This document shows, piece by piece, positions 1 through 64,000 of a stretch of DNA of 64,000 nt. Positions within the stretch are counted from its first letter, which is position 1; each line of letters begins with the position of its first letter. Made by a program: the position numbers and the translations under genes. Source of the stretch: an uncultured Candidatus Saccharibacteria bacterium (GTDB taxonomy: Bacteria; Patescibacteriota; Minisyncoccia; Phycocordibacterales; UBA5272); NCBI GenBank assembly GCA_964457775.1, contig CAYWEW010000005.1:5398-69397 (forward strand), read 5' to 3'. The notes under the pieces were generated by a model that did no database searches, was not told the DNA's origin, and saw only the letters and a program-made list of their open reading frames with translations.

Positions 1-164
1 ACACTGTAAATTTTAGTAAATTGAGTTAGTGGGATATCATGTACCGCCATTCAAAATGATTAAATGATAAATAAATTTTAATACTAAATTAGTAATTAAT
101 TTAAAATTAAGACTTATTCACTTTTTTTATTTATAAAACAGTGATGATAAGGTATAATTAATTA

Positions 165-1124
165 ATGAAGAACTCCCTTCAGCAACTAAAAGGAATAACA
201 ATAGCAACCGTATTCTTCTTTGGATTGTTATATGTACAAGCATGGACCGGAGCTCCAGCAGGAACACCACCAGCTAATAACGTAGACGCACCAATAAATG
301 TTGGTGTTGTAACTCAACTTAAATCAGGAGCTCTCGGTATAGATGGATTATTTAGATCATATGGAAGTGCTATTTTTGACGGAAGTGTGAAGATTTCTAC
401 TGGTGCAGGTTCTGGTAAAGTTCTGACTTCCGATGCAGATGGGAATGCTTCATGGCAAACCACTGCACCAGTATCTTCTGGAGGGGGAGGAGGGAGTTCT
501 CCTTATTGTGCTTTTAGTGGGCAGAGTAAGAGTGTTCAGGCTGGAGATAGTCCAAACTTTCAGTTTAAAGTCGCTACCTGTGCAATGAGTGTTGATTCTT
601 CTGGATTTCAAACAATAACTGTTTCTGGAGGTAACATAGACTTTACAAAGTGTTCAGAAACGCGGAATAATCAAGACTCCTTAAGTTGCTCTTTTACATC
701 AATGTATGACACACAAGCAAGTGCAAACGTGTCTTTTGATAGAAACACTGGTGTTATGACATGTGTATACTCTGATCCGTCTGGTGGTGGTACGCATACA
801 AATAATTTTACTTTTACAAAAGATCAAAGTAAGTGTGCTGGAGCCGGTTCGGCAGCTGAGACTGATCCAACGGTACTTACAAGTGTAAAGGATGGAGTGA
901 GTTGGAGTGAGATAACTGGCACACCATCAGTTGCGGTGAAGGGTAGTGTTCTTGGTGGATGTACCGGAGGAACAGATTGTTGGGGACAAATAAACCCGCC
1001 TAATTATCCTAATAGATGTCCTGCAGGGTCGACAGCACGAACTACTGGAACTGTTGATAATGGTATGGGGGGTTCAGACCAACCTGGTGGATTTCTTACT
1101 GTTTTTCTTTGTATAAAAAATTAA
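165..1124 (+). CDS. Secreted/surface protein, paralog A of a variable family (conserved N-terminal module, Cys-rich C-terminus)
   Basis: N-terminal hydrophobic anchor then AWTGAPAGTPPANNVDAPINVGVVTQLKSGALGIDGLFRSYGSAIFDG.VKISTG..GK.LTSDA.GNASW, shared about 80-90% with the ORFs at 40714 and 41564. The C-terminal half is unrelated and has more than 15 Cys. A -10 GGTATAAT lies 6 nt before the ATG (leaderless). Confidence 0.6.
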   Translation: MKNSLQQLKGITIATVFFFGLLYVQAWTGAPAGTPPANNVDAPINVGVVTQLKSGALGIDGLFRSYGSAIFDGSVKISTGAGSGKVLTSDADGNASWQTTAPVSSGGGGGSSPYCAFSGQSKSVQAGDSPNFQFKVATCAMSVDSSGFQTITVSGGNIDFTKCSETRNNQDSLSCSFTSMYDTQASANVSFDRNTGVMTCVYSDPSGGGTHTNNFTFTKDQSKCAGAGSAAETDPTVLTSVKDGVSWSEITGTPSVAVKGSVLGGCTGGTDCWGQINPPNYPNRCPAGSTARTTGTVDNGMGGSDQPGGFLTVFLCIKN

Positions 1125-1133
1125 TATTATGAA

Positions 1134-1220
1134 ACACTTACACAAACACCTCAAAGGAATAGCAATATCAACACTGTCCTTCTTTGGATTGTTATATGTT
1201 AATATTTCAAAATAATTTTC
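1134..1220 (+). pseudogene. Orphan 5' fragment (28 codons) of a family-A-like gene start
   Basis: MKHLHKHLKGIAISTLSFFGLLYVNISK* is clearly homologous at DNA level to the start of the 165..1124 gene (ggaata.caata.caac...ttctttggattgttatatgt) and sits directly after its stop. It then terminates. Confidence 0.4.
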
Positions 1221-1272
1221 TTTGTGCATAACTTAAGACTAGATCATTAATATTAGGGTATAATTAAATCAA

Positions 1273-2790
1273 ATGAAAAAAATTTTTAAAAACAAATCAA
1301 TAAGTATTAAATGGCTACTATCTGGATTGGTCGCAACTTTTACATTAGCTACTGTTTGGGCTTATAGTGTTTCTGGTTTTTTAGGATTTAATGGATACGC
1401 TTGGAGTGATACCATTGGATGGGTTTCCATGTCTTGTAAAACTGGAGGTCCAACAGGAAATGATATATGTGCAACAAATAATTATGGTGTAACTGTTAGT
1501 ACATCCACTGGTAATTTATCTGGTTATGCTTGGAGTGATAATATTGGCTGGATATCATTTAATAGTAGCGATGTATCAGGTTGCCCAGTTTCTCCATGTT
1601 CTCCAAAACTTACATCAACAGGTTTATCTGGTTTTGCAAAAGCATTAGCTGGTGGAACTGCAGAATCTGGTGGATGGGACGGATATATTGATTTGAGTTC
1701 AGTGATTAGAACATCAGAAACAGTATTATCGGGGTATGCTTGGGGAAGTGATGTTGTGGGTTGGCTTGACATGAGCGGAAGCGCAACTGACGGAGTAACT
1801 TTGGTATATGAGCCAACAACAGCCACATTATCGGCAAATCCAACCAGGGTTTCTTATAATGGTACATCTACTCTAACTTGGAATTCAGTTAACTCAACTA
1901 GTTGTACAGCAGGTGGAAATTGGTCAAACCTCACTCCACCTGTAGGAGATGCTTTAAGAGGAAGTGGTGGAACAGGAGTGCTTACTGAGGATCAATTATA
2001 CACATTCCAATGTAACGGTGCAGGAGGAACGTCTACTTTAGCTAGTGCTACAGTCTCTGTTTGTGATTCTGGAACACCGATGTTAAATAATTCAACCTGT
2101 CACGATGTTTCAAATTCAGTAACTAACACTTTAGGAAACTGTAACTACACTGCAAGTTGTACACTTACTATCACAAGTACTGGTAATGATTCATGTGTTT
2201 TATATAAAGATGGTGTAGCTACATCAGACTCAATTTCAGCAAACGGTACAACCTTAGTTAATTTAACTCAAGAGGGTAAATATATAACAAAATGTACTAC
2301 ATTATCTGATGATGGAAAAACATTCCTATCTCAAGCTCCTGTTTCCATTAATTATTCACCATACCCACCTAAACCAATAGTATCTTTAAGAGCCTCCCCG
2401 ACAAATATATCAGTTAACTCACAAACAGTACTTAATTGGACAGTAACATATCCTAATTCAGTACAAGAACATCCAACTAGATCAGCTTGTACTCTAACTG
2501 CTAAACCAGTATGTGCATTAGGAAATTGTAACGCCAGTCAAATATTGGCTTCAACAACCATTAATAATATTATTAAAACTGAAAATACCGACTCAAACGA
2601 TCCAAATGGTAGTAGAAAAATTACATCAGATGCGGTTAATGAAGTAGTTGGTGACCCAACTGTTTGGCAAGCGCGTGGTAAGAAAACATTCATTCTCGAT
2701 AAATCTATGGACTTCATTCTTAGATGTGGAGATGGTGTGAATGAAAGTCAGGGGGTGAGAGTGTTGGTGACTAGTAGTACTGAGGGGTAG
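1273..2790 (+). CDS. Secreted repeat protein (GYAWSDNIGWISF-type repeats plus C-terminal Ig-like domains)
   Basis: Signal anchor. Three repeats: SGYAWSDTIGWVSM, SGYAWSDNIGWISF, SGYAWGSDVVGWLDM. C-terminal segments resemble bacterial Ig-like or PKD-type domains (..TLTWNSVNSTSCTA.., ..VLNWTVTYPNS..). Leaderless GGTATAAT promoter 8 nt before the ATG. Confidence 0.6.
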   Translation: MKKIFKNKSISIKWLLSGLVATFTLATVWAYSVSGFLGFNGYAWSDTIGWVSMSCKTGGPTGNDICATNNYGVTVSTSTGNLSGYAWSDNIGWISFNSSDVSGCPVSPCSPKLTSTGLSGFAKALAGGTAESGGWDGYIDLSSVIRTSETVLSGYAWGSDVVGWLDMSGSATDGVTLVYEPTTATLSANPTRVSYNGTSTLTWNSVNSTSCTAGGNWSNLTPPVGDALRGSGGTGVLTEDQLYTFQCNGAGGTSTLASATVSVCDSGTPMLNNSTCHDVSNSVTNTLGNCNYTASCTLTITSTGNDSCVLYKDGVATSDSISANGTTLVNLTQEGKYITKCTTLSDDGKTFLSQAPVSINYSPYPPKPIVSLRASPTNISVNSQTVLNWTVTYPNSVQEHPTRSACTLTAKPVCALGNCNASQILASTTINNIIKTENTDSNDPNGSRKITSDAVNEVVGDPTVWQARGKKTFILDKSMDFILRCGDGVNESQGVRVLVTSSTEG

Positions 2791-2914
2791 AGGGACAGTT
2801 ATTAGTCTTTAGCTTTCGACGAGCGAAGAGCGAGGAAGAGGTACGCAGTCAACAGACGGAGGACCAGACTAAATAATTCTTCCAAAGTTATTAGCCAAAT
2901 ACGAATTTAATACA

Positions 2915-2950
2915 AAAAGAGTGACCACAAAGTGGCCACTCTTTTTATTC
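2915..2950 (+). terminator. Intrinsic terminator hairpin plus T-tract
   Basis: agagtgaccacaaagtggccactct followed by ttttatt. Confidence 0.6.
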
Positions 2951-3172
2951 TTGAATTGTCACCACTAAATTTCCAGGTTCTATCCTTGGAGGTGTATGTG
3001 AGTCATCGCACGAGTAAGTATAAATTCTTCTACGATCAGGGTTATTACGGAGCAGGAGCCATAACAGCAGCTTGAGAGAGGTGTAGCGCCTGTGGCCAAA
3101 CACTGGTTCTGGTGGAACTAAAACATTTTTGGTTTAAGAGGATTTTGACTGAAGTTCTCTTTTTTATTTCTA

Positions 3173-4144
3173 TTAAAATAATTCACGGATACCTTTTTCT
3201 AGTGACATCTTTGGCTCCCAGTCAAGTTTACTTTTAACTTTTGAGTTATCACCAACAAACCTCTTTGGTTCCTTTCTTGGTTCTATGTGTATAATAGTCG
3301 CTTCGTCGTAATTTTTTTCTGTGGCTATATTTTTTATTAGATGTGCCAGATCTAAGATTTTACTTTCCACACCAGCACATACATTAAAAACTTTACCTCT
3401 AAGTTCATCTTTTTCAAGGTTTTCTAGAAGTTGTAGATTTAAGCTTACAACATCGTATACATGTATAAAATCCCTTGTTTGTTCACCGTCACCACAAATA
3501 GTTACGGGTTGTTTATCTTTTATTTGTTTAATGAATCTACCAATAGCTGGAGCATAACTTCCTGTATCGTGTTGATCTGGACCCCAAACATTAGAATATC
3601 TAATAGATGTTATATTCATCCCATATAACTCAACATAAAGATTACCAAGTTGTTCTTTAATATGTTTACTTAGTGCGTATGGGTTCTCTGGAGCAGGGGT
3701 ATGGGACTCATGTTTAATACCATCAGCATTTCCGTATACCGCAGCAGAACTTGTAATAATTATATTTTGACAATCATTATTTCTAGCGGCTTCAAGTACA
3801 TTAATAGTTCCTTGAATATTTGTTTCAAAAGCTTTTTTTGGTTCATTGACACTGTTTGGTGAACTTATAAAAGCCGCTAAGTGAATAACTGCTTTTGCGT
3901 TTTTAAATATTGGTAAAATATTGTAATAATCTAAAACATTTAACTTGTGTATTTTGTTTTTAATGAAATCATTACTGAAATATTTTTTTAGTATATCATT
4001 GGATACTTCTTCCCCAGTAAATTCGTCAACTAAAATATCTATAATATGTACGTCATACCCTTTATCTAAAAGCGCCTTTGATATATGTCGGCCAATAAAT
4101 CCTGCACCACCCGTAACAATAATTTTTTCTGTTTCTTTTTTCAT
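3173..4144 (-). CDS. NAD-dependent nucleotide-sugar epimerase/dehydratase (SDR family)
   Basis: N-terminal Rossmann motif IIVTGGAGFIGRHI, a YxxxK-type catalytic region, length 323 aa. Confidence 0.85.
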   Translation of the reverse strand: MKKETEKIIVTGGAGFIGRHISKALLDKGYDVHIIDILVDEFTGEEVSNDILKKYFSNDFIKNKIHKLNVLDYYNILPIFKNAKAVIHLAAFISSPNSVNEPKKAFETNIQGTINVLEAARNNDCQNIIITSSAAVYGNADGIKHESHTPAPENPYALSKHIKEQLGNLYVELYGMNITSIRYSNVWGPDQHDTGSYAPAIGRFIKQIKDKQPVTICGDGEQTRDFIHVYDVVSLNLQLLENLEKDELRGKVFNVCAGVESKILDLAHLIKNIATEKNYDEATIIHIEPRKEPKRFVGDNSKVKSKLDWEPKMSLEKGIRELF

Positions 4145-4153
4145 GTATTATTT

Positions 4154-5479
4154 TTAAACTCCACTTTTACTTAATAATACCTTAAATGTTTTTAGAATAA
4201 TAGCAAGGTCTAGCATTAAACTACTATGCTCTAGATAATACAAATCATAGGCAAGCTTGGTGGTGGTTTGTTTTACATCAACACCAAATTTCGGAGCTTC
4301 ATGTTGCTGTACTTGTGCCCATCCAGAAAGCCCTGGACGAACAACGTGTCTTATATTATAGAATGGGATATTTTTTGCATATTCTTCAACCAATGAAGGA
4401 GCTTCCGGGCGTGGACCAATAAGCGACACATCGCCACGTATAACATTTAATAACTGAGGAATTTCATCCAACCTTGTTTTTCTCAAGAAACCACCAACTT
4501 TACTGATTTTTTTGGTTTCATTCTTTTCATTTGTTGGCTTATTTTCCATTGTTCTGAACTTATAAATTGGTACCAGTTTGCCATGTTTCCCGACACGATT
4601 ATGTACAAAAAATATAGGACCTTTATCTTCTAGTTTAATTGCTAGATAAATAAAGGGATAAAATATTAACGAGAAAATATAAGCAGGAACAGAAAGTAAT
4701 AAATCCAAAAATCGTTTGAAACCATTGTATCTGTGAGTTACACTAACATATCTAAACACCCACTCTTGATTAATTAGTTCAAGAGGTACCATATCAAAAA
4801 TATCCTCGTAAACATCTACAATATCTAAGACCGCAGAACCCTCGAATACTTCAGTATAAAAATGCCCAAAGTATGGTTTAATCCGCTCATCTCGCATATC
4901 AATAATTACAGAGTTTGGTTTTGTAGATTGCAAAACGTTTAGTATTTTTGACATGTCATATGTATCTACATCAATAATTGAAATAAGAGTAATGCCAGTA
5001 TGAGGATTACGAGTTAATTCATCAACAAGTTTTTTGAATGTGTCCCCGCTACCGATAATTATACTTTTTTGTTTTTTATAACGTAAAACAATAGAAAATG
5101 CATAATGTCTCCACAAACTCATAAGAGCAGATGAAATAATTACATATAGCAAAAGTATTGTTTTTGGTGCAAACCCTGAAATAGGAAGGGTGTAAAAAAT
5201 AATAACCGCACTAAGTGCTGCCAAAACTTGGCTAGTTAGAATACGTTTACTGAGCTCTCTAATTAATCTAAGTGAAGGCTTGTCATATAGTCCATAACTA
5301 TAAAAAATAGAAATGCTAACTAGAGTTATTAAAGAAAAAGGGACTAAAAATGATAAAAATAAGGAGTTTCCAGGTATTTCTCCTGCTCTTATCATGATTG
5401 CGATATATAGTGAGCCAAATAAAATACCACAATCAGCTATTAAAAGTAATAATCTTCCAGGTGTGTGTCTAATAATCAT
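4154..5479 (-). CDS. Polyprenyl-phosphate sugar phosphotransferase (WbaP/bacterial sugar transferase family)
   Basis: N-terminal TM helices. C-terminal motifs GKHGKLVPIYKFRTM and DEIPQLLNVIRGDVSLIGPRPE are typical of the bacterial sugar transferase domain. Confidence 0.85.
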   Translation of the reverse strand: MIIRHTPGRLLLLIADCGILFGSLYIAIMIRAGEIPGNSLFLSFLVPFSLITLVSISIFYSYGLYDKPSLRLIRELSKRILTSQVLAALSAVIIFYTLPISGFAPKTILLLYVIISSALMSLWRHYAFSIVLRYKKQKSIIIGSGDTFKKLVDELTRNPHTGITLISIIDVDTYDMSKILNVLQSTKPNSVIIDMRDERIKPYFGHFYTEVFEGSAVLDIVDVYEDIFDMVPLELINQEWVFRYVSVTHRYNGFKRFLDLLLSVPAYIFSLIFYPFIYLAIKLEDKGPIFFVHNRVGKHGKLVPIYKFRTMENKPTNEKNETKKISKVGGFLRKTRLDEIPQLLNVIRGDVSLIGPRPEAPSLVEEYAKNIPFYNIRHVVRPGLSGWAQVQQHEAPKFGVDVKQTTTKLAYDLYYLEHSSLMLDLAIILKTFKVLLSKSGV

Positions 5480-5515
5480 ATCTTATAGTATAATAGTACT
5501 ATATTATAGTATATT

Positions 5516-6613
5516 ATGAAAATACTCTATCTGATCACTAAATCCAATTGGGGAGGCGCTCAGAGATATGTGTATGATTTAGCAACTACATTCCAAGTAC
5601 GAGGACATCAAGTATCTGTTGCAACTGGTGGAGAAGGTGAGCTAATAAGTAAGTTACAAGAAAAGAATATTCACGTATATACGATGTCTAATCTTATTAG
5701 AGATGTACGTATAATGGCTGAATTAAAAGCATTTAAGGAAATTTATAATTTAATCAAAAATCAGAATCCAGACATTCTACATTTGAATAGTTCAAAAGCA
5801 GCGGGTATAGGTGTAGTTTGTGGAAGAATACTTGGAATTAAAAATATAATTGTAACGCTACATGGAGCACCCTTTAGAGAGGATAGACCATTTGTAATTA
5901 GAAAGTTAATTTACTTTTTTACATGGCTTACTTGTATGTTTGCACACAAAATAATTACAGTAAGTAAACAAGATGAAATGGACATAAGTTCCATGATTTT
6001 TTTGAGAAAAAAAGTTAGCACAATTTATCTAGGTCTTGCATATAATGATTTACCAGAACGCTCCATACCAAAATCAAGAACTATACATATAGTTACTATA
6101 GCAGAGTTACATAGGAATAAAGGTTTAGTCTACGCCCTCTCTGCTGTAGATAATCTTCATAAAGAGGGTTTGGATTTTAAATATTCAATTTTTGGAGAAG
6201 GTGAAGATAGACAAAAATTAGAGGAGTTTATTAATGCAAAACAATTAGATAACATTGTTATCCTTCATGGGCACGTAACTGGTGTTGCTGACAGATTGCA
6301 TGATTTTGACTTATTCTTGCTTCCATCAATTAAGGAAGGATTACCATACGTATTATTAGAAGCTGGAAAAGCTATGTTGCCTGTAGTAACAACAACAACA
6401 GGAGGAATACCAGAAATTGTGAGACATGAAGAAACAGGGTTATTGGTTTCTCCTAAAGATGTGGAACATTTAACTAAAGAATTAAAGCGCCTTATTTTAG
6501 ACCGAAGATTTGCAAAAAAATTGGGCCAAGCATTACGAGAGCATGTAGTACAGAATTTTTCACATAGTAAAATGATTGTGGAAACATCTAAGGTTTACGG
6601 ATTGATTAAATAA
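5516..6613 (+). CDS. Glycosyltransferase family 4
   Basis: C-terminal GT-B motif EGLPYVLLEAGKAMLPVVTTTTGGIPEIV. Confidence 0.85.
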   Translation: MKILYLITKSNWGGAQRYVYDLATTFQVRGHQVSVATGGEGELISKLQEKNIHVYTMSNLIRDVRIMAELKAFKEIYNLIKNQNPDILHLNSSKAAGIGVVCGRILGIKNIIVTLHGAPFREDRPFVIRKLIYFFTWLTCMFAHKIITVSKQDEMDISSMIFLRKKVSTIYLGLAYNDLPERSIPKSRTIHIVTIAELHRNKGLVYALSAVDNLHKEGLDFKYSIFGEGEDRQKLEEFINAKQLDNIVILHGHVTGVADRLHDFDLFLLPSIKEGLPYVLLEAGKAMLPVVTTTTGGIPEIVRHEETGLLVSPKDVEHLTKELKRLILDRRFAKKLGQALREHVVQNFSHSKMIVETSKVYGLIK

Positions 6614-6699
6614 TTAATTTATACAAGTTATAATTAAGCTTTAAATCACACATAATAAGGCTTGATTAATAACCAAAAATAATGTATAATTCCACAACT

Positions 6700-7326
6700 A
6701 TGATGCAAATTACTACTTCGCCTAGAAAGGCAAAAGAAACCAAAAAAGATGGATTTATACCTGCTGTTTATTATGGAACACATGCAGCTTCTACTCCTAT
6801 TTTTGTTGATATGATTGAATTTACAAAGGTTTTATCATCAGCCGGTGAATCAAGTTCTGTAACTCTAAAAACTGAACATGGAAATGAAACAGCTATGATT
6901 CAAGATGTACAAGTTCACCCAGTTAAAGGCCAAGTTATACATGTTGATTTTTATGTTCTTGAAAAAGGTCAAAAAGTTCACGTTAAGACACCTATAGTAT
7001 TCGTTGGTGAGTCAGCTGCAGTAAAAGCAGGAGGAGTGCTTGTAAAAGTTTTACAAGAACTTTCTGTTGAAGGAGACTCAACAAAACTTCCTCATGAGTT
7101 TTCTGTTGATATTTCTGCACTCGTTGATTCAAAGAGTGTAATACATGTGAGTGATGTTAAGCTTCCAGTAGGTGTTGAACTTTATCACATTAATGAAACT
7201 GATGTGGTGGCATCAATTTCTGCTGCGCAAGAATTAACAGAAGATGTTCCTGTTGCTACAGACTTAAGTACGATTGAGGTGGAGGCTAAAGGTAAGAAAG
7301 AAACAGAAGAGGCACCTGCAGAATAA
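6700..7326 (+). CDS. rplY: Ribosomal protein L25 / general stress protein Ctc
   Basis: KDGFIPAVYYG motif and length. The track start at 6682 overlaps a TGTATAAT -10, so the start is more likely the ATG at 6700 or 6703 (leaderless). Confidence 0.8.
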   Translation: MMQITTSPRKAKETKKDGFIPAVYYGTHAASTPIFVDMIEFTKVLSSAGESSSVTLKTEHGNETAMIQDVQVHPVKGQVIHVDFYVLEKGQKVHVKTPIVFVGESAAVKAGGVLVKVLQELSVEGDSTKLPHEFSVDISALVDSKSVIHVSDVKLPVGVELYHINETDVVASISAAQELTEDVPVATDLSTIEVEAKGKKETEEAPAE

Positions 7327-7339
7327 TATTTTTAATTAA

Positions 7340-7368
7340 AAAGCGACCACAAAGTGGTCGCTTTTTTA
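7340..7368 (+). terminator. Intrinsic terminator
   Basis: aagcgaccacaaagtggtcgc plus tttttt. Confidence 0.65.
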
Positions 7369-7426
7369 TCTACATATACCCCAAATATCTAAAGGTCAAC
7401 TGCTATGTTTCTGTTATACTGTATTA

Positions 7427-8782
7427 ATGAGACACTGGTTCGCTATTTTTATTGTTGCTATATTATTTTCCTCGTCACTTATCGCAGGAGATATGAGTGT
7501 TTTTGCGCAGCAATCACGTGAACAATTAGAAGCAGACTTGGTTAACTTAGAGGCACAAATAAAAGCATTAAATAATACTATCACTCAAACAAAACAACAA
7601 GGAACGACCTTAAAGAGTGAAATAAAACGTCTTGAGGGTGAAATAGCAACAAGAAAGAATCTAATACAAACAAAAGCAAAAGTTATTTCTAAATTAAATG
7701 TAAACATTGGAGAGAAGAATAGAACCATAAGTTTACTTGATGCGAAAGTAGAAAGAGAAAAAGATTCACTTGCACAGATAATGCGCAAAACTAGATATTT
7801 AGAGCAGTACTCTATTCTTGATTTTGGTCTTCAGTCTGGAAGCTTGTCTACCTTTTTTTCTGACGCAGACTCTTTTTCAACTTTAAACAGAGCTCTCAAT
7901 AATAGTTTAGAGGAAATAAGAGGAACAAAAACAGAAGTGGAAGAAGTAAAATCTCAACTTGAGGAAGTAAAAGATACCGAGACTCAAAAAAAACTTTCCC
8001 TTGAAAACGAGAAGAAAATGGTAGAAAAAAATCAAAAAGAAAAGAGTACGCTTCTTGTGATAACTAAGAATCAAGAGACGGAATATAAAAAAGTTCTTGC
8101 TCAAAGAGAGAAAGAAGCTGCTCAAATTAGAGCTAGGCTATTCGAACTTCGTGATGCAGGTAGTATTTCATTCGGGTCAGCATATGATTTTGCGCTCACA
8201 GCATCTAAGTCTACCGGAGTTCGTCCAGCTCTTATTCTTGCTATTCTAATGCAAGAGTCGTCATTAGGTATTAATGTTGGTTCTTGTTATCTTCGTGATT
8301 ATGATACAGGTAGTGGTATTAGTATAAAAAGTGGAGACACAAAACCAAGAACAATGCACCCTACACGTGATGTTCCTGTTTTCATATCATTATTATCAAA
8401 ACTTGGTCGTGACCCGCAAAAGACACAAGTTTCATGTTGGATTGCAATGTATAGTAGAGGAGAGCCAACTGGTTGGGGAGGGGCAATGGGGCCTTCACAG
8501 TTTATTCCATCAACTTGGAAACTTTTTGAAACAAGAATAGAAAAGATAACCGGTTCTTCAGTTGCTGACCCTTGGATCCCGTATCATGCTATTACAGCTA
8601 CATCACTTTATTTAGCAGACTTAGGTGCAGTTGCAGGAAATGAAGCAAGTGAACGTAATGCGGCTTGTAAATATTATTCAGGAAGGTCTTGTTCAGCATC
8701 GGGTGCTGGTGCTGGATATGGTAATTCTGTGATGAAAAAGTTGTATAGCATGCAACAAGATATTGATAAATTACAGAAATAG
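7427..8782 (+). CDS. Coiled-coil protein with C-terminal lytic transglycosylase (SLT-like) domain
   Basis: N-terminal TM, about 230 aa coiled-coil. The C-terminal domain has ILMQESSLG (catalytic Glu context) and AMGPSQFIPSTW, an SLT-type motif. Confidence 0.6.
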   Translation: MRHWFAIFIVAILFSSSLIAGDMSVFAQQSREQLEADLVNLEAQIKALNNTITQTKQQGTTLKSEIKRLEGEIATRKNLIQTKAKVISKLNVNIGEKNRTISLLDAKVEREKDSLAQIMRKTRYLEQYSILDFGLQSGSLSTFFSDADSFSTLNRALNNSLEEIRGTKTEVEEVKSQLEEVKDTETQKKLSLENEKKMVEKNQKEKSTLLVITKNQETEYKKVLAQREKEAAQIRARLFELRDAGSISFGSAYDFALTASKSTGVRPALILAILMQESSLGINVGSCYLRDYDTGSGISIKSGDTKPRTMHPTRDVPVFISLLSKLGRDPQKTQVSCWIAMYSRGEPTGWGGAMGPSQFIPSTWKLFETRIEKITGSSVADPWIPYHAITATSLYLADLGAVAGNEASERNAACKYYSGRSCSASGAGAGYGNSVMKKLYSMQQDIDKLQK

Positions 8783-8932
8783 CAGAAACCGTTGGTAGTT
8801 ATTAGTTAGGACGTTAGGGTAAATCTAACGAAGAACGACTAAATTCATAACGACTACAAGGATATTTCTTGTTTGCAAGTAGTCTTAAAATATGGTATAA
8901 TCCTAAAACTAAATAAACGTATTAAAACTATT

Positions 8933-9145
8933 ATGAAATCAGATATTCACCCAACATATTTCGAAAATGTAACTGCAACTTGTGCTTGCGGTGCAACATT
9001 TGCTGTAGGTTCTACAGCAGAGAAAATTTCTGTTGAAATTTGTTCAAGTTGTCACCCATTTTATACTGGTGAGGAAAAGGTTCTTGATACTAAGGGTAGA
9101 GTAGATAAGTTCAAGAAGAGAATGGCCGCAGTTAAGAAGGCGTAA
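8933..9145 (+). CDS. rpmE: Ribosomal protein L31
   Basis: [23 protein letters not shown]...[10 protein letters not shown]. Extended -10 TGGTATAAT at about 8886. Confidence 0.9.
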
Positions 9146-9152
9146 CGTAGTT

Positions 9153-9190
9153 AAAAGCGCGAAAGACCATAGGTCTTTCGCGCTTTTTCT
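9153..9190 (+). terminator. Intrinsic terminator
   Basis: aaagcgcgaaagaccataggtctttcgcgcttttt. Confidence 0.7.
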
Positions 9191-9213
9191 ATGCTAAAAT
9201 TAATTCAAACAAT

Positions 9214-10182
9214 ATGAATTTAGAAGACTTCAAATCAAATCCACGTACAATGTATACCGCTCAAGAATATGAGCGAATTCTTAATGCAAAAAATGAAGCT
9301 GAAACATTATTATCCGATGATGATATGAAGGAACTTGCTCAAATAGAAGTAGAAGCTTTAACAGCGCAGTTAGAGTCTCTTTGGCTACAAATGGAAAACG
9401 ATGCTGAAGCTGCAAAAGAAGCAGAAGAAGCCCCGAAGGCAATGATACTTGAAATACAAGGTGGTGCAGGAGGGGACGAATCATCACTTTTCGCTGCAGA
9501 ACTTGCCCTTATGTATCAGAATTATGCTGAACAACGTGGTTGGGGTTGGAGTAAATTAGATGAATCACTTTCAGATGTTGGTGGCTACAAAGATGTATCT
9601 TTCGAAGTAAAAGGAAAAGGTTGTTATGAGGCTTTGAAATTTGAAACAGGAGTGCATCGTGTTCAACGAATACCAGAAACAGAGAAGAACGGTCGAGTGC
9701 ATACTTCAACTGTTACTGTGTCTGTTATGCCTATTCGTACTAAAACAAATGTTACCATTCCTATGAGTGATCTTGAATTCGAAACATCTCGTTCAGGTGG
9801 GGCAGGTGGTCAGAACGTGAACAAAGTAGAAACAGCTGTTCGAGTTATTCATAAACCAACAGGTATTGCTATTCGTTGTACCATTGAACGTAGTCAGTTA
9901 AAGAATAAAGAAAGAGCTCTTGAAATGTTACAAGCCAAATTAGACCAATTAGCTCAAGAAGAAGATGATAAGAAGCACGCTTCAGAAAAGCGCTCACAAG
10001 TAGGAACGGGGGACAGAAGTGAAAAGATTCGTACCTATAACTTTCCACAAGATAGAGTCACTGATCACAGAATTAGACAATCATGGCACGGTCTTCCAAA
10101 AATTATGATAGGGAACATGGGTCCAATTGTAGAGTCACTTCAAAACTTCACTGGAGAATTCGGCGAAGCAGAGGAGGAATAA
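9214..10182 (+). CDS. prfA: Peptide chain release factor 1
   Basis: GGQ motif (SGGAGGQNVNKVETAVR) and an RF1-type PxT tripeptide (RIPETE). Confidence 0.9.
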   Translation: MNLEDFKSNPRTMYTAQEYERILNAKNEAETLLSDDDMKELAQIEVEALTAQLESLWLQMENDAEAAKEAEEAPKAMILEIQGGAGGDESSLFAAELALMYQNYAEQRGWGWSKLDESLSDVGGYKDVSFEVKGKGCYEALKFETGVHRVQRIPETEKNGRVHTSTVTVSVMPIRTKTNVTIPMSDLEFETSRSGGAGGQNVNKVETAVRVIHKPTGIAIRCTIERSQLKNKERALEMLQAKLDQLAQEEDDKKHASEKRSQVGTGDRSEKIRTYNFPQDRVTDHRIRQSWHGLPKIMIGNMGPIVESLQNFTGEFGEAEEE

Positions 10183-10264
10183 TATGTTCGAATAAATTTT
10201 ATTTTTTGACTTCATTGTGGTAGAGTTTAGGTGGAGTATTTAAACACATATAAAGGAGGAAGTT

Positions 10265-10567
10265 ATGGAATTTTTTCTTAAAGAAAGATATGTGTTCAAG
10301 GGTGAATTTTATTCTTGGGTGGCTTTAATTGATTATTTGCTAAGTCTGCAGAGAATTACGTTGGTAGTTAAAGAAAAAGTTGAATTTTCTCGAACTCATT
10401 CTAGAATGACTTATCTTGGTACGGTAAAATATCTAGACTATTACGGGTATGAAGAAGCTCTGTATGTCGATGATATTTTGGAGAAGGAAGAGGAAACTTT
10501 ACTTGCCCAACTTCATGCTCTTGGTACCGAACTTGATGCAAAAATTTTGGAAACAGAAGATTTGTAA
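10265..10567 (+). CDS. Hypothetical protein
   Basis: Strong RBS AGGAGG 6 nt upstream. A terminator follows. Confidence 0.45.
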   Translation: MEFFLKERYVFKGEFYSWVALIDYLLSLQRITLVVKEKVEFSRTHSRMTYLGTVKYLDYYGYEEALYVDDILEKEEETLLAQLHALGTELDAKILETEDL

Positions 10568-10584
10568 AGTATCTATCTTACTCT

Positions 10585-10618
10585 GAAAAACCAGCGCCAG
10601 CGCTGGTTTTTGTTTTAT
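10585..10618 (+). terminator. Intrinsic terminator
   Basis: aaaaaccagcgccagcgctggttttt. Confidence 0.7.
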
Positions 10619-10799
10619 GGGTAAGTATTCCCAAAACGCCAATTCTGTGCTAGAATAACACCTGTTACATCCAATCATGCAAATCAGGATTTGGACACCT
10701 GAGCACACTTTTCGAGCACTATTGACGCTTACCAAACAGGTATTAAGGAGAAAAGGAGTTGTGGCATGATTACTTATTAATTAAGTAACACAAAAAAAT

Positions 10800-11477
10800 A
10801 TGTCAATCACACAAGACGCTCTTAAAAAAGCAGGACTTCAATACGGTTATTCTCGTACTCGTCGTCACCCATCAATCAAGCCGTTCGTAGAAGGAAACTT
10901 CAATGGTGTTGATTTTATTAACCTTGCCAAAACAGAAGAGCAATTAAAAAATGCAATCGATTTCTTAGTTTCAATGAACAATGCAGGAAAGGTAATTCTT
11001 TTTGTTGGTGTAAAACCAGAAATCCGCCAAATCGTAAAAGAAGTCGCGCTCTCACTTAATGCTCCTTATGTAGCAGAAAGATTTATTGGTGGAACATTAA
11101 CTAACTTCCCACAAATCAAGAAGCGTATTGAAAAGCTACATGACCTTCTTAAGAAAAAAGAAACAGGGGAACTCGCAGTATATACAAAGAAGGAACAACT
11201 TCTTATTCAGCGTGATATCGACCGTTTAGATCGTGACTTCGGTGGTATTTCATCACTTACTAATACTCCTTCTGCTATTGTTATGATTGATTCACGTCAT
11301 GAAGATATGTGTGTTAAGGAAGCAGCGCGTCTCCACATCCCTGTGGTTGCACTTTGTAATACTGACTGTACACTAGAAGGTATAGAGTATCCAATTGTTG
11401 GTAATGATGGATCTGTTTCGTCTGTACGTTTTGTACTCGAGGCAATCAAAGACGCACTTCAAGTGCAGGTTGCATAA
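10800..11477 (+). CDS. rpsB: Ribosomal protein S2
   Basis: GYSRTRRHPSIKPF...VDFINLAKT; conserved rpsB-tsf gene pair. Confidence 0.9.
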   Translation: MSITQDALKKAGLQYGYSRTRRHPSIKPFVEGNFNGVDFINLAKTEEQLKNAIDFLVSMNNAGKVILFVGVKPEIRQIVKEVALSLNAPYVAERFIGGTLTNFPQIKKRIEKLHDLLKKKETGELAVYTKKEQLLIQRDIDRLDRDFGGISSLTNTPSAIVMIDSRHEDMCVKEAARLHIPVVALCNTDCTLEGIEYPIVGNDGSVSSVRFVLEAIKDALQVQVA

Positions 11478-11526
11478 TGATTCTATTTGTTCGTTATTTA
11501 TTATTAAAATTTAATTTCTAAAATCT

Positions 11527-12003
11527 ATGTCAATGGACACAATAAAAGAACTTCGTGAAGAAACAGGATTATCATTTGCTCAAATTAAAAAAGCTCTTGA
11601 AGAGGTGGGTGGAGACAAAACAAAAGCCCTCGCTATTCTTTCAGAGTATTCAGCTGCTCAAGCAGAAAAGAAATCAGACCGTGAGCTCGCAGCCGGAGTA
11701 GTGTCTTCATATATTCACTCAACTGGAACTGTTGGGGTTTTGCTTCAACTCGGATGTGAGACAGACTTCGTTGCAAAAAATGAAGAATTCGTAGCGCTTG
11801 CACGTGATATCGCTATGCACATTTGTGCTATGTCACCAACATCAATAAATAATGAAGATGGACTAGGGGATGAAACTTCACTCATGAAGCAACCTTTTAT
11901 CAAGAATCCTGAAATGACAATTGAACAAAAAATCCAAGCCGCAGTTCAAAAGTTTGGTGAAAATACAAAAGTAATTCGTTTTTCTCGCTACAGCATTGCT
12001 TAG
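11527..12003 (+). CDS. tsf: Elongation factor Ts (short form)
   Basis: TIKELREETGLSFAQIKKALEEVGGDKTKALAIL (UBA-like N-terminus) ... GCETDFVAKNEEF. Confidence 0.85.
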   Translation: MSMDTIKELREETGLSFAQIKKALEEVGGDKTKALAILSEYSAAQAEKKSDRELAAGVVSSYIHSTGTVGVLLQLGCETDFVAKNEEFVALARDIAMHICAMSPTSINNEDGLGDETSLMKQPFIKNPEMTIEQKIQAAVQKFGENTKVIRFSRYSIA

Positions 12004-12009
12004 CTACTT

Positions 12010-12411
12010 ATGTCAACAATTCTTTTATTTATAAGTGGAGTAGTATCTTTTACAATAGGGTCTTCAATATTGGCTATTCAGAATTATAAATTATCGAAGG
12101 GTTTGATAAAAATAGAAGAGGGGTATAATGGTCCTGCACAAGTTTCAACAGTACTTCTGATTGTTATTCGCTATCTACTAAAAAGAAGCGTGTATTTCCG
12201 TAAATTTTTTATGCAGTACATGTTTCATATTCTAGTAAGAATAATGAGTTACATAGATACTGGAACAACATGGTTATATGCAAAATCAAGAAATTGGTTC
12301 GTTGAGCATTCAGTTCAAAACAGGGGCACAGTACCACACTTTTGGCATCACCTGAAAGTTTATAAAAAGGAGATGGATCAAGAAAAAGAAAATGAGGGTG
12401 GAATAAAGTAA
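12010..12411 (+). CDS. Hypothetical protein (weak)
   Basis: ORF immediately after tsf; a hairpin terminator lies at about 12427-12456. No recognisable motifs. Confidence 0.3.
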   Translation: MSTILLFISGVVSFTIGSSILAIQNYKLSKGLIKIEEGYNGPAQVSTVLLIVIRYLLKRSVYFRKFFMQYMFHILVRIMSYIDTGTTWLYAKSRNWFVEHSVQNRGTVPHFWHHLKVYKKEMDQEKENEGGIK

Positions 12412-12513
12412 ATTGTATTTTATAAAATAACGACAAACTGTCGTTATTTTATTTTTAGTATTATTGACAATTATAATAAAAATCAATTTAACAATTATGA
12501 TATACTTTTCTTC

Positions 12514-13071
12514 ATGGAAGATATTAAAATTTCAAATAATATAACTACTGATGAAGTCCCCAAAGATGTGTTTGAGAGTAATGTTACTTTGGAAGAAAAT
12601 AATACAGAATCAATCAAAGAACAAGTGGTAATCGATAAAAAAAGCGAACATGAACACAAACATGTAGATACTTCTCATATTAAAAAAGCTAAACAAAAAA
12701 GAGTTAAAAATATAGTTTTATCGCTCATAGTAATATCTTTTTTCTTTTTTATTACAACAATTTATTCTCAATATAAAGTCTATCAATTAAGTAAAATTGA
12801 GAACGCAAAAGCAGACTTGTTAAAAGGTGAAATACCAAATAACCCACAACAAATTATAGAAGCAGTGTCACGTCATATTTTATTGCCAAAATCAACACCG
12901 CAAGTTGCTGCTGTACAAGACGCCAATAAATTAGTCACCTCACAACCGTTTTTTAAAGATACACTAAATGGCGATGTTGTGCTTGTATATGAAAATACTA
13001 TTGTTATTTATCGACCTTCAAAAGATATTATAGTTGCAGTTGGTGATATTGGGTCAGGAATAGCAAAATAG
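12514..13071 (+). CDS. Hypothetical membrane protein (single central TM)
   Basis: ORF with one hydrophobic helix (LSLIVISFFFFITTIY). Confidence 0.4.
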   Translation: MEDIKISNNITTDEVPKDVFESNVTLEENNTESIKEQVVIDKKSEHEHKHVDTSHIKKAKQKRVKNIVLSLIVISFFFFITTIYSQYKVYQLSKIENAKADLLKGEIPNNPQQIIEAVSRHILLPKSTPQVAAVQDANKLVTSQPFFKDTLNGDVVLVYENTIVIYRPSKDIIVAVGDIGSGIAK

Positions 13072-13184
13072 TTAGTATTTTTTGATTGATGTATTCAGTA
13101 TTTAATAACATGACAATTAGAGTGTTTTGTGATAGAATAAATCCTATTGTTTTGGTAGTAAAAATAAATTATGCCGTGAGTAGA

Positions 13185-13247
13185 TCGAGAAGCTTGGCTT
13201 CGAAGATGTCAAAAATTAGCAATTTTTTAACCCGGTTGGTAGAATAT
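13185..13247 (+). repeat. Conserved hairpin element upstream of tRNA (copy a)
   Basis: cgagaagcttggcttcgaagatgtcaaaaattagcaattttttaacccggttgg; second copy at 51627..51680 with compensatory base changes in the stem. Confidence 0.55.
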
Positions 13248-13286
13248 TAAAACGTACATGGTCAGCAGGTAGTAGATAGTAAATAT

Positions 13287-13362
13287 GCCGCTTTAGCTCA
13301 GTTGGTAGAGCAACGGTTTTGTAAACCGTAGGTCCACAGTTCGAATCTGTGAAGCGGCTCCA
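13287..13362 (+). tRNA. tRNA-Thr (anticodon UGU)
   Basis: Acceptor GCCGCTT/AAGCGGC, D-arm GCTCAGTTGGTAGAGC, anticodon loop ttTGTaa, T-arm GGTCCACAGTTCGAATCTGTG, CCA encoded. Confidence 0.8.
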
Positions 13363-13421
13363 ATAATAAGCGGAGCTTATTATGGTGATGCTTCAGCAAG
13401 ACAACTGCTTGTCTTGCGACA

Positions 13422-13493
13422 GATTCTAATAGGGGTCGCGAGGTTTATATTTTGAGTTTACGAGGAATAGACCTTGTGACCGAATCTGACAAG
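13422..13493 (+). repeat. tRNA-trailer repeat module (GATTCNAATA-GGGGTCGCGA...GTGACC-GAATC)
   Basis: gattctaataggggtcgcga...cttgtgaccgaatctgacaag; related copies at 33894..33956 and on the minus strand at 50095..50180. Confidence 0.5.
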
Positions 13494-13514
13494 TTTTAGC
13501 CAATACTTCAATTT

Positions 13515-14207
13515 ATGATAGACACGAAAAAATATATCTTTACGTTTCTAATAACTTCTACAATTTTTATAACTGCTTTTTTTGCTTCTACTTTTTTTTC
13601 AAATAAGAGGGTTGAGAGTGTGAAGACAATTCAAGACACAATTGCAATAGACATTCTTTCATCAGAAACACAATTTGATTTATTAAAAGAAGTGCCATGT
13701 TCTAATGTAGGGGATACAATTTTGTCTGCTGAACTTTCAGCAATAGGAGATAAGCTTTCACGTACCGAATCAGATCGTGGAGAAGAAGATGATGATGTAG
13801 TATATTTGAAAAAATATTATTCATTATTACAAATAAAAGATTATTTACTTTCAAAAAAGTTAGTTGAAAAATGTGGACTTACTAAGAAACCAGTCTTTAT
13901 CGTTTATTTTTATTCTAATCAAGGAGATTGTCCTGAATGTGAAAGACAAGGATATGTGCTTACTCGTTTAAAAGAAATATATCCTGACCTACGTGTGTAT
14001 TCTTTTGACTATAATCTACAACTGTCAGCTGTTGATTCAATGAAGAAAATTTATCACATAAAATCAGAACTCCCAGCATTGGTTATAGAGGACAAAACAT
14101 CAACTGGTTTCAAAAATTTGGAAGAACTTAGTACTCTTTTACCGGATAATTTAAAAATGTCTACAAGTACAATAACAAGTGGAACAAGTACTAAAAAGAA
14201 AAAATAG
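13515..14207 (+). CDS. Membrane-anchored protein with possible thioredoxin-like CxxC (CPEC)
   Basis: N-terminal TM; GDCPECERQGYV motif. Weak assignment. Confidence 0.4.
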   Translation: MIDTKKYIFTFLITSTIFITAFFASTFFSNKRVESVKTIQDTIAIDILSSETQFDLLKEVPCSNVGDTILSAELSAIGDKLSRTESDRGEEDDDVVYLKKYYSLLQIKDYLLSKKLVEKCGLTKKPVFIVYFYSNQGDCPECERQGYVLTRLKEIYPDLRVYSFDYNLQLSAVDSMKKIYHIKSELPALVIEDKTSTGFKNLEELSTLLPDNLKMSTSTITSGTSTKKKK

Positions 14208-14221
14208 AATAAATATAAATC

Positions 14222-15484
14222 ATGATAGACCATATATTACAGGGTTTAATGTATCCATTTTTATTCCTATCAATGTTTTTTCAAGTTCTTCTTTTAGAGT
14301 CATTTTTTGAAAATCGTAAAAAAATAAAAGATGAAGAATTGTTTGATATAGAAATATATCCTAGTGTTACAATTGTTGTCCCATGTTGGAATGAGGAAAA
14401 AACATTAGGAGCTACTCTTGACTCACTGCTTTCTCTTGATTATCCAAAAGACAAGTTATCTATTTTTGTTGTTGATGATGGTAGTAAAGATAACACCCTT
14501 TCAATTGCAAAAGATTTTGAAAAGAGGTATCCGAATCAAATAAAAGCAATTACAAAAAATAATGGAGGTAAGCACACTGCTGTTAACTTAGCGCTAAACA
14601 ATTGTACTTCTGACCTATTTGGATGTCTCGATGCAGACTCATTTGTTGATGGCAAAGCTCTTAAAACAATTGTTTCTTATTTTGAAAGAAATAAAAGCGC
14701 AAAAGCTGTCACTCCATGTATTCATATTCGAAATCCAAAAACTATTATACAGCGTATGCAAGCCATCGAATATTTGATGGGGGTATTTTTACGAAAATCT
14801 TTTGGACAATTAGATGCAATACAAGTTACCCCTGGACCATTTTCTATTTTTAAAAGAGAGGTATTTTCTGTTATTGGTGAATATAGAAAAGCACACAATA
14901 CTGAAGACTATGAAATAACCCTTCGCATGCATAAAGCACATTTCAAAATTATGAATTCTCATAAAGCTCTTGTTTATACTGTTGGACCAGCAACTGCAAG
15001 AGGATTCTTTTTTCAGCGTCTTCGTTGGGCTAGAGGGTTTCTTGAAAATTCACTTGATTATAGAGAACTTTTTTTCAAAAAAGAATATGGTAATTTTGGG
15101 ATGTTTACATTACCAGTAGCCTTCTTGTTTGTTTTTTATGGACTCTATGCAGCTTTTTATATGGCATACTTGTTCGTTTCTCATTGGATAGATGTAGTAC
15201 AAAGGTGGCTTACTGTCGGGTTCCATTTTCGTATGCCAATTTTTGATTTATTCTATTTCAACACTGCTGTAATTACTTTCGTTAGTATGGTAATGCTTAC
15301 TATGTTTTTATTAACATTATATATCTCAAGCGTATTATCAGATGATAAGCAAGAATTTTATCGTAATTTTCCAATATTTTTTGTGCTTTACCCACTATTT
15401 GTGCCTTTGTTTCTCGCTAGGGCAGTTTTCGACACTTTTACAAATCGAAAGAACGAATGGGTATTGCAGGACAATAAGAAATAG
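14222..15484 (+). CDS. Membrane glycosyltransferase family 2 (processive, cellulose/chitin-synthase-like)
   Basis: VVPCWNEE, DDGSKDNT, DAD and the QRLRWARG (QxxRW) motif, plus C-terminal TM helices. Confidence 0.85.
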   Translation: MIDHILQGLMYPFLFLSMFFQVLLLESFFENRKKIKDEELFDIEIYPSVTIVVPCWNEEKTLGATLDSLLSLDYPKDKLSIFVVDDGSKDNTLSIAKDFEKRYPNQIKAITKNNGGKHTAVNLALNNCTSDLFGCLDADSFVDGKALKTIVSYFERNKSAKAVTPCIHIRNPKTIIQRMQAIEYLMGVFLRKSFGQLDAIQVTPGPFSIFKREVFSVIGEYRKAHNTEDYEITLRMHKAHFKIMNSHKALVYTVGPATARGFFFQRLRWARGFLENSLDYRELFFKKEYGNFGMFTLPVAFLFVFYGLYAAFYMAYLFVSHWIDVVQRWLTVGFHFRMPIFDLFYFNTAVITFVSMVMLTMFLLTLYISSVLSDDKQEFYRNFPIFFVLYPLFVPLFLARAVFDTFTNRKNEWVLQDNKK

Positions 15485-15533
15485 TTGTTTTATTCTATTT
15501 TAACCAGCACTATTATGTGCTAAAATCATTTAT

Positions 15534-15932
15534 ATGAATATGGAAAAATCAAATAGCTTGGTAAATCAGGAAATCGGTATAGATAAGAAACTTTGGGATG
15601 CAATGATAGAAATAATGACTGGATTTGAAGTGGAAAGTGGTTTTGATTTTTTGGAGCAATCAAAAATTCTTGATCGAATATATAGTGAGGTTATAGATGT
15701 GTGTCCAACTTTTACAGGTGAAGAGAAGAAAAAATACAGTTATTTAATTGATTCAATTAAAGATATTATGAATGAAATTATTTTTTCTAATAAAAGTATT
15801 GAAGAAAAGAAAGGTTTATGTGTTCAAAAGGCAGAATATATTGGAAAGCTCCCTTCTGCTTATGAAATACGACATAATGTTATCAGAATTACCACTATAC
15901 CAGAACTAGAAAATACAGAACTTCTTGGTTAA
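15534..15932 (+). CDS. Hypothetical protein
   Basis: ORF only; overlaps pheS start by 8 nt (operon). Confidence 0.4.
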   Translation: MNMEKSNSLVNQEIGIDKKLWDAMIEIMTGFEVESGFDFLEQSKILDRIYSEVIDVCPTFTGEEKKKYSYLIDSIKDIMNEIIFSNKSIEEKKGLCVQKAEYIGKLPSAYEIRHNVIRITTIPELENTELLG

Positions 15933-16701
15933 TAAATTCATGCAAGGACACATACATCCAATTACATTAGCTATAACGAAAATTTCAGACATCTTTTCTA
16001 AGATGGGGTTTGATACTGTTGATGGTCCAGAACTTGAAGATGAGTGGCATAACTTCGATGCACTAAATGTTGCGAAGAATCACTCATCGCGAGATATGCA
16101 GGACACTTTTTGGATTAAGAATAGAAAAGGTTTAGACAAGTATGGGGAGGAAACTGGTTATGTTCTTCGAACTCATACTAGTAATATGCAAATTAATACT
16201 ATGGAAAAGCATGTAAGAGAAGGGAAGGAATTTCCAATTGCCATTGGTTGTCCGGGTAAAGTGTTTCGTAATGAAGCAACGGATGCAACACATGAGGCAC
16301 AATTTCATCAAATTGAAGGATTTTATGTTGGGAAGGACGCTTCACTTTCTATGATGCTTGGTGTAATGCAAAAGTTGTTCTCAGAATTTTTTGAAACAGA
16401 AACCGTGATTAGATTGCGCTCGTCATATTTCCCATTTGTTGAACCAGGAAATGAATTCGATATGCAATGTTTCAAATGTAAAGGAAATGGATGTAATATT
16501 TGTAAAAGTACCGGCTGGATAGAAATTGGTGGAGCTGGGATGGTACACCCACATGTATTAGAATCAGGAGGAATTAACCCAAATGAGTATAGAGGTTTTG
16601 CTTTTGGTTGTGGAATAGATAGAATGTTAATGCTTAAATACGGTATTGATGATGTGCGTCTTCTTTATAATGGTGACCTTCGTTTGGTTAATCAATTTTA
16701 A
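15925..16701 (+). CDS. pheS: Phenylalanine--tRNA ligase alpha subunit (N-terminally short form)
   Basis: Class II core motifs FRNEATDATHEAQFHQIEG and GFAFGCGIDRMLMLKYGIDDVR. Confidence 0.9.
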   Translation: MVNKFMQGHIHPITLAITKISDIFSKMGFDTVDGPELEDEWHNFDALNVAKNHSSRDMQDTFWIKNRKGLDKYGEETGYVLRTHTSNMQINTMEKHVREGKEFPIAIGCPGKVFRNEATDATHEAQFHQIEGFYVGKDASLSMMLGVMQKLFSEFFETETVIRLRSSYFPFVEPGNEFDMQCFKCKGNGCNICKSTGWIEIGGAGMVHPHVLESGGINPNEYRGFAFGCGIDRMLMLKYGIDDVRLLYNGDLRLVNQF

Positions 16702-16707
16702 TACATC

Positions 16708-17139
16708 ATGAACCCTTCTTTTTTAAAAACACAATATTGGGAAGTTTTCTTTAATGAAGACCAGATGTATTTGGGTAGAATTGTGATAAAAACTATTACA
16801 CCCCACGAGTCTCTCCCTGATTTAATTGAAGAAGAACAAAAAGATTTTTTTTCACTTATAAAAAAATTGGAGAGTTTCTATAAAGAGACATTAGGAGCAA
16901 CTATGTTTAATTATTCATGTCTAATGAATAATGCTTACAGAGATAATGAATCTCCTCACGTGCATTTTCATTTTAGACCAAGATACAAAAACCCAGTAAC
17001 TATTTTAGGGCAAACATTTACAGATCCAAATTTTGGAGAGCATTATATAAGTCCAACTTTAACAAAAAGTGAACCAGTTAAAATATCAAATGAAGTTAGA
17101 GATTTTATTATTAATAAAATGGTGGAATATTTTAAATAA
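16708..17139 (+). CDS. HIT-family (histidine triad) protein
   Basis: HVHFHFRPR histidine-triad motif near the C-terminus, inserted between pheS and pheT. Confidence 0.5.
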   Translation: MNPSFLKTQYWEVFFNEDQMYLGRIVIKTITPHESLPDLIEEEQKDFFSLIKKLESFYKETLGATMFNYSCLMNNAYRDNESPHVHFHFRPRYKNPVTILGQTFTDPNFGEHYISPTLTKSEPVKISNEVRDFIINKMVEYFK

Positions 17140-17144
17140 CGAAT

Positions 17145-19496
17145 ATGAAATTCTCTAAATCATGGCTACAGGATTATATTGTTGAAAAACTTCCAGAAGA
17201 TGGAGTTATTGCTGATACTTTAAATAAAAAAGCATTTGAGGTTGAAGAGGTTATTACACTTTCCAATGATACAGTTTTTGATATTAAAGTTCTTCCAAAT
17301 CGTGCGCATGATGCACTTGGTCACCATGGTATGGCTTATGAACTTTGCTCTTGTTTTGGTTTTACATTTAAAAAAGACCCTCGAAATAAAGTTTTAGAAT
17401 TTACTGACAAACATATCGCATCACCAGCCGTTGTAATTGATGATGAAAAGTCATGTACTCGTTTCTTAAGCATGAGAATTGATAATGTGACAGTGGGTGA
17501 TAGCCCAGAGTGGTTGAAGAATAGATTAGAAGCAATCGGACAACGCAGTATTAATAATATTGTTGACGCAACCAATTATGTACAATTCGCACTCAATAAA
17601 CCAATGCACGCATATGATGTAAGAAGTGTTAAAGGATCACTTCGTGCGCGCTTTGCTAAAACTGGAGAAGCACTCACAACTCTTGATGGTAAAGAATTAA
17701 CTTTGAACGAGAAGACTCTTGTAATTTCTGATGATGAAAAGGTGCTTGGTCTAGCAGGAATAAAAGGGGGTAAATTTAGTGGAATACAACCCGACACTAA
17801 AAGTATTCTTCTTGAAAGTGCTAATTTTGAACCTACACTTATTCGCAAGACATCACAAAGTTATAATATTCACACTGATGCATCAAAGCGTTTTGAAAAC
17901 GGTATAGCAAACTCACTTTCAATTGAAGGGTTGTATATGACCGCTAATTTGATAAAGGAAATTTGTAGTGATGCTAAAGCGAGTGAACCAACAGATATTT
18001 ATCCTGAAAAGGATACAGCTTACTATGTCGGTGTTTCTCTTCTTGAGATAAATGAAATTCTTGGTACTTCTTACTCGGACGACGAGATTAAAAATACTCT
18101 CAATGGCATGTCACTTCCTTTTGAAATAGTTGTTCCAGAAACATATATAGAAGAAACATACAAAACATTAGTAGGGTCAGTATACAAAAACCCTTCAAGT
18201 ATGAGACGTGATGCACCACAAGCCTTTAGTTGTTCTTCACTCATTAGTTATCTATATAAAGGTGTATGGATGCCGAGTCTTTCCGTTGATAAATATGTTT
18301 TTTCAAAAAAGATAACAAAAGATGATTTAAAATTCGGTGACCTTATTTTTACTAATAGTGGGGAAGGAAATATTAGATATGAATCAGTAGAATTTTTGCG
18401 AGGCACAAAAGTACCTGCTGGGGTAGACCATGTTGCTATGTATTGTGGCGATGGAAAAGTTATTCATGCAACGAAAGTTCACGGTGTTGTAGTTATTGAA
18501 ACTCTCGAGGACTTCTCAATTCGTCGTACTATAGTTGGGTATGGAAGAGTAGCTGACAATTTGGATGAGGAAAGATACGTAGTGCGTGTTCCGTCTGTGC
18601 GTTTAGATTTAAGAATCAAGGAAGATTTGGCGGAAGAAATTGGACGTATTATTGGATATGAGAAACTTGTACCAACTTTGCCAAAACTTAATCGTGTCGG
18701 TATTCCACATAAACGTATGTATTATGAAAATAAAATTCGAGAGATTTTAATTTCAAAAGGATTTTCGGAAGTAATAACATACACTTTTGGAAATGAGGGG
18801 GAGGTAGAGATTGTAAAAGGTTTAGCTTATGATAAAGAAAAGTTGCGCAATAATTTGGGTAAGGGTTTGCTACAATCACTTTCCCTTAATATTTACAACG
18901 GACCAGTGCTTGGTCAAAAAATTATTAAGATTTTTGAAATTGGAAACGTGTTCGGAAAAGATTTGGAGGTTAGACACTTATCGCTTGCAATCGATGATGG
19001 CGCCAAGAAGAGTAGTTTTACGGAAGAAATAGATATGATTCTTGCAGAAATAAAAAGAACATTAAATATTAAAGAAATAGAATATCAAACAGTATCTACA
19101 AAACCTTATGTGATTGAAATTGATTTTGATACACTTATTTCAAATCTACCAGAATCATCAATATATGAAGCGCCTACGTTCACGTCTCTCCCTTTGGTTA
19201 ATTACAAACCAGTCTCTGCTTATCCGTTTATTACCCGTGATATTGCTATGTGGGTACCTGATACTGTCACATGGGAAGATATCAATTCTGTTTGTGCTGA
19301 AGTATCTAATCCTCTTGTTACTCGTATTGATATTTTTGATACGTTTTCAAAAGAAATAGAAGGTGTAAAAAAGACATCATACGCCTTTCGTTTAGTATTT
19401 CAAAGTTATGAAAAAACATTAACTGATGATGAAGTGAATATAATGATGGGGGATTATTATCAGGTTTTGAAAGATAGAGGGTACGAAATTAGATAA
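17145..19496 (+). CDS. pheT: Phenylalanine--tRNA ligase beta subunit with an inserted NlpC/P60-like module in the B5 domain
   Basis: B1 and B3/4 (VLPNRAHDALGHHGMAYEL), B5 (LLEINEILGTSYSDDEIKNTLNGMSLPFE ... RYVVRVPSVRLDLRIKEDLAEEIGRIIGYE), core and C-terminal FDX-like domain. A roughly 150-aa insertion at about nt 18147-18600 carries C-S-S-L and DHVAMYCGDGKVIHA motifs. Confidence 0.9.
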   Translation: MKFSKSWLQDYIVEKLPEDGVIADTLNKKAFEVEEVITLSNDTVFDIKVLPNRAHDALGHHGMAYELCSCFGFTFKKDPRNKVLEFTDKHIASPAVVIDDEKSCTRFLSMRIDNVTVGDSPEWLKNRLEAIGQRSINNIVDATNYVQFALNKPMHAYDVRSVKGSLRARFAKTGEALTTLDGKELTLNEKTLVISDDEKVLGLAGIKGGKFSGIQPDTKSILLESANFEPTLIRKTSQSYNIHTDASKRFENGIANSLSIEGLYMTANLIKEICSDAKASEPTDIYPEKDTAYYVGVSLLEINEILGTSYSDDEIKNTLNGMSLPFEIVVPETYIEETYKTLVGSVYKNPSSMRRDAPQAFSCSSLISYLYKGVWMPSLSVDKYVFSKKITKDDLKFGDLIFTNSGEGNIRYESVEFLRGTKVPAGVDHVAMYCGDGKVIHATKVHGVVVIETLEDFSIRRTIVGYGRVADNLDEERYVVRVPSVRLDLRIKEDLAEEIGRIIGYEKLVPTLPKLNRVGIPHKRMYYENKIREILISKGFSEVITYTFGNEGEVEIVKGLAYDKEKLRNNLGKGLLQSLSLNIYNGPVLGQKIIKIFEIGNVFGKDLEVRHLSLAIDDGAKKSSFTEEIDMILAEIKRTLNIKEIEYQTVSTKPYVIEIDFDTLISNLPESSIYEAPTFTSLPLVNYKPVSAYPFITRDIAMWVPDTVTWEDINSVCAEVSNPLVTRIDIFDTFSKEIEGVKKTSYAFRLVFQSYEKTLTDDEVNIMMGDYYQVLKDRGYEIR

Positions 19497-19497
19497 T

Positions 19498-20016
19498 ATG
19501 AAATTAGAAGTCCCTTATTACTCACAATTTATTGATATACAAGATTCTTTTTGGATGATAAGAGCATGTGGGGGTTTGTGTTTGAAGATGGTTGCAGAAT
19601 ACCACTTGCCCGTCGGTACCCCGAATAGGGAGGGTGTAATAGTTCCAGATATTTTGTCATTATGCAATGAAGCAAAAGATCGAGGTGGTTACGATATTCA
19701 AAATGGCTGGGTGCATGATTATATAGTAAGCAAAGCACAAGAGTTTGGACTAAAAGCACATAGAAAAGAAGGACTAAAAGACATAAATGAGATAACTACA
19801 TTTCTTGATGCTGGAAGCCCAGTGATAGTTTCGGTAGAAAAAAGAGTTCTTGAACAGACTCGTTTTCATATGATTGTGGTTGTTGGGTATGATAATGAAA
19901 ATATTATTTATCATGAAAGTGAATCAACAGATAAAGAAAAGGGTCAATATAGAAAATGTAGTAAAGAAATATTCATGAATTATTGGCGAGGTAAGGCAAT
20001 TTTTATTTCAAAATAA
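19498..20016 (+). CDS. Papain-fold cysteine peptidase-like protein (C39-like/BtrH-like)
   Basis: VPYYSQ ... RACGGLCLKM ... HMIVVVGYD (Gln/Cys/His order as in C39-like domains). Start overlaps the pheT stop. Confidence 0.45.
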   Translation: MKLEVPYYSQFIDIQDSFWMIRACGGLCLKMVAEYHLPVGTPNREGVIVPDILSLCNEAKDRGGYDIQNGWVHDYIVSKAQEFGLKAHRKEGLKDINEITTFLDAGSPVIVSVEKRVLEQTRFHMIVVVGYDNENIIYHESESTDKEKGQYRKCSKEIFMNYWRGKAIFISK

Positions 20017-20018
20017 TT

Positions 20019-20993
20019 ATGAAAAAAATAGTCACAATTGGGGGCGGAACAGGAAGTTATACATTACTAAGAGGTCTTAAACATTTTGATGATATAGAAA
20101 TATCTGCAATTGTTTCTATGGCTGATGATGGAGGGTCAACTGGAATGCTTCGTGACGAGCTCGGAGTTCTTCCACCAGGTGATGTTAGACAATGTTTAGT
20201 GGCGCTATCTCTTCATGATGAAGTAGTTCGTAAGCTGATGAAGTATCGTTTTGAGGAAGGGTCACTCAAAGGGCACAACTTCGGTAATATTTTGCTTGCA
20301 GGACTTGAGAAAACGGCTGGTTCTTTTGTGAAAGGCGTAGAAATTGCATCTGATATTTTAAAAATAAGAGGTAAAGTAATTCCCGTAACAGAAGATGTAG
20401 CGAATCTTCTTGTTGTTTTGAAAGATGGAACTGAATTACTTGGTCAAAATAATATTAATCATTCAGATATTCAATCTGTAGGGGTGAAGGAAGTTCTGTT
20501 TCAAGGGGCAGTAGAAATAAATGAATTAGCTAAAAAGGCGATTATAGAAGCAGATCTTATAGTTCTTGGCCCTGGTAATTTTTATTGTTCACTAATGCCT
20601 AATTTTATAGTTGATGGTTTTAAGGAGGCAATTAATGAATCAAAAGCAAAAATCGTGTTGCCTGTTAATCTTACAAATAAAAAGGGACACACATTATTTT
20701 TTAATGTCAGCGACTATGTTAGAGAAATCGAAAGCATGTTAGATAAGAAGATTGATTATATTATTTGTAATAATGAAACACCATCAGATGAACAAATTGA
20801 AATGTATAAAGTAGAAGAAGGGGATGGTGTAATGGTGTTAAATGATATGAAGGAAGACAAGAGAATTATTTCTACACCCGTATTGTCGCATGAAATTATA
20901 GTAAAATCAGAGCATGATAATGTAGCAAGTACCCGTAGTTTTATCCGTCATGATAGTAAGAAAATAGCCGAAGCAGTACATAATTTGTTATGA
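20019..20993 (+). CDS. YvcK/CofD-like gluconeogenesis-factor family protein (UPF0052)
   Basis: IVTIGGGTGSYTLLRGL...SMADDGGSTGMLRDELGVLPPGDVRQCLVAL. Confidence 0.85.
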   Translation: MKKIVTIGGGTGSYTLLRGLKHFDDIEISAIVSMADDGGSTGMLRDELGVLPPGDVRQCLVALSLHDEVVRKLMKYRFEEGSLKGHNFGNILLAGLEKTAGSFVKGVEIASDILKIRGKVIPVTEDVANLLVVLKDGTELLGQNNINHSDIQSVGVKEVLFQGAVEINELAKKAIIEADLIVLGPGNFYCSLMPNFIVDGFKEAINESKAKIVLPVNLTNKKGHTLFFNVSDYVREIESMLDKKIDYIICNNETPSDEQIEMYKVEEGDGVMVLNDMKEDKRIISTPVLSHEIIVKSEHDNVASTRSFIRHDSKKIAEAVHNLL

Positions 20994-21574
20994 AAATAAT
21001 TTTTGATTTTGATGATGTAATTTTTGATTCAAATGCATTTAAGCAAAGAATATTTTCCGGCCTCGTTTCATCCGGCATTCCAAGCGATGTGATTAAAGAT
21101 TTATATATTGGCCATAGAACAAATTTTAGTCCTATTATTTTATATAAAGACGCAGTAGAAAAAACCGAACTAAAAATATCAGAAAAATCAATCAAGAAAT
21201 CTGTTGAGGATTTAGTACAAAATGTTGACTCATATATTGATCAAAGAATAATTTCTTTAATACAGTCCCTAGGTAAAGAGAATTGTTTTATTGTTACTGC
21301 TGGAGATAAGGATTTTCAAAAATTAAAAGTAAAGGCATCTTTAGGTAATAATATTATTGAAGAACATTGTTTTTTTGTTGAGAAAAAGAAAAGTGAAGCC
21401 CTTAAAAGTATCTGTGAAATGTATCCAACTGAGTCGATTATCTTTGTTGATGATAAAGACAGATATATAGAGGAAGCTAAATCCTTAAATACCAAAAATT
21501 TATTCCCAATTCTTTACCGTCACGATGGATTTGATGTATTGTCTTCAAAAATAAAAGAATTATCTCATTTGTGA
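20990..21574 (+). CDS. HAD-superfamily hydrolase-like protein
   Basis: N-terminal DxD motif (IIFDFDDVIFDS) and C-terminal FVDDK. ATGA overlap with the upstream gene. Confidence 0.45.
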   Translation: MKIIFDFDDVIFDSNAFKQRIFSGLVSSGIPSDVIKDLYIGHRTNFSPIILYKDAVEKTELKISEKSIKKSVEDLVQNVDSYIDQRIISLIQSLGKENCFIVTAGDKDFQKLKVKASLGNNIIEEHCFFVEKKKSEALKSICEMYPTESIIFVDDKDRYIEEAKSLNTKNLFPILYRHDGFDVLSSKIKELSHL

Positions 21575-21705
21575 TATCATAAGACTTATATACTTGGATG
21601 AGATTCGAGGAAAGATAAGGATTTTTAAGGAAATGTACAATTAGTACATTGACGATAAAATCATTTTCTTGACGAAGAAGGTCTCCAAGTTTTAAGTCTT
21701 ATAAT

Positions 21706-22968
21706 ATGAAATTAAAGGATTATAAAAATGTGCACTGCATAGGCATCGGAGGAATTGGACTTTCTGCTCTCGCAAGATATTGTCATGTTAATGGTGCAAA
21801 AGTTACTGGTTCAGATGGAGGAACATCTAGAATTACAGAGGATTTGAAAAAAGAGGGTATGACTGTGTATTTCGGACACAATAGCGCTCATGTTTCAAAA
21901 GATACAGATTTGGTTGTTTATACAATAGCAGTGAACGACAACAATCCTGAGCTTAAAGTTGCACGTGAGCGAGGTGTCACATGTATGACCTATCCAGAAG
22001 CTCTTGGATTACTTACAAAAGAGTATGTGACAATTGCCGTATGTGGAACTCATGGCAAAACTACAACAACTGGAATGGTAACTTCAATGCTTAAAGGTTG
22101 TGGTGTTAACCCAACAGTTATAGTTGGAAGTTTATTATCGGAAGGTGGAACTAACTTTATACAAGGTGACAGTGAATATTTAGTTGTTGAAGCATGTGAG
22201 TATAAGCGCTCATTTCTTAATCTTAACCCAAAACATATTCTGGTAACGAATATTGATGAGGACCACCTCGACTACTACAAAGACTTAGCCGATATTCAAA
22301 CTGCTTTCCAATCATTTGCAGACAAACTTAATAGTAATGGCAATCTTATAACACATAATAATGTATCACTTAATACATCTGCTACAAAAATTGATGCAGA
22401 TATTATTAATGAACAAGAAATAGAATTAAATGTTTTAGGTGAACATAATAAAAAGAATGCACAATTAGTTATCGCACTTGCACAGTCACTTAAATTAAAT
22501 GATGAACAAGCAAGAGCTGGTTTAAAAACTTTCACCGGTACATGGCGAAGACTAGAATATAAAGGAACACAAAAGGGGGCAATTATGTATGATGATTATG
22601 GGCATCATCCAAAAGAAATAATGGCGACATTGGAAGCTATTCGTGAAAAATACAAATCTGGAAAGTTTAAATTAGTTGTCGTATTTCAACCGCATCTTTA
22701 TTCTAGAACAAAATTATTACTGGATGATTTCTCACAAGCATTCAACTTAGCTGATAAAATTTGCATACTCCCAATTTATGCATCCAGAGAAAAAGATGAT
22801 GGAAGTATTTCATCTGAGGATTTGGTAGAAAAGACAAATAATTCAATCTATATGGAAAGCTTTGAAGAAGTGAAAAAATATATTGATAAAAATTGTCATA
22901 GTGGAAGTGTAGTATTAACAATCGGCGCAGGGGATGTATATCGTATTCATGAACTTTTTGAAGTGTAA
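21706..22968 (+). CDS. murC: UDP-N-acetylmuramate--L-alanine ligase
   Basis: VHCIGIGGIGLSALA; Mur ligase P-loop VCGTHGKTTTT. Confidence 0.85.
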   Translation: MKLKDYKNVHCIGIGGIGLSALARYCHVNGAKVTGSDGGTSRITEDLKKEGMTVYFGHNSAHVSKDTDLVVYTIAVNDNNPELKVARERGVTCMTYPEALGLLTKEYVTIAVCGTHGKTTTTGMVTSMLKGCGVNPTVIVGSLLSEGGTNFIQGDSEYLVVEACEYKRSFLNLNPKHILVTNIDEDHLDYYKDLADIQTAFQSFADKLNSNGNLITHNNVSLNTSATKIDADIINEQEIELNVLGEHNKKNAQLVIALAQSLKLNDEQARAGLKTFTGTWRRLEYKGTQKGAIMYDDYGHHPKEIMATLEAIREKYKSGKFKLVVVFQPHLYSRTKLLLDDFSQAFNLADKICILPIYASREKDDGSISSEDLVEKTNNSIYMESFEEVKKYIDKNCHSGSVVLTIGAGDVYRIHELFEV

Positions 22969-23001
22969 AAGTTTTAATTATTACAATGTTATACTAAATA
23001 T

Positions 23002-23499
23002 ATGCAAAATTTCAGAGAAAAATATGCTTATAAGATAAGTCTTAATTTAATTATATTTCCAGGCATAGTCTTAATTGTTGCTTGGGGTTTGTTTTTTTTA
23101 AAATCAATAGAAATATTTAAAAACATTCCTTTTGTTGATTTTTATTTTGATATTATTTTTTTTATAAGTCTTTTTTTATGTGTATTATCACTCTTCTCTT
23201 CTTTAATACTAAGATTTTTATCTCAAGATGTTCAAAAACATTGGTGGGATATAATCTCTCTATTATTAGGCTACTCACTTATTATTATAGTAAAAATAAC
23301 AGGATTGTTTTGTGTCGATAAATTTCAAGGAGATATGGGGGTTCGCGTTTGTCCAGGTGCAATAGAAACTATTCATAGATTTTATTATTCTGTTAGTGTA
23401 TTAAATAATGTACTAAAAATATTACCAGTATTTGGTTTTATTGTGTGTATTGCTTTAGCAGTAAAGTATTTAACTGAATTTAAAAGAAGAAATATTTAG
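23002..23499 (+). CDS. Hypothetical multi-pass membrane protein
   Basis: Four predicted hydrophobic helices. Confidence 0.4.
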   Translation: MQNFREKYAYKISLNLIIFPGIVLIVAWGLFFLKSIEIFKNIPFVDFYFDIIFFISLFLCVLSLFSSLILRFLSQDVQKHWWDIISLLLGYSLIIIVKITGLFCVDKFQGDMGVRVCPGAIETIHRFYYSVSVLNNVLKILPVFGFIVCIALAVKYLTEFKRRNI

Positions 23500-23510
23500 T
23501 TGTCGACTTT

Positions 23511-24851
23511 ATGATAAAAGAACTCTATTCACCATATTTCGAGAATAAAAAAGTAACTGTGCTTGGACTTGGTTTGCTTGGTCGTGGGTTAGGTGATACT
23601 GAATTTTTACTCAATAACTGTGGAGAAGTTATCTGTACGGATACACGCTCTGTAGAAAAATTGAAGGGCTCTATATCTTTTATAACAAAACAAGAACATA
23701 ATAATTTAAAATTAATAATAGGTGAAAATCGTTTTGAAGATTTTGAAAATAGAGATTTTATTTTAACTTGTACAGGTTTACCAATCGATTATGTATATTT
23801 AATGCACGCTAAGGAAAATAGTATCCCTGTATATATGTCAGCTTCACTTGTATGTGACATTATCATGAAAGAATTACCAGACGTAGTGATTATTGGTGTT
23901 ACAGGTACACGTGGTAAAAGTACAACGACAGAACTAATTGCTCATGTACTACGTGAGAATGGCTCGAAAGTGCATCTTGGTGGAAATGTTCGAGGTCTTG
24001 CCAATCTTCCACTGTTAGATGAAATTGAAGATGGGGATTTCTTAGTGCTTGAACTAGACAGTTGGCAACTTCAAGGATTTGGAGATATGAGAATCAGTCC
24101 ACATATTGCAGTTTTTACATCATTTATGGATGATCATATGAATTATTATAAAAATGATAAAGAATTTTATTTTAATGACAAAGCAAATATATATCGTAAC
24201 CAACATGCAGGAGATGTGTTAGTTGCGAGTGCGCAAGCAAGTAGTGAGATAATTATGCGAGGGGAGAGGGTTGCAATTCTTGTGCCTGAGCAACAACATT
24301 TTGATATGAAATTAATTGGTGAGCACAATCAAGTCGCAGGTGGTCTTGCTTATGAAGTTGCGTCACAGTGTGGATTAGACGATGAAAGTATACGAAAATC
24401 AATCGCGACATTTTCTGCAGTAGATGGACGACTTCAAGATATGGGGTTGTTTAAAAATGATGTTCGTGTATTCAATGATAATAATGGTACAACAGAGGAC
24501 GCAACTATTGCTTCAATTAATGCAATCAATGAAACATATAATAAGAAACCAATAGTAATTGTTGGTGGATCTGATAAAGGTCTTCCCGTTAATGAATTAG
24601 AAAAATCTCTCCAAGAAAAAACAAAATCAGTTGTATATCTTTCAGGAACAGGAACTGAGAGATTGAATCTTAACAAAGAACATGAATTCGAAAAATTATC
24701 GGATTGTATTACGAAAGCATTTGAACTGGGAGATGAAGGGGATATTATTCTTTTCTCTCCAGCCTTTGCATCATTTTCAAAGTATTTTAACAACGAATAC
24801 GAACGTAACGATGAATTTGTGAAAGAGGTGGGGAAATATAGTCAAAAATAG
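23511..24851 (+). CDS. murD: UDP-N-acetylmuramoylalanine--D-glutamate ligase
   Basis: KKVTVLGLGLLG; P-loop GVTGTRGKSTTT. Confidence 0.8.
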   Translation: MIKELYSPYFENKKVTVLGLGLLGRGLGDTEFLLNNCGEVICTDTRSVEKLKGSISFITKQEHNNLKLIIGENRFEDFENRDFILTCTGLPIDYVYLMHAKENSIPVYMSASLVCDIIMKELPDVVIIGVTGTRGKSTTTELIAHVLRENGSKVHLGGNVRGLANLPLLDEIEDGDFLVLELDSWQLQGFGDMRISPHIAVFTSFMDDHMNYYKNDKEFYFNDKANIYRNQHAGDVLVASAQASSEIIMRGERVAILVPEQQHFDMKLIGEHNQVAGGLAYEVASQCGLDDESIRKSIATFSAVDGRLQDMGLFKNDVRVFNDNNGTTEDATIASINAINETYNKKPIVIVGGSDKGLPVNELEKSLQEKTKSVVYLSGTGTERLNLNKEHEFEKLSDCITKAFELGDEGDIILFSPAFASFSKYFNNEYERNDEFVKEVGKYSQK

Positions 24852-24933
24852 CCCAAAATAAGGCCTAAAACAGACCCTTTTCCACTTTCTTTTTTACTCA
24901 AAAAATGCTATAATTAAAGGATTAATTCCTTAG

Positions 24934-27030
<2,097 letters not shown>

Positions 27031-27190
27031 AGTCAAAAATTTTCTTCATTTACTTTGTCGCTACGATATTTTTTTCTGTCGCCGTAGGTCTACTACGTCT
27101 TCTTTAAAAAATATCTAAGCTTCTCGTAACTGAAGTAATTTTTGACTTTAGTCCTTCGTTCGAGTTTAGTGATAAATTTTTTTACTATTT
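27031..27190 (+). repeat. Intergenic repeat (family C, copy 1)
   Basis: Shares ctttgtcg / gtcgccgta / tacgtcttct / aatttttgacttt blocks with 45113..45250. Confidence 0.45.
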
Positions 27191-27218
27191 ATAACAATAA
27201 GTATGCTATATTTATTAT

Positions 27219-27458
27219 ATGAGACACCTAAAAAGAACTTTTTATATCATCATTGCTATTTTTCTTGTCCTTTTAGGAATTACTGGAATAATACTCCCTT
27301 TTTTGCACGGCACGATGTTTCTTATGATTGGGCTTATTTTACTATCCTTCGAAATTCCATACATTGAGTATCATTTGGAGAGGTTAGTTCAAAAAAATAA
27401 TCGTATTAATATTCTTCACAAAAAATTACATAAGTGGACGAGAGAAATATTTAAATAG
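27219..27458 (+). CDS. Small membrane protein, DUF454/YbaN-like
   Basis: LLGITGIILPFLHGTMFLMIGLILLS resembles the PGPGW/YbaN motif. Confidence 0.45.
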   Translation: MRHLKRTFYIIIAIFLVLLGITGIILPFLHGTMFLMIGLILLSFEIPYIEYHLERLVQKNNRINILHKKLHKWTREIFK

Positions 27459-27521
27459 TTAATATTATAAACTTACTGTCCACTAGTAACTAATAACTAG
27501 TAACTATATACTGTATTTATA

Positions 27522-28259
27522 ATGAAAAAGGATATATTCACACAAGGGCTTCTTATTGCAATTCTTATTATATTTTCCTATTTTTATTTTAAGATGCCAC
27601 AAGTGCTTCCTGAAATAGACAGGCTTTATATTACTATCACAACATTTTTCTTTTCTATATTTACTGGTTTTTTTGTTTCTCAACAAATGACAAGATATGC
27701 GAAATTACGTGAGGCTATAAGTGAATTTGATGGAAGAATGTCTAGTATATATAGGTCGTCAGAAAATTACAGTAAAGAAATTCAAGGGCACGTTGGAAAG
27801 ATTATCCTTGATCATTATAAGAAAATGATTCAATCAAATGAATGGGACTATCATTTGAAAAACAAGTCAAAAACATTATCTAATCTCCATGCACTACTTG
27901 AAGAAAAAGTGGGGGATACAAGTGTTGAAACATTACGTGGTCATGCTATTGGGGTTATTGTTGAGAATTTATCAAAATGTGAAGTATATAGAAAGAAAAA
28001 GATTATGCTTTGTCAGGAACGTATCCCAGCTTTCCAGTGGTTTATCATTTCTTTCTTTATTTCTATTCTTATACTAGCTGTAAGTGCTATTCCATCAGAA
28101 GGACTTATTCTTCAGAGTGTGCTAAAGGCAGCTTTTGGGGTGTCTATTTTATCTATTGCGAGTATTTTGCATCATTTAGATAACCTACATCTTTTTGAGC
28201 ACTTCATTGGTGAACATTCTGCGCAAGATGTAGTTGATTTGATTAAAGGGAAGAAGTAA
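27522..28259 (+). CDS. Hypothetical membrane protein
   Basis: N- and C-terminal hydrophobic helices. Confidence 0.45.
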   Translation: MKKDIFTQGLLIAILIIFSYFYFKMPQVLPEIDRLYITITTFFFSIFTGFFVSQQMTRYAKLREAISEFDGRMSSIYRSSENYSKEIQGHVGKIILDHYKKMIQSNEWDYHLKNKSKTLSNLHALLEEKVGDTSVETLRGHAIGVIVENLSKCEVYRKKKIMLCQERIPAFQWFIISFFISILILAVSAIPSEGLILQSVLKAAFGVSILSIASILHHLDNLHLFEHFIGEHSAQDVVDLIKGKK

Positions 28260-28310
28260 GGGTAGCTTTTAGTTAAATATAAATACACGTGTTAGTATTG
28301 AATTTATTAT

Positions 28311-28823
28311 ATGAAATGGGTAATTTTTACAGGGACATGGCGCCTTACGAATAAAGAAGTGGAGGAAGATGTGCGAAGTGCTGTTCGTGATTGTGTTTCA
28401 AATGGTTATGGAATAGTGACAGGAGGGGCGACAGGAGTTGATTATTTTTGTATGGATGAATGTGTGAAAAATAATTATACACACAAATTACGAGTATTTA
28501 TTCCATCTGATATTGATCATTACATAAATGATTATCATAAAAATTGGTGTCAGGAGCCAATTACAGAAAAAGATATTTCTGACGTTGAAAATATTTTACG
28601 AAAAATACAACGAATAAACCCTGTTTCTTTATTGGAAATTAAACATGGGGGAGGTGATATTACACAAGATCATTACAACGAAAGACATAATCAAGAAATT
28701 ATTTTTTCAGCTGATGAAGTACACGCTTTTCAAGTAAACAATAGTACTGGTACACAAGACACTATTGATAAAGCAAAAGCCTCAGGTCTTAATATTACTT
28801 TACATAAAAAATATACAATTTAA
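28311..28823 (+). CDS. Rossmann-fold protein, DprA/LOG/SLOG-superfamily-like
   Basis: GIVTGGATGVDYFCMDE resembles the DprA/SLOG SGGARGID motif. Weak. Confidence 0.35.
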   Translation: MKWVIFTGTWRLTNKEVEEDVRSAVRDCVSNGYGIVTGGATGVDYFCMDECVKNNYTHKLRVFIPSDIDHYINDYHKNWCQEPITEKDISDVENILRKIQRINPVSLLEIKHGGGDITQDHYNERHNQEIIFSADEVHAFQVNNSTGTQDTIDKAKASGLNITLHKKYTI

Positions 28824-28895
28824 TATACAGAATGTTGTTTTTTAACACCATATTTGTTAGTGTATTATAATTGTTGTACTTTTTAGGGGAAGAAA

Positions 28896-29321
28896 ATGAA
28901 TTCTAATGTAACCAAGTATGAAGTGATGATTTCCGACGCTACAAGATCTCAAATCGATGTTGAAAGAAAAGAAAAAGCATTGGAAAAATCAAAAGCTCTT
29001 TTGGACAAAAGATCTGTTGTGTTATTACAAGATTGCAAAAAATGTTTTGATGAGGCTGTTACAAAATATAACGCAACAGAAAATCCATATAAAATATTTG
29101 ATGCAAAAATTGGGATTAATTTGGGAGAACACGTAGTGTTCGCTGGAGTTAGACTTGATTGTTCTGGTAGTAACTGTGAACCAGATGAATTTTTTGACGC
29201 CGATGACCACGAAAAAATATTGTCAGTTTTGAAGCCATTAGTTGACGAAGAGCTAAAAAAACAAGGGATACCATTCACTTTTGATTCCTTTCATGTTCCG
29301 AATTGTTACAATCCAAAATGA
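28896..29321 (+). CDS. Hypothetical protein
   Basis: RBS AGGGGAAG upstream; bidirectional terminator follows. Confidence 0.4.
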   Translation: MNSNVTKYEVMISDATRSQIDVERKEKALEKSKALLDKRSVVLLQDCKKCFDEAVTKYNATENPYKIFDAKIGINLGEHVVFAGVRLDCSGSNCEPDEFFDADDHEKILSVLKPLVDEELKKQGIPFTFDSFHVPNCYNPK

Positions 29322-29330
29322 ATCAAAAAT

Positions 29331-29359
29331 AAAAGCGCGACCACGGTCGCGCTTTTTTC
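29331..29359. terminator. Bidirectional intrinsic terminator
   Basis: aaaagcgcgaccacggtcgcgctttttt between convergent genes. Confidence 0.7.
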
Positions 29360-29374
29360 TGTATTTTCTATGCT

Positions 29375-31129
29375 CTATATTCTATTTTTTATCTCTGTAC
29401 TCAACTTCTCCACCAATTCACTTATTTTCATCTCGCCAATTTTACCTAGTGTACGATGTTCAAGTGTTACTGTCCCGTTTGCAACTTCAGCATCTCCGAT
29501 AACTGCCCAGTAGGGGGTTTTCATTTCACGAGTATTACGAATCTTCTTACCAAGTCCTTCTCGACTGTTGTCTAACTTAATACGAATATTTGCTTCCTCT
29601 AATAATGAATGAATAGTTTTTGCGTATTCATTATGAGCATCTGAAATAGGAAGTATGGTGATTTGATTTGGAGATAACCAAAGAGGGAAGTTGCCTGCGA
29701 AGTGTTCTATCATTACACCCATAAATCTTTCAAGTGAACCACTTATTGCGCGATGTATAACCACAGGACGCTCTTTCTTTCCTTCCGTATTAATAAAATT
29801 CAAATCAAATCTTTCTGGTAAATTAAAGTCACATTGTATTGTGGCGAGTTGCCATTCACGACCAATTGCGTCCTTGAACATGAAGTCTAATTTTGGTCCG
29901 TAGAATGCCGCTTCGCCTTCGACTCTTTTATAATTAAGTCCATTCGCTTTTGCTGCTTTTTCAAGAGAACTTTCTGCTAAGTCCCATACTTCATCTGTTC
30001 CTAAATATTTACTCTTATCATCTCCACGAACTGACCATGACACCCAGTATCCTTCCATCATCCCCATTGTTGTATAAAATTCTTTTATTATTCCCACAAT
30101 AGTAGAAACTTCTTCTTCTATTTGTTCTACACGACAAAAGAGGTGACCATCATCTTGAGTGATAGCACGCACGCGCAAGAGTCCACCTAATTGTCCTGAT
30201 TTTTCATCTCTGTATACAGTCGCTGGTTCAAAGTATCTAACCGGCATATCACGATATGAGAATTGATTGTCGGCGAAAATCTGCATATGGTGAGGACAGT
30301 TCATTGGCTTCATAATAAACTTGTCTTCTTTTCCTTGTACACGGAAAAGTTCATCACCAAACTTTGCAGCGTGACCCGATGTTTCATAAAGTGCTTCCTT
30401 TGCAATATGTGGGGTCCATACACGTGAGTATCCTTTCTTACTATGAAGTGTCCATAGATAGTCCTCAATTTCTTTTCTAATTATCATGCCGTTAGGTTGC
30501 ATAAGTGGAAGACCAGCACCAATAAGAGGGGAAACAGTAAAAAGTTTTAGTTGTGCACCGATAATTCTATGGTCACGTTTCTTAGCTTCTTCTTGTTGGA
30601 ATATATATGCATCTAATTCTTCTTTTGTTTCAAATGCTAGACCATATATACGGGTGAGCATTGGTTTGGTCTCGTCTCCGCGCCAGTAAGCTCCAGCTAA
30701 GTGTGATAGTTTAAAAGAATCATGGGAAATTTCTTTAGTGTTATCAACATGTGGACCTTCACATAAATCAAAAAATTCTCCACCGGTATAATACAGTGTT
30801 ACATCTTGTCCTTTTGTTTTTATCCCATCAATTAATTCTATTTTAAATGGATTAACTTTGAACAATCCTTCAGCGATACCTGGAGTAACTGTCTCAACTT
30901 TAAAATCTAAGTTGCGCTTAAGAATTTCACGCATTGTCTTTTCTAATTTTGGCAAGTCTTCATTAGTTGGTTTTACTCCATCAACAAAGTCGATATCATA
31001 ATAGAAGCCAGTATCAGTTACAGGTCCAATAGTAGGTAAAGCGTGAGGAAAATGGTGTTTTATGGCCATTAAAAGCACATGGGCAAGGGAATGGCGTTTT
31101 TTGAATAGGGGGGATTTTTCTTCGTTCAT
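29375..31129 (-). CDS. thrS: Threonine--tRNA ligase (lacking long N-terminal domains)
   Basis: SLAHVLLMAIKHHFPHALPTIGPVTDTGFYYD plus class II core and C-terminal anticodon-binding domain. Confidence 0.9.
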   Translation of the reverse strand: MNEEKSPLFKKRHSLAHVLLMAIKHHFPHALPTIGPVTDTGFYYDIDFVDGVKPTNEDLPKLEKTMREILKRNLDFKVETVTPGIAEGLFKVNPFKIELIDGIKTKGQDVTLYYTGGEFFDLCEGPHVDNTKEISHDSFKLSHLAGAYWRGDETKPMLTRIYGLAFETKEELDAYIFQQEEAKKRDHRIIGAQLKLFTVSPLIGAGLPLMQPNGMIIRKEIEDYLWTLHSKKGYSRVWTPHIAKEALYETSGHAAKFGDELFRVQGKEDKFIMKPMNCPHHMQIFADNQFSYRDMPVRYFEPATVYRDEKSGQLGGLLRVRAITQDDGHLFCRVEQIEEEVSTIVGIIKEFYTTMGMMEGYWVSWSVRGDDKSKYLGTDEVWDLAESSLEKAAKANGLNYKRVEGEAAFYGPKLDFMFKDAIGREWQLATIQCDFNLPERFDLNFINTEGKKERPVVIHRAISGSLERFMGVMIEHFAGNFPLWLSPNQITILPISDAHNEYAKTIHSLLEEANIRIKLDNSREGLGKKIRNTREMKTPYWAVIGDAEVANGTVTLEHRTLGKIGEMKISELVEKLSTEIKNRI

Positions 31130-31287
31130 AATCTTCTTATAATATCAGAAAAATCAAGAAATGTGGAGTGTTTGTGGGTATATACTTCCTTGACTTAGTC
31201 TGCAGGTTTTGTACTATTAAATAACTGGCCAGAATTCCCGCACAACACACTGAAATAATATTCTGGCAAGTAACCTAATTTAACTTT

Positions 31288-31848
31288 ATGTCACCACTTT
31301 ATATTTTTATTGGAATTGCAGTTGTTCTAGTTTTTGTTGTTATTGGAATGTATAACGGACTGGTTCGAGCACGTCTTCATGTTAAGGAAGCTTGGGCAGA
31401 TATTGATGTACAACTTAAACGTCGCTTTGATCTTATTCCTAATCTTGTGAACACAATCAAAGGTTCAACAAATTTTGAAAGTTCTACACTTGAAAAAGTT
31501 GTTGAAGCTCGTGCAAAAGCAATGCAGGCAGGTACACCAAAGGAACACGGAGAAGCAGAGAATCAATTAACTGGTGCACTAAAGAGCATCTTTGCACTTT
31601 CTGAAAGTTATCCTGATTTGAAATCAAATCAGAACTTCCTGTCTCTTCAAAGTGAGCTTGCAGATACTGAGAATAAAATTCAGGCAGCTCGTCGATTCTA
31701 TAATAGCAATGTTATGGAATACAATACAAAGATACAAACAGTACCAACAAATATTTTTGCGAAAATTTTTTCATTTGTTGAGTCTGAATTCTTTGAACTT
31801 GGTGAAGGGGAGCAAGCAGCAAAACAACCAGTTGAAGTAAAATTCTAG
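31288..31848 (+). CDS. lemA: LemA family protein
   Basis: N-terminal TM, and LemA motifs RFDLIPNLVNTIKG, SESYPDLKSNQNFLSLQSEL, RRFYNSNVMEYNTKIQTVPTNIFAKIF. Confidence 0.9.
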   Translation: MSPLYIFIGIAVVLVFVVIGMYNGLVRARLHVKEAWADIDVQLKRRFDLIPNLVNTIKGSTNFESSTLEKVVEARAKAMQAGTPKEHGEAENQLTGALKSIFALSESYPDLKSNQNFLSLQSELADTENKIQAARRFYNSNVMEYNTKIQTVPTNIFAKIFSFVESEFFELGEGEQAAKQPVEVKF

Positions 31849-31921
31849 GACGAAGTACTTGGTTTGTGGTCAGGAGATTTTGTATTTCTACCCACTGATC
31901 ATCTAAAACTATCATCTACAT

Positions 31922-32836
31922 ATGACATTATATAAACAACAATCATCAAACGTAAAAAAGACTTGGTTCCTTATGACAGGGTTTTTACTTTTAGTTATTG
32001 CTATTGGTTTTGCACTGTCTTATTGGTATGGAAACTCAATGTTCTTATATATTGCTATCGCTTTTAGTTTTTTAACAAATATCGGAGCATATTGGTTTTC
32101 AGATAAACTAGTTCTTTCGATGGCAAATGCAAAAAGAATAGAATCAAAAGATGATTATCCTGAACTTTGGAATACAATGGAAAACCTTTGCATTACAGCA
32201 GGTCTTCCTATGCCAAAACTCTATATCATTGATGATCCTGCACCAAATGCTTTTGCTACTGGACGTGACAAAAAACATTCTGTGGTTGCTGTTACAACAG
32301 GATTATTGCCACTTCTCACCAAGTCAGAATTAGAGGGTGTACTTGCTCATGAGCTTGCCCACATAGGGAATAAGGACATGCTAATACAAACAGTAGTTGT
32401 TGTGTTTGCAGGTATGATTTCATTAATAGGAAATCTAGCATTCCACCTTTCTTCATTTGGAGGGCGTGATGATGAAAAGAAAAATCCTTTGTTAATGATT
32501 GTTGGAGTCTTGGCAATAATACTTGCTCCGATTGCTGCGACGATTATCAAGTTAGCTATTTCTCGCGAACGTGAATTTTTGGCAGATGCAACAGGGGCGC
32601 TTATTACAAGATATCCAGACGGACTTGCTTCAGCACTTCAAAAGATTAGTAATTTTCATCAGCCAATGCGAGTGCAGAACAGCACTATCGCCCATTTATT
32701 TATTTCTGATCCATCAGGAATAAATGATGAATCTGAGGCACGTGAAAATGAAAAAGTTTCTTTTGTTCAGAAGTTGTTCATGACACATCCACCAGTACAA
32801 GAGAGAGTTGATGCTCTTTTGGGTAAGAAGAAATAA
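31922..32836 (+). CDS. htpX: Zinc metalloprotease HtpX (M48)
   Basis: HELAHIGNKDM (HExxH), four TM segments. Conserved lemA-htpX adjacency. Confidence 0.9.
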   Translation: MTLYKQQSSNVKKTWFLMTGFLLLVIAIGFALSYWYGNSMFLYIAIAFSFLTNIGAYWFSDKLVLSMANAKRIESKDDYPELWNTMENLCITAGLPMPKLYIIDDPAPNAFATGRDKKHSVVAVTTGLLPLLTKSELEGVLAHELAHIGNKDMLIQTVVVVFAGMISLIGNLAFHLSSFGGRDDEKKNPLLMIVGVLAIILAPIAATIIKLAISREREFLADATGALITRYPDGLASALQKISNFHQPMRVQNSTIAHLFISDPSGINDESEARENEKVSFVQKLFMTHPPVQERVDALLGKKK

Positions 32837-32847
32837 AAATCCTTTCG

Positions 32848-32900
32848 TTATTAGTTAGGAAGTTATTCGTTCTTCGTTGTAATTTCCTAACGACCAACTA
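32848..32900 (+). repeat. Post-stop hairpin element with GTTATTAGTTAGGA motif
   Basis: gttattagttaggaagttattcgttcttcgttgtaatttcctaacgacc; related copies at 8803..8850, about 2802 and about 63250 (reverse complement). Confidence 0.45.
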
Positions 32901-32981
32901 CTAACGTTTATTTTGTTGTATACATACCAAATAATATCTCTATGGTACACTTAGATTAATAAATATTTTAATTTACTTATT

Positions 32982-33386
32982 ATGATGTTATTTGGAATGA
33001 TTTTCGGTGCTTTGGTAACTCTTGTGGTTGTTTTTTGTTATATCATAACAATATCTTTTACTGTTTGGATGATTGTTGATGCTGGCAAGCAAGATAGATT
33101 TTGGTGGCTTACATTTATTATAGGTGTTCCAATTATCGGTCCAGCGGTTTATTATTTCACTGAAAAGAAGCATGAATATATAAAGGCGCCAGTACATCAT
33201 TTACATGAAAGTGAAACAGAAGAACAACACGAGAGAGCTCCACGTAAGAAAATTTCTCGTAAAGCTAAAGCACAAACAGAAGATAAAAAAGAAGTGAGTG
33301 ATTTGAAAGAAGAAACATCTCAAAAATTAGAAGAGGGGCAAGTTACACAAGAAATTATAAATGAAGTAGAAACCAAGCAAGGATAG
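32982..33386 (+). CDS. Small membrane protein with PLD-nuclease N-terminal-like (PLDc_N) domain
   Basis: VWMIVDAGKQDRFWWLTFIIGVPIIGPAVYYF followed by a charged tail. Confidence 0.5.
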   Translation: MMLFGMIFGALVTLVVVFCYIITISFTVWMIVDAGKQDRFWWLTFIIGVPIIGPAVYYFTEKKHEYIKAPVHHLHESETEEQHERAPRKKISRKAKAQTEDKKEVSDLKEETSQKLEEGQVTQEIINEVETKQG

Positions 33387-33421
33387 TAATTTATTAAAAA
33401 TTCCACTAATAAGTGGGATTT

Positions 33422-33646
33422 TTAATGATAAATAATATCACCCACTTCCTTCAGTGCTTTATTTTCATCTTTTTCAAAATCATCGATAAACTCTGGGTGG
33501 TCATTTATTATATTTCTAAAATCAGATGAGTGTTTTTCAATAAAAGAATCAATAGATTCTCCATGTAATTGTGCAAGTTTTATTTGCATCATATTTGCAA
33601 TAAGCACTGATTTGTTTTGAGTTGGTTGCATTTCAAAATTTTCCAT
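33422..33646 (-). CDS. Hypothetical small protein
   Basis: ORF only. Confidence 0.3.
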   Translation of the reverse strand: MENFEMQPTQNKSVLIANMMQIKLAQLHGESIDSFIEKHSSDFRNIINDHPEFIDDFEKDENKALKEVGDIIYH

Positions 33647-33727
33647 ACATTAAGTATCTCATAAATTAATGCGAATAATCAAAGTAAATCTATTGTGATA
33701 TAATTGCAAGGTGTTTATTAAATAAAT

Positions 33728-33815
33728 GGAGAGGTGGCAGAGCGGTTTAACGCACTACCTTGGAAAGGTAGCAACTGGGTAACCGGTTCGGGGGTTCGAA
33801 TCCCCCCCTCTCCGC
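33728..33815 (+). tRNA. tRNA-Ser (anticodon GGA), no encoded CCA
   Basis: Acceptor GGAGAGG/CCTCTCC, anticodon loop ttGGAaa, long variable arm, T-arm GGGGGTTCGAATCCCCC. Confidence 0.85.
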
Positions 33816-33857
33816 AAAATAAAAAAACTAAAGCTTTTGCCTTAGTTTTTTATTTTA

Positions 33858-34150
33858 CGGAGAGGGAGAAAGTGACCTGCGTCACTTTCATGGGGATTCG
33901 AATAGGGGTCGCGAATCTACTTCGAGCAAAGCGAGGCAGATTTGTGACCGAATCCCTCACCCCTCCGCTTTGAAAATAAATTAACTCACTTTTTAAGTGA
34001 GTTAATTTATTTTGCGGTGAGGGAGAAAACCAACCGCTTGGTTTTCGTGGGGATTCGAATAGGCGAATCAGCAGATTCGGTTATTGGAACTAGCGAAACC
34101 CATTCTGACGAGCTTGCGAGGAGGGGTTTTGTGACCGAATCCCCATACTC
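33858..34150 (+). repeat. Two tandem degenerate tRNA-Ser-like units separated by a perfect palindrome
   Basis: Unit A 33858-33968 and unit B 34015-34150 each start cgg(a/t)gagggagaaa plus a hairpin, contain ggggattcgaatagg ... ttttgtgaccgaatccc and end with ..cccctccg or ..ccccatactc. The palindrome is 33972-34014. Confidence 0.5.
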
Positions 34151-34502
34151 AAACCACACTTCAAGGTATACTAAACAAATGAAATCAATTGTAAAAAATC
34201 CTTACCTGGATGCATTGCTTAAGCTAATGCTCCTGTCCGCCATTATTCATATGTTTGTGTTGGTTATTTATTCTGTGTTGAATGGCAATATTTTCTATTT
34301 AAATTTCTTTAAAATTATAAACATCGATTTGTTTTTTCCTCAAATAGTTAATTTGGATTGTTACGGACTTTATTCATTTGTTATTACTATTTGGTTGTAT
34401 ATATTAATTTATTACATTTCAAATATTAAAAATAAAAAATAAGTTATTTAATATAATATTAGCTATACAACCTCCACAATTTAGTGTATTTTGTATATAG
34501 CT

Positions 34503-35234
34503 ATGAAAGATGCTGTAAGAATAGAAAATTTAAAGAAGGTGTATCGTGGAAAGAAAGATAAAGAAGTTTTGCACGGTGTTAACTTAACTATCCCGAAAGG
34601 GCAGTTTTTTGGATTGCTTGGTCCAAATGGTGCTGGTAAAACAACAATGATTAGTTGTATAACTGGTGTATCTAATCCAACAGAGGGGAGTATTTTTGTT
34701 TTTGTAAAAGATGTTGTAAAAGAATACCGTGAAGCACGTGCTCATGTTGGTGTTTCTCCTCAAGAATTTAACATAGACACATTTCAAACAGTTGATGAGA
34801 TTTTGGATTATCAGGCAGGATTTTTTGGAATAGTTGGTTCTAATATGAAAATTCGCCGTGAAGAAATGCTTACTCAGTTTGATTTAATTTCTCATCGAGA
34901 TAAAAAGTTTCAATTTCTCTCTGGAGGTCTTAAGAGAAGGGTGACACTTGCAAAGGCTATGATGCATAATCCAGATTTATTAATATTAGATGAACCAACA
35001 GCAGGTGTCGATGTAGAAACCCGTCGTTCACTTTGGAAATTTTTGAAAGAGTTACATAAAAATGGAAAGACAATTATTCTCACTTCTCATTATTTGGAGG
35101 AGATTGAAGAATTGTGTGAACGTGTGGCTATTATAAAAGATGGTCAAATCATAATTGACGACAGTGTTAATAATCTTACTAAGGAACATAAACTTGAAAA
35201 GGTATATTTAGAGGCGGTGGGGCATATAGATTAA
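34503..35234 (+). CDS. ABC transporter ATP-binding protein
   Basis: Walker A GPNGAGKTT, signature LSGGLKRRV, Walker B LLILDEPTAGVD. The track TTG start at 34491 overlaps a -10-like TGTATATA, so ATG 34503 is preferred. Confidence 0.9.
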   Translation: MKDAVRIENLKKVYRGKKDKEVLHGVNLTIPKGQFFGLLGPNGAGKTTMISCITGVSNPTEGSIFVFVKDVVKEYREARAHVGVSPQEFNIDTFQTVDEILDYQAGFFGIVGSNMKIRREEMLTQFDLISHRDKKFQFLSGGLKRRVTLAKAMMHNPDLLILDEPTAGVDVETRRSLWKFLKELHKNGKTIILTSHYLEEIEELCERVAIIKDGQIIIDDSVNNLTKEHKLEKVYLEAVGHID

Positions 35235-35238
35235 AAAT

Positions 35239-36009
35239 ATGATAACAAATTGGATTGGATTTTATACATTAATAAGAAGGGAAGTAGGAAGAACAAAAAG
35301 AGTTATTGGACAAGCTCTTGTTGCGCCACTTGTTACTGCATCACTTTATATTTTTGTTTTTGGATATGTTATTGGAAGTAAAATAGAATTGATTGAAGGA
35401 ATAAAATACATTAATTTTGTTTTTCCTGGAGTGTTTGCGATGAATCTTATTTTGGCAGTATTTAGTGCAACGTCTTTTTCAACATTTTTTATGAAATTTC
35501 AAAAGACAATAGAAGATTTACTTACCCTTCCACTGTCGTATGCTGAGTTGGTTATTTCTCTTATAGTAAGTGGTATTGTGAGGGCTTTTGTTATTTCTGT
35601 CGCCTTGTCATTTGTTGCAATATTTTTTGGAGTAGCAACATTAGCTCACCCTCTTGTACTTATTCTTTATGTACTTTTAACAGGTATTTTTTTTGGATTA
35701 TTGGGAGTAGTTATTGGTGTTTGGGCAGATAGTAGTTTCGAAAAGATTGGTATAGCAACTAATTTTATTTTGACCCCGCTTACATTTTTGGGTGGAGCAT
35801 TTTATTCTATACACATGCTTCCACCTAATCTTCAGTTTTTGGTTTCTTTCAATCCAATTTTTTATGTAGTAGACGGTATAAGATATTCTCTCACTGGTTA
35901 TCACGAAAGTTCTTTATTACTAGGTGTGGGAGTTCTTACTTCCATGTCTGTTGTTGTTCTTACTATTTGTATTTATATATTTAAGACAGGTTGGAAATTA
36001 CGTGCATAA
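35239..36009 (+). CDS. ABC-2 type transporter permease
   Basis: Six hydrophobic segments, immediately after the ATPase. Confidence 0.8.
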   Translation: MITNWIGFYTLIRREVGRTKRVIGQALVAPLVTASLYIFVFGYVIGSKIELIEGIKYINFVFPGVFAMNLILAVFSATSFSTFFMKFQKTIEDLLTLPLSYAELVISLIVSGIVRAFVISVALSFVAIFFGVATLAHPLVLILYVLLTGIFFGLLGVVIGVWADSSFEKIGIATNFILTPLTFLGGAFYSIHMLPPNLQFLVSFNPIFYVVDGIRYSLTGYHESSLLLGVGVLTSMSVVVLTICIYIFKTGWKLRA

Positions 36010-36016
36010 TAATTTT

Positions 36017-36487
36017 ATGAAAGTTGTGGTACTTGATAATTTGCGTTCAGTTTATAATGTTGGTTCTATTTTTCGTACTGCTAATGCTGTTGGAATAGAT
36101 AAGATTTATTTATGTGGAACAACGCCAACACCACTAGACAAGAAAGGATTACGAAGAAAAGATTTTGCAAAAGTCGCGCTTGGCGCAGAAGATATTGTTG
36201 CTTGGGAATACGTAGAAAATGCAATTGATTGTGTTAATAAATTAAAAAATGAAAGTTATTACGTAATTTCTCTTGAACAAGATAATAATTCTGTGGATTA
36301 TAAAGAAGCGAGTATAAAAGATAAAGAAAATGTTGCTTTTGTAATCGGAAGTGAAGTAGATGGAATTAATCATGAAATAATTAAGGTGTCAGATGTTGTA
36401 GCAGAAATACCAATGCTCGGGACAAAGGAGTCGCTCAATGTAACTATCGCTTTTGGTATAGCTGTATATCGTATTTTGGGTGTATAG
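36017..36487 (+). CDS. SpoU/TrmH-family RNA 2'-O-methyltransferase
   Basis: MKVVVLDNLRSVYNVGSIFRTANAVGID...IGSE.DGI...ESLNVTIAFGIAVY. The track start at 35924 overlaps the permease, so ATG 36017 right after its stop is preferred. Confidence 0.75.
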   Translation: MKVVVLDNLRSVYNVGSIFRTANAVGIDKIYLCGTTPTPLDKKGLRRKDFAKVALGAEDIVAWEYVENAIDCVNKLKNESYYVISLEQDNNSVDYKEASIKDKENVAFVIGSEVDGINHEIIKVSDVVAEIPMLGTKESLNVTIAFGIAVYRILGV

Positions 36488-36558
36488 GAAAGTATCGGAT
36501 AATTATTACAAAATAAAAAGTGACCACCTTGATATTGGTGGCCACGATTGTGTGAGTG

Positions 36559-36900
36559 TTACATCGAGTCGATAACCAACTGGCAACATCCGCAATTTTT
36601 TATCAGTTTTTTTTCACAGCAAAACGGAGTCGTTGGTTTCCACTTTTGGTCTATTTTCCCACTACCACAGAATTGGCACCTACCATTTATTATTCCGATC
36701 GGTTCGTTATTTGGGTTGTTCTCTTCCCTCATTTTCTCAAACCTTTTGAACATTTCTTCCGGGAAAGGTTTTCCACCATGGAAACTGTTCTCATATTTTG
36801 GTTTATTCTGTCGGTTTGGTGTAAGAATGATTATAATGAACATTATAATCAGACCAAAAAGTAGCGCAACCCAAAAAGGAATTCCAGCTTCAGGGTACAT
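36559..36900 (-). CDS. Small membrane-anchored Cys-rich protein
   Basis: N-terminal TM (IPFWVALLFGLIIMFIIIILT) and C-terminal CQFCGSG...CCEKKLIKNCGCCQ. A hairpin (36517-36547) plus T-tract is correctly oriented for the minus strand just downstream. The overlapping plus-strand ORFs are rejected. Confidence 0.45.
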   Translation of the reverse strand: MYPEAGIPFWVALLFGLIIMFIIIILTPNRQNKPKYENSFHGGKPFPEEMFKRFEKMREENNPNNEPIGIINGRCQFCGSGKIDQKWKPTTPFCCEKKLIKNCGCCQLVIDSM

Positions 36901-37016
36901 TTTGTTCTCCTAGTTTAGTTCTACAGATGTACTTCTTCTATATATAACTCTACATCATTTGTAAAATTTGTCAATTTCACAAAGATACATTGTTATTTTT
37001 TGATATAATTATTTAC

Positions 37017-37784
37017 GTGATAAACATAAAAAAAGAACTTAGGAAATATGCAACCAAAGAAAGAGCAAAAGTAAATGCTTGGTTTTTTAAAACAGGAAAA
37101 GGGCAGTATGGTGAAGGAGATATATTTCTTGGTATTACGGTTCCGAATGTACGAAAGGTTGTGAAACTGTTTTTTCAGCCAGAGGCTGATCAGCCCCTGG
37201 CTGAAAATATTATTGATGTTGCAGTAGAATTATTGCAATCAAAATATCATGAAGTGCGATTAGCAGGCTGTATTCTTATGGTTGAAATGTTCAAACTGGC
37301 AATGAATAATAAGAATGAAAAAGAGTTAAAGAAAATTTATAAAACATATTTAAAGAATACAAACAGAATAAATAACTGGGATTTGGTTGATGTGTCGTGT
37401 CCTTCTATTGTTGGTATATATTTGTACAAGGTCCTTCCTTGTACTGAATACAAGGAAGGACCTTGTACAAAAATTTTATATAAGTTGGCAAATTCAAAAA
37501 GTCTTTGGGAGAGACGAATTGCTATTGTGTCGACATTTGCTTTCATTAAGCAAGGTAATTATAAAGTTACATTTGATTTGTGTGAAATATTGATGAATGA
37601 TAAAGAAGATTTAATACACAAAGCTTGTGGTTGGATGCTTCGTGAAGTTGGGAAGAATTGTGGTATAGAAACTTTAAATATTTTCTTAGAAAAACACGCA
37701 AATCATATGCCTCGCACAATGCTTAGATATGCAATTGAGAAACATCATCCAATAGAGCGAGCAAAATTTTTGGCAAAAAAATAG
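37017..37784 (+). CDS. DNA alkylation repair protein (AlkD/AlkC-like HEAT-repeat glycosylase family)
   Basis: RAKVNAWFFKTGKGQYGEGDIFLGITVPNVRKVVK plus HEAT-like repeats. The track TTG start at 36990 overlaps TGATATAAT, so GTG 37017 is the likely leaderless start. Confidence 0.6.
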   Translation: MINIKKELRKYATKERAKVNAWFFKTGKGQYGEGDIFLGITVPNVRKVVKLFFQPEADQPLAENIIDVAVELLQSKYHEVRLAGCILMVEMFKLAMNNKNEKELKKIYKTYLKNTNRINNWDLVDVSCPSIVGIYLYKVLPCTEYKEGPCTKILYKLANSKSLWERRIAIVSTFAFIKQGNYKVTFDLCEILMNDKEDLIHKACGWMLREVGKNCGIETLNIFLEKHANHMPRTMLRYAIEKHHPIERAKFLAKK

Positions 37785-37818
37785 AATGGTAACTTTTTTT
37801 ATGTTAGAATAAAACACT

Positions 37819-39843
37819 ATGAAAACTACCACATTACCACTTACACAAAAGGATTTCGATTGGGTGAAAATGACTCCGTCACTGATGAAAAAAACTGCTG
37901 ATGCATATTTAGAACACAAGAAAAAAACTTATAAAGAAATAAAAAATATTCTTCCAGAAAAAAGAACATTTCTAAATACTCTTTACGCACTAGAAAGATG
38001 TGATGATAAGTTCGAATCATTTTTCAGTAAAATGGGACTTCTTTCAGAAGTGTCACCAAAAAAAGAAATACGTGACAAAGCACATGAGATAGCAACAGAA
38101 GTATCTCAGAAATTGGTTGATATTGAATATGACAGGGATTTGTTCATTTCACTTTGTGAATATTATGAAGGGAATTTTCCTGATGAAAAAAAGAATCTGC
38201 GAAAAGAAGACATTAAGTTACTAGAAGAAACTCTTCGTGAATATCGCCGTATGGGTTTTGATTTACCAACTAAAACTCAAAAGAAATTAAAAGATCTGAT
38301 GAAGAAGGTGTCAAAGCTATCAATTGCATTTCGTCAGAATATAAATGATTATCAGGATTATATACTTTGCACACAAGAAGAATTATCTGGTCTTTCAGAG
38401 AGATTTATTTCGACACTCCCAAAACACACTGACGGAAGATATATCGTTTCATTGCAACATCCACACATTGGTCCATTTATGGGGGAGGCGGACAACAGAG
38501 AAAAGAGAAAAGAATTGGCAGAGAAGAATTTGAAGAAAGGAGGAATTAAGAATATAAAAATAATAGAAGAAATTGTGAAGTTGCGACAAGAGATTGCAAA
38601 AATTTTGGGATACAAGCATCATGCTGATTTTAGAACTGAGAATCGTATGGCAAAGAGTGGTAAGAATGCAGAAGATTTTCAAAATTCACTTCTTAAAACT
38701 TTAGCACCACTTGCAAAGAAAGACACAGAAACATTAAGAGTTCATGCGAAAAGTTTAGGAATTAAAAAACTTGAACATTATGATGTTGGTTATGTTGCTA
38801 CACATCTCAAAAAGAAAATGTATGACCTTGATCCAGAAACTGTTAGAGCTTTTTTCCCTCTAGAGCATGTACAAAAGGAATTATTTAAGTTATGTGAGAA
38901 TTTATTTGCAATTTCAATAAAAGAAATTCCATCCAAATTATGGCATAAGGATGTAAAGATGTATCAAGTAAATGATAAGGGTGATAACAAGGGTGCTCTT
39001 ATTGGATATTTTGTGCTAGATCTTTTCCCTCGTGAAGGAAAGTTTGGTCATGCTTGTATGGTGGATGTTGTAGTACCACATGAACAAGGGTATAAAACAG
39101 AAGAGTATGTTGCCCCACTTTCAACGATGATTTGTAATTTTCCAACACCAAATAAACAAAAAGGGAAATTGTTACCTTCACTTTTATCTATCAGTGAAGT
39201 AGAAACGTTGTTCCATGAGTTTGGTCATCTTCTTCATATGACATTATCTCGTGCACGTTTGGAATCACAAGCAGGTGCAAGTGTTGCGTGGGACTTTGTA
39301 GAAACACCATCACAAATCATGGAGAATTGGGTTTGGAATGAAGAAGTTATGAGTAAATTATCTAAGCATTATCAAACTGGTAAAAGAATGCCAAATGCAA
39401 TGATAGAAAGAATTATAAAAGGAAAGACATTTCAAAATGCATACTTCTATACAAGACAATTAGTACAAGGAAAATTAGATTTAGATTTACATACCGGCAA
39501 AGTTAAAGATGCTCGATTGGCATATCGTAAGATGAATAAATTATATTTCAACATTGAACTTCCAGAAAAGGAAACATTATTCCCAGCAGGATTCGGTCAT
39601 CTTGTTGGATATGATGCAGGATATTATTCTTATCTTTGGGCATTAGTATATGCATGTGACGCATTTGAAAGTTTTAAAACAAAAGGGAATAAAAATGTAA
39701 TGACAAATAAAGAAGTTGGAATGAGGTGGAGAAAAGAAGTACTTGAAAAGGGAAGTAGTGAAGACGAAATGAAACTTATTAAAAATTTCTTAGGACGGGC
39801 ACCGAGTCAGAAGGCGTTTTTGAAGGAGGTGATAGGGAAATAG
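37819..39843 (+). CDS. M3-family oligopeptidase (thimet/oligopeptidase A-like)
   Basis: Zinc site FHEFGHLLHM (HExxH) in a roughly 670-aa M3 fold. Confidence 0.85.
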   Translation: MKTTTLPLTQKDFDWVKMTPSLMKKTADAYLEHKKKTYKEIKNILPEKRTFLNTLYALERCDDKFESFFSKMGLLSEVSPKKEIRDKAHEIATEVSQKLVDIEYDRDLFISLCEYYEGNFPDEKKNLRKEDIKLLEETLREYRRMGFDLPTKTQKKLKDLMKKVSKLSIAFRQNINDYQDYILCTQEELSGLSERFISTLPKHTDGRYIVSLQHPHIGPFMGEADNREKRKELAEKNLKKGGIKNIKIIEEIVKLRQEIAKILGYKHHADFRTENRMAKSGKNAEDFQNSLLKTLAPLAKKDTETLRVHAKSLGIKKLEHYDVGYVATHLKKKMYDLDPETVRAFFPLEHVQKELFKLCENLFAISIKEIPSKLWHKDVKMYQVNDKGDNKGALIGYFVLDLFPREGKFGHACMVDVVVPHEQGYKTEEYVAPLSTMICNFPTPNKQKGKLLPSLLSISEVETLFHEFGHLLHMTLSRARLESQAGASVAWDFVETPSQIMENWVWNEEVMSKLSKHYQTGKRMPNAMIERIIKGKTFQNAYFYTRQLVQGKLDLDLHTGKVKDARLAYRKMNKLYFNIELPEKETLFPAGFGHLVGYDAGYYSYLWALVYACDAFESFKTKGNKNVMTNKEVGMRWRKEVLEKGSSEDEMKLIKNFLGRAPSQKAFLKEVIGK

Positions 39844-39887
39844 AAATCACATGTACTAGACATGTGATCTTGAGAAGTATCTGTTTG

Positions 39888-40100
39888 TTATTGTTTTTTT
39901 GGGAACAAGTGGGGGAATTTTCGTAAGGCTTGCATTACTTTGTGAACAGTTGGTGTATCGTACACGCTCACTTCATTTGAATGTTGTGCAATATGACGAA
40001 GTTCTTTAGTACTCGGTTTTCTTACAGAAAGATCATAGATGCTAGTCATGGCAATTCTCCTTAGTTTGTCTATATAGAGAATATATAAAAGTTGAGCCAA
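39888..40100 (-). CDS. Hypothetical small protein
   Basis: ORF only. Confidence 0.3.
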   Translation of the reverse strand: MAQLLYILYIDKLRRIAMTSIYDLSVRKPSTKELRHIAQHSNEVSVYDTPTVHKVMQALRKFPHLFPKKQ

Positions 40101-40168
40101 AGTAAAGTTTTGTAATTTAATTTGATAGTGGTAGGATACCCTTACTGAACGTTCTTTGGTATATTATT

Positions 40169-40339
40169 ATGAATGATGATTTTCTATATATGATTATCGT
40201 TGCAAATTTCTTTTCCTTTGTTCTAGTTTTAATTACTTCAGGTAGCATAAGGAAGTTCTTTGCAAAAGTCTTTGGCTTCATTTTTCTTGTTTTCATTGTA
40301 ACTATTTTAATTGCAGTAAGTAGTGGTCAACTGAAATAA
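40169..40339 (+). CDS. Small (56 aa) membrane protein, not in ORF track
   Basis: MNDDFLYMIIVANFFSFVLVLITSGSIRKFFAKVFGFIFLVFIVTILIAVSSGQLK; -10-like TGGTATATT immediately upstream. Confidence 0.35.
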   Translation: MNDDFLYMIIVANFFSFVLVLITSGSIRKFFAKVFGFIFLVFIVTILIAVSSGQLK

Positions 40340-40369
40340 ACCAAAATTTTATTAAAAAGGAGACTGAAA

Positions 40370-40573
40370 GTGCCAAAAAAAGAATTTGATGGTGTGAGAA
40401 AATCTAGAGAAGAGATGGCAAGATTAAATCAAGATAATTCTGCGAAAAGAGTTACTGAACTTAGAAATCAAATAGCAGAGTTACGGAAAAGTTCAATGAT
40501 TGATAGGTACACTGCACTTCAGAATATTTTGAAGTCAAAGATTGCTGAATTCGAAAGAATTACAGGACAATAA
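40370..40573 (+). CDS. Small coiled-coil protein (GTG start)
   Basis: RBS AAAGGAG 7 nt before GTG. Charged, helical 67-aa product. Confidence 0.4.
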   Translation: MPKKEFDGVRKSREEMARLNQDNSAKRVTELRNQIAELRKSSMIDRYTALQNILKSKIAEFERITGQ

Positions 40574-41043
40574 GTCCCACTTCAATAATGTCTTATCCCT
40601 AAAACGCATATTAATACTTATGTTTGAACATAGGTCACAATGTGCGTTTTTTGTTTTATAAATATTTTTGTGTACAATCAACTGTCCAAAGTTCTACAAA
40701 AAGGTATACTTAATTGCATATGAATACAAAGAAAGATTCTTTTAATAAAGCTTCAGTACTAGTTGCTTTAACATTTGTATTAGGAACAATAACATATGCG
40801 TGGACTGGGGCTCCAGAAGGAACACCACCAGCAAATAACGTAGATGCACCAGTGAACGTAGGTGTTGTAACTCAACTTAAATCAGGGGCTCTTGGTATTG
40901 ATGGATTATTTAGGTCATATGGCAGTGCTATTTTTGATGGAGGTGTTAAGATTTCTACTGATTCAGGTCTAGGTAAAATTCTAACAAGCGATGCAGCAGG
41001 TAATGCTTCTTGGACATCAACTTCTTCTTTGGGGATTAGTGGA
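40565..41043 (+). repeat. Tandem duplication unit 1 (promoter plus 5' coding cassette)
   Basis: About 99% identical to 41415..41893 (period 850 bp). Identity decays over about 30 nt, then the 3' parts are unrelated. Confidence 0.85.
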
Positions 41044-41376
41044 GGAAACGGTGGAGTTTCATCATTTGTAGAAGATTCTTACTCTGATCAAACAACAACA
41101 CGTTTGATTGGTTCCACATACACAAACACATTATTAACACCAAGATTTGTTATAGTCACCGCAAATACAATTCCAGGATCTGTTGTTCGAGCAGCTATAT
41201 TTGTTTATGTGAACAATGTTCGAATACAAGTAACACAAGTTACAGATGCGAATTACAACCAAGGGTGGTTACCATCTACGAATTCTGCTTCATTTATAGT
41301 TCCTCCAGGTGCAACGTATCGAGTCGACAGGTCTGTTAGCAATGTGCGTATAGTTTCATGGTATGAATTAAATTAA
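40714..41376 (+). CDS. Secreted/surface protein, paralog B of the variable family
   Basis: Signal anchor plus the conserved module (AWTGAPEGTPPANNVDAPVNVG...GNASW), then a unique C-terminus. Confidence 0.6.
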   Translation: MHMNTKKDSFNKASVLVALTFVLGTITYAWTGAPEGTPPANNVDAPVNVGVVTQLKSGALGIDGLFRSYGSAIFDGGVKISTDSGLGKILTSDAAGNASWTSTSSLGISGGNGGVSSFVEDSYSDQTTTRLIGSTYTNTLLTPRFVIVTANTIPGSVVRAAIFVYVNNVRIQVTQVTDANYNQGWLPSTNSASFIVPPGATYRVDRSVSNVRIVSWYELN

Positions 41377-41414
41377 TATTTAAAACATTAGTAATTTTTC
41401 CTAATCAAGTTGTA

Positions 41415-41893
41415 GGACAATAATCCCCACTTCAATAATGTCTTATCCCTAAAACGCATATTAATACTTATGTTTGAACATAGGTCACAATGTGCGTTTT
41501 TTGTTTTATAAATATTTTTGTGTACAATCAACTGTCCAAAGTTCTACAAAAAGGTATACTTAATTGCATATGAATACAAAGAAAGATTCTTTTAATAAAG
41601 CTTCAGTACTAGTTGCTTTAACATTTGTATTAGGAACAATAACATATGCGTGGACTGGGGCTCCAGAAGGAACACCACCAGCAAATAACGTAGATGCACC
41701 AGTGAACGTAGGTGTTGTAACTCAACTTAAATCAGGGGCTCTTGGTATTGATGGATTATTTAGGTCATATGGCAGTGCTATTTTTGATGGAGGTGTTAAG
41801 ATTTCTACTGGTTCAGGTCTAGGTAAAATTCTAACAAGCGATGCAGCAGGTAATGCTTCTTGGACGTCCACTTCTTCACTGGGTATTAGTGGA
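41415..41893 (+). repeat. Tandem duplication unit 2
   Basis: See unit 1. Confidence 0.85.
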
Positions 41894-42343
41894 GTTGGTG
41901 ACGTCACATCAATTACGGGTGGCGCCTGTGCGGTTGGGCAAGTAGTTCAGTCAATTAGTGCAACAGGGACTGTAACTTGTGGTGTTGATGCTGGAGGGGG
42001 TACAGGGTTTTCTGGAATACTGAGACCGCTTGAGGGAAAGGAGATAACTTGTAACATAACGCAGGGTGGCGCTGTAGCTGGAAGGGGATATGGGAAAGTT
42101 GAGGGAGGTGTATTTAAAGCGAGAGTTGTATGGGCTAGTATTGCGTATAGACCATATGATTCTGGATGGAAATCTGGTAATTCTATGGGTGTACAAGCAA
42201 ATTTAGTTAGCGCAACATACGGACATGTAAATGTTGGATTAAGTGGAGCAACTTGTACAGGATACACATCTAGTGGCGGGGGTGACAATGCTTCACTTGA
42301 TCAAATCCCAGAGTCAACATCTGTTCCTTGGCCAAATTTTTAA
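41564..42343 (+). CDS. Secreted/surface protein, paralog C of the variable family
   Basis: First about 110 aa essentially identical to paralog B. The C-terminus is Gly/Cys-containing and unique. Confidence 0.6.
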   Translation: MHMNTKKDSFNKASVLVALTFVLGTITYAWTGAPEGTPPANNVDAPVNVGVVTQLKSGALGIDGLFRSYGSAIFDGGVKISTGSGLGKILTSDAAGNASWTSTSSLGISGVGDVTSITGGACAVGQVVQSISATGTVTCGVDAGGGTGFSGILRPLEGKEITCNITQGGAVAGRGYGKVEGGVFKARVVWASIAYRPYDSGWKSGNSMGVQANLVSATYGHVNVGLSGATCTGYTSSGGGDNASLDQIPESTSVPWPNF

Positions 42344-42655
42344 TTATAACTATTTATTTCTAAATTTGATTATCTTTATTAATCCGTAGTTCAACAATAA
42401 AGTAAAGCTATAAAAATTAACGTAGTTGACTCATTGGCATTTTTTGTGCTGTTGTGATATACTTTATTAACTTTAGACATGCGTCTGGTCCCCTTATTTT
42501 TAGGGAAAAACGGCGCTCGTTTTATTAACGACGTAGAGTGAGAGAAGTGGAAAAGTAATCTTTTACATTTCCGAGCCGAGGAGTTGAAAAGGATCAAATG
42601 CCTCAAAGGTTATAATTGGGATCCTTTATTTTTATAGATTTATTATATACATATT

Positions 42656-44443
42656 ATGCAACAGGAAATTCGTAACATCGCCATTATCGCTCACGTAGAC
42701 CATGGTAAGACAACCCTCACAGACGCACTCATGCAACAGTGTGGTGTTGGTGTTGAAGGTCAAACAATGGACTCAAATCCAATGGAAAAAGAGCGTGGAA
42801 TTACAATTACAGCGAAGAATACTTCCGTTCCATATAAAGGTGTAAAAATAAATATTCTAGATACTCCAGGTCACGCTGACTTCGGTTCTGAAGTAGAACG
42901 CGTTTTGCGTGCTATTGATTGTGTGTTACTTGTTGTTGATGCACAAGAAGGTCCAATGCCTCAAACACGTTTCGTACTTAAGAAATCCCTTGAACTTGGC
43001 ATTAAGCCAATCGTCGTTATTAACAAAATTGATAAGCCAGCAGCAGATCCAAAGAAGGTTCACGATGAAGTGTTCGAATTATTCATGGAACTTGGTGCGA
43101 ATGATGAACAACTCGACTTCACTACAGTTTATGCTATTGGACGACAGGGTGTTGCGATGAAAAACTTGGAAGACGAGAAAAAAGATTTAACTCCACTTCT
43201 TGAAGTTATTTTGGAAAAGGTACCAAAGGCAACAGGGGATATAAATAACCCATTTAAGGCGCAAGTATTCAATCTCGCATATGATAATTTCCTTGGACGT
43301 ATGGCTGTTGCTCGTGTATATGACGGAGTCGCAAAAGTTGGTGAAGAAATAATTGTGAAGAAGGCAACTGGTGAAACAAGAAAGGGGAGAATCACTAAGA
43401 TGTTCACATTTAACGGCATCGCAAGAAATGATGCTCAAACTGCCGAAGCGGGAGATATCGTTATGATTGCAGGATTCTCAGATATTTTCATTGGTGAAAC
43501 ATTTATGAAAAATGAAAGTCAAGAACCATTGCCTGCTATTCATATCGATGAACCAACAATCGCTCTTAATTTCCTTGTTAACGATTCACCATTTGCTGGT
43601 AAAGAAGGAAAGTTCGTAACTGGTCGTCAGATTCGTGATCGTCTAGAAAAGGAACTTGAAATAAATGTAGGTCTACGTGTTGATTTTGATACAGAAAAAT
43701 ATTTAGTATATGGTCGTGGAGAATTACACATCGGCGTACTTCTAGAAACAATGCGTCGCGAAGGGTATGAACTTCAGGTGTCACAACCACAAGTTATTTT
43801 CCATGAAAAAGATGGAGTGAAAGAAGAACCATACGAAGAACTTGTTATTGATGTTCCAGTAGAATCTTCCGGTGTAGTGATGGAAAAGCTTGGACGTCGT
43901 AAAGCGATGATTACCGATATGAGTGAGAAGCATGGAGTGAATCGTATTAAGGCAGAGATTCCTACTCGTGGTCTTCTTGGATATCGTGGAGAATTCGTGA
44001 TTGATACTAAAGGTCTTGGTATTTTATCTGCTCGTTATCTTAAGTTCGGTCCATACGCTGGTGAAATTACTCGTCGTTTAGTTGGCTCTATGACTTCAAT
44101 GGCAACAGGAAAGTCTCTTGCATTCTCACTTTGGAATCTTCAAGATAGAGGTGTTATTTATATTCTTCCTACAACAGAAGTTTATGAAGGTATGGTTATT
44201 GGTAATACATCAAAAGGTGAAGAAATGATGGTTAACCCAACTAAAGGAAAGCAACTTTCTAACATGCGTTCATCCGGTGCGGATGAAGCAATCGTACTTG
44301 TTCCTGCATGGGAAATTAGTATTGAACGCGGACTTGAAATCATGAATGCGGATGAGTATCTAGAGGTTACACCTAAGTCAGTGCGTCTACGAAAGCAGTT
44401 GTTAACTGAGAGTGAGAGAGCGAGGTCAGGTAGAAAGTCATAA
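42656..44443 (+). CDS. typA: Translational GTPase TypA/BipA
   Basis: IRNIAIIAHVDHGKTTL, DTPGHADF, NKIDK; EF-G-like domains; length 595 aa. Confidence 0.9.
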   Translation: MQQEIRNIAIIAHVDHGKTTLTDALMQQCGVGVEGQTMDSNPMEKERGITITAKNTSVPYKGVKINILDTPGHADFGSEVERVLRAIDCVLLVVDAQEGPMPQTRFVLKKSLELGIKPIVVINKIDKPAADPKKVHDEVFELFMELGANDEQLDFTTVYAIGRQGVAMKNLEDEKKDLTPLLEVILEKVPKATGDINNPFKAQVFNLAYDNFLGRMAVARVYDGVAKVGEEIIVKKATGETRKGRITKMFTFNGIARNDAQTAEAGDIVMIAGFSDIFIGETFMKNESQEPLPAIHIDEPTIALNFLVNDSPFAGKEGKFVTGRQIRDRLEKELEINVGLRVDFDTEKYLVYGRGELHIGVLLETMRREGYELQVSQPQVIFHEKDGVKEEPYEELVIDVPVESSGVVMEKLGRRKAMITDMSEKHGVNRIKAEIPTRGLLGYRGEFVIDTKGLGILSARYLKFGPYAGEITRRLVGSMTSMATGKSLAFSLWNLQDRGVIYILPTTEVYEGMVIGNTSKGEEMMVNPTKGKQLSNMRSSGADEAIVLVPAWEISIERGLEIMNADEYLEVTPKSVRLRKQLLTESERARSGRKS

Positions 44444-44581
44444 ATTATCCATTTACGTTGTTCGAGCAGTTTGACTGCGAAGATGTCCGAAACTACCAAG
44501 TGTAGGACATGAATCGATTAACTGGAGCAATTTCTGACTTTCGGGCTCATACATACAGTTACATACGAATACAATTCGATT

Positions 44582-45112
44582 ATGAAAAAAAATAAATACA
44601 ATCAAAAACTGAAAGCAAAAGTTCTTGAAGCAAAAAATAATAAATTTTTTTCTGCAATAATTATTATACTGTTTTTCTTTGTTGGTATGTATGGTTACCG
44701 TTGTCTTTCTGAAAAGGTTTGTGAGATAGATGTTTTAGAAAGATTTGTTCGACATGATATAACTATTACTACTCCAAATGGAGCAATGACAGTGGAGGTT
44801 GCTGACACAAAAAGCTCTAGAGAGCTTGGTCTTTCTGGTCGCACTAAAATGAACGATAATGATGGTTTGCTTTTTATTTTTGATCATCCTGGACGGTATG
44901 GATTTTGGATGAAAGATATGTTATTCGCACTTGATATTATTTGGATAAATCAAAATGGCGTTATTGTTGAAATAGAAAGAAATGCAAAACCAGAAGACTA
45001 TCCAAAAACATATATTAATAAATCTGAAGCAAGTTATGTGCTTGAATTGAATGCTGGTATTGCAGAAAAGCAGGGACTTTTTATCGGCTCAAAAGTAAAG
45101 ATTATAGAATAA
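44582..45112 (+). CDS. DUF192-family protein (COG1430)
   Basis: GLSGRTKMNDNDGLLFIFDHPGRYGFWMKDMLFALDIIWIN. Confidence 0.7.
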   Translation: MKKNKYNQKLKAKVLEAKNNKFFSAIIIILFFFVGMYGYRCLSEKVCEIDVLERFVRHDITITTPNGAMTVEVADTKSSRELGLSGRTKMNDNDGLLFIFDHPGRYGFWMKDMLFALDIIWINQNGVIVEIERNAKPEDYPKTYINKSEASYVLELNAGIAEKQGLFIGSKVKIIE

Positions 45113-45250
45113 AAGTCATAAATTGCGAAGCTACTTTGTCGAAAGGCATATTTTTACAGTCGCCGTACTTACACGTACGTCTTCTGTAAAAATATGCCTT
45201 TCTTCGCGTATCTTCATCAATTTCTGACTTTTCTTACCATATCAAAGTCT
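45113..45250 (+). repeat. Intergenic repeat (family C, copy 2)
   Basis: See 27031..27190; also shares caatttctgacttt with 44521-44540. Confidence 0.45.
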
Positions 45251-45384
45251 GGTGATAATAAAGCAATAGATTCCTTTTGGTGCTGTTCACATCTTTATTT
45301 TTTTATACAAAAATTATATTAGTTCATAAAACCTTTTATTATCAATAGTTTTTATCTTAGTTCAATAAAGACTCTCAAAAAAGC

Positions 45385-45412
45385 TTGACAAAAAATATCT
45401 ACATGCTATACT
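45385..45412 (+). promoter_or_regulatory. Near-consensus sigma-70 promoter
   Basis: TTGACA (45385-45390), 16-nt spacer, TATACT (45407-45412). Confidence 0.6.
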
Positions 45413-45418
45413 ATAAGA

Positions 45419-45580
45419 GTTGAGACGAAGTGTTTACTTGAGGTGTCGGTCCGTGGGCCAAACCAAATGGTTTTCATGTAGTAATGAACTCAACCGCATC
45501 GGAATACCAGATGCGAACAGCGCTATGACCCAGATGTCTCCACGGAGGCAAAAGGCGAGCGCTTTTTATTTTGTATATTT
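45419..45580 (+). ncRNA. Candidate small RNA (about 155 nt, identity unassigned)
   Basis: Bounded by the promoter above and the hairpin aaaaggcgagcgcttttt plus T-tract. No ORF. Several internal helices (gttgag/ctcaac, gcatc/gatgc). Confidence 0.4.
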
Positions 45581-45624
45581 GAATTAAAAGAGCGACACCT
45601 TTCGGTGTCGCTCTTTTATCTTTT

Positions 45625-45960
45625 GTTCTATCTATAAGCCGAATTCTGTCCATGTGGTTACCCACATTGTGTAATCATGTATCTGGGCGATATTTTACAA
45701 TACCGCTCTAGCGACACTCTCATATTGCTATGAGCACGGTCTTGCACACACGTAAGGATTTAGCCGTTTCAATTTTATCTTTCGATAAACATATTCCCGA
45801 AGGAACCCTAGTCTTTCGACATTGGCGTCACTGCTCGCACCTCTATGATTGCTCACGACGGGTGTTACCCGCTACGATCACTAATTTAAAAGTAATGTGT
45901 TCGGACTTTCCTCTCTCGGTGGTAGTATTTCAACCACAAAGAGCGATTACCCAGTAGAAC
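45625..45960 (-). ncRNA. rnpB: RNase P RNA (bacterial type A-like, reduced)
   Basis: Minus strand reads GAGGAAAGTCCGAACAC (P4), GGGTAACACCCG, GGTGCGAGCAGTGACGCC and 3' ACAGAATTCGGCTTATAG (E. coli-like ACAGAACCCGGCTTATCG). P1 is GTTCTAC/ATAGAAC. A terminator hairpin 45587-45620 lies downstream. Confidence 0.75.
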
Positions 45961-46053
45961 AAAAAAATAATACAACATATTTTACAAAAAAGCAAGTATA
46001 GATACAATTCCACGTGCTTTTATCTGCATTTTTTGTTAGTATGGAGGGATATT

Positions 46054-47328
46054 ATGATTATTAAGAATTCTTTGCTTTTGGCTATTTTCAGTATTCTTTC
46101 AGTACTTTTGGGTATTGTTCGAGATAGATTACTTGCAACTAATGTTGGAGTTGGTCCGGTGCTAGATATTTATAACGCCGCATTTCGTCTACCTGATTTT
46201 CTATATGCGATGTCACTTGCCTTTGTTACGGCAGGGACAGTCGTACCATTTTTAACAGTAGAAAATAAAAATGGTGTAATAATTGATTCTCGTCACAAGC
46301 TGTCATCCATCTCACTTTTCTTCGCAGGTATGTCTTCACTCGCAGGACTTTTAATTGTAATAACAATACCAATGTATGCGCATATGATAGTGCCAGGATT
46401 TAATGAAGAGCAGTTAGCTATTTTTATTAGTGTTACAAGAATACTTATGATTCAGCCGATACTTATAGGTATAACATCATTAATATCCTGCTTCGCTCAA
46501 TTAAAAAATCATTTTGTTTTATATGGTATTGCACCACTTGGTTATTCTCTTGGTATTATTTTTGGAATACTGGCACTATTTCCTGTATATGGTGTACATG
46601 GATTAATTTACGGTGTGATTATAGGGGCGATTTTATCTCTAGGTATTCAGTCTTATTCATTAAGAGGGGCAAAAATGTTAGAAGTGCTCCCATATTTTTC
46701 TTTCAAACATATTAGAGAAATTTTCAAATTATCCTTTCCACGCACGGGAGTGAATATTCTTACCCAATCTCGAAATATATTTTTTACCGCATTCGCGACC
46801 ACACTCGGCCCAGGTGCGCTATCTAGTTTTTTGTTTGCACAAAGAATTACTGATGCCGTCCAACAAATTATTCAACAAAGTGTAACAACAGCTTCTCTAC
46901 CAGTTCTTTCAAAAGAATTTGTTGAGAATAGATTCAAGGAGTATAAAAAAGTAGTGAAGCGATATGTTCTTATTCTTGGAGCAATTGGATTTTTTGTCTC
47001 AGCGACAATTTATTTTTTGAAAGATATTATCATTAATCTTTTGTATGGAAACACTGACGCTCACTCACTTATCTCTTTCTTTTTAACTGGATTCTTAATT
47101 TCTCTTCCACTTCAAATGATGATAGGATATTTTACAATTAGTCTTTATTCAGCAAAAGACACAAAGAGTGTTTTTTATTCTAATTTTATTTCAACGTTAT
47201 TTGCAGTAGGGACATGTTATTCAACTTCGTATTTAGGTTATATAAGTCTTGTATACGGTGTTGTTGCAATGGCAATTGTTAATTTCTTTTTTATTTTTAT
47301 TTTTTATAGTAAGAAAAAATTAATGTAA
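46054..47328 (+). CDS. murJ: Lipid II flippase MurJ (MviN) family, short form
   Basis: LLGIVRDRLLATNVGVGPVLDIYNAAFRLPDFLY matches the MurJ N-terminal signature; 12 or more TM segments. The track TTG start at 46033 is replaced by ATG 46054, which has a GGAGGG RBS. Confidence 0.7.
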   Translation: MIIKNSLLLAIFSILSVLLGIVRDRLLATNVGVGPVLDIYNAAFRLPDFLYAMSLAFVTAGTVVPFLTVENKNGVIIDSRHKLSSISLFFAGMSSLAGLLIVITIPMYAHMIVPGFNEEQLAIFISVTRILMIQPILIGITSLISCFAQLKNHFVLYGIAPLGYSLGIIFGILALFPVYGVHGLIYGVIIGAILSLGIQSYSLRGAKMLEVLPYFSFKHIREIFKLSFPRTGVNILTQSRNIFFTAFATTLGPGALSSFLFAQRITDAVQQIIQQSVTTASLPVLSKEFVENRFKEYKKVVKRYVLILGAIGFFVSATIYFLKDIIINLLYGNTDAHSLISFFLTGFLISLPLQMMIGYFTISLYSAKDTKSVFYSNFISTLFAVGTCYSTSYLGYISLVYGVVAMAIVNFFFIFIFYSKKKLM

Positions 47329-47332
47329 TTAT

Positions 47333-49135
47333 ATGGAAATTCGTAACTTTTCAATTATCGCGCATATCGACCACGGAAAATCTACTCTTGCAGATAGATT
47401 ACTTGAAGTTACATCAACTGTAGATAAGCGACACATGAAAGAACAAGTGCTCGATAGTATGGAGCTAGAACGTGAACGTGGTATTACAATCAAAATGACT
47501 CCTGTTCGAATGGACTGGAAGGAAAAAGATGGTAAGGAATATATTCTTAACCTTATAGATACACCAGGACACATAGATTTTTCATATGAAGTATCACGCG
47601 CCCTTCAAGCAGTTGAGGGGACACTCCTTCTTGTTGATTCTACACAAGGTGTACAAGCTCAGACACTTACAACACTTGAGATGGCAAAGAACTCTCACTT
47701 AACTATTATTCCTGTTATTACAAAGATAGATAGCCCACTAGCAAGAGCTGATGATGTGAGGGAAGAAATTATGGAGTTACTTAATTGTGAACTTGAAGAT
47801 ATTCTCGCGGTGTCAGGCAAGACTGGTGAAGGGGTAAAAGAATTGATTAGTGAAATTATCAAAAAAGTCCCAGCTCCAAAAAGTGAGTTCGGAGATGCGA
47901 CATTTAATCAGTCACGCGCTCTTATTTTTGATTTTGAATATAGTAATCACATGGGAGTTATTCTTTATGTTCGTGTTCTTGATGGAAATGTAAAAGCTGG
48001 AGACACATTACTATTCACTCAATCGAATCATAAATTTATTATTCGTGAAGTTGGAACATTTTCTCCAGCAAAAAAAGAAGGCAAAGTTATTGGCGCAGGT
48101 GAGATTGGATATATCGTAACTGGCATCAAAGAGCCAGGTATTGCGCGCGTTGGAGATACAGTAACAACAGCGTCACGTCCACTTACTGCTTTCCCTGGAT
48201 ATGCAGAACCTGTGCCGATTGTATTCGCCTCTGTTTATCCTGAGAGTCAGGACGAATTCGATGACTTAAGAAGTTCACTTTTCAAACTTAAACTTTCAGA
48301 CTCATCACTTACTTTTGAAGAAGAATCATCCGGCGCGTTAGGTCGAGGATTCCGTTGTGGTTTCCTTGGTATGCTTCACATGGAAATTATCACAGAAAGA
48401 TTGCGTCGTGAGTTTGATCAAGAGTTGGTAGTAACAACACCATCTATTACTTATGAAGTGACACTCAAGAACGGTGATGTAGAAATGGTTTATACACCGA
48501 TACATTTTCCTGATCATGGACAATATACCTCTGTCCGTGAACCGTGGATTTTATTGACCATTATCACCCCTCATGATTATGTAAGCCCACTTATGCAACT
48601 TTTCCCTCCACATGAGGCTACAGTGTCAGATTTGGCCGATTGGGGGCATGATAGAGTTCGAATTAAGTTACAAATGCCACTTCGTGAGCTCATGCGTAAC
48701 TTTTTCAATGAAGTAAAATCTGCCTCAAGTGGATATGCTTCCATTGTTTATGAACCATTAGAAATGCGACCAGCGGATGTAACGCGTCTTGATGTATATG
48801 TTGCTGAGGAGCGTGTTACTGCTTTTTCTCGTGTGATACCAGAATATCGTGACCGTGAAGAATCTGAAGAGGTTGTTGAGAAGCTGGAAAAAATTCTCCC
48901 GACAGAAATGTTCCGTGTGAAGATACAAGCATATGTAAGAGGACGAATTATCGCATCTCGTTCTATTGCTCCAATGAAAAAGGATGTAACAGGTTATATG
49001 TATGGAGGGGATATTACACGAAAGATGAAGCTGAGAGAGAAGCAAAAGAGAGGAAAAGATAGAATGGAAAGAGAAGGGAAGGTGCATATATCACATGATA
49101 CGTTCCTCCAAATGATGAAACCAGGGGAGAAGTAG
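47333..49135 (+). CDS. lepA: Elongation factor 4 (LepA)
   Basis: IRNFSIIAHIDHGKSTLADRLL, DTPGH, LepA-specific C-terminal domain. Confidence 0.9.
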   Translation: MEIRNFSIIAHIDHGKSTLADRLLEVTSTVDKRHMKEQVLDSMELERERGITIKMTPVRMDWKEKDGKEYILNLIDTPGHIDFSYEVSRALQAVEGTLLLVDSTQGVQAQTLTTLEMAKNSHLTIIPVITKIDSPLARADDVREEIMELLNCELEDILAVSGKTGEGVKELISEIIKKVPAPKSEFGDATFNQSRALIFDFEYSNHMGVILYVRVLDGNVKAGDTLLFTQSNHKFIIREVGTFSPAKKEGKVIGAGEIGYIVTGIKEPGIARVGDTVTTASRPLTAFPGYAEPVPIVFASVYPESQDEFDDLRSSLFKLKLSDSSLTFEEESSGALGRGFRCGFLGMLHMEIITERLRREFDQELVVTTPSITYEVTLKNGDVEMVYTPIHFPDHGQYTSVREPWILLTIITPHDYVSPLMQLFPPHEATVSDLADWGHDRVRIKLQMPLRELMRNFFNEVKSASSGYASIVYEPLEMRPADVTRLDVYVAEERVTAFSRVIPEYRDREESEEVVEKLEKILPTEMFRVKIQAYVRGRIIASRSIAPMKKDVTGYMYGGDITRKMKLREKQKRGKDRMEREGKVHISHDTFLQMMKPGEK

Positions 49136-49143
49136 AAATACAA

Positions 49144-49172
49144 AAGAGCGACCATGGGCCGCTCTTTTTTAT
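49144..49172. terminator. Bidirectional intrinsic terminator
   Basis: agagcgaccatgggccgctctttttt. Confidence 0.65.
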
Positions 49173-49186
49173 TTACCAATAATAAT

Positions 49187-49296
49187 TACTGAATCAGCGC
49201 AACAAGAGAGAATCCAACCATACCAACGATGGCAACGATAGAAACAATTGCCCAAATTTTGTTTATTAACTTTCTGTTTTTTGAAGTGAATATCAT
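49187..49296 (-). CDS. Small (36 aa) hydrophobic peptide, not in ORF track
   Basis: MIFTSKNRKLINKIWAIVSIVAIVGMVGFSLVALIQ; TATAAT-like element upstream on the minus strand; shares the terminator. Confidence 0.3.
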
Positions 49297-49358
49297 ATAT
49301 GTTTTACCTTAATACTCCTAAGTGAGTGTGGTATTATAGACGTAATAATAGCAATTTT

Positions 49359-49748
49359 ATGAAAGAATATCAACATAAGCACATGGTCAGAACTCTTATA
49401 TATTCAAGGGTTACAATTGTAATTTTGTTTTTGTTGATTATATTATTGCTTCGCTCAATTATGGAACTGAATGACAAACGTATAGAAGTTGCAAAGTTAC
49501 GTAATGATTCTTTAGCTGAAAGAAAGATATTAACTGACAAAGTTGCAAAGGCTCAAAAACAGAGTGATGAGATAGCAACACCTAGAGGATTCGAGTCATA
49601 TGTTCGAACAACTTATCCAGTGGTGAAAGAGGGTGAGGGGGTTATTGTAGTTTATGACGGTGATAAAAGTCCAGTGAGTCAAGTTAGACAAGACATGAAT
49701 GTGTGGGAGAGACTTTTGGTTTTATGGCATACCGTGGTTAAAAAATAA
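49359..49748 (+). CDS. Septum-formation initiator family (FtsB/DivIC-like)
   Basis: TM plus coiled-coil plus C-terminal ESYVRTTYPVVKEGEGVIVV (FtsB-like E.iAR..lg.v.pgE). The track GTG start at 49326 overlaps the -10 TGGTATTAT, so ATG 49359 is preferred. Confidence 0.5.
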   Translation: MKEYQHKHMVRTLIYSRVTIVILFLLIILLLRSIMELNDKRIEVAKLRNDSLAERKILTDKVAKAQKQSDEIATPRGFESYVRTTYPVVKEGEGVIVVYDGDKSPVSQVRQDMNVWERLLVLWHTVVKK

Positions 49749-49791
49749 TACAAGTTTGTCTCCTGTTTTTATTCTGTTATACTAATCAAAT

Positions 49792-50037
49792 ATGGAAACA
49801 AAAAAAGTAGAAATTTATAGTACTGTAACCTGTCACTTTTGTCATTTAGCAAAGGATTGGCTCACAGAAAAGGGTGTGCCTTATGTAGATTATAATGTTG
49901 GAGAAAATGTTGAGAAGAGAAAAGAAATGATGGAGATGACAGGGCAACTAGGGGTTCCTGTTATAAAAGTTGGAAATGAAGTTATGATTGGATTCAATCA
50001 GGAACAACTCGCGAAGATATTGGAGATAGCGGATTAA
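49792..50037 (+). CDS. Glutaredoxin-like protein (CHFC active site)
   Basis: VEIYSTVTCHFCHLAKDWL ... GVPVIKVGNEVMIGF. Confidence 0.85.
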   Translation: METKKVEIYSTVTCHFCHLAKDWLTEKGVPYVDYNVGENVEKRKEMMEMTGQLGVPVIKVGNEVMIGFNQEQLAKILEIAD

Positions 50038-50094
50038 ATCATAAAAATATTCTGAAAAACATACAGAAAGCTGTATGTTTTTTTGTTTTGCATT

Positions 50095-50180
50095 GTCGGT
50101 AAGAATTGGCCACGAAACTACTACACTTCGTTCGAAGTAGTTTCGCGACCCCGTTATTCGATTCCCACATAGAAGCCAAG
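50095..50180 (-). repeat. Palindromic repeat module (GGGAATCGAATAAC-GGGGTCGCGAAACTACTTCGAACGAAG...)
   Basis: Reverse complement matches the tRNA-trailer module (ggggattcgaataggggtcgcgaatctacttcgagcaaag). Contains a roughly 36-nt imperfect palindrome. Confidence 0.5.
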
Positions 50181-50333
50181 CAGTTGGCTTTTTCTTGGGT
50201 ATAACAAAAAAAGCTTTGCATATTTTTGTTGTGCACCCTCATGGTCTCGGAATTTTAGTAATTAGGCTCTGTAATGGTTTTTTGAAAGAAATTGGATAGT
50301 TAGATCTAACCCTCTCGGTCGGCTCATTAATTA

Positions 50334-51002
50334 TTATTTAATAAACTTAAAACTAGAAATTACTCTATTCAGAGTAGGGTCATTCGTTACACTAGTATCT
50401 TTGGGAGGAACTAATGATATTAGATACTCAACATTATTTTTTATTGTGCAATATTCCGTAAAACGAATACTAGAATTTGGTAAATCTTGAATTACATCTT
50501 GTTCTGTAAAATTAATACCATTAATAGATGTTTTGGTAAAAGATTTTCCACCCGCCTTAACACGAGAACAGTCCAGATTTTCGCCAGACATTATATTTAT
50601 CACAAATGAACCCTGAGAGTTTTCCTTTGAGTTAATGGGTTGAAATCTTATCGCATTATCATTTGGTCCGTACATATGTTCAGGTAATTTTGTTCCATCA
50701 ACATAATCTATCTGAAATCCATATTGAGGACTTGCATATGTTTTCCATTTTACATCTTGTGATTCAGTACTCTCAGTTATCACTGAATTTATTTGGCTAT
50801 TTTTTGAAGTGGTCAGTGTTGCTTGAGAATTTTGTACTAACGAAACATTATTAGTAACAGCTTGCTGAGTTACGATGGGTGATGTTTTTTTAAACCAGTG
50901 CCATGTTAATGGATTCCACCACGAAGCAAAAACTTGAGTTGTTAATCCAGTGGTAAGAATAAAAACAAAAGAGATTATTTTAATTTTTTTCATATACTCC
51001 AA
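50334..51002 (-). CDS. Secreted hypothetical protein
   Basis: Signal peptide MKKIKIISFVFILTTGLTTQVFA. Confidence 0.5.
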   Translation of the reverse strand: MEYMKKIKIISFVFILTTGLTTQVFASWWNPLTWHWFKKTSPIVTQQAVTNNVSLVQNSQATLTTSKNSQINSVITESTESQDVKWKTYASPQYGFQIDYVDGTKLPEHMYGPNDNAIRFQPINSKENSQGSFVINIMSGENLDCSRVKAGGKSFTKTSINGINFTEQDVIQDLPNSSIRFTEYCTIKNNVEYLISLVPPKDTSVTNDPTLNRVISSFKFIK

Positions 51003-51074
51003 TGATACCTTACTAACTGGTATTAAGAAAGTGATTTATGAGATTTAGGCCTCACGGTCTGTCTCACATGGTTG

Positions 51075-51146
51075 TGCCCTCGGCGGGAATCGAACCTACA
51101 ATAACTCCTTAGGACGGAGCAGTTATATCCATTTAACTACGAGGGC
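51075..51146 (-). tRNA. tRNA-Arg (anticodon CCU)
   Basis: Minus strand GCCCTCG ... anticodon loop gtCCTaa ... AGGTTCGATTCC ... CGAGGGCA. One A-C mismatch in the T-stem. Confidence 0.75.
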
Positions 51147-51217
51147 GTGTACGCACTTAAACGATTCTACCATATTTGTACTTTTGATGACATTAGAAAA
51201 TAGGATATACTTCAAAT

Positions 51218-51541
51218 ATGTTAGACAAACACATGAACAATGAGGAAAAACTGGAAGCAATTTATCAAATGACTTTGGAGAATAATGAGGTGTTGCGTAG
51301 TGTTCGTAGACAGCAATACATGTCGTCATTTTTTAGTGTTATTTATTGGCTTGTAATACTTGGTTCAATCGGAAGTGCGTATTATTTTATAAAACCATTT
51401 ATTCCAGTTATCTCATCTAATGTTGGTAAATTTGAAGAGACGATTGGTCAATTTAATCAAATAAGAAACCAAATGACAGACCCAGGATTACTTCAAGGTA
51501 TGATGAAAAATGTGGGTACTGGCACACAGTCAACGGAGTAG
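51218..51541 (+). CDS. Hypothetical membrane protein
   Basis: One hydrophobic helix (FFSVIYWLVILGSIGSAYYFI). Confidence 0.4.
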   Translation: MLDKHMNNEEKLEAIYQMTLENNEVLRSVRRQQYMSSFFSVIYWLVILGSIGSAYYFIKPFIPVISSNVGKFEETIGQFNQIRNQMTDPGLLQGMMKNVGTGTQSTE

Positions 51542-51612
51542 TTGTTGCATCTTTCGAAGTATTTGTTTTTATGATAGAATCTTAAGGACAGCTATTAGTT
51601 TACAGTTGTTAA

Positions 51613-51632
51613 CATGCTTGGTTAGCTCGAGA
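51613..51632 (+). repeat. Duplicated 5' fragment of tRNA-Phe (acceptor plus D-arm)
   Basis: atgcttggttagctcgag vs the tRNA-Phe 5' end atgcttggatagctcag. Confidence 0.55.
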
Positions 51633-51680
51633 AGCTTGGCTTCGAGGATGTCAAAAGTTAGTAAACTTTTGACCCGGTTG
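51627..51680 (+). repeat. Conserved hairpin element upstream of tRNA (copy b)
   Basis: cgagaagcttggcttcgaggatgtcaaaagttagtaaacttttgacccggttg. Confidence 0.55.
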
Positions 51681-51760
51681 TGAATCAGCAGATTCATGGC
51701 TTGGCCAAAAATAGATTGTTAAAACGTGAATATATAATGTCGGTGGTATAATTAAAATAT

Positions 51761-51833
51761 GCTTGGATAGCTCAGTTGGTAGAGCGCTTCCCTGAAGAGG
51801 AATAGGTCCCCAGTTCGAGCCTGGGTCCAAGCA
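51761..51833 (+). tRNA. tRNA-Phe (anticodon GAA), no encoded CCA
   Basis: GCTTGGATAGCTCAGTTGGTAGAGC ... loop ctGAAga ... CCCAGTTCGAGCCTGGG TCCAAGC A. Extended -10 TGGTATAAT ends 9 nt upstream. Confidence 0.85.
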
Positions 51834-51837
51834 CAAA

Positions 51838-51885
51838 ATACAAAAAGCGATGTCACATGATATCGCTTTTTGTATTTTGTGCTTG
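51838..51885. terminator. Perfect palindrome after tRNA-Phe
   Basis: caaaatacaaaaagcgatgtcacatgatatcgctttttgtattttg. Confidence 0.55.
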
Positions 51886-52061
51886 GACAGCAAGACAGAT
51901 TACTGTCTTGCGGCCGGCTCGAACGAAAAACCGGTCCACGAATTTATTTCAAAAAATAGGGTTCAGTATTTTTTGAAATAAATTTGTCGGTTTTTCTCGG
52001 GGTCGAGGATAGGAGATTTTGTTTGAGTCGTTAGACGAAAAAGAAAATCCCTAGCGGTGAC

Positions 52062-52085
52062 CGAGCCTGGGTCCAAGCATTTTAA
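52062..52085 (+). repeat. Duplicated 3' fragment of tRNA-Phe (T-loop 3' half plus acceptor)
   Basis: ccgagcctgggtccaagca vs the tRNA 3' end ttcgagcctgggtccaagca. Confidence 0.6.
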
Positions 52086-52132
52086 AAAACTCTAAACTGT
52101 GACCAATACTGGCCAAGATAAAATAAAACACC

Positions 52133-52567
52133 CTACATCTGTAGGGTGTCTGAAGATTGTTCAATTCCTGGCTCAACAGGAAGGTCATCTTTGCCAAATA
52201 AATGCATTCTTAGATATCCTGGTCCAGAAGGTGTGCATTTAATGTTTAAAGTAACAGGAATAAAATTGGACTCAAATAATTCATCAAGAGCAGAGTTGAA
52301 TTTCTTAGCTAAGTATTCATCACTTAGCACAAGTGGCACTGGTTTTTTGAAATAAATTTGTATATCGGTTGGTTCACTCAATGAGACAGCTTCAAGTAAA
52401 AATTTTCTCAAGTCTTCTGATGTTATTTCGTAAGCTGGCCTCACGAAAGTAATTTTCAGTGTGACCCCCATAAAAGTATGACCATGACGGAATTTCCATG
52501 AGTCCTGTGGGGTTAATTTACCATCACGTAATTTACGGAACTTTTCTCCAAATGTTTCATCCTTCAT
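52133..52567 (-). CDS. Hypothetical protein
   Basis: ORF only. Confidence 0.4.
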   Translation of the reverse strand: MKDETFGEKFRKLRDGKLTPQDSWKFRHGHTFMGVTLKITFVRPAYEITSEDLRKFLLEAVSLSEPTDIQIYFKKPVPLVLSDEYLAKKFNSALDELFESNFIPVTLNIKCTPSGPGYLRMHLFGKDDLPVEPGIEQSSDTLQM

Positions 52568-52699
52568 TTTGCTTTCCTTTCGTATTTTTGTGCAACTAAT
52601 CGTTATACTACTATATATTATGAAAATAACAACACTTGCATTTTTGATTTAATAAAGTAGTATAAAATTATAAGTAGTTCCTTCATTTTGGAGAAAAAC

Positions 52700-53521
52700 A
52701 TGACATCTAAAAATGCTAATAGAAATAAAGGTCAACCTTATGTTGGGGTCACTGATTTTACAAGTCGTGACCAAGTAATTGAAGCAAAGAAGTTTCTTGC
52801 ACCTCGCTCAATTCACAGATTACATGTTGGTGCCATGACCAGTTACAAGGTTCAAAATGGTATAAAAACATTTACTGGATGGGAAAATATTTGGCTCAAC
52901 GAAGAAGGTTTAAAAAAACTTTTTTCAGACGATGACGATGTTTTTAATGTCATTCATTATGCTGATTATGATAATCCTCCTTTAACTACTTCATTAGATT
53001 TACATGAAGCAATAAGGCGGTCTGGTCCTTACTTGCATGGATTGCAACTGGATATGGTTTGGCCAGAAGTAAAAATAGTTAAAGAAATAAAATCTCAACA
53101 TCCTTCAATTGAAATTATTTTGCAAATTGGGAAAGACGCAGTAAAAGAATTAGATAATTCACTAGAAAAAGTGTTAGAAAAAGCTTTGAATTATCTAGAC
53201 TGTGTCGATTATTTTCTTATAGATTTTTCTATGGGTAAAGGGGAGCCGCTTAATCCCGAGGTTACCTTGGAATATCTTAGGATGTTTACAAAAGTTATAC
53301 CCATTGAAAAAATTGCAATTGGAGGTGGGCTAGGACCAGAAACAACTCATTTGTTAAAACCAATTGTTGAAGTTTTTCCAAGAATTAGTTGGGATGCTCA
53401 AGGTCAAATGAGAAAACCAAAAAGCCAAACAACACCAATTGAAATGCCTCGCGTGATTAGTTATGTATATGAATCATCAATGCTTGCGTACGAAAGTTTA
53501 CAAGCAAAAAACCAGCAGTAA
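52700..53521 (+). CDS. TIM-barrel protein with weak TrpF (phosphoribosylanthranilate isomerase)-like motifs
   Basis: YLHGLQLD (cf. QLHG), FLIDFSMGKGEPL (cf. LD.G.GGSG), IAIGGGLGPETT (cf. LAGGL..N). ATG 52700 has a GGAG RBS; the track TTG 52688 is rejected. Weak assignment. Confidence 0.35.
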   Translation: MTSKNANRNKGQPYVGVTDFTSRDQVIEAKKFLAPRSIHRLHVGAMTSYKVQNGIKTFTGWENIWLNEEGLKKLFSDDDDVFNVIHYADYDNPPLTTSLDLHEAIRRSGPYLHGLQLDMVWPEVKIVKEIKSQHPSIEIILQIGKDAVKELDNSLEKVLEKALNYLDCVDYFLIDFSMGKGEPLNPEVTLEYLRMFTKVIPIEKIAIGGGLGPETTHLLKPIVEVFPRISWDAQGQMRKPKSQTTPIEMPRVISYVYESSMLAYESLQAKNQQ

Positions 53522-53616
53522 TGCTGGTTTTTACTTTCTAGATTTTTGTCACCTTGCATTTTTTGATAACTAAATGTAGTATCTTATTTATCGCTCATTA
53601 TTTGTGGAGATACATC

Positions 53617-53838
53617 ATGTCTGAGGTTCAAAGTTCAATGCAAAGATTTGTTCCAAATCAAATGCTAGCCCTTTTTCAAGAAGGTGAGCACGTTGATGAT
53701 TTGGAAGTAGTTTCTTTTTCAGAAAACAAAGATTTGCACAGCTCAGATACACTAAAAGTCAGAAGTCTAAAACTATACCCAGGAGAGGAAGTAGAATTTG
53801 TATTTTCTGGGCATGAATTTTCAAAAGGTGATGCATAG
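53617..53838 (+). CDS. Hypothetical small protein
   Basis: ATG with a GGAGA RBS; terminator at about 53911-53943. Confidence 0.3.
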   Translation: MSEVQSSMQRFVPNQMLALFQEGEHVDDLEVVSFSENKDLHSSDTLKVRSLKLYPGEEVEFVFSGHEFSKGDA

Positions 53839-53942
53839 CGCTCACTTTTTGAAAACCCAATGTATCAAGGTCAATGTATAAGCAGGCAAAGATATTCTTT
53901 TCTAGAAATCAAAAAACCGCAGTAATGCGGTTTTTGTTTTTG

Positions 53943-54515
53943 TTATATCGACTTCACCTTCAACTTCGTCTGTCTAGCCTTATCCACCTTCGGTAATCTG
54001 ATGATAAGTAGTCCGTGCTTCTCAACTGCTTCTGCTTCTTCAATTTCTACCTCATGTGGAAGTAGTATTGTTCTTGTAAAAGTTCCCCAATATAATTCCT
54101 TGTAGAAATAATCATCATGAGTAACTTGAGTATTACCATCACGACGTCCTTTGATAGTAACCATATCACGAGTGATAGATAGGTGAAGGTCCTCTGGTTT
54201 TACACCAGCAACCATGGCTTCAATAATAATTTCATTTGCTGTTTGATAAACATCAACAGAAAGTTCTCCTTCTTCCATGTCTGGATCAACTTCTTCCATA
54301 TCTTCATCAAGTGTTAAATGGCGTGACTTTGCACGTGTAGGAGTAACAGATACAGAAGTAGACTCTTGTCTCCTTGAAGCTGTATGTTTTATTGGAACTT
54401 CTTCGACTTCTTCTTCCAGTTCTTGTTCTGGTTGGAAGTCTACCTGTTCTTCTTCGTCGTCCACGCTTATAGAGCCAGCAAGACGTTCAAAAAATGATTT
54501 TTTTTCTTTAAGCAT
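53943..54515 (-). CDS. Hsp20/alpha-crystallin small heat-shock protein with acidic N-terminal extension
   Basis: Alpha-crystallin domain (LSVDVYQTANEIIIEAMVAGVKPEDLHLSITRDMVTIKGRR ... HGLLIIRLPK). Confidence 0.8.
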   Translation of the reverse strand: MLKEKKSFFERLAGSISVDDEEEQVDFQPEQELEEEVEEVPIKHTASRRQESTSVSVTPTRAKSRHLTLDEDMEEVDPDMEEGELSVDVYQTANEIIIEAMVAGVKPEDLHLSITRDMVTIKGRRDGNTQVTHDDYFYKELYWGTFTRTILLPHEVEIEEAEAVEKHGLLIIRLPKVDKARQTKLKVKSI

Positions 54516-54741
54516 AATAATAGACAGTTATTTGTGTATGTGTCTAGTATACAGCTTGTATTGTTTTAATTGTTAAAAGTTATACACACCCAAGGTAGTC
54601 GAAAGTTGAAAGTCTATAAAGTTGAAAGTAAATATAAAACACAAGTGGATAACAACAAAGTTGTTATCCACTTAGTATCACTTTAAAGACTTCGATTTAG
54701 CAAAATCGTGTCTTTGACATAAACACTTTATGGACTTTAGA

Positions 54742-56886
54742 CTAATTCCATTTGGTAACAATTAATAAATCATCTCCATCTCTTTTTATATATTTCCAAA
54801 TTTCTTCAGTAATAAATGGCATAAATGGATGAATGGTAATTATTTGTTCACGAAGAAGTTTAAGTAATAATGTTTGAGCACTTACTTTGTCTTTATTTTC
54901 AAGAATTCTTGTCTTACGAGTTTCAATTATTTCATCACAAAATACTTTCCAGAAATAATCATAAACTTTTTCTGAGGCTAGATGTAGGCGATAGTTTTCT
55001 AAATCACTCGTTATATCTTTATGCTTTTCTATCCATGCATCATACGTTGCTTGATCTTCATCGTTTAAAGCAACTTCTTTTTCAAAGTCCTCAGTTTTTT
55101 CAAGAACGAATCGTGTTGCATTCCATATCTTATTCGCAAATAATTTGTAGGCCTTAACTTTATCTTCCCCAAGCTTCAAATCATTTCCAGGGCCATTGGC
55201 AACAAGGAGAGACATACGAAGAGCATCGGTCCCATACTTCGTGGATAAGTCACGAGGGTCAAGAGCGTTATTCAATGACTTACTCATTTTGCGACCTTGA
55301 ACATCACGAACCATGCCGTGAAGATAAACGTGTTTAAAAGGGGCTTCGTTAAATACATACATGGAAGCTAGAATCATGCGAGCCACCCAAAAGAAAAGTA
55401 TGTCATGTCCAGTCTCAAGAAGTGTGGTTGGATGAAATGTTTTCATGTCATCAGTATTCTCTGGCCAACCAAGTGTCGAGAATGTCCAAAGGCCTGATGA
55501 GAACCATGTGTCTAATGTATCTTCATCTTGTACCCAACCATCTCCAGTTGGTGGATTAATATCACAATGTATTTCGTCTCCTTTATAATAAACAGGGATA
55601 CGATGGCCATACCAAATTTGACGACTAATACACCAGTCATGCAAGTTTTCAATCCAATGGAAATATATCTTTTCGAAATGTTCAGGAATAATTGTAGTAT
55701 CTTTATTCTCGACAGCTTTTCTCATCAAATTTTTGAGAGTCGTTTCTACTCCAAAATGTTTAAAAGGTTTGTTCACTGCAATCCACCATTGTAACTTTGG
55801 TAATGGTTCAATTACACCGCCAGTACGTTCAGCTGTTGGAATATTTTGAGTTACATCTTCTTCACTAATAATTAAATTATTTTCTTTTAACCAGTTCACA
55901 ATATATTCACGTGCATCCGCTACTTTTTTGCCGTTCAACTCTTCATTTGCTAGTCCATACATCTTAGCGTATTCGTTAATCACTTGTTTCACAGGCAAGT
56001 TGTGGCGTTCTTTGATTTCCCAGTCTATTTGACTATGTGCCGGCGTTACACCGAGCGCTCCTGTTCCAAAATCTTTTTCTACTGCACTATCAGCAATAAC
56101 TTTTATTGTAATAGGACATCCTGCGAACACGACATTGTATTCTTTGCCAACATATTCTTTATATCTATCATCATCTGGGTGCACAGCAACTGCCACATCA
56201 CCAACTTTTGTTTCTGGTCGAGTAGATGAAATAGCAATAGGGAAGTCAGTGCTATATTTGAATGTATACATTTTTCCTTTTCTTTCTTCAGATACTGTTT
56301 CATCATCACTGATGGTGGTTTGACCTTTCGGGTCCCAGTTCACAATTCTTTGTCCACGATAAATTAATCCATCGTCATACATTTTCTTAAACATGGTCCT
56401 AACTGCGAGATTTCTTTTATCATCGAGTGTGAATGCGAGTCTTGACCAATCTAAAGACGCTCCCATTATTTTAGATTGTGAGATTATTGTCTTTTGGCTT
56501 TCAAGGGCGAATTCATTAATACGTTTTAGCATTTCTTCACGTCCGATGTCGTGGCGAGATTTTCCTTCATCTTTATATATTTTCTTTTCTACAACAGATT
56601 GAGTGGCAATAGCAGCATGGTCTGTTCCAGGAAGCCATAATGTCTTATATCCTGCCATGCGTTTATATCTAATGAGTGTGTCTTGTATAGCAAGCATAAT
56701 AGCGTGGCCAGTATGCAGTGTCCCAGTTACATTCGGTGGGGGAAGAACAATAGAGTATGATTCTTTTCTTTCACCAGGTAAATTGTTCGGATTGAAATAA
56801 CCACTCTTTTCCCACATATCATAGAGAGATGATTCAACTGTTTCTGCATTGAAAGGTTTATTTAGTTGTTCTGGGACTTGTTTCAT
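54742..56886 (-). CDS. valS: Valine--tRNA ligase (lacking C-terminal coiled-coil)
   Basis: PPPNVTGTLHTGHA (HIGH) and GRKMSKSLNN (KMSKS). Class I editing-type synthetase core. Confidence 0.85.
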   Translation of the reverse strand: MKQVPEQLNKPFNAETVESSLYDMWEKSGYFNPNNLPGERKESYSIVLPPPNVTGTLHTGHAIMLAIQDTLIRYKRMAGYKTLWLPGTDHAAIATQSVVEKKIYKDEGKSRHDIGREEMLKRINEFALESQKTIISQSKIMGASLDWSRLAFTLDDKRNLAVRTMFKKMYDDGLIYRGQRIVNWDPKGQTTISDDETVSEERKGKMYTFKYSTDFPIAISSTRPETKVGDVAVAVHPDDDRYKEYVGKEYNVVFAGCPITIKVIADSAVEKDFGTGALGVTPAHSQIDWEIKERHNLPVKQVINEYAKMYGLANEELNGKKVADAREYIVNWLKENNLIISEEDVTQNIPTAERTGGVIEPLPKLQWWIAVNKPFKHFGVETTLKNLMRKAVENKDTTIIPEHFEKIYFHWIENLHDWCISRQIWYGHRIPVYYKGDEIHCDINPPTGDGWVQDEDTLDTWFSSGLWTFSTLGWPENTDDMKTFHPTTLLETGHDILFFWVARMILASMYVFNEAPFKHVYLHGMVRDVQGRKMSKSLNNALDPRDLSTKYGTDALRMSLLVANGPGNDLKLGEDKVKAYKLFANKIWNATRFVLEKTEDFEKEVALNDEDQATYDAWIEKHKDITSDLENYRLHLASEKVYDYFWKVFCDEIIETRKTRILENKDKVSAQTLLLKLLREQIITIHPFMPFITEEIWKYIKRDGDDLLIVTKWN

Positions 56887-56944
56887 GATGTGTATGTGAT
56901 ATTATAATTGCTATTCTTATATTACTAATAATACTATCATATCT

Positions 56945-57481
56945 ATGCTTACAAAACAGTCAAAGATTTTAAAATCAGGTTCGAAGAAAAATATCGAAAT
57001 TATTACCAAAAAAATTACGAAGAAAAACGTAAAAATGGAAACGCATGCAAAACCATTACCAGACCATCATTTTAAAGTGGTGAAAGTAAAGCGCGGTGTT
57101 GCTGGACTCGGTCTTTTCGCAGGAGAGAATATCAAGAAAGGGGAATTGATTATAGAATATATTGGGAATATTTTAAATAAAGAAGAAGCAGACAAAAAAA
57201 CAACCAGCCAATATCTTTTCGAAGTGACTCGTAATAAAACAATTGACGGAACACCTAGATGGAATGTTGCACGTTATTGTAATCATGCTTGTGAGGAAGC
57301 GGCAAATTCCGAAAGTGAGATTAAGAAAGGGCGTGTGTTCATTAAAGCTATTAAGAATATAAAAGAAGGGGAAGAAATTTGTTATGACTACGGAGAAGAA
57401 TTCGTGAAGGAGCATATTGGTCATCATGGATGCAGATGTGCCGCAAAAAATCATAGTTACGGAGCATTATCTAGTAAGTAG
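56945..57481 (+). CDS. SET-domain protein (lysine methyltransferase-like)
   Basis: GxG region VKRGVAGLGLFAGENIKKGELIIEYIG, conserved Tyr (QYLFEV), NH.C motif (RYCNHACEEAAN), EL..DY motif (EEICYDYG), and a post-SET Cys cluster (HHGCRCA). Confidence 0.8.
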   Translation: MLTKQSKILKSGSKKNIEIITKKITKKNVKMETHAKPLPDHHFKVVKVKRGVAGLGLFAGENIKKGELIIEYIGNILNKEEADKKTTSQYLFEVTRNKTIDGTPRWNVARYCNHACEEAANSESEIKKGRVFIKAIKNIKEGEEICYDYGEEFVKEHIGHHGCRCAAKNHSYGALSSK

Positions 57482-57749
57482 TTAATAAAGATAAATTATA
57501 AATAAATATGATATAAAAAATAGCCATGAAGTGGCTATTTTTTGTTCTTCACTGAAGTCTAAATTTAAAAAAGTATTAATTTATATAGTATAACCAGAAG
57601 CAATAAATTTTACTTAATTTTATGCATTAATGCAAACTCTTCGCATTTGCATTTTACATGAAAAATTAAATTTTTAAATAAAAAAAGTTATCCACATAAT
57701 TAACATTGAAATCTATTGTATGTAGGTGTAGAGATGTAATACTTAATAT

Positions 57750-57800
57750 ATCGAGAGTAATGATTACGGTCGTGATCATAATAATTACTAATACTCTCTG
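57750..57800 (+). promoter_or_regulatory. Imperfect 45-nt palindrome upstream of the KAKK micro-gene promoter
   Basis: cgagagtaatgattacggtcgtgatcataataattactaatactctctg; extended -10 TTGTATAAT at 57803-57811. Confidence 0.4.
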
Positions 57801-57823
57801 ATTTGTATAATAAAAATATTTTT

Positions 57824-57931
57824 ATGGCAGCAAAAAAGAAAGCAGTAAAGAAAGTAGCAAAGAAGGCAACAAAGAAAGTTGCAAAGAAGGCTGCAAAGAA
57901 GACTGCAAAGAAGTCAGCAAAGCGCGCATAG
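57824..57931 (+). CDS. 35-aa Lys/Ala-repeat histone H1-like basic peptide
   Basis: MAAKKKAVKKVAKKATKKVAKKAAKKTAKKSAKRA. Own extended -10 about 13 nt upstream (near-leaderless) and own terminator hairpin (57955-57985) plus T-tract. Not in the ORF track (under 60 aa). Confidence 0.55.
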   Translation: MAAKKKAVKKVAKKATKKVAKKAAKKTAKKSAKRA

Positions 57932-57984
57932 TCGCATTTGTTTCTTCGGAAAAACGTCTCACTCCCATGAGGCGTTTTTCTTTT

Positions 57985-58135
57985 TCTGACCAGAAACTAC
58001 TTCATCTACTTCGTTAGAGAATATTTTTTCTCCATGCGACGTCGAATTAGCAGATTCGGGTCTTGGACCAAAATAGATCTCTTAGTCGAAAAAATATTCT
58101 CTACCTCGTATCTAAAGCAGTTTCTGGCCAGTAAA
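57985..58135. repeat. Nested inverted-repeat element
   Basis: Outer IR ctgaccagaaactacttc / aagcagtttctggccag, inner IR agagaatattttttc / gaaaaaatattctct. Core gaattagcagattcgggtc is related to gaatcagcagattc(g/a) at 34066 and 51682. gaaactacttcatctacttcgtt is related to the 50095-50180 module. Confidence 0.5.
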
Positions 58136-58206
58136 TCATATAGAGTATTTTATGATTACAAAAAACAAAAGAGAGTTACCTAAGGCAACTCTCTTTTCAG
58201 ATGAAT

Positions 58207-58539
58207 TTAAGCCGCAAAAAATTTTGGATGTTCTGCGATTAGTCGAATGATTTGTTTTCGAAGTTTTAAATCGAAAGGAAATGGAAGTCGATAAACTTCA
58301 ACACTAGGATAGAGATCACCGGTGTCTTCGCCGTCTCCTTGTATTTCAACTGTTTCAACTTCAATGTATGCAACGAGCTCCCACTCTTTTGCTTCATTTT
58401 GTTCTGCTGCTACATAGAGTCGTTTTATAACAAAATCATTTTCATCTCCGTGTGATGTATCACCACTTGATTCTTCATAACTTCTGTATTCTGAAAGAAC
58501 AAGGCCGTCAATATAGCGGGTCCCTATATAATTATTCAT
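58207..58539 (-). CDS. Hypothetical acidic protein
   Basis: ORF only. Confidence 0.4.
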   Translation of the reverse strand: MNNYIGTRYIDGLVLSEYRSYEESSGDTSHGDENDFVIKRLYVAAEQNEAKEWELVAYIEVETVEIQGDGEDTGDLYPSVEVYRLPFPFDLKLRKQIIRLIAEHPKFFAA

Positions 58540-58671
58540 AACACCAATCTCCTTAAAAGTAGTCTATTTTTGATACTACAGTAATTTTATTTTTTTAGCA
58601 AAAAACCCGTGTTTATGGTAGAATTTGTATTCACAACTAGTAACTATTAACCAGTAACTAACAACTATCCC

Positions 58672-61227
58672 ATGTCATTAATTTCTAAAGGAATAAGCAT
58701 GATTTTCCCGGATGAGTCGATAAAGACCATCAAGAAGCTAGAACCTCTTGTAGAGGGCGTTTTTTCGCACGAGGAGGCCTTAAAAACCCTTTCTGACCAC
58801 GAATTGAAGTATAAAAGTCTAATTCTTAAGGAAAAGGTAATGAAGGAAATTGAGGGGTTAAAAGGTGATGAACTAAAAGCTAAAGAAAAAGAAGTTTTGG
58901 AAAATGTTCTACCTGAGGCCTTTGCGTTTGTTCGTGAAGCATCTCGTCGCACACTTAAGATAATGCATTATCGTGTACAGGTTATCGGAGGAATACTTCT
59001 TCATCGTGGTCATATAGCAGAAATGCGTACTGGAGAAGGAAAGACTCTTGTGGCAACACTTCCAGCATACCTAAATGCACTCACTGGACGCGGTGTACAT
59101 ATTGTAACAGTGAACGATTATCTTTCTCGTCGTGACGCTGTTTGGATGGGGCAAGTGTATGACGCACTCGGTCTTACTATTTCAGTCATAAACAATCAGT
59201 CGTCTTTTATGTACGATAGTACACATCTTAGTGAAGAAGAAGAAAAGAAAGATGATACGGAGGCAGCCGAAGTTGGTTCATATAAAGTCGTATATGATTT
59301 TCTTAATCCATGTGGACGTCAAGAAGCTTATAAAGCAGATATAACTTATGGAACGAATAATGAATTCGGTTTTGATTATTTGAGAGATAACATTGGTTAC
59401 AGTAAAGAAACAATTACGCAACATACACATCATTATGCGATTGTGGATGAAATAGACTCAATCTTAATCGATGAAGCACGTACTCCGCTTATTATTTCTG
59501 CACCGGCACAAGAATCAAGTGATATGTATATGAAGTTCGCTCATATTGCAGACTCATTGGTTGAAGGTGATGATTATAATGTAGATGAGAAACAACGCGC
59601 GATAGCACTCACAGAAGTTGGTATTACAAAAGCTGAAACTAGTCTCGGTATTTCTAATATCTATTCTGTTGAAGGAATGAAATACGTGCACCATCTTGAG
59701 ACTGCTGTAAAAGCAAAGGCATTGTTCTTGCGTGAACGTGAATATGTCGTGAAGGATAATCAAGTTATTATTGTGGATGAATTCACTGGACGTATGCAAC
59801 CTGGGCGTCGTTGGTCAGATGGTATACATCAAGCAGTGGAGGCAAAAGAAAACGTAAAGATAGAACAAGAGTCACGTACACTCGCATCTATAACTTTCCA
59901 GAATTACTTCCGTTTTTATGAAAAGTTGGCCGGTATGACAGGAACCGCAGAAACATCGAAAGAAGAATTTTATAAAGTATATGGTCTTGTTGTTACACCA
60001 ATTCCAACTCATAACCCAATTCACAGAACCGACCACGCTGATTTTATTTTTCAGTCAGAAAAAGGCAAGTGGCAGGCACTTTCTAAGAAGATAAAAGAAC
60101 TACATGAGAAAGGACAACCAGTACTTATTGGTACTATTTCTATTGAGAAGAATGAAGAAGTTTCAGAATATCTAAGACGTGCTGGTGTGCCACATACAAT
60201 TCTTAACGCGAAGAATCACGAAAAAGAAGGAGAGATTATTGCTGCTGCTGGAAAGAAAGGAGCCGTAACTATCGCGACTAACATGGCAGGACGTGGAGTG
60301 GATATTAAACTAGGAGGGCCACAAGCAACTGAAAGTGAACGCGAGGACGTGCTTTCACTTGGGGGATTATTTGTGATTGGAACCGAGCGTCATGAGGCCC
60401 GTCGTATCGACAATCAGTTAAGAGGTCGTTCAGGACGACAGGGAGATGTTGGAGAAACGCAATTCTTCGTATCACTTGAAGATGATCTCATGCGAGTATT
60501 CGGTTCAAGTAATATCAAGAATATGATGGGGCGTTTCGGCATTCCAGAAGATGAACCAGTATCAAGTAAAATGGTATCTCGTGCTCTTGAAGGTGCGCAA
60601 GAAAAAATTGAAGGTTTCCATTTTGATACTCGTAAACATACACTTCAATACGATGATGTTCTTAATCATCAGCGTACAAGTATTTATACCAAGCGTCGAA
60701 AGATATTATTTAACGATGAAGAATTTGTAGATGAGGTGATTGCAGAACTTGTTGTAGAAAAACCAGAACTTGAAGAAGTTATAAAGCAAAAAGAAAAACA
60801 ATATACCAAAGAGGCCGTCAGACATATTTTCCGTGTTATGATGTTGCAAATTATCGATACATTATGGATGGAACATTTGGATGCAATGGAACATTTACGT
60901 TCTAGTGTGAATTTGCGTGCATACGGTCAACGTGATCCACTCGTAGAATATAAGAAGGAAGGACTAAGAATGTTTAGAGGTCTCGAGGGCTCATTACGTT
61001 CTGAACTTATTTTGTTTATTGAAAATATGGATGGATTTTTTGCACAACAACAAGCACAACAGATAGAGCAGAATAATTTTGTGCAAGTAATACCAAACGA
61101 AGGAGGTAGTAATCAATTAACAGGTGTTGAAAAGGTGAAAGCTGGTAGAAATGACCCATGTCCATGTGGTAGTGGTAAGAAGGTTAAGAAGTGTGACTGT
61201 GCAGAATATCTTTATTTAAGGCATTAG
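58672..61227 (+). CDS. secA: Preprotein translocase ATPase SecA
   Basis: DEAD-like motor (MRTGEGKTLVATLPAYLNAL), and C-terminal zinc finger CPCGSGKKVKKC. Confidence 0.9.
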   Translation: MSLISKGISMIFPDESIKTIKKLEPLVEGVFSHEEALKTLSDHELKYKSLILKEKVMKEIEGLKGDELKAKEKEVLENVLPEAFAFVREASRRTLKIMHYRVQVIGGILLHRGHIAEMRTGEGKTLVATLPAYLNALTGRGVHIVTVNDYLSRRDAVWMGQVYDALGLTISVINNQSSFMYDSTHLSEEEEKKDDTEAAEVGSYKVVYDFLNPCGRQEAYKADITYGTNNEFGFDYLRDNIGYSKETITQHTHHYAIVDEIDSILIDEARTPLIISAPAQESSDMYMKFAHIADSLVEGDDYNVDEKQRAIALTEVGITKAETSLGISNIYSVEGMKYVHHLETAVKAKALFLREREYVVKDNQVIIVDEFTGRMQPGRRWSDGIHQAVEAKENVKIEQESRTLASITFQNYFRFYEKLAGMTGTAETSKEEFYKVYGLVVTPIPTHNPIHRTDHADFIFQSEKGKWQALSKKIKELHEKGQPVLIGTISIEKNEEVSEYLRRAGVPHTILNAKNHEKEGEIIAAAGKKGAVTIATNMAGRGVDIKLGGPQATESEREDVLSLGGLFVIGTERHEARRIDNQLRGRSGRQGDVGETQFFVSLEDDLMRVFGSSNIKNMMGRFGIPEDEPVSSKMVSRALEGAQEKIEGFHFDTRKHTLQYDDVLNHQRTSIYTKRRKILFNDEEFVDEVIAELVVEKPELEEVIKQKEKQYTKEAVRHIFRVMMLQIIDTLWMEHLDAMEHLRSSVNLRAYGQRDPLVEYKKEGLRMFRGLEGSLRSELILFIENMDGFFAQQQAQQIEQNNFVQVIPNEGGSNQLTGVEKVKAGRNDPCPCGSGKKVKKCDCAEYLYLRH

Positions 61228-61330
61228 ACATATAAATTTAACAGGGTTGATAATACACATAAGAGCGACACCGAAGGTGTCGCTCTTATGTTAAACTATT
61301 AACTATCAAACTTAATCAGAAATTACCAAT

Positions 61331-62614
61331 ATGAAAGATCTCATTAAACCAATAATCATAAGAATCCTAACTTGGGAAGCAAAACTCGTCCTTAAGAAGC
61401 ATAAACCATTTATTATTGGGGTGACGGGGAATCTCGGTAAGACTAGTACTAAGGACGCAATTTATGCAGTGATGAAACAACACTTTTATACTCGCCGTAG
61501 TGAGAAGAGTATGAATAGTGAATTCGGAGTGCCTTTAACTATTCTTGGTGAAAAATCTGGCTGGAGTAATCCATTTAAGTGGATGGTTATTATGGTGCGT
61601 GGTATTTTTGTTATTTGGCAAAAAAGTTATCCTACTCACCTTGTTCTTGAAATAGGAGCTGATAGACCAGGGGACATAAGAGATATTGCTAGTTGGGTAA
61701 ATCCTAACATTACTGTTGTAACACAGTTCGGCCAGGTGCCTGTGCATATAGAATTCTTTCCTGATCGCGACGCAGTTATAACCGAAAAGGGGTATCTAGT
61801 GAAAGCACTTAAGGACACAGGTTTATTTATTTACAACGCAGATGATAATGATGCAAAGAAATTATTAGAAACAACAAATGCTCGTAAAGTAAGTATCGGT
61901 ATTCACGAGAATGCAGACATTAAGGCAGATCACGTTAAGATGTACGGTAATCCATTAGATGGTACTGAAGCAGATGTTGTAATGGGTAATGAAAAATGTC
62001 ACGTAGTCTTACCTGAAGTAGTTGGTAAGTCGCCAGTATATTGTGCGCTACCCGCACTTGCTATTGCTCGCGAGCTAAATATTTCCCTTGAAGTTGCGTG
62101 TGCGTCGCTTCGTGATGCCGATAAACCAAAAGGAAGAATGAGATTATTGAGAGGTATGAATGGTTCTACAATTATTGATGATACTTATAACGCATCGCCG
62201 AAAGCTACAGAACACGGACTAAAAACTTTAAGTGAAATGAGTGTGAAAGGGCGTAAGATTGCAGTGCTTGGAGATATGCTTGAACTCGGGCAACACACCC
62301 ACGATGAGCATTATAAGATAGGAATGGAAGCATCGAAGTCATGTCATAAATTATACACAGTTGGTATTCGTGCGCGCATAATGGCTGAGGGGGCACTTGA
62401 TGGAAAAATGTTAGATGACAATATTATGCAATGTGATACAGCAATTGACGCAGGGAAAGAATTGGTTCAAGTACTTGGTCCGAATGACGTTGTCTATGTG
62501 AAAGGTTCACAAGGAACAAGAATGGAAAGAGCTGTGAAGATGATATTGGCAAGTACTCATGACCCGAAAAAGGTACTCGTTCGCCAAGAATCCGAATGGC
62601 TTAAAAAGTCATAA
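61331..62614 (+). CDS. murF: Mur ligase, most consistent with UDP-MurNAc-pentapeptide synthetase MurF
   Basis: P-loop GVTGNLGKTSTK; IIDDTYNASPKATEHGLKTL (MurF-like DDSYNANP). Confidence 0.65.
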   Translation: MKDLIKPIIIRILTWEAKLVLKKHKPFIIGVTGNLGKTSTKDAIYAVMKQHFYTRRSEKSMNSEFGVPLTILGEKSGWSNPFKWMVIMVRGIFVIWQKSYPTHLVLEIGADRPGDIRDIASWVNPNITVVTQFGQVPVHIEFFPDRDAVITEKGYLVKALKDTGLFIYNADDNDAKKLLETTNARKVSIGIHENADIKADHVKMYGNPLDGTEADVVMGNEKCHVVLPEVVGKSPVYCALPALAIARELNISLEVACASLRDADKPKGRMRLLRGMNGSTIIDDTYNASPKATEHGLKTLSEMSVKGRKIAVLGDMLELGQHTHDEHYKIGMEASKSCHKLYTVGIRARIMAEGALDGKMLDDNIMQCDTAIDAGKELVQVLGPNDVVYVKGSQGTRMERAVKMILASTHDPKKVLVRQESEWLKKS

Positions 62615-62635
62615 ATTTTTTACAATAATATATAT

Positions 62636-63208
62636 ATGGAACCAATATTCACTTTACCTTTTTCAGAATATGAAGCAATAAATGAATTAAAAGGTAAATT
62701 AAAGAGTGGGTGTTCCTTTTATGTTCCAACAAGTCGACAACAGAAAGGAATTGATTTTCTTATTCATAACGATAAGAAAAATAATTTTTTAAGAATTCAA
62801 GTAAAAAGTTCACGTTCATATATTAGTGATTCACGCGAAAGGAAGGACAAGAGAAAAATATATAAATACCATTTCTGGTTTAATAATTTTATTGATAAAT
62901 ATAAACCTGGAAATGCTGATTATTATTTTTTGTTTGGTTTATATCCTGAGTATGAAACTAAAGATAATATTAAATCCAGACGAGAATTTTGGAAAACAAT
63001 GATTATTTGTTTTTCTGAAAAAGAAATGTTTTCTTTACTCAAAAAAATAAGAATGACAAAGAATAATAAGATTGACCGTTTTTTCGATATAAGTTTTGAT
63101 GTTCCAGGTCAAATTTATGGCTCAAGAGGTTTTGATAAAAATATTGACCTGTCAAAATTTTTATTAGATAACAAATTAACCGAACTAAAAAAGAAATTAA
63201 ATGTGTAA
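62636..63208 (+). CDS. Hypothetical protein, possible PD-(D/E)xK nuclease fold
   Basis: GIDFLIHNDKKNNFLRIQVKSS (D ... QVK pattern). Weak. Confidence 0.3.
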   Translation: MEPIFTLPFSEYEAINELKGKLKSGCSFYVPTSRQQKGIDFLIHNDKKNNFLRIQVKSSRSYISDSRERKDKRKIYKYHFWFNNFIDKYKPGNADYYFLFGLYPEYETKDNIKSRREFWKTMIICFSEKEMFSLLKKIRMTKNNKIDRFFDISFDVPGQIYGSRGFDKNIDLSKFLLDNKLTELKKKLNV

Positions 63209-63489
63209 GAGTATTAATATACTCTTTATCTCTGTTTGTGCTGTATCTTCCTAATAACTAACGTCTCTTTTTACTCGTTGTTGCTTTCCTACACTTACTA
63301 CTACAGAACTTAACACTTTCCCAATCCTCACGCTCCCTGAAACTTTTCATAGTGTTCAAGTCTATTTTACAAACGACACATTTTTTATTTGCTTTATCTG
63401 GATTCATAAGTAAGTAAGATTATGTGATTATGATACCACAGTAATTTGTTTTTTATTTTCCTAACGAGTAATGTTCTAACAAATAACTA

Positions 63490-64000
63490 TTATTTTGTAA
63501 TAGGAACAACTTGTTCTAGGTTGCCAAACACTGACTCAATAAACCTTAACACTTTTGTCCATGTTGTTTTTTTCTGTGTAGTTGCTGATGTTGTTGCTAT
63601 GTTAGTTTCCACTTTAGGGAGTATTTCTATAATTTTTTTCTTGTATGTTTTTACAGGTGAATATACATTATTATATGTTGATGTAGAAACTTCTAGAGTA
63701 GGGATTGTTCCTGTTGCTAATTGTAGACTATTTAAGAGTTCACGGGTACGAGGCCCAACAGTTCCAGGGTATGGTGCAAGATTATTTGCACGTTGGAATG
63801 AGATAACCGCATCACGTGTAACTGGTCCAAAGTATCCTGTGATAGTTGGGAATGTAAAGTAACCATAGTATTTTAGAATTTGTTGTAATGCAATTACATC
63901 ATTTCCAGTTGAACCAATAGTTAATGTACGAGTGAATGTGTATTTATCAGGTGATGTAGTTGTAGGTGTTGCGCTTGAAATTGGTATTGAGGTAGAAACT
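63490..64000 (-). CDS. Peptidoglycan-binding (PG_binding_1) domain protein, 5' end outside window
   Basis: Minus-strand frame open to the window edge. C-terminal region has LTIGSTGNDVIALQQILKYYGYFTFPTITGYFGPVTRDAVISFQRANNL (PG_binding_1 signature), stop at 63490-63492. Confidence 0.55.
   Translation of the reverse strand, partial: VSTSIPISSATPTTTSPDKYTFTRTLTIGSTGNDVIALQQILKYYGYFTFPTITGYFGPVTRDAVISFQRANNLAPYPGTVGPRTRELLNSLQLATGTIPTLEVSTSTYNNVYSPVKTYKKKIIEILPKVETNIATTSATTQKKTTWTKVLRFIESVFGNLEQVVPITK

Follow-up and report, generated by a model that had tools for sequence, protein, structure and literature searches.

Fibre proteins which join a conserved N-terminal part to an exchangeable tip are the closest described counterparts of the proteins studied here. 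The MAT fibres of Bdellovibrio bacteriovorus, which lives on other bacteria, consist of a signal peptide, a conserved N-terminal domain, fibre repeats and a diverse, exchangeable tip, and are encoded by many paralogues per genome, with the S74-type MATs ending in a Peptidase_S74 chaperone (Caulton et al. 2024, PMC10769870). Phage tail fibres (of the T4 gp37/gp38 type and with Peptidase_S74) have a conserved N-terminal attachment part and a variable C-terminal tip, and show mosaic evolution by recombination at conserved junctions. At the level of gene arrays, the contraction of tandem arrays in bacterial surface-protein families leaves a short 5' piece of a paralogue beside an intact copy, with the homology ending at a module boundary. 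The cultivated bacteria of the Candidate Phyla Radiation (CPR) are all obligate episymbionts on other microbes, and their host recognition is largely unknown, with type IV pili being the system studied so far (PMC12206443, PMC9894109).

We analysed a 64,000-nucleotide stretch of DNA (referred to as the window) which contains three members of a secreted protein family, here called gene1, geneA and geneB, and a 28-codon orphan reading frame, the stub, directly behind gene1. The family resembles the MAT fibres in the order of its parts (signal peptide, conserved N-terminal part, fibre repeat, exchangeable tip), in having many paralogues per genome, in having relatives of its fibre unit which end in Peptidase_S74, and in the life on other bacteria that is likewise suggested for the organism studied here. 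The differences are that the window proteins have 218-319 aa, compared with about 1,000 aa for the MATs (1,031 residues in Bd2133), contain a single fibre unit and no S74 domain, and have a leader which is itself conserved in the family. As with the phage tail fibres, the genes are mosaics recombined at conserved junctions, and the tips of geneA and of the relative P0012 match tail-fibre families; the family genes are, however, chromosomal, lie among housekeeping genes and encode Sec-type leaders.

Results and discussion

Gene1 and the family to which it belongs

The features at the left end of the window and at the tandem locus are as follows.

1 to 164, forward strand: AT-rich region 5' of gene1, with a -10-like element TAAGGTATAATTAA at about 148-161 and TTTATA-17-TATAAT at 130-158
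165 to 1124, forward strand: gene1, an open reading frame of 319 aa with a 100% match to P0001, predicted secreted family member
165 to 242, forward strand: L1-type leader of gene1, a predicted signal peptide with n-region MKNSLQQLK, h-region GITIATVFFFGLLYV and predicted cleavage between VQA and WTG
240 to 464, forward strand: N-module, comprising the cap WTGAPxGTPPANNVDAPINVG and one fibre repeat unit ending in GKVLTSDAxGNASW
40720 to 41376, forward strand: geneA, with an L2-type leader, the same N-module as gene1 and a tail-fibre-like tip
41570 to 42343, forward strand: geneB, with an L2-type leader, the same N-module as gene1 and a different tip

The gene which the earlier note had placed at 165-1124 proved to be a genuine member of the family. 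Its product consists, in this order, of the leader, the N-module, a central beta domain, an ETDP linker and a Cys-containing CIKN tip, and from its sequence the leader would be a signal peptide cleaved after VQA. This L1-type leader has the consensus MKNxxQQLKGIxIATVFFxGLLYVQA and is also found in P0008, P0012, P0032 and P0033. A very Cys-rich and unique C-terminus had been claimed for the protein, but the 319 aa include 10 Cys, the central domain is found with 90-100% identity in P0003 and P0004 as well, and the CIKN end recurs in P0002 and P0005. The AF2 model of gene1 has a mean pLDDT of 70.7, with values of 79-97 for residues 110-220, which appear in it as a confidently modelled beta domain, and of only 49-76 for the N-module.

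Searches with known families gave little. There was no usable match to Pfam or NCBIfam for gene1, geneA or geneB, and for gene1 nothing below E 0.01 in PHROGs (best E 0.025, unknown function), chance matches to CD5 only (E 0.8) in a sequence-profile search of the PDB, and no match to cultured phages using tblastn. A Foldseek search of its AF2 model against PDB and BFVD had no hit at E<=0.001, the best being nitrobindin-like and PCNA-like barrels at E ~0.1. The model for the N-terminal domain of the MATs (NF053851 Bdello_MAT_N, a beta-rich domain of ~130 aa) did not match gene1, geneA or geneB at E<=1, and we therefore do not place the family in the MAT family; among the sequences searched only the distant relative P0026 matched this model (E 0.021; 14.6 bits, where the cut-off is 60).

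A profile of the N-terminal part retrieved 3486 cluster representatives (taken at 50% identity) at E<=1e-3, and 575 at E<=1e-10. The cap W-T-x-P...PPxxNVxAPINV...QxKxGxL is located right after the leader in 117 of the 170 retrieved members, the median length being 245 aa, and this location is also seen in gene1 (L1-type leader) and in geneA and geneB (both L2), each of which has one fibre repeat unit, GK(V/I)LTSDAxGNASW. The second half of the module (...GxGxGKVLTSDAxGNASW) is a repeat unit of long proteins, in which as many as 11 stretches match it. The long relatives P0037 and P0051 end in Peptidase_S74, a domain which was found in none of the window genes, and in P0037 there is in addition a weak match to the T9SS sorting domain that stays below the Pfam cut-off. 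The matches of P0054 and P0036 to Peptidase_G2 lie at this cut-off or slightly under it, and P0036 begins with the same cap as the family. The tip of geneA matches phrog_26525, annotated as 'tail fiber protein', at E 2.5e-6; it also matches tail fibres of two Edwardsiella phages, MSW-3 (E 4e-4) and Edno5, with 32-33% identity and E-values from 4e-4 to 1e-3, and the tip of P0012 matches PF05268 GP38 and tail-fibre PHROGs. These parts suggest that the family consists of short secreted fibre-like proteins, with a conserved leader, an N-cap, a fibre repeat, optional middle domains and a variable tip, and the putative role as fibre or adhesin is deduced from distant similarity of individual parts.

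The N-module was absent from cultured phages, and its profile found nothing in the IMG/VR contigs. The neighbours of the family genes are housekeeping and envelope genes (an epimerase, sugar transferases, ribosomal proteins L25 and L31), and therefore these are not prophage genes. A scan of the JGI metagenomes for the family found nothing, and a scan of GTDB genomes gave only three distant loci, in Saccharibacteria or unclassified MAGs. Type IV pilins and pseudopilins were also considered and rejected: the leaders end in ...YVQA, ...TYA or ...LNA directly before WTG, and reading the sequences revealed no GF(T/S)LIE motif with cleavage after the G.

A leader fragment between gene1 and g505

The region downstream of gene1 is organised as follows.

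1125 to 1128, forward strand: spacer TATT, 4 nt from the gene1 stop to the stub ATG, a tight tandem-type junction
1129 to 1215, forward strand: orphan open reading frame of 28 codons, MKHLHKHLKGIAISTLSFFGLLYVNISK followed by a stop; it consists of MKHLHKHLKGIAISTLSFFGLLYV plus NISK and the stop, the last four codons coming from unrelated spacer
1129 to 1200, forward strand: L1-leader homology island, 72 nt (codons 1-24), with the n- and h-regions only and without cleavage site or mature protein
1202 to 1272, forward strand: conserved upstream (promoter) region of g505, homologous to positions 747-818 of locus L019, with a -10-like element TAGGGTATAATTAA; right edge of the putative scar
1273 to 2790, forward strand: g505, a 505-aa secreted protein with four GYAWSDxIGWISF repeats, starting 57 nt past the orphan reading frame

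The 28-codon remnant reported just after the gene1 stop does exist, 4 nt downstream, although its coordinates are 1129-1215 and not 1134-1220. Without gaps, positions 1129-1199 are identical to 165-235 at 55 of 71 nt (77%), a match that a repeat search found independently, and blastn aligned the stub with the gene1 leader at 41/47 nt (87%, E 1e-7 within the window). The final 21 nt of the homology, CTTCTTTGGATTGTTATATGT, are exact between the stub and gene1, and over nt 51-72 the two agree at 21 of 22 nt with the same codons, whereas the orthologous leaders of L005 and L017 use other codons for almost the same residues (15/22 and 17/22). The n-region of the stub is more diverged from gene1 (14/24), and its leader, MKHLHKHLKG..., departs from the QQLKG motif that is invariant in all six intact L1-type leaders seen. 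No further match to the stub was found by blastn across the 64 kb. With the leader of the tandem pair, MNTKKDSFNKASVLVALTFVLGTITYA (L2 type), there is no DNA similarity (best local score 13, 9 nt), and comparison with the starts of the full-length paralogues thus shows homology to the L1-type start of gene1 and not to the L2-type starts of geneA and geneB. The proposal that the stub encodes the start of the family is correct in so far as it matches the leader of gene1; it does not match a start common to the family, nor that of the tandem pair.

Signal peptides are alike in composition, the genome is AT-rich, and the Logan contigs break within the repeated N-module, at window position 305, all of which could be taken to favour a chance likeness or an assembly artefact at a repeat. 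This reading is scarcely credible and is effectively refuted: the match is DNA-specific (E 1e-7, a 21-nt exact run, the same choice of codons) and goes beyond the generic composition of signal peptides, and it is not found with the leader of the tandem pair. The stub and both its flanks are also contiguous in L009, L010 and L011, three independent Logan assemblies of different runs, with 100% identity, and the stub is therefore not an artefact of assembly. All assemblies with the stub are from one sample series, and it can thus be called fixed in that population.

Both edges of the stub are defined. In the alignment with gene1, codon 24 (...LLYV) is the last homologous one, two codons ahead of the AWTG with which the conserved module opens and just 5' of the predicted signal-peptidase site. 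At the left edge, the junction CIKN-stop-TATT-ATG resembles the junction of two intact members in L016, CIKN-stop-11 nt-ATG, and no terminator-like site was found between gene1 and the stub. At the right edge, positions 1202-1282 are homologous to the ~72 nt that directly precede the L019 homologue of g505 (score 43, reached by 0/500 shuffles); this was the sole significant match, with the comparisons of the spacer in the stub region with L005 and L017 being no better than shuffles. The stub therefore amounts to a 72-nt leader island between the end of a gene and a promoter region. It ends before the N-cap, and hence we treat it as a fragment and not as a member of the family. We consider it likely that the stub is the non-functional scar of a recombination or deletion that affected a family gene.

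The slot upstream of g505 in related genomes

Gene g505 is the conserved downstream partner of a variable family slot. Its homologues have 73%, 56%, 56% and 53% protein identity, and the named ones come from Parcubacteria, Paceibacterota and Kaiserbacteria MAGs. Upstream of these homologues the following genes were found.

L005-L008: one L1-type member, P0008 (183 aa), then 50 nt
L017: P0012 (L1 type, 428 aa, gp38-like tip), a 197-aa gene and P0013 (L2 type, 185 aa)
L019: one L1-type member, its tip different again, followed by 225 nt

The family genes upstream of g505 differ, and the slot is therefore variable in content. The stub is absent from all three syntenic loci (L005-L008, L017 and L019), where there are one or two intact family genes instead, and a pattern scan of 18 loci (L001-L018) and the window for orphan leaders found none besides the stub. 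With its absence from the syntenic loci, its position as the sole orphan leader and its departure from QQLKG, the stub is lineage-specific, and it looks unconstrained.

This distribution bears on whether the 28-codon frame could encode a small membrane peptide with a function of its own, or act as an upstream reading frame whose translation tunes the expression of g505. The frame is intact, its ATG is in the same context as that of gene1, there is no terminator-like site separating it from gene1, and it encodes a plausible transmembrane helix. We regard such a function as improbable: besides being unique to this lineage among the loci compared, the frame takes its last four codons from spacer that is homologous to non-coding DNA in L019, does not keep the conserved QQLKG motif of the leader, and lies upstream of the -10-like element of g505.

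The variability of the slot also allows for the import of a cassette from another tandem array, which would have carried a promoter, gene1 and the initial 72 nt of the gene behind it and have taken the place of the family gene that was resident before g505. The right end would then have been joined illegitimately ~72 nt before g505, and the stub would never have had a body at this position. The presence of a different family gene in the slot of every genome examined is what the replacement of whole cassettes predicts, and where relatives have a 125-aa gene adjoining the family gene, gene1 has at least 164 nt of AT-rich DNA before it. This AT-rich DNA is weakly like the region upstream of g505 in L019, a marginal likeness with a score of 41 that was matched by 10/500 shuffles. 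No donor array was found, however, and a deletion fits the data equally; we consider an import of this kind rather unlikely. The reading we prefer is the scar of a second family gene, the body of which was either deleted or never carried over.

Exchange of modules within the family

The recombination of family genes is directly visible elsewhere. At the tandem locus, a strain represented by L004, in which the flanking DNA is 96-97% identical, has three genes versus two in the window. Two of these are geneA-type copies. Their leader and the 150 nt before it show 100% identity to the window geneA, and their tips 93-100%, but along some 180 nt of the N-module the identity is only 46-76%, and a different type of module is encoded there (WTGPTQTAPNGNVPAPINVGDSTQYK...). 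The replaced patch corresponds to window positions 40809-40954, which is the segment that is 89% identical to gene1, and in the window the N-modules of geneA and geneB are identical. The N-module has thus been swapped between identical flanks.

The proteins are mosaic in blocks as well. P0002, a fourth full-length member located outside the window, on a contig recorded with the length of the source contig, 78,256 nt, and 57% identical to gene1 (its annotated start, MATVFFF..., is inside the leader), matches gene1 at 100% over aa 21-60, with the identity falling to 25-70% across most of the remaining sequence. In P0003 and P0004 an identity of 90-100% to gene1 is confined to aa 121-220, and their ends are unrelated; P0008 has only the leader and part of the module in common with it. 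Among the breakpoints that recur is the leader/AWTG junction, at which the stub breaks off. The module swap in L004 and the mosaicism of the proteins support recombination in the family independently of the stub. The description of the family as actively rearranging is accordingly borne out with regard to recombination, but not with regard to 'actively', as the stub is fixed and shows no differences among the assemblies seen.

The N-module of gene1 recurs at 40798-41022 and 41648-41872 with 84% identity over 225 nt, and 89% over 160-168 nt using blastn. The module is thus shared with the tandem pair, as had been proposed, and the divergence of its DNA that was reported with it is only relative. 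Of the mismatches between the module copies, 22 of 35 are at third codon positions, and they are not adenine-specific; this is the pattern of ordinary purifying selection and not the signature of a diversity-generating retroelement (DGR).

CPR genomes often carry DGRs, and a family with conserved and hypervariable parts, such as this one, could be diversified by a DGR or by a programmed silent-cassette system of the pilE/pilS kind, with the stub as part of the machinery. We think this very improbable, given the pattern of mismatches and the lack of any template/variable repeat pair in the window. In addition, the cassettes of known silent-cassette systems are without 5' ends, whereas the orphan is a 5' end without a body, and it is the only stub found in the loci scanned.

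Formation of the stub

The earlier reading of the stub as the footprint of a broken or recombined copy is supported by the DNA-specific homology, by both of its edges, by its absence from relatives and by the independent module swap. For the recombination or deletion scar that we favour, we infer the following order of events. A second L1-type gene would once have followed gene1 in tight tandem, with a stop, a few nucleotides and an ATG; the tandem ancestor is inferred rather than observed, as no relative was found with an intact second gene that bears the exact leader of the stub (MKHLHKHLKG...). The body of this second gene would have been lost, from about two codons before AWTG to the end of the gene, together with most of the spacer before g505, either by deletion in place or with the truncated piece travelling alongside gene1 in an imported cassette. 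The remaining leader would now run into the promoter region of g505 and stop after four foreign codons, and would be inert. In the family at large, modules would be exchanged by homologous recombination at conserved junctions, and genes would be duplicated and lost in tandem arrays, with the stub as a by-product of this mode of evolution. Taken by itself the stub is an ordinary gene remnant, comparable to those left by the contraction of tandem arrays.

Possible role of the family

By analogy with the known fibres, the protein would be anchored to the cell surface through its conserved N-terminal part and would bind a target with its variable tip. As the organism looks like a Parcubacteria (CPR) symbiont, this target is probably the host cell. 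A tentative and still doubtful extension, for which we see some room, is that the leader/N-cap family forms the host-recognition fibre repertoire of Parcubacteria-type CPR symbionts, as a miniature Sec-exported counterpart of tail and MAT fibres. Tips might then be swapped cassette-wise at the leader/AWTG and GKxLTSDAxGNASW junctions, with the slot upstream of g505 as a dedicated variation locus which leaves scars like the stub. A search of the literature for tail-fibre or adhesin proteins in Patescibacteria found nothing relevant, and the hypervariable PTD-repeat gene of Gracilibacteria (PMC6851277) is a different phenomenon.

The recombining modules are real and the stub is ordinary, and it is as an unannotated, modular fibre family that these proteins are of moderate interest. 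With its 3486 cluster representatives the family is large, yet it is without a Pfam or NCBIfam model, and the genomes in which it occurs have relatives that carry the labels Parcubacteria, Paceibacterota and Saccharibacteria. A modular, recombining repertoire of tips would be a concrete candidate for the determination of host range, with defined junctions for testing, and its conserved association with the g505 repeat protein provides another point of access.

Copy number and module exchange in the family of secreted fibre-like proteins

The tandem locus was compared with its counterpart in a 97%-identical strain (L004):
window 40564-42343, tandem locus of the window
L004 1874-4505, tandem locus of the related strain
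The window carries two genes here and the L004 strain three, and in the geneA copies of the latter the leader and tip are identical, whereas the N-module between them is different. The comparison of the two loci is direct evidence of both copy-number change and module replacement.

A tight tandem was also found at another locus:
L016 152-2064, two full-length family genes with L3 leaders, P0005 and P0010
These genes, separated by 11 nt, each encode 316 aa; their leaders are identical, and their middle domains and tips have diverged.

Within gene1 (165-1124), two independent Logan contigs (L009 and L010) share a start at window 305, a position that falls in the repeated N-module. A break of the assembly graph by an exact repeat located somewhere else in the genome would have this effect; that repeat would perhaps be the gene for P0002, a further full-length member outside the window. 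A third contig, L011, starts at window 1078, close to the end of gene1.

A secreted protein apparently paired with family genes

Downstream of gene1 lies g505, listed here with homologues in other genomes:
window 1273-2790, g505
L005 959-1431, homologue
L017 12762-14294, homologue
L019 809-2344, homologue
The product of g505 is secreted and contains the GYAWSDxIGWISF repeat four times; Pfam and NCBIfam gave no match for it. Named homologues came from Parcubacteria, Paceibacterota and Kaiserbacteria MAGs. In four other genomes a family gene lies immediately upstream of the g505 homologue with outer flanks that are not the same, and g505 and the family gene look like a conserved pair.

RNA genes, palindromes and repeats

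Other features of the window were:
45619-45962 (-), bacterial class A RNase P RNA (Rfam)
2916-2945 and 7338-7367, perfect palindromes of the AAAGAGTGACCACAAAGTGGCCACTCTTTT type, similar to each other
13181-13238 and 51623-51680, 58-nt repeat (88% identity), with a weaker copy at 44458-44515
33849-33906 and 34006-34063, second 58-nt pair (79% identical)
The RNase P RNA scored 107 bits, barely over the Rfam gathering threshold (100), and there are four tRNA genes. The palindromes are probably bidirectional terminators with a common core; both are placed 3' of convergent or terminal genes. The first 58-nt repeat, 5' of two tRNA genes, could be a promoter or processing element common to both. Its two stronger copies are located just upstream of the tRNA genes at 13287-13359 and 51761-51833, respectively. 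The second pair is found just 3' of the tRNA gene at 33728-33814, each copy containing an internal inverted repeat.

Follow-up and report, generated by a model that had tools for sequence, protein, structure and literature searches.

The tRNA-Thr and tRNA-Phe loci

The window, by which is meant the whole 64-kb stretch of DNA analyzed here, contains four tRNA genes, two of which, tRNA-Thr(TGT) and tRNA-Phe(GAA), are preceded by a two-hairpin module. The core of this module, GAGAAGCTTGGCTTCGARGATGTCAAAA, is present at exactly two places in the window, where 100 shuffles predict 0.00. The shared sequence spans positions 13181-13233 and 51623-51675, with the end of the module 55 nt from the start of tRNA-Thr and 87 nt from that of tRNA-Phe, and TTAAAACGT lies 3' of the module at both sites. 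The initial annotation of this DNA had reported both the sequence shared upstream of the two tRNA genes and the TTAAAACGT following each copy, and was correct on both points. RNase P and the four tRNAs are the only gathering-score matches to Rfam 15 in the window, and no Rfam 15 family overlaps 13173-13286, 51616-51760 or 44458-44510 (a third copy, described below), even at E values up to 5. No described equivalent of the repeat was found in the literature. The parts of the two loci and the two further copies described below lie on the + strand.

At the tRNA-Thr locus, a consensus scan detects a promoter-like site, P1, at 13110..13138 (ATGACA-17-TAGAAT with TG). P1 is followed, after 35 nt, by a degenerate copy of nt 1-13 of tRNA-Thr (13173..13186; GCCGTGAGTAGATC versus GCCGCTTTAGCTC in the gene, ~8/13 identity), a spacing close to that in the empty site of a relative, L272, where 36 nt separate the -10 box from tRNA +1; at the equivalent position in other loci, identity to the downstream tRNA is 11-13/13. 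The two-hairpin module occupies 13187..13231, scores 69.3 bits over 13181-13233 with the covariance model R1, and is supported by covariation and RNAalifold. Hairpin 1 (hp1) has its stem at 13189-13193/13197-13201 with a UUG loop and is joined by the linker CGAAGAT to hairpin 2 (hp2; 13208-13231), which has an AGCA loop and retains 8 of its 10 pairs. A D-loop-like remainder, CCGGTTGGTAGAAT (13232..13245; compare TCAGTTGGTAGAGC at tRNA nt 13-25), reads as an extended -10 box, TGGTAGAAT, and is called by the scan within 13216-13245 (TTAGCA-18-TAGAAT with TG). The TTAGCA of this call falls in the hp2 loop, 18 nt from TAGAAT, and was considered as a -35 box; the loop-closing pair covaries between T-A and C-G and the class-B CCAGCA loops are not -35-like, so this reading cannot explain the conservation. 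The spacer that contains TTAAAACGT (13246..13286) is homologous to the unit spacers of other genomes (..TTCAAGCGTGCACAAAGTG..) and ends in ..AAATAT directly before the intact tRNA-Thr(TGT) gene at 13287..13362 (ARAGORN; Rfam tRNA model, 74 bits).

At the tRNA-Phe locus, the original promoter P1, TGATAGAAT at 51572..51580, was not called by a stricter consensus scan; its block is conserved with relatives, TTTTTATGATAGRAT being common to the window, L272 (no unit) and L269 (two units). P1 lies 35 nt from a copy of tRNA-Phe nt 1-13 (51616..51628; GCTTGGTTAGCTC, 12/13 identical), compared with 36 nt to the real tRNA in the empty L272 site. The module (51629..51673; R1 74.6 bits over 51623-51675, with family covariation) has hp1 at 51631-51635/51639-51643 and hp2 at 51650-51673, with all 10 pairs formed and an AGTA loop. 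The rest of the unit (51674..51760) begins with the D-loop-like CCGGTTG and also holds a nested module, TAGATTGTTAAAACGT and a proximal -10 box, TGGTATAAT, at 51744-51752. The nested module, 31 nt at 51681-51711, consists of the hairpins GAATC-AGCA-GATTC and TGGC-TTG-GCCA and recurs in L136, in unit 1 of L269 and at 58040-58085 of the window. The intact tRNA-Phe(GAA) gene follows at 51761..51834 (ARAGORN; Rfam tRNA model).

Other copies lie away from tRNA genes. The third module copy, at 44458..44510 (R1 68.3 bits), has no tRNA nearby and is located in the 3' flank of typA/bipA (42656-44443; Pfam BipA); its hp1 stem is GCAGT/ACTGC, a compensatory change. A divergent variant at 2810..2866, in the 3' flank of the ORF at 1273-2790, carries purine-rich GAGCGAAGAGCGAGGAAG in place of hp1 and is a candidate only, as its R1 score (19.5 bits, E=0.0019) is inside the decoy range. 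The same variant type is found at 1652-1706 of L038 and in unit 2 of L269, and (GAAGAGC)n can substitute for hp1. Copies away from tRNAs in L125 and L135 are still preceded by TAGCTC-like sequence. The two copies of the initial annotation are real, but the third was missed, and the element is not a general signal upstream of tRNAs: half of the window tRNAs lack the module, and copies occur in 3' UTR-like positions (44458, and the candidate at 2810).

Approximately 20 more copies are known from Patescibacteria-type genome and metagenome contigs, and those associated with tRNAs are always on the tRNA sense strand. The first genome-wide pattern was too loose, with at least 120 matches; among the matches listed, 117 were chance occurrences in GC-rich genomes and only those in L014, L038 and L039 were true copies. 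The metagenome search pattern fixed 4 of 5 hp1 pairs and the first 3 nt of hp2, an ascertainment caveat for the copies so collected, for the covariation described below and for the cassette reading. The Thr and Phe copies of the window resemble each other, while the copies within L038 do not. No true module copy was found in IMG/VR viral contigs, where three loose matches were coding sequence without hairpins.

A second family was observed beside tRNA 3' ends. Its members are tRNA-like three-way-junction elements that carry antisense and direct copies of the tRNA 3' end and are flanked by exact 18-23-nt repeats running from the T-loop to the end of the gene. No true core of these 3' elements was found in viral contigs, where the matches to CGAATAGGGGTCGCG, at least 120 in number, were a GC-rich phage gene. 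Kissing of the AGCA loop of hp2 with a CUGC loop of the 3' element would involve only 3-4 complementary nt. An outer tRNA, in which the 5' fragment before the gene pairs with the 3' copy after it, was rejected; the acceptor strands match only if both are recent duplicates, and L144 gives no support.

Structural conservation of the hairpins

The 24 sequences of the family share an hp1 of 5 bp with a UUG loop and an hp2 of 10 bp with an AGCA loop, within a conserved core of ~50 nt in which hp1 stands on tandem G.A pairs and is followed by the linker GAAGAU and hp2. Double-sided changes affect 10 of the 15 pairs (54 cells), a result reached by 0 of 500 shuffles of the 24 family members. The proportion of paired cells is 89%, versus 76% in shuffled alignments and 24-48% with the partners slid, and the covariation score is 0.408 versus 0.174 for shuffles and 0.02-0.11 for slid registers. 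RNAalifold independently recovers hp1 and the apical part of hp2, and R1 separates the family from decoys. From two copies, the initial annotation had named an A-T to G-C compensatory change (alignment columns 36/45) and argued for selection on structure rather than neutral repeat DNA. The change is real. The two-copy case was thin, because hp2 of the Thr copy also has two mismatches, C.A and T.T, but the 24-member family gives it good structural support: further copies, which might have varied at random, vary in a compensatory manner. Structural constraint thus acts on the hairpins, which are no neutral repeat DNA, and the module is a real two-hairpin element of uncultivated Patescibacteria whose structure is conserved.

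Conservation extends beyond the helices. The non-helical nucleotides CTCGAG..CGAAGATGT are invariant in 24/24 sequences, and the left flank of the module ends in ..GCTC in 22/24 copies; any duplication immediately around the module is limited to 1 nt (C). Class-B hp2 retains a G.A / N-N' / A.G motif whose middle pair covaries (T-A, A-T, G-C). Around hp1, the primary sequence has an invariant kink-turn-like pattern, C21-G22A23A24-G25A26 opposite G7A8-G9. With the RNAalifold extension, the strands C-GAA-GA and GA-G lie beside a stem closed by a Watson-Crick C=G pair, an arrangement that resembles a Kt-7-type kink-turn. The candidate partners of the non-canonical stem (GCUC with UGU) are in columns that never vary.

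Because hp1 looks kink-turn-like, the main rival to the insertion model preferred below is a leader or protein-binding RNA. The repeat would then be a host-selected, cis-acting leader RNA, transcribed from the upstream promoter, that binds a protein, such as an L7Ae/YbxF-type kink-turn binder or an RNase, and tunes the processing, stability or amount of the tRNA precursor. We consider this possible but on balance unlikely, and give the same standing to its corollary that the partial tRNA copy belongs to the functional leader. The strength of the covariation, the invariant non-helical nucleotides, the Kt-7-type look of hp1 and the class-B motif all favor it, as do the constant orientation with the tRNA and the conserved promoter upstream. 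The invariance of the linker and hp1 flanks in particular is easier to understand as protein recognition of RNA, and hence as a host function, which counts against a cassette. Against the leader RNA stand the weakness of the non-canonical stem with its invariant columns, the replacement of hp1 by (GAAGAGC)n, the copies outside any tRNA context and the window tRNAs that lack the module.

Three further roles for the hairpins were rejected. The Thr and Phe regions contain 0 terminator-like sites, the T-run of hp2 being inside its stem, which excludes an intrinsic terminator. A hammerhead-like reading of CTCGAG..CGAAG fails at the core nucleotides and has no Rfam match. A closing helix P0, formed by AGCU before hp1 and AGYU after hp2, is inconsistent in the copies away from tRNAs.

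Insertion units in partial tRNA-gene duplicates

In 16 loci the order of parts is constant: a copy of tRNA nt 1-13, the module, a D-loop copy, a spacer and the intact tRNA gene. The module sits exactly between nt 13 and 14 (..TAGCTC/AGTTGG..) of a truncated copy of the next tRNA gene downstream, which runs from nt 1 to ~23. The start-to-start distance across these loci is mostly 113-117 nt, for a unit of ~115 nt. The nt 1-13 copy is identical to the gene (13/13) in six loci, 12/13 in two and more diverged in the remainder; as a direct repeat of the tRNA-gene end, it reaches 11-13/13 identity in 12 of the 16, and L038 has an exact repeat of 26 nt. The D-loop remainder doubles as an extended -10 box, TGGTAGAnT, giving the unit its own promoter, while the promoter and first 13 nt that originally belonged to the gene are stranded upstream. 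As the unit ends with a fresh leader and nt 1-13 copy, the downstream tRNA gene stays intact. The hairpin repeat of the initial annotation is real, but the flanking copies of tRNA nt 1-13 and of the D-loop had gone unnoticed. With its tRNA-sense orientation and a conserved promoter upstream, the module should be co-transcribed with the tRNA, in a long 5' leader.

Several details bear on how the units arose. The D-loop copy that follows hp2 is particular to the tRNA of its locus (as seen in L133, L128, L121, L132 and L137), so that the module and the duplication may be separate events. In L137, the D-stem of tRNA-Glu is GTCT, not GCTC, and the upstream nt 1-23 duplicate has no module, which, like the TAGCTC-like sequence before the copies away from tRNAs in L125 and L135, speaks for a dependence on the target and hence for a cassette. 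The duplicated upstream flank varies from ~0 to ~55 nt, which does not fit a fixed staggered cut. In L129, the module lies within an otherwise full-length tRNA-Thr-like sequence whose acceptor strands are mismatched, whose T-stem is broken and which ARAGORN does not call; this case looks like a deletion product.

The L129 arrangement might also suggest a D-loop intron that is spliced, or the unit might be an independent gene for a trans-acting sRNA, composed of a promoter, a tRNA-like 5' end and the hairpins. In favor are the upstream promoter that belongs to the unit and a 5' part that matches the tRNA acceptor strand exactly and might pair with the 3' ends of tRNAs. Both forms are very improbable. 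There is no terminator 3' of the module; the upstream copy stops at ~nt 23 in the 16 loci, leaving nothing to splice into a tRNA; the tRNA-like sequence of L129 is defective as described; and neither bulge-helix-bulge or group I features nor an Rfam match are present.

Unit number was compared at the orthologous locus consisting of tRNA-Arg, a 107-aa ORF and tRNA-Phe. There is no unit in L272 (58% aa identity), which keeps the same promoter block, one in the window, and two in L269 (83% aa identity), where the extra unit is located exactly at nt 13/14 and the distal one is decaying (50.7 bits versus 64-81 in intact copies). The element is not always present upstream of tRNAs in relatives, being entirely lacking at the orthologous tRNA-Phe of L272. 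More distant relatives (37-46% aa identity in the neighboring protein) have a unit at the Phe locus in four lineages, with different hp2 classes: hp2 is nearly identical between the window and L139, but about half of its positions are different in L123 and L138, a pattern that does not fit plain vertical descent. Elsewhere, the upstream copy of L038 scores 41 bits, L143 has three units of which the older carry nested insertions, L130 and L142 have identical units in tandem that run to the contig ends, and a single junction holds two modules in L134, where they are of different subfamilies, and in L141. Unit number thus ranges from 0 to 3, with decay of the older or distal units. The repeat behaves as an insertion inside a partial tRNA-gene duplicate that is gained, lost and multiplied as a unit, in the manner of a small cassette with no fixed presence at tRNA genes and not in that of an indispensable tRNA signal. 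The absence from L272 and the 0-3 units with decaying distal copies tell against the leader RNA; in its favor is that four diverged lineages have a unit at the Phe locus, which could represent long retention under selection and to that extent speaks against a cassette.

Direct repeats of tRNA-gene ends around inserted DNA are a hallmark of integration into tRNA genes (PMC9897764), and the unit could accordingly be the scar of a classical integrase-mediated event, with attL/attR partial tRNA copies, ~100 nt left after deletion, and hairpins that are arm sites for a recombinase or accessory protein. The exact T-loop-to-end repeats around small elements at tRNA 3' ends of the same genomes agree with such a history, as does a 222-aa ORF (50334-51002) apparently situated between tRNA-Arg and a degenerate copy of the tRNA-Arg 3' end. 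We nevertheless regard a scar as improbable. No integrase is encoded among the window ORFs, and the same ~50-nt module and spacer recur at many different tRNAs, too wide a range of targets for a single site-specific integrase. The constant unit length of ~115 nt is unlike random deletion remnants, double-stranded DNA sites for proteins would keep their sequence and not covary as hairpins, and the module interrupts the repeat itself at nt 13/14.

A possible cassette and its relation to known systems

Our preferred reading, held tentatively and at somewhat less than even probability, is a small non-autonomous insertion or repeat cassette that is aimed at the tRNA D-arm and transcribed as a long 5' leader. 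New units would arise beside the active gene, either from a recombining intermediate of unit size or through unequal exchange at the D-arm site, with the enzyme responsible encoded elsewhere. Propagation may need the hairpins, as folded single-stranded DNA or RNA, which would explain the compensatory differences among subfamilies. The stranded promoter would transcribe the module into a long 5' leader that RNase P would remove as a whole, and any effect on tRNA expression would be secondary. The window has 57 ORFs that reach 110 aa, all of them housekeeping or of unknown function, with no integrase, recombinase, transposase, reverse transcriptase, HUH or Nop protein by Pfam; the cassette is read as non-autonomous because no recombination enzyme is among them. 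That no enzyme, intermediate or autonomous parent element was found counts against this reading, as do the dissimilarity of hp1 and hp2, the variable length of the duplicated upstream flank and the D-loop copy particular to each locus. TIGR-Tas or bridge RNA arrays were rejected, since there is no Nop or IS110 in the window and the units are homologous to one another, not variable spacers.

A broader and rather doubtful extension is that Patescibacteria have two families of miniature self-regenerating cassettes, one inserting on the 5' side at the D-loop and the other on the 3' side at the T-loop, which a trans-acting enzyme would recognize by their folded hairpins or by RNA that pairs with the tRNA gene, with integron-like addition beside the active gene. 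The 5' family would bring a promoter and a new nt 1-13 copy, and the three-way-junction elements would be the 3' family, a joint view to which we attach similarly little weight. If the cassette reading is correct, tRNA genes of reduced, episymbiotic bacteria take repeated small insertions with the gene never broken, a natural case of 'safe-harbour' insertion in which the gene is regenerated and its promoter replaced, which would point to a recombination or copying activity yet to be identified in the Candidate Phyla Radiation. If instead the repeat is a functional RNA, it would be a new lineage-specific structured leader, with a kink-turn that probably binds a protein. On either reading, the units and the 3' elements make tRNA-like fragments and repeats at which metagenome assemblies break and which risk mis-annotation as tRNA genes or pseudogenes, and the covariance model can flag them.

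Several known systems offer partial parallels. Dicistronic genes for a tRNA and a small RNA, such as the tRNA-snoRNA genes of plants, are cited in PMC12045711. As in these genes and in structured tRNA leaders, a structured RNA would be co-transcribed with the tRNA and released by tRNA-processing enzymes; unlike them, the module is inserted in a gene fragment, orthologous loci can do without it, and no guide function is recognizable in it. With the Kt-7 kink-turns bound by the L7Ae family the module shares the strand pattern around hp1, all of whose nucleotides are invariant in the family, but in its non-canonical stem the tRNA-derived GCUC would form nothing better than pairs such as U.C and G.U.

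Partial duplications of tRNA genes are described at integration sites of mobile elements, as attL/attR (Williams 2002, as cited in PMC9897764). In both cases an intact tRNA gene and a truncated repeat of its end bracket the insert, which regenerates the gene, and the 3'-side elements resemble classical integrations in that they repeat the segment from the T-loop to the end of the gene. The insert of the repeat is, however, ~100 nt and non-coding, versus 9-23 kb or more, its family is found at many tRNA species, it stacks in tandem with no integrase nearby, and the duplicated segment is the tRNA 5' end (nt 1-13/23). To our knowledge, a repeat of the 5' end is unusual for tRNA-gene integration.

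The REP/BIME repeats and hairpin MITEs (IS200/IS605-derived PATEs) are also short, non-coding, strand-specific and intergenic, have compensatory hairpins, insert beside a fixed short sequence (here ..GCTC) and form subfamilies with nested or tandem insertions and decayed copies. The module differs in having two hairpins unlike each other, in contrast to the paired end-hairpins of the IS200/IS605 type, and in the coupling of its insertion to duplication of the tRNA 5' region and a promoter-bearing spacer. IS200/IS605-type insertion makes no target duplication; here no more than 1 nt is repeated at the module itself, but the tRNA 5' region is repeated around the unit as a whole. No Y1_Tnp, OrfB or RAYT is present in the window. 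Integron cassettes, of which very small ones exist, differ in that the repeat has its host site inside a tRNA gene, a highly conserved linker sequence, no R''/L''-L'/R' architecture, no good GTTRRRY core and no IntI found with it. The likeness to integron cassettes and attC lies in the newest unit standing by a fixed site while the older are displaced and decay, and in a candidate recombination site that is a hairpin whose shape is kept more than its sequence.

Structure and distribution of the module

The initial annotation reported a repeat upstream of tRNA-Thr and tRNA-Phe, and re-reading of both sites confirmed it. The module consists of two hairpins (hp1 and hp2) and lies upstream of tRNA-Thr(TGT) (13287-13362) and tRNA-Phe(GAA) (51761-51834); its 28-nt core has two exact occurrences in the window, with 0.00 expected. 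A repeat search of the window recovered a third copy (44458-44510), more diverged than these two, which adjoins the 3' side of typA/bipA with no tRNA nearby and has GCAGT/ACTGC as its hp1 rather than GAAGC/GCTTC. Otherwise the window has ordinary housekeeping genes, together with an RNase P RNA of class A (45619-45962, minus strand). Its score was just 107 bits where the gathering score is 100; it is a divergent RNase P, in line with expectation for this lineage. The PheRS beta-subunit ORF (17145-19493, plus strand) has an NlpC/P60 peptidase-domain match at residues 358-457, between B3/4 and B5, which is an unusual domain insertion. Repeats of 225-300 nt that are 84-99% identical (240-464, 40798-41022 and 41648-41872; 40564-40863 and 41414-41713) are probably segments of paralogous genes: one is close to the start of the window, and two lie 850 nt apart in or beside ORFs 40714-41376 and 41564-42343, which have no Pfam match. 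A SET-domain protein gene (56945-57478, plus strand) is followed at 57838-57924 by a lysine/alanine-rich coding repeat with a 12-nt period.

A loose pattern search of 185,579 reference genomes, in which most matches were chance hits in GC-rich genomes, returned three true copies, all in Patescibacteria MAGs (L014, "Patescibacteria group"; L038, "Paceibacterota"; L039, "Nomurabacteria"). A stricter pattern applied to metagenomes gave 24 loci, 21 of them AT-rich contigs with true copies, while no true copy was found in IMG/VR viral contigs. The 24 distinct module sequences align readily and support two hairpins, hp1 of 5 bp with a UUG loop and hp2 of 10 bp with a loop of AGCA, AGTA or AACA. In this alignment 89% of cells are paired, where shuffles give 76% and slid registers 24-48%, and changes on both sides occur at 10 of 15 pairs (54 cells); none of 500 shuffles reached the observed values. 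Because the metagenome pattern had predetermined most of hp1 and the opening three nucleotides of hp2, it is mainly hp2 and two hp1 pairs that supply independent evidence. The loop-closing pair of hp2 alternates between T-A and C-G, and in one hp2 subclass two A-U pairs are replaced by G.A and A.G mismatches around an intervening pair that covaries (T-A, A-T, G-C). Run without guidance, RNAalifold recovered hp1 together with the apical portion of hp2. A covariance model of the module (R1) scored true copies at 64-81 bits and 100 decoy loci, chosen as matches to the primary-sequence pattern, at 35 bits or less.

Insertion site and predicted transcription of the unit

The module is flanked by tRNA-derived sequence on both sides, neither of which had been part of the initial annotation. 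Directly 5' of it lies a copy of nt 1-13 of the following tRNA, which covers the acceptor strand, nt 8-9 and the 5' strand of the D-stem (..TAGCTC), and directly 3' of hp2 the tRNA sequence picks up again at the D-loop, indicating that the module is an insertion at nt 13|14 of a tRNA copy. At five loci compared, the D-loop copy matches the local tRNA specifically: L133 has GACGGTAGA after hp2 and GACGGTAGAGC in the gene, and the same motif is found in copy and gene at L128 (ATATGGT; gene ATATGGTAGAGC), L121 (AGCTGGTAGA; gene AGCTGGTAGAGC), L132 (AGTCGG; gene AGTCGGTAGAGC) and L137 (CTGGTCGA; gene CTGGTCGAAGG). The truncated copy extends to ~nt 23 and is followed by a spacer (..TTCAAGCGTGCACAAAGTG..GTAGGTGAAAAT..), conserved across genomes and across different tRNAs, and then by the intact gene; copy start and gene start are 113-117 nt apart at most loci. 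Nested within the D-loop-like portion of the Phe unit, at 51681-51711, is a 31-nt module made up of an AGCA-loop hairpin (GAATC/GATTC), a GGC-TTG-GCC hairpin and AAAATAGAT. This nested module recurs at 58040-58085, inside a separate long inverted repeat (~57990-58140), and in L136 and unit 1 of L269. AGCA-loop hairpins are enriched on the plus strand of the window (7 observed, 1.9 expected).

The tRNA-fragment copy is preceded, at a distance of 13-37 nt, by a normal-looking promoter, located at the Thr locus by promoter scan (13110-13138) and at the Phe locus as TGATAGAAT (51572-51580). The module should thus be transcribed from this promoter on the tRNA-sense strand, which is also the strand favoured by its G.U and purine-purine G.A pairs. 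No terminator was found after the module in a scan of the Thr and Phe regions, so the transcript is predicted to continue into the tRNA, forming a long leader. Roughly half of the units have GC changed to nT in their D-loop remainder, which then reads as an extended -10 box, TGGTAGAnT, that the promoter scan calls at the Thr locus (13216-13245). The main rival to the interpretation favoured below is that the host selects this leader RNA, which we consider less likely. It would account for the invariance of the module's non-helical nucleotides, and the strands C-GAA-GA and GA-G beside a C=G-closed stem may resemble a Kt-7-type kink-turn, a likeness that we draw from the Kt-7 sequence and the RNAalifold fold around hp1.

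Turnover of units and a proposed cassette origin

Several contigs share in synteny the order tRNA-Arg(CCT), 107-aa ORF, tRNA-Phe, and the ORF was used as the anchor for comparing the locus (amino acid identities to the window ORF from alignment A4). L272 (58%) shares the promoter block TTTTTATGATAGRAT and has tRNA-Phe directly after it with no unit, the window has one unit, and L269 (83%) has two; L138, L139 and L123 (37-46%) have a unit with differing hp2 classes. The promoter lies 35 nt from the nt 1-13 copy in the window and 36 nt from the real gene in L272, and the window's copy is therefore the gene's original 5' end. Compared with the window, L269 has its extra unit exactly at nt 13|14, and this unit terminates in a new leader and nt 1-13 copy. 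The distal L269 unit is decaying (50.7 bits), with eight substitutions, among them one in the loop and several at the hp2 base, and in the proximal unit (40.8 bits) (GAAGAGC)n substitutes for hp1. The hp2 sequences of the window and L139 are nearly identical; in L123 and L138 roughly half of the hp2 positions differ, which is not as simple vertical descent predicts among distant relatives. In L269 an inserted tandem repeat, (GGGACTA)x5 (2050-2085), also separates the conserved promoter from the first unit. In L270 (2922-2995) and L271 (1720-1793), both with 63% ORF identity, tRNA-Phe is inverted with respect to the neighbouring ORF, unlike the window (51761-51834), and tRNA-Arg in L269 is oriented opposite to the window; small inversions thus occur around these repeat-flanked tRNA genes.

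Turnover is also seen at other loci from genomes and metagenomes. L143 has three units with nested insertions in the older ones, L038 has a weaker upstream module copy (41 bits), and identical tandem units extend to the contig ends in L130 and L142. L134 and L141 each have two modules back to back at one junction, of different subfamilies in L134. At the L137 tRNA-Glu, whose D-stem is GTCT, an upstream duplicate of nt 1-23 lacks the module and is followed by other AGCA-loop hairpins, which fits a requirement of the module for the ..GCTC|AG.. site. In L129 the module lies within a full-length tRNA-like sequence with mismatched acceptor strands and a broken T-stem, probably a deletion product.

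That orthologous loci can do without the unit and that distal units decay both speak against an essential role for a host-selected leader RNA; a modulatory role would be compatible with both. The earlier interpretation of the repeat is supported in part: covariation and RNAalifold uphold the structural constraint on the hairpins. The observations to be explained are a structure-constrained module of ~50 nt at a fixed site in a tRNA 5'-fragment duplicate, the architecture of the unit, its upstream promoter and its turnover. We tentatively favour, at somewhat less than even confidence, a small non-autonomous cassette or repeat that would enter a tRNA gene at the D-arm site, the gene being regenerated; the hairpins would serve propagation of the cassette, and leader transcription would be a by-product. 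Among the proteins encoded in the window there is no integrase, transposase, reverse transcriptase, HUH or Nop protein. The cassette interpretation is weakened by the variable length of the duplicated upstream flank, by the dissimilarity of hp1 and hp2, and by the locus-specific D-loop copy, a sign that the duplication and the insertion of the module may have been two separate steps.

Elements at tRNA 3' ends and comparison with known systems

A second family of elements, 110-200 nt long, follows the terminators of tRNA-Thr, tRNA-Phe and tRNA-Ser (two after Ser), at 13384-13500, 33856-33968, 34013-34145 and 51878-52079 on the plus strand; one more member lies at about 50100-50215 on the minus strand, and the family is also present in L038, L123-L143 and L269. 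Each comprises, in order, a 5' acceptor-strand copy in antisense to the tRNA 3' end, a hairpin of 9 bp whose CUGC loop is invariant, the T-stem and half the T-loop in antisense, an AAUAGG bulge, a long stem with GGUCGCG/UGUGACC at its base, including two G.U pairs, and the tRNA segment from T-loop to end as a direct repeat (18/18 identical in the Phe element, 52061-52078). They share one tRNA-like three-way-junction fold (z-scores -6.6 to -9.4); in the CUGC hairpin 106 of 108 positions are paired across 12 distinct sequences, with several pair types at eight of nine positions, and covariation of the stem is strong. Orthologous loci have none (L123), one (window) or two (L138), and it appears that both tRNA-gene ends in these organisms gather small structured inserts.

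A perfect palindrome with 27-bp arms (51825-51888) lies at the tRNA-Phe 3' end and is made up of the 3' acceptor strand, an A-tract, the terminator hairpin, a U-tract and the downstream acceptor-strand copy; terminator palindromes reaching into the tRNA 3' end also occur in L143, L138, L133, L272 and L270. Directly 3' of several tRNAs, including tRNA-Thr(GGT) and tRNA-Arg in L131 and L139, a long terminator is replaced by a short trailer hairpin that is conserved, AAUAAGCG(A/G)AGC.. (13363-13383 in the window), with a GCGAAGC mini-hairpin motif. Between tRNA-Arg(CCT) and a degenerate tRNA-Arg 3'-end copy (..ATTCC..GAGGGTGCACAAC, about 50235-50262), itself followed by a terminator and a 3'-type element, lies a 222-aa ORF (50334-51002, within 50230-51146, minus strand) with a weak PsbP-like match, which looks like a gene-sized insertion at such a tRNA-end site.

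Identification of the module as a terminator, an intron, a TIGR or bridge-RNA array or an Rfam family member was rejected; no Rfam family matches it, and no description of it was found in the searchable literature. Partial tRNA-gene duplications are left by integrative elements (PMC9897764). The unit acts most like a cross between such a duplication and hairpin-bearing repeats of the REP/MITE type. It differs from an att scar in having no integrase, a tiny insert and the involvement of many different tRNA species, and from IS200/IS605-type MITEs in that its end hairpins are unlike, with no Y1 transposase found in the window. The element belongs with small structured insertion and repeat elements and with duplications of tRNA-gene ends.

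Follow-up and report, generated by a model that had tools for sequence, protein, structure and literature searches.

Genomic context and features of the window

The window, by which we mean the whole 64-kb stretch of DNA analysed, is ordinary chromosome encoding aminoacyl-tRNA synthetases, Mur ligases, GyrB, SecA, S2, EF-Ts, RF, LepA and BipA. Structured non-coding units accompany its tRNA genes (Table 1). With a type III unit after tRNA-Phe and a diverged copy at 50.1 kb for tRNA-Arg(cct), every tRNA in the window therefore has a unit (4/4, counting the decayed 50.1-kb copy).

Table 1. Positions of tRNA genes, spacers and structured units in the window
Feature	Position	Strand	Evidence or remark
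tRNA-Thr(tgt)	13287..13362	+	ARAGORN and Rfam tRNA, 74 bits; neighbour of the unit first noted
Spacer mini-hairpin AAUAAUAAGC-GGA-GCUUAUUAU	13362..13385	+	Read from sequence; same spacer in L016
Type I unit after tRNA-Thr	13393..13493	+	Covariance model 81.2 bits; fold z = -5.0
Thr unit P2, GCAAGACAA-CUGC-UUGUCUUGC	13396-13417	+	
Thr unit P3	5' strand 13420-13427; 3' strand (GAAUCUG) 13482-13488	+	
Thr unit AAUAGG loop	13428-13433	+	
Thr unit core helix, GGUCGCGA / UUGUGACC	13434-13441 / 13474-13481	+	
Thr unit apical hairpin	13442-13473	+	
tRNA-Ser(gga)	33728..33815	+	ARAGORN and Rfam
A/T-rich palindromic, terminator-like spacer	33816..33857	+	Inverted repeat I2
Type I unit A	33858..33968	+	Covariance model 94.2 bits; MFE -57.6 kcal/mol, z = -6.3
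Unit A 5' arm, CGGAGAGGGAG	33858-33868	+	
Unit A P2	33868-33889	+	
Unit A P3, GGGGAUUCG / CGAAUCCC	33892-33900 / 33949-33956	+	
Unit A AAUAGG loop	33901-33906	+	
Unit A core helix	33907-33914 / 33942-33949	+	
Unit A apical hairpin	33915-33941	+	
Unit A 3' arm, UCACCCCUCCGC	33957-33968	+	
Second palindromic spacer, unit A to unit B	33969..34013	+	Inverted repeat I3, 19 nt, 100% complementary
Variant unit B	34014..34146	+	Direct repeats D1, D4; partial covariance-model match 43.8 bits; z = -5.6
Decayed type I unit	50095..50200	-	Covariance model 55.6 bits
tRNA-Arg(cct)	51074..51146	-	ARAGORN
tRNA-Phe(gaa)	51761..51834	+	ARAGORN and Rfam
Palindromic spacer	51835..51878	+	Stem spans last 9 nt of tRNA-Phe and unit 5' arm
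Variant type III unit after tRNA-Phe	51879..52079	+	Fold -93.5 kcal/mol, z = -9.3
Phe unit P2	51890-51911	+	

The initial annotation had described a module shared by the sites after tRNA-Thr and tRNA-Ser and, on the opposite strand, at 50.1 kb, and each of the three copies is present in its place and recurs beyond the level of shuffled sequence. In the 64-kb window GGGGTCGCGA occurs exactly at 13432 (+), 33905 (+) and 50143 (-); allowing up to one mismatch it is found four times against 0.39 expected, and none of 100 shuffles gave a count as high. Exact occurrences of GTGACCGAATC lie at 13476, 33944 and 34131, all on the forward strand, where 0.52 are expected and no shuffle reached the count. 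The copy at 50.1 kb is diverged and lies on the reverse strand (GAATAACGGGGTCGCGA ... CGTGGCCAATTC), and is recognised with 55.6 bits (E = 3.5e-11) by a covariance model made from other copies. The repeated motif is the conserved core of a larger family of structured elements of 95-200 nt. Two more units of the window, unit B and the unit after tRNA-Phe, are of variant type.

Anatomy of a unit

The elements of a unit follow one another in the order P2 (a 9-bp side hairpin), P3, AAUAGG loop, core helix and variable apical hairpin. P2 is closed by a CYGC loop and its stem varies among copies through compensatory changes; this upstream hairpin stands in every unit and was missed by the initial annotation. 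P3, and sometimes an outer stem P1 too, consists of an inverted and a direct copy of the neighbouring tRNA 3' end, starting from T-loop C56, and P2 interrupts the left arm exactly between its acceptor-derived and T-stem-derived parts. The AAUAGG loop is one-sided (asymmetric), and the core helix GGUCGCGA/UUGUGACC comprises 8 bp with a G.U / C-G / G.U motif, the two G.U pairs of which are near-invariant (42/43 and 37/43 units). It is this internal helix, with its two conserved G.U pairs, that had been read as the GGGTCGC...GTGACC ends of a mobile element resembling terminal inverted repeats (TIRs), and the GATTC/GAATC boxes, whose gaat/aata flanks had been suspected of being target-site duplications, form a stem whose sequence comes from the neighbouring tRNA's T-arm. 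Window units in the first set folded are far more stable than shuffled sequence, with z-scores of -4.5 to -6.3.

Unit A shows the complete arrangement, with an outer stem P1 (CGGAGAGGG/CCCCUCCG) closing the whole structure around P3 (GGGGAUUCG/CGAAUCCC). The Ser locus runs from the tRNA through an A/T palindrome, unit A and a further A/T palindrome to unit B. The stem of the first spacer extends into the tRNA-Ser 3' acceptor strand and the unit A 5' arm (I2: 21 nt, 95% complementary, 33806-33826 / 33846-33866), and a terminator-like site is called at this spacer on the minus strand. Unit B retains P2, P3 and the UUGUGACC-GAAUCCCC closing box, with extra hairpins in place of GGGGUCGCGA and a tandem-G.A apical motif (CUGACGAG...CGAGGAG). 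Behind tRNA-Phe, the last 9 nt of the gene recur as a reverse complement 44 nt downstream without mismatch, and a copy of the tRNA 3' end follows 231-234 nt downstream; the unit has P1 (GUGCUUGGAC / GUCCAAGCA), P2, P3 (CCGGCUCG / CGAGCCUGG) and a two-hairpin module ending in GGUGACC followed by CGAGC, and it is matched weakly by the covariance model at 51887-51943. In the Thr unit CGAATCTG is common to the right arm and the T-arm of tRNA-Thr, and the acceptor-derived portion of the arms is decayed.

The 50.1-kb unit consists of P2 (AAAGCCAA-CUGC-UUGGCUU) followed by GGGAAUCGAAUAACGGGGUCGCGA ... CGUGGCCAAUUCUUAC, and a 222-aa ORF (ORF222) intervenes between it and tRNA-Arg(cct). This tRNA is its probable parent, as judged by eye from the similarity of the arms, and in L013 and L020 a unit directly follows tRNA-Arg(cct). 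A 90-nt segment between ORF222 and the unit is homologous to a segment in L021; its reading as a 'pseudo-tRNA-Arg' was rejected, an alignment with tRNA-Arg being no better than with shuffles.

The apical hairpins belong to a small number of recurring classes, and these do not follow tRNA identity. Type II modules retain GCGA/UUGU while the flanking pairs swap (GGCU.../...AGCC). Inspection by eye shows CUGA...UGAGGA and CGAGGAG/CGACGAG arrangements in unit B and classes d-f, with a bulge length atypical for a k-turn; several apical classes have candidate k-turn-like motifs with tandem G.A pairs. A classical k-turn in the core was rejected, as the loop is followed by AG and not GA, and so were an H/ACA-like pocket, the internal loop being one-sided, and a hammerhead or other known ribozyme, CUGACGAG being present with the GAAA core absent and no Rfam match.

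Distribution and association with tRNA genes

Scanning one genome per species with a pattern gave 28 loci, and a metagenome pattern scan gave 52 more. The 28 genome loci all lie in Patescibacteria MAGs, labelled Parcubacteria/Paceibacterota, Nomurabacteria or 'Saccharibacteria', several of which have 2-3 pattern matches, and all named loci from the two scans together are likewise Patescibacteria; a protein of the window was matched on short Logan contigs alone. From 30 units a covariance model was built, which recovers 43 strong units in the genome set and 59 in the metagenome set, besides many partial or variant matches. The view that the element is dispersed and multi-copy is borne out.

A same-strand tRNA lies 50-150 nt upstream of the unit in 23/28 genome loci, and in the independent metagenome set one lies within 450 nt upstream of 45 of the 59 units (median 55 nt); the typical unit is found ~30-60 nt downstream of the tRNA on the same strand. 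Units stand behind 81/116 tRNAs with 15 amino-acid identities and, among tRNAs not used for locus ascertainment, behind 30/65, the latter count being an underestimate because the model misses types II and III. Within operons the order is Cys-unit-Leu in L007 and L026 and Ser-unit-Ser in L019. About a dozen units, a minority, follow small conserved non-coding elements that are not tRNAs, and there the 5' arm complements the 3' end of the upstream element; Rfam and relaxed ARAGORN searches gave no identity for these upstream partners of 'orphan' units.

Arms templated on the neighbouring tRNA

The connection with T-loop sequence noted at the outset proved to be real and precise, in that the right arm is a copy of the neighbouring tRNA: GUGAC is followed by tRNA sequence from T-loop C56 via the T-stem and the acceptor strand to the discriminator. 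The last 15 nt of the tRNA are repeated with at most 2 mismatches within 600 nt downstream in 24/60 cases and upstream in none, and an exact match of 10 nt or more to the adjacent tRNA occurs in 24/38 metagenome units, versus 0.1% for tRNAs of other identity. The junction tracks T-loop variants (TTCGAGT to CCGAGT, TTCAAAT to CCAAAT, TTCAAGT to CCAAGT), and on the right it is fuzzy: the dinucleotide A-Y may or may not be present, and small insertions occur. The left arm reverse-complements the tRNA 3' end from T54 to the discriminator, T-loop bases included (AGTCGAA for TTCGACT; ACTTGAA for TTCAAGT), and left and right arms show compensatory change (UCG/CGA to UUG/CAA). The 5' arm also complements the tRNA tail across the spacer, which results in long palindromes, often without mismatch, that extend 9-11 nt into the tRNA. 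Acceptor copies are kept independently of each other, on the 5' side for 16, on the 3' side for 22 and on both sides for 6 of 61 tRNAs, with controls at ~1%.

A tRNA pseudogene, or a tRNA with a replaced body, was rejected as an explanation of the unit since the left arm complements the right arm and not the tRNA 5' strand: it has A-U in L009 where the tRNA has G.U, CGGG in L020 where the T-stem strand reads GTAGG, and ACTTGAA in the Leu unit. An antisense sequence to mature tRNA resembling a primer-binding site was discarded as well, the left arm complementing the genomic trailer (AC) and not CCA.

In an intact unit, stems that match the acceptor and T stems of a real tRNA are stacked, as they are in tRNA minihelices. 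A unit might act as a tRNA mimic or decoy, an acceptor/T-arm minihelix that would recruit a tRNA-binding factor or titrate it away in the style of Y RNAs or viral tRNA-like structures. Factors named under this reading are RNase P, the CCA-adding enzyme, an aminoacyl-tRNA synthetase, a toxin and a Ro-type protein. With P1 and P3 intact, both the acceptor stem and the T stem of the neighbour are reproduced and P2 takes the place of the tRNA body, and GGUC..GA / UU..GACC resembles the Ro-binding helix of Y RNAs. However, the T-loop nucleotides are fully paired, so that a T-loop fold and an elbow are lacking; pairing also takes in the discriminator and the base after it, leaving no free NCCA end; P1 is absent or decayed in ~2/3 of units; and tRNA, tmRNA and Y-RNA models gave no match to units at E up to 10, with ARAGORN negative. 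Unlike tmRNA, YrlA and viral tRNA-like structures, the units lack a T-loop fold, a single-stranded 3' end and a partner for a D-loop. We therefore regard a decoy function as quite improbable.

Covariation, strand specificity and selection

In the model alignment of 43 units, which was fitted to the model and consists of related sequences, 98.6% of cells are paired, 15 of the 23 pairs change on both sides, and 182 cells carry both-side changes, with none of 500 shuffles as high (slid controls pair at most 43%). In 43/43 units the sense strand forms a more stable fold than its complement, by a mean of 9.5 kcal/mol. The ValRS of the window organism and that of L013 are 81% identical, a distance at which neutral intergenic DNA would be expected to be randomised, whereas the unit core is identical. 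The structure of the unit is under selection and is specific to the tRNA-sense strand. Compensatory changes combined with sense-strand specificity point to a selected single-stranded (RNA) structure, not a miniature transposon.

Selection does not bear equally on all parts. P3 pairing is unit-specific; P1 is strong in ~1/3 of units and absent or decayed in ~2/3. Since the 5' and 3' acceptor copies are kept independently, P1 pairing is not what selection maintains. The selected part accordingly comprises P2, P3 and the module, and the acceptor-derived ends look like relics of the origin of the unit.

A further reading takes the units as neutral by-products, namely scars of hairpin-mediated (tandem-inversion-type) duplication at tRNA terminators that serve neither host nor element. 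Such scars would explain why the tRNA 3' end appears in direct, inverted and direct orientation around two hairpins with long perfect palindromic spacers, and the independent decay of acceptor-derived parts would be in keeping with them. They do not account for a conserved core, P2 and non-Watson-Crick features across many genomes, nor for compensatory changes and a strand-specific stability in 43/43 units, and conservation together with covariation has already largely refuted the neutral reading, to which we attach hardly any probability.

Variation between and within genomes

Presence, type and copy number of units vary at orthologous tRNA loci, which answers in the affirmative the earlier proposal to look for insertion polymorphism in related genomes. 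The tRNA-Arg(tcg) locus is empty in L006, occupied by type I in L014 and by type II in L024, with a shared downstream flank, a polymorphism that deletion or gene conversion explains equally well. The tRNA-Cys loci have 1-3 units, and tandem arrays mix classes (three units in L010, two each in L027, in L030 and at the Ser locus of the window). Orthologous units in L006 (L006-4748) and L024 (L024-552) are almost identical, and a neighbouring L024 unit appears to have taken over the Gly unit's module, as gene conversion would bring about. Among the MAG units compared, those of one MAG fall in different classes, with no near-identical copies within a genome.

The initial annotation had gone further and proposed a miniature mobile or recombinogenic element, possibly one recognising T-loop-like sequence. 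Of this proposal the dispersal, the link to the T-loop and the polymorphism stand, but the TIRs and the target-site duplication do not: in the search for the latter none was found, the only direct repeat being the ~20-nt tRNA 3' end. The proposed mechanism fares no better, as the fold is a selected sense-strand structure and no recombinase is encoded nearby. The main rival explanation is a selfish or recombinogenic, non-autonomous DNA cassette, inserted at the T-loop by site-specific recombination in the manner of integrases that target tRNA genes, or moved by a hairpin-recognising single-strand enzyme encoded elsewhere. On both sides of a unit lies a direct repeat from T-loop C56 to the tRNA end, as att-like repeats would; tandem arrays of different classes would then equal successive insertions; presence, absence and type vary at orthologous loci; module classes are shuffled over tRNA identities, with many copies decayed; and the sense-strand bias also fits a folded single-stranded DNA substrate. 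Yet each such element would have to bring the right 3' end for its own tRNA, over 15 identities, plus the matching inverted copy, and neither the 64-kb window nor the neighbourhood of the units contains a recombinase, transposase or reverse transcriptase. Furthermore, the scan of viral contigs gave no genuine copy, near-identical copies within a genome are lacking, orthologous units are vertically inherited and the positions of the right junction are fuzzy. On balance a cassette of this kind seems less likely to us than the favoured explanation, but it is a serious rival. A phage origin was rejected: a viral scan returned two chance matches in GC-rich DNA, neither of which is recognised by the covariance model.

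Comparison with known systems

Each of the closest precedents shares one feature with the units and fails on others. In the rtT of the E. coli tyrT operon, repeats downstream of a tRNA gene are transcribed with it and each contains a copy of the tRNA 3' terminus. The units resemble rtT in lying downstream of a tRNA and each carrying a copy of its 3' segment. In contrast to rtT, which is a single locus of enterobacteria and is not known to have a conserved structured module, they occur at about half or more of tRNAs with 15 identities and have an inverted copy, P2 and a conserved core; Rfam shows no RtT match. Duplicated att sites left by integrases with T-loop crossover, among them those of integrase-less cis-mobilisable elements and of satellite elements, likewise flank an insert with a direct repeat that begins in the T-loop and runs to the 3' end of the tRNA; they form arrays with presence/absence variation, but the inserts found here are 100-200 nt long, non-coding and present at nearly every tRNA, with an inverted copy and no integrase nearby.

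REP/BIME, Correia, BOX and RUP elements, which are transcribed, are similarly short, multi-copy, hairpin-forming, modular and intergenic. Unlike MITE and REP families, the units have no near-identical copies, TIRs, target-site duplications or cognate transposase, and their arms follow the neighbouring gene; unlike MITEs they are divergent, with covarying stems and arms templated on the adjacent tRNA. Integron attC sites share the imperfect hairpin of 60-140 nt that is read on one strand, the conserved inner and outer boxes, the one-sided extrahelical bases, the variable tip and the arrays. They differ in that the units show no R/L box GTTRRRY in the alignments, abut tRNAs and each other with no cassettes in between, have no integron integrase, possess a conserved sequence core and lie inside tRNA operons. 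Tandem inversion duplications, which in Salmonella reportedly arise by snap-back at quasi-palindromes and give direct-inverted-direct triplications of a short segment with hairpin junctions, are relevant here as an origin mechanism only and give no account of the module or P2.

Searches against Rfam 15, including RtT, HEARO, ROOL, ribozymes and riboswitches, yielded no match to a unit; Rfam returns only tRNAs, RNase P and spurious miRNA-hairpin matches on the palindromic spacers. Scanning of window ORFs turned up no transposase, integrase, reverse transcriptase, Cas or Nop-domain protein.

CPR bacteria are reported to possess Tas proteins with a Nop domain, together with arrays of stem-loop guides (PMC12045711). 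A guide-like RNA was considered for the units as well, in which P2 and the module would form the scaffold, the ~20-nt tRNA-identical segment or the antisense left arm the guide, and the universal G53-T54-T55 a fixed adjacent motif; a trans-encoded protein would thereby be led to the cognate tRNA or to its gene. The scaffold ends at a fixed GUGAC, directly before C56, and is followed by a locus-specific segment of 20-22 nt matching a nearby target, and inspection by eye shows CUGA...UGAGGA and tandem-G.A motifs like those of box C/D RNAs or k-turns. In TIGR arrays two unpaired spacers of 8-12 nt lie between box C and box D near a Nop-domain tas gene (PMC12045711). Measured against this published description of TIGR-Tas, the units have another architecture, and the window ORFs scanned contain no Nop-domain match. 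The would-be guide is, moreover, paired to its own complement within the unit and decayed in about half of units, no associated protein gene lies in the window, the architecture is unlike that of TIGR arrays and Rfam gives no match to omega, bridge or CRISPR RNAs. The guide-like reading consequently appears to us rather improbable.

A proposed structured RNA in tRNA trailers and spacers

We tentatively favour, at a probability of roughly 45%, the explanation that the unit is a selected sense-strand structured RNA in the trailer or spacer of tRNA transcripts, which would stem from a duplication, in place, of the 3' end of the tRNA and would evolve by gene conversion. The unit would be made as RNA within the tRNA transcript, either as trailer or as spacer, and the conserved module would probably serve as a platform for protein binding. 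The tRNA-matched 5' arm could pair with the tRNA 3' strand across the palindrome or with the internal copy in the unit, and such alternative pairing may constitute a cis-acting device by which tRNA transcripts are folded, processed at their 3' ends, protected or insulated. As A/T-rich terminator-like palindromes separate tRNA and unit, co-transcription needs read-through or an unseen promoter; consensus scans for promoters and terminators were uninformative.

With regard to origin, the direct-inverted-direct layout around two hairpins suggests snap-back duplication, and we posit a local duplication of the tRNA 3' end of this tandem-inversion type at hairpins. Units may afterwards have been shaped by descent, by gene conversion between units and by unequal exchange between direct repeats. 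Further observations tell against the favoured explanation: the acceptor-derived arms are often decayed, and the type and number of units differ at orthologous loci, one of which is empty, which is unusual for an essential RNA.

A more far-reaching possibility is that every tRNA has a dedicated partner RNA, consisting of a protein-binding scaffold and ~20 nt that are sense and antisense to the tRNA 3' half. We consider this improbable. If true, it would amount to a genome-wide tRNA-specific adaptor or guide system that works by strand exchange on the cognate (pre-)tRNA or its gene, might tether a processing, repair, modification or surveillance protein, and would be a bacterial counterpart of guide-RNA systems directed at tRNAs.

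A full-text literature search found no description of the unit family, which is apparently undescribed. It offers a covariance model, a conserved G.U / C-G / G.U helix and k-turn-like candidate motifs with which a partner protein can be sought, and a test case for how inverted and direct copies of gene ends are generated and homogenised. The long palindromes that run into tRNA 3' ends also affect the annotation and assembly of MAGs. Although CPR/Patescibacteria have small, streamlined genomes, the clade with the units devotes 100-200 nt behind at least half of its tRNA genes to a conserved, strand-specific fold with a stem modelled on the tail of the tRNA itself. Such an outlay is not easily put down to junk, and it points either to an unrecognised layer of tRNA biology, such as transcript processing, quality control or protection, or to a new exploitation of tRNA genes by DNA or RNA elements.

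An apparent insertion at tRNA-Arg(cct)

In the window, tRNA-Arg(cct) is separated from its decayed unit, one of the structured elements typically found 3' of tRNA genes, by an ORF of 222 aa. The predicted protein has a probable signal peptide, and its only domain match is a weak one to PsbP_2. This ORF looks like an insertion at tRNA-Arg(cct) because the unit lies directly 3' of the tRNA in the relatives L013 and L020 (L numbers denote unit-bearing loci from genome and metagenome scans). A non-coding segment of ~90 nt, immediately 5' of the spacer and unit, is homologous to a segment in the same position at L021; the window segment is not predicted to fold into a structure, and its similarity to tRNA-Arg was not significant.

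Orphan units, spacers and a recurrent insert

Orphan units follow conserved non-coding elements other than tRNAs. The first kind of partner element, ~110 nt in length, starts near TGTCACTTTTGTCACTTTTT and reads GCACGAGAAGGGTCGAA ... GACCTTGTGGGG ...; Rfam and ARAGORN did not identify it, and none of this type is present in the window. This partner may represent a diverged gene for a small RNA, for example an SRP-like RNA. The second kind has the 3' end ...CC(C)CAGCAACAC, with a T-loop-like box GGTTCGAGTC nearby at L057, and its sites gave zero tRNA or tmRNA calls.

Long, often perfect palindromes with arms of 26-32 bp form the spacers 3' of tRNA and other RNA-like genes, the arms taking in the final 9-11 nt of the upstream gene. 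At L014 tRNA-Gly(tcc) the palindrome stands alone, without a unit. Rfam miRNA-hairpin matches on these spacers were rejected as spurious.

A small two-hairpin insert is repeated in L030 units at different helix tips, in the loop of the side hairpin P2 and in the module (AAUAGG loop, core helix and apical hairpin), and looks like a movable peripheral motif.

Coordinates and sequence landmarks of the features discussed
Feature	Locus and position (strand)	Sequence
222-aa ORF	window 50334-51002 (-)	
~90-nt non-coding segment	window 50245-50335 (-); L021 6310-6399	GACCGAGAGGGTTAGAT ... TTCGAGACC ... GTGCAC
Two-hairpin insert	L030 1458-1553 and 6446-6700	GAUUAGUAAAUC + CGUCGRGAGACG
Orphan-unit partner, first kind	L005 1433-1640; L069 460-668; L079 10208-10420; L084 1923-2130	
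Orphan-unit partner, second kind	L057 1796-1900 (-); L072 632-740 (-)	
tRNA genes	window 13287-13362; 33728-33815; 51074-51146; 51761-51834	
Palindromic spacers (examples)	window 51826-51888; L014 4253-4323; L084 1919-1990	

Other genes of the window

The RNase P RNA (107 bits, threshold 100) is followed 3' by ~500 nt without genes (45113-45618), GC-richer at ~45430-45560 and with zero Rfam matches. The phenylalanyl-tRNA synthetase beta chain (17145-19496, +) contains an NlpC/P60 peptidase-like domain (residues 358-457) as an insert separating the B3/4 and B5 domains, and this bacterial chromosome region also encodes a 178-aa SET-domain (lysine methyltransferase-type) protein (56945-57481, +).

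Of the four tRNA genes, the one for tRNA-Thr alone has an encoded CCA; in the remaining three the discriminator is followed by C-A-A. The -10-like boxes of the tRNA genes lie no more than a few nt from the mature 5' ends, which suggests that the tRNA transcripts are near-leaderless.

Follow-up and report, generated by a model that had tools for sequence, protein, structure and literature searches.

Why should the β-subunit gene of a phenylalanyl-tRNA synthetase (PheRS) carry a complete cysteine hydrolase in the middle of one of its domains? This is the question raised by pheT in the window, by which we mean the whole 64,000-nucleotide stretch of DNA that was analysed. The genes and domains concerned are the following.

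15925..16701, + strand: pheS, PheRS α subunit (PF01409, 297.7 bits; TIGR00468, 277 bits against a cutoff of 237)
16708..17139, + strand: HIT-like ORF (PF01230, 21.7 bits against a cutoff of 21.5)
17145..19496, + strand: pheT, PheRS β subunit of 783 aa with the nested hydrolase (TIGR00472, 435.3 bits against a cutoff of 402.65)
17454..17966, + strand: B3/4 editing domain, residues 104-274 (PF03483, 200 bits)
18015..18128, + strand: N-terminal half of B5 (β1-α1-α2-β2), residues 291-328
18129..18563, + strand: NlpC/P60 (MEROPS C40) insert in the B5 β2-β3 hairpin, residues ~329-473
18231..18233, + strand: codon TGT of the catalytic Cys363, at a helix N-terminus
18429..18431, + strand: codon CAT of His429, second residue of the triad
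18465..18467, + strand: codon CAT of His441, third residue of the triad
18564..18668, + strand: C-terminal half of B5 (β3-α3), residues 474-508 (Pfam B5 match at residues 471-505)
18672..19106, + strand: catalytic-like module, B6/B7 (PF17759, 41.5 bits)
19215..19493, + strand: FDX-ACB anticodon-binding domain, B8 (PF03147, 74.5 bits)
19498..20016, + strand: C39-like cysteine peptidase of 172 aa without a signal peptide, starting 1 nt past the pheT stop

Apart from the insert, the synthetase has a largely familiar composition. The window PheT passes the equivalog cutoff of TIGR00472 (pheT_bact) with its B3/4, B5, CLM and FDX-ACB domains all present, while a B2/EMAP domain was absent both in the profile search and in the alignment to the E. 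coli protein (3pco_B and 7n8y_B). The B3/4 editing-site residues of E. coli, H265, G318, E334, T354 and A356, are all identical in the alignment to 3pco_B, the equivalents of T354 and A356 sitting just outside the Pfam span of the domain. At 258 aa the pheS product is short, and it lacks an N-terminal coiled coil. Between the two subunit genes, in the same tightly packed gene string, lies the HIT-like ORF, which may belong to the nested-hydrolase feature. Rfam detected no regulatory RNA around this operon, its only matches in the window being tRNAs and RNase P at other sites, and promoter and terminator counts were at chance level.

The insert is a complete NlpC/P60 (C40) domain nested in the β2-β3 hairpin of B5. 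PF00877 recognizes it inside PheT with 39.2 bits and in isolation with 45.4 bits (cutoff 23), and the NCBIfam matches agree with Pfam. The predicted structure (model pLDDT 96.1) has a papain-like α+β fold in the non-permuted order, with its cysteine at the N-terminus of a helix, and both B5 and the hydrolase are predicted to stay whole despite the nesting. A loop peculiar to the family, YKNPSSMRxDAP, precedes the cysteine and is 4 residues longer than in P60-type enzymes. The first-pass annotation had proposed just such a papain-fold module within B5, with Cys and His motifs of the NlpC/P60 type; profile, model and PheT alignment bear it out, and the motifs resolve into a canonical Cys363-His429-His441 triad. 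The domain search found neither splicing motifs nor a homing endonuclease in the insert.

To judge from sequence, the hydrolase is apparently catalytically intact. Cys363 is kept in 113/113 PheT forms and in 55/55 of the stand-alone forms described below, and His429 in 112/113 and 56/56; the position of His441 is occupied by His in every PheT form (113/113), and among the stand-alone ones by His 44 times and by Gln 12 times. Across 69 related loci (68 from GTDB plus the present window) the triad reads CHH in 62, CHQ in 6 and CHA in 1, so that over more than 170 sequences it is essentially invariant. The insert might also have been a widespread B5 extension devoid of conserved Cys and His, the case in which its original interpretation would fall; widespread it is, but those residues hardly vary. 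Its pairwise identity is 66%, the other PheT domains ranging over 59-83%, which indicates a purifying selection as strong as that on the remainder of PheT.

The insertion is also old and, on the evidence of its distribution, fixed over a large part of the class Paceibacteria. It is carried by more than 110 Paceibacteria protein clusters at 90% identity, the top ~112 of which all show PF00877 within PheT, and by ~165 at 50% identity (E<=1e-30). In trees built by neighbor joining with midpoint rooting, it tracks the PheT phylogeny with one nested loss, in a clade whose PheT shows no other visible change; the insert is consequently dispensable for aminoacylation. A recent mobile insertion or an assembly chimera is ruled out by the flat composition (GC 0.35-0.38 in the insert, equal to its flanks) and by more than 100 independent, divergent clusters that share the insert, which leaves the earlier idea of a domesticated mobile insertion unsupported as a recent event. 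Two other apparent novelties were set aside. PheT forms of 520-576 aa that seemed to lack the editing domain and to begin with the module are not real architectures: in one (L081) a frameshift within B3/4 puts the N-terminal part in the preceding ORF, and others are contig-end fragments. Two high-scoring proteins, P0184 and P0318, are unrelated tandem arrays of generic NlpC/P60 domains.

The gene immediately downstream, at 19498, had likewise been read as a papain-fold protein, correctly: its product scores above the cutoff for Peptidase_C39_2 (PF13529) and has the C39 fold with the Gln/Cys/His catalytic residues. A co-directional C39_2 gene follows pheT in 42 of the 75 locus entries (some loci being entered twice), often overlapping it or separated by 5 nt or less. 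Two insert-less loci (L007 and L079) have no C39_2 gene, and a locus of otherwise identical synteny (L080) has both insert and C39_2; since the PheTs without the insert form a clade that branches within those that bear it, the two were evidently lost together. Natural fusions of the module with C39_2 also exist (P0186, P0189 and a 400-aa ORF at L059). Against a partnership, one whole clade retains the insert and its triad without an adjacent C39_2 gene. Overall, there is good reason to regard the nested hydrolase and the downstream C39-like peptidase as a two-enzyme unit. An anti-phage defence system was considered and dropped, PADLOC-DB giving no match for the module, an orphan version of it (P0024), the C39-like protein or the HIT-like protein.

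The module also leads a life outside PheT. A set of 60 stand-alone B5::NlpC/P60 proteins, each 190-230 aa long, shares 44-68% identity with the insert, and orphan modules of this kind adjoin genes for a single-chain PheRS of 372-395 aa composed of PheS and FDX-ACB. The two genes are either divergent and 0-86 nt apart (configuration B) or joined by junctions of -26 to +1 nt (configuration C, about 20 species). No PheT pieces occur within the +/-8 kb examined around these orphans; as far as that range shows, the heterotetramer of these relatives appears to have been replaced by a mitochondrial-type single chain. This enzyme shares only ~26% identity with the window PheS, as against the 44-68% of the modules, which leaves a recent local fusion of PheS with B8 unsupported. 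The residues D488, D494, E497 and E498 of the C-terminal half of B5, presumably the UniProt-annotated Mg2+ site shared with the α subunit, are near-invariant in 118 PheTs (D494 in 112/118) and decayed in the stand-alone forms. The latter have neither signal peptide nor membrane segment, and on these grounds a secreted wall hydrolase was rejected. The long N-termini of two ORFs (at L060 and L066) look like over-extended ORF calls.

What might the enzyme cut? Its closest relatives in sequence and in structure are all DL-endopeptidases. In YkfC the γ-D-Glu residue is bound by Tyr226, Trp228, Asp237 and Ser239, with Arg255 networked to Asp237 (PMC2954226). We mapped these positions by sequence alignment and model secondary structure rather than by superposed coordinates. 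The Tyr (Y347, invariant) and the Ser (S364) of this S1 set are retained; Asp237 and Arg255 give way to Ser362 and Ser378, in the window as in ~90% of the members, a coupled change, as the Asp-Arg pair is kept in 7 sequences only; and the Trp228 position is not conserved, being Asn or Met depending on the alignment. The module accordingly lies outside the γ-D-Glu DL-endopeptidases as PMC2954226 defines them by their S1 residues, and outside the YkfC subfamily as well, with Leu or Ile at position 379 and no SH3b domain detected. With Asp237 and Arg255 replaced, the Trp not conserved and SH3b absent, a classical γ-D-Glu substrate is doubtful.

Our preferred reading, which we hold tentatively, is that of an autonomous cytoplasmic cysteine amidase that rides on PheT and, with the C39-like peptidase as its partner, probably acts on peptides of the murein type. 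That the job of the hydrolase is separable from aminoacylation is well supported, and PheT would then be a carrier and not a catalytic partner, offering co-expression and, in B5, a folding scaffold. Both enzymes may well be cytoplasmic, and the unit might cleave a small murein-type peptide or amide in cell-wall peptide turnover or salvage, by analogy with the cytoplasmic YkfC of Bacillus and Chlamydia; as the specificity pocket is remodelled, the bond cut may differ from the classical γ-D-Glu-diamino-acid bond. A cytoplasmic NlpC/P60 enzyme that recycles murein peptides is already on record from a bacterium of reduced genome (PMC9928106). Modules that are not linked to PheRS lie among genes for FtsW, MurG, an S11 DD-carboxypeptidase, GT4 (MraY-like), VanW/PG_binding_4, DUF218 and an M23 peptidase; all these neighbourhoods belong to one clade and carry the weight of one or two independent cases. 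We discarded murC-murD, which lie downstream of pheT, as functional evidence, because insert-less genomes have them too and they are background synteny. Nothing accounts for PheT in particular being the carrier.

It is possible, if unlikely, that the nested hydrolase acts instead on the substrates or products of PheRS, either as a thiol deacylase or trans-editing enzyme for aminoacyl-tRNAPhe or by handing Phe on from Phe-tRNA or Phe-AMP to an acceptor through a thioester, which would resemble the LRAT-type acyl transfer of the same superfamily, the C39-like protein acting in the following step. In its favour, the domain is built into an aminoacyl-tRNA synthetase subunit in more than 100 lineages, and after the loss of PheT the orphan still sits beside the single-chain PheRS in two gene orders; its staying there in about 20 species could reflect a continuing link to PheRS. 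The single-chain enzyme has no B3/4 editing domain, so a trans-editing factor would be useful to it. In two species a cyclodipeptide synthase, a user of aminoacyl-tRNA, is inserted between pheT and C39_2 (three loci, two from the same genome), and the replaced γ-D-Glu pocket residues are consistent with a new substrate. However, the B3/4 editing residues of the window PheT are intact, so no replacement editing is needed there; the insert is acidic (median pI 5.9, net charge -2), unlike a tRNA-binding module; and it has no similarity in sequence or fold to the YbaK/ProX, AlaX, DTD or B3/4-like CtdA trans-editing families. Moreover, the PheS-interface Mg2+ motif has decayed in the orphans, some orphans and fusions lie away from PheRS among the cell-wall genes, and one clade lost the insert cleanly with its PheRS otherwise unchanged. 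We think it improbable that module and C39-like peptidase form a thiol-based system working on activated Phe and kept beside PheRS even after the single-chain replacement. As a deacylase, such a system would be a new class for aminoacyl-tRNA or aminoacyl-adenylate, serving editing or antibiotic detoxification; as an aminoacyl-thioester transferase, it would divert Phe from Phe-tRNA into a non-ribosomal product. For the novel editing or deacylase activity suggested by the first-pass annotation we found no positive support, in view of the conserved B3/4 residues, the acidic insert and the lack of likeness to trans-editing families; of its three functional suggestions a moonlighting domain fits best, given the stand-alone forms beside single-chain PheRS and their decayed Mg2+ ligands.

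The two cysteine peptidases could also be a pair that processes proteins or peptides (for example by trimming leader peptides or N-termini, or by taking off a small modifier) and concerns neither wall nor tRNA, its location in PheT merely securing constitutive co-expression; this, too, we judge improbable. Still less probable is a resistance or detoxification amidase that, with the HIT hydrolase, would protect PheRS from aminoacyl-nucleotide ("Trojan horse") inhibitors or mimics of Phe-adenylate. MccF, an enzyme of a peptidase family, cuts the amide bond of an aminoacyl-nucleotide. Protection against processed microcin C is known for MccH-type HIT hydrolases, including one of Parcubacteria origin (bioRxiv 10.1101/2020.03.04.977132), and here a HIT-like ORF stands between pheS and pheT, with an ORF matching it after pheS and within 5 kb upstream of pheT in three other loci (L027, L036 and L049). 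Yet only a few of the 70 loci have the HIT gene, which barely reaches the Pfam cutoff, the locus shows no link to a biosynthetic cluster or a known inhibitor, and the C39 partner and the PheRS-unlinked copies among cell-wall genes go unexplained. Finally, it is scarcely credible that the insert is an inert relic, that it extends B5 in a purely structural way, or that it arose as an artefact of assembly or annotation: one clade did lose the insert without other visible change in PheT, but the triad is essentially invariant, the insert is conserved like essential domains, it was retained as an orphan gene after PheT was lost, and it is seen in more than 100 independent assemblies.

Extra domains are common on aminoacyl-tRNA synthetases, and yet a complete hydrolase with an intact triad inside a domain of a synthetase subunit is unusual. 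Full-text searches of the literature turned up no account of this PheT insertion, nor did a monomeric PheRS of Paceibacteria come to light in the literature searched, and the present case draws attention to the latter in bacteria. The evolutionary trail of the module amounts to a natural experiment: its embedded form, its clean co-loss with the peptidase, the orphan gene and the C39 fusion argue that the hydrolase, and not PheT, is the unit under selection. It provides an example of domain insertions turning into independent genes, and bears on the Paceibacteria, uncultivated, ultra-small bacteria about whose cell-wall and amino-acid economy little is known. Should the substrate prove to be an aminoacyl-tRNA or an adenylate, the chemistry, whether of quality control or of diversion, would be of a new kind. 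Annotation is affected as well: NCBI labels some insert-bearing PheTs "C40 family peptidase" and the orphans "NlpC/P60 family protein", so that essential synthetase subunits carry the names of peptidases.

Among known systems, glutathionylspermidine synthetase/amidase (Gsp) likewise combines a synthetase with a papain-like (CHAP-type) amidase. The Gsp amidase, however, is a terminal domain that reverses the product of its own ligase, whereas our module sits inside a domain of a subunit that is not catalytic, with no sign that it acts on the PheRS product. The P60-type DL-endopeptidases (C. difficile Acd24020, 7cfl; E. coli MepS/Spr; B. subtilis CwlO/LytE) act on the wall as secreted or periplasmic enzymes, either alone or in modular proteins, and conserve both the Asp that precedes the Cys and an Arg in a "PR" motif; the nested module is probably cytoplasmic, lies inside a synthetase domain and has Ser at both positions in the window and in ~90% of the family. 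YkfC (B. cereus 3h41; Chlamydia trachomatis) is a cytoplasmic γ-D-Glu-L-diamino-acid endopeptidase of murein-peptide recycling, but it has SH3b domains and reads the free L-Ala amine with Asp256 and Tyr118, where the module has Leu379 and no SH3b, and its Asp237/Arg255 pair is absent from the module. The three forms of PheRS have been reviewed (PMC3275996). The single-chain enzyme beside the orphans shares with PheRS-M (human FARS2) the architecture of a PheS core plus FDX-ACB, although it reaches 240 bits with TIGR00469, below the cutoff of 258, and the gene is bacterial; the likeness concerns this neighbouring gene of the relatives, the window enzyme being of the heterotetramer type. For the orphan itself, CtdA offers a precedent of a PheT domain surviving as an independent protein (PMC12268091): CtdA derives from B3/B4 and edits canavanyl-tRNA, whereas the orphan derives from B5 and carries an unrelated hydrolase.

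The protein that carries the insert is a bona fide bacterial PheT without B2, encoded among the following features of the window:

13287, 33728, 51075 and 51761: four tRNA genes
15534..15932, + strand: 132-aa ORF, overlapping the start of pheS by 8 nt
15925..16701, + strand: pheS (258 aa)
16708..17139, + strand: HIT-like ORF with an HVHFHF motif, between pheS and pheT (PF01230, 21.7 bits; cutoff 21.5)
17145..19496, + strand: pheT (783 aa), TIGR/NCBIfam bacterial PheT equivalog (435 bits; cutoff 403)
~18129..18563, + strand: the insert, PheT residues ~329-473, with no counterpart in insert-less PheTs by alignment
19498..20016, + strand: C39_2 gene
20019..20993: CofD/YvcK-family protein (PF01933, 265 bits)
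20990..21574: HAD hydrolase
21706..22968: MurC
23511..24851: MurD-like ligase
24949..27030: GyrB
45619..45962, - strand: bacterial class A RNase P RNA (107 bits; cutoff 100)

The Pfam domains of this PheT run B3_4, B5 in two stretches, catalytic-like module and FDX-ACB, with an NLPC_P60 match separating the B5 halves; it exceeds the gathering score of 23 both in context (39 bits) and when the insert is searched by itself (45 bits). The nearest insert-less PheTs are 639-657 aa long, with flanks 73-75% identical to the window PheT, and alignment with them leaves the insert residues unmatched. The first-pass annotation had proposed a papain-like (NlpC/P60) insert in B5 with Cys and His motifs; the Pfam match above cutoff and a conserved triad (Cys363, His429, His441) bear this out, and by sequence, fold and triad the insert belongs to the NlpC/P60 (C40) family. 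The window PheRS is already minimal: PheS lacks the N-terminal coiled coil that aids tRNA binding in Thermus PheRS, and PheT passes directly from B1 to B3/4, with no B2/EMAP (17145..17450 region). The same minimal PheRS is found in related loci, where PheS has 243-291 aa; the roles of the PheRS domains have been reviewed (PMC3275996).

With full-length PheT as query, about 112 clusters (90% identity) were recovered, 59-100% identical, all from Paceibacteria/Parcubacteria metagenome bins and all with PF00877 within PheT. A module profile searched against 1.84 billion representatives (E<=1e-30, clusters at 50% identity) gave 165 clusters, mostly PheTs of 770-840 aa in which it spans roughly residues 290-530, and in GTDB, at one genome per species, the module was found at 68 loci. 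The ~530-aa proteins of module, CLM and FDX-ACB in the representative search are due to a B3/4 frameshift such as that splitting the pheT of one related locus (L081, 3-554 and 677-2269); there, pheT is a pseudogene or the sequence has an error. In the PheT forms the triad is retained almost without exception (Cys 113/113, His 112/113, His 113/113); over the 68 GTDB loci plus the window it reads CHH in 62, CHQ in six and CHA in one. Mean pairwise identity of the insert (66%) is like that of the other PheT domains (59-83%) and GC content is level throughout it. It follows that the insert is old, fixed and under selection as part of PheT. It is neither an artefact nor a mobile element of recent arrival, and the earlier suggestion of a domesticated mobile insertion is not supported as a recent event.

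The gene following pheT had also been called a papain-fold protein, correctly: the C39_2 gene begins 1 nt after pheT. Of 75 locus entries, which include some duplicates, 42 have a co-directional C39_2 gene downstream of the module, often at overlapping junctions or within 5 nt. Two insert-less loci (L007 and L079) keep the GT2-pheS-pheT-murC-murD-gyrB synteny and have no C39_2 gene; a further locus, L080, has both insert and C39_2. When the insert columns are left out of the alignment, a neighbor-joining tree groups the insert-less PheTs in a single clade nested among insert-bearing ones. The simplest reading is joint secondary loss of insert and C39_2.

The insert alone, used as query, returned solely proteins of 190-230 aa, laid out as first B5 half, NlpC/P60 domain and second B5 half. 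Judging from this layout, these orphans are PheT cut down to its B5::NlpC/P60 module; no N- or C-terminal PheT pieces occur within +/-8 kb of them. They adjoin a single-chain PheRS of 372-395 aa (PheS core plus FDX-ACB), for example:

L001 (orphan locus), 4821-5963, - strand: PheS core + FDX-ACB
L004 (orphan locus), 4813-6000, - strand: PheS core + FDX-ACB

Others occur in L045, L050, L054, L055, L057, L062, L067-L071, L073 and L075. The domain architecture is that of mitochondrial monomeric PheRS, though with a TIGR00469 score below cutoff (240 bits against 258), as is that for SrmL (NF051887, 248 against 300). The literature searches brought up no account of such a bacterial enzyme in Paceibacteria. 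Its identity to the window PheS is just ~26%, as against 44-68% between orphan modules and the window insert. Two gene orders are seen: monoPheRS(-) divergent from module(+), then gyrB; or monoPheRS(+), module(+), C39_2(+) and gyrB, with junctions of -26 to +99 nt, mostly -4 to +4. In a neighbor-joining tree of the modules, orphans and forms fused to C39_2 (P0186, P0189 and the 400-aa ORF of L059) make up one clade, L066 excepted, suggesting a single main reduction with long divergence since. The L066 gene (7854-8591), a Paceibacteria-type stand-alone module on a contig labelled Alphaproteobacteria, branches among PheT-embedded forms; the contig may have been mis-binned, or reduction may have happened a second time independently. 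The D488/D494/E497/E498 motif, by UniProt annotation the Mg2+ site that PheT shares with the alpha subunit, hardly varies among 118 PheTs (D494 in 112) but has decayed in orphans. Given this decay and the lack of nearby PheT pieces, we infer that the module probably functions independently of PheRS membership.

What would that function be? Neither the module proteins nor the C39-like protein has a signal peptide, so both would work in the cytoplasm. Every near relative of the insert, by sequence or by structure, cleaves murein stem peptides. Where module or fusion lies away from PheRS, it is preceded by FtsW, MurG, S11 DD-carboxypeptidase, GT4 (MraY-like) and CAP genes, and followed by DUF218, VanW/PG_binding_4 or M23 peptidase. 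Paceibacteria keep the pheST-murC-murD-gyrB order whether or not PheT has the insert; the downstream murC-murD, being background synteny, was left out of the functional evidence. Cytoplasmic NlpC/P60 murein-peptide recyclers are known, including in reduced-genome Chlamydia (PMC2954226, PMC9928106). Taken together, these points favour a cytoplasmic peptide amidase of murein-peptide type. The residues of the pocket call for clear caution, however. In BcYkfC, gamma-D-Glu is recognized through Tyr226, Trp228, Asp237 and Ser239, with Arg255 networked to Asp237 (PMC2954226). The insert retains the Tyr (Y347) and Ser (S364) but has Ser362 for Asp237 and Ser378 for Arg255, a coupled change in about 90% of members (S-S in 151 sequences, N-S in 8, D-R in 7, S-R in 2), and its residues place it outside the gamma-D-Glu-specific and YkfC subgroups. 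Upstream of the Cys runs a family-specific loop, YKNPSSMRxDAP, with Arg354 and Asp356 invariant. By these comparisons the specificity pocket is rebuilt, so that the bond cleaved may differ from the classical one.

A PheRS-linked role, such as editing, is improbable by comparison. In its favour, about 20 species keep the orphan beside a PheRS gene, the single-chain PheRS lacks an editing domain, and in two species a cyclodipeptide synthase, an enzyme that uses aminoacyl-tRNAs, lies between pheT and C39_2 (L006 7356-8045, same genome as L014, and L013; PF16715, 34 bits). Against editing, the window B3/4 conserves the equivalents of all five E. coli editing-site residues H265, G318, E334, T354 and A356; the insert is mildly acidic (median pI 5.9) and matches no known trans-editing family; and one clade dropped it while retaining the rest of PheRS. 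L006/L014 also have a 279-aa alpha/beta-hydrolase-like ORF between pheS and pheT.

HIT enzymes hydrolyse aminoacyl-adenylates, and an ORF matching that of the window lies <5 kb upstream of pheT in three related loci (L027, L036, L049). Protection against processed microcin C is provided by HITs of MccH type, among them one encoded in a Parcubacteria genome (bioRxiv 10.1101/2020.03.04.977132). For the 132-aa ORF, neither a significant Pfam match nor a homologue in the 70 related loci was found; it may be spurious or a small protein specific to this lineage. The RNase P RNA and tRNA genes are ordinary features.

In databases, insert-bearing PheTs go under names such as 'phenylalanine--tRNA ligase beta subunit-related protein' or 'C40 family peptidase'. 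Since the NCBI pipeline gives the latter to several full-length PheTs (P0064, P0085 and P0146), an essential synthetase subunit is concealed; in orphans called 'NlpC/P60 family protein' (P0018, P0035, P0036, P0040) the B5 origin is overlooked. Full-text literature searches turned up no paper that describes the PheT insert. As for known systems, Gsp joins a papain-like amidase to a synthetase, and in CtdA the B3/B4 part of PheT has become a protein of its own (PMC12268091); unlike the window PheT, neither has a hydrolase nested in B5.
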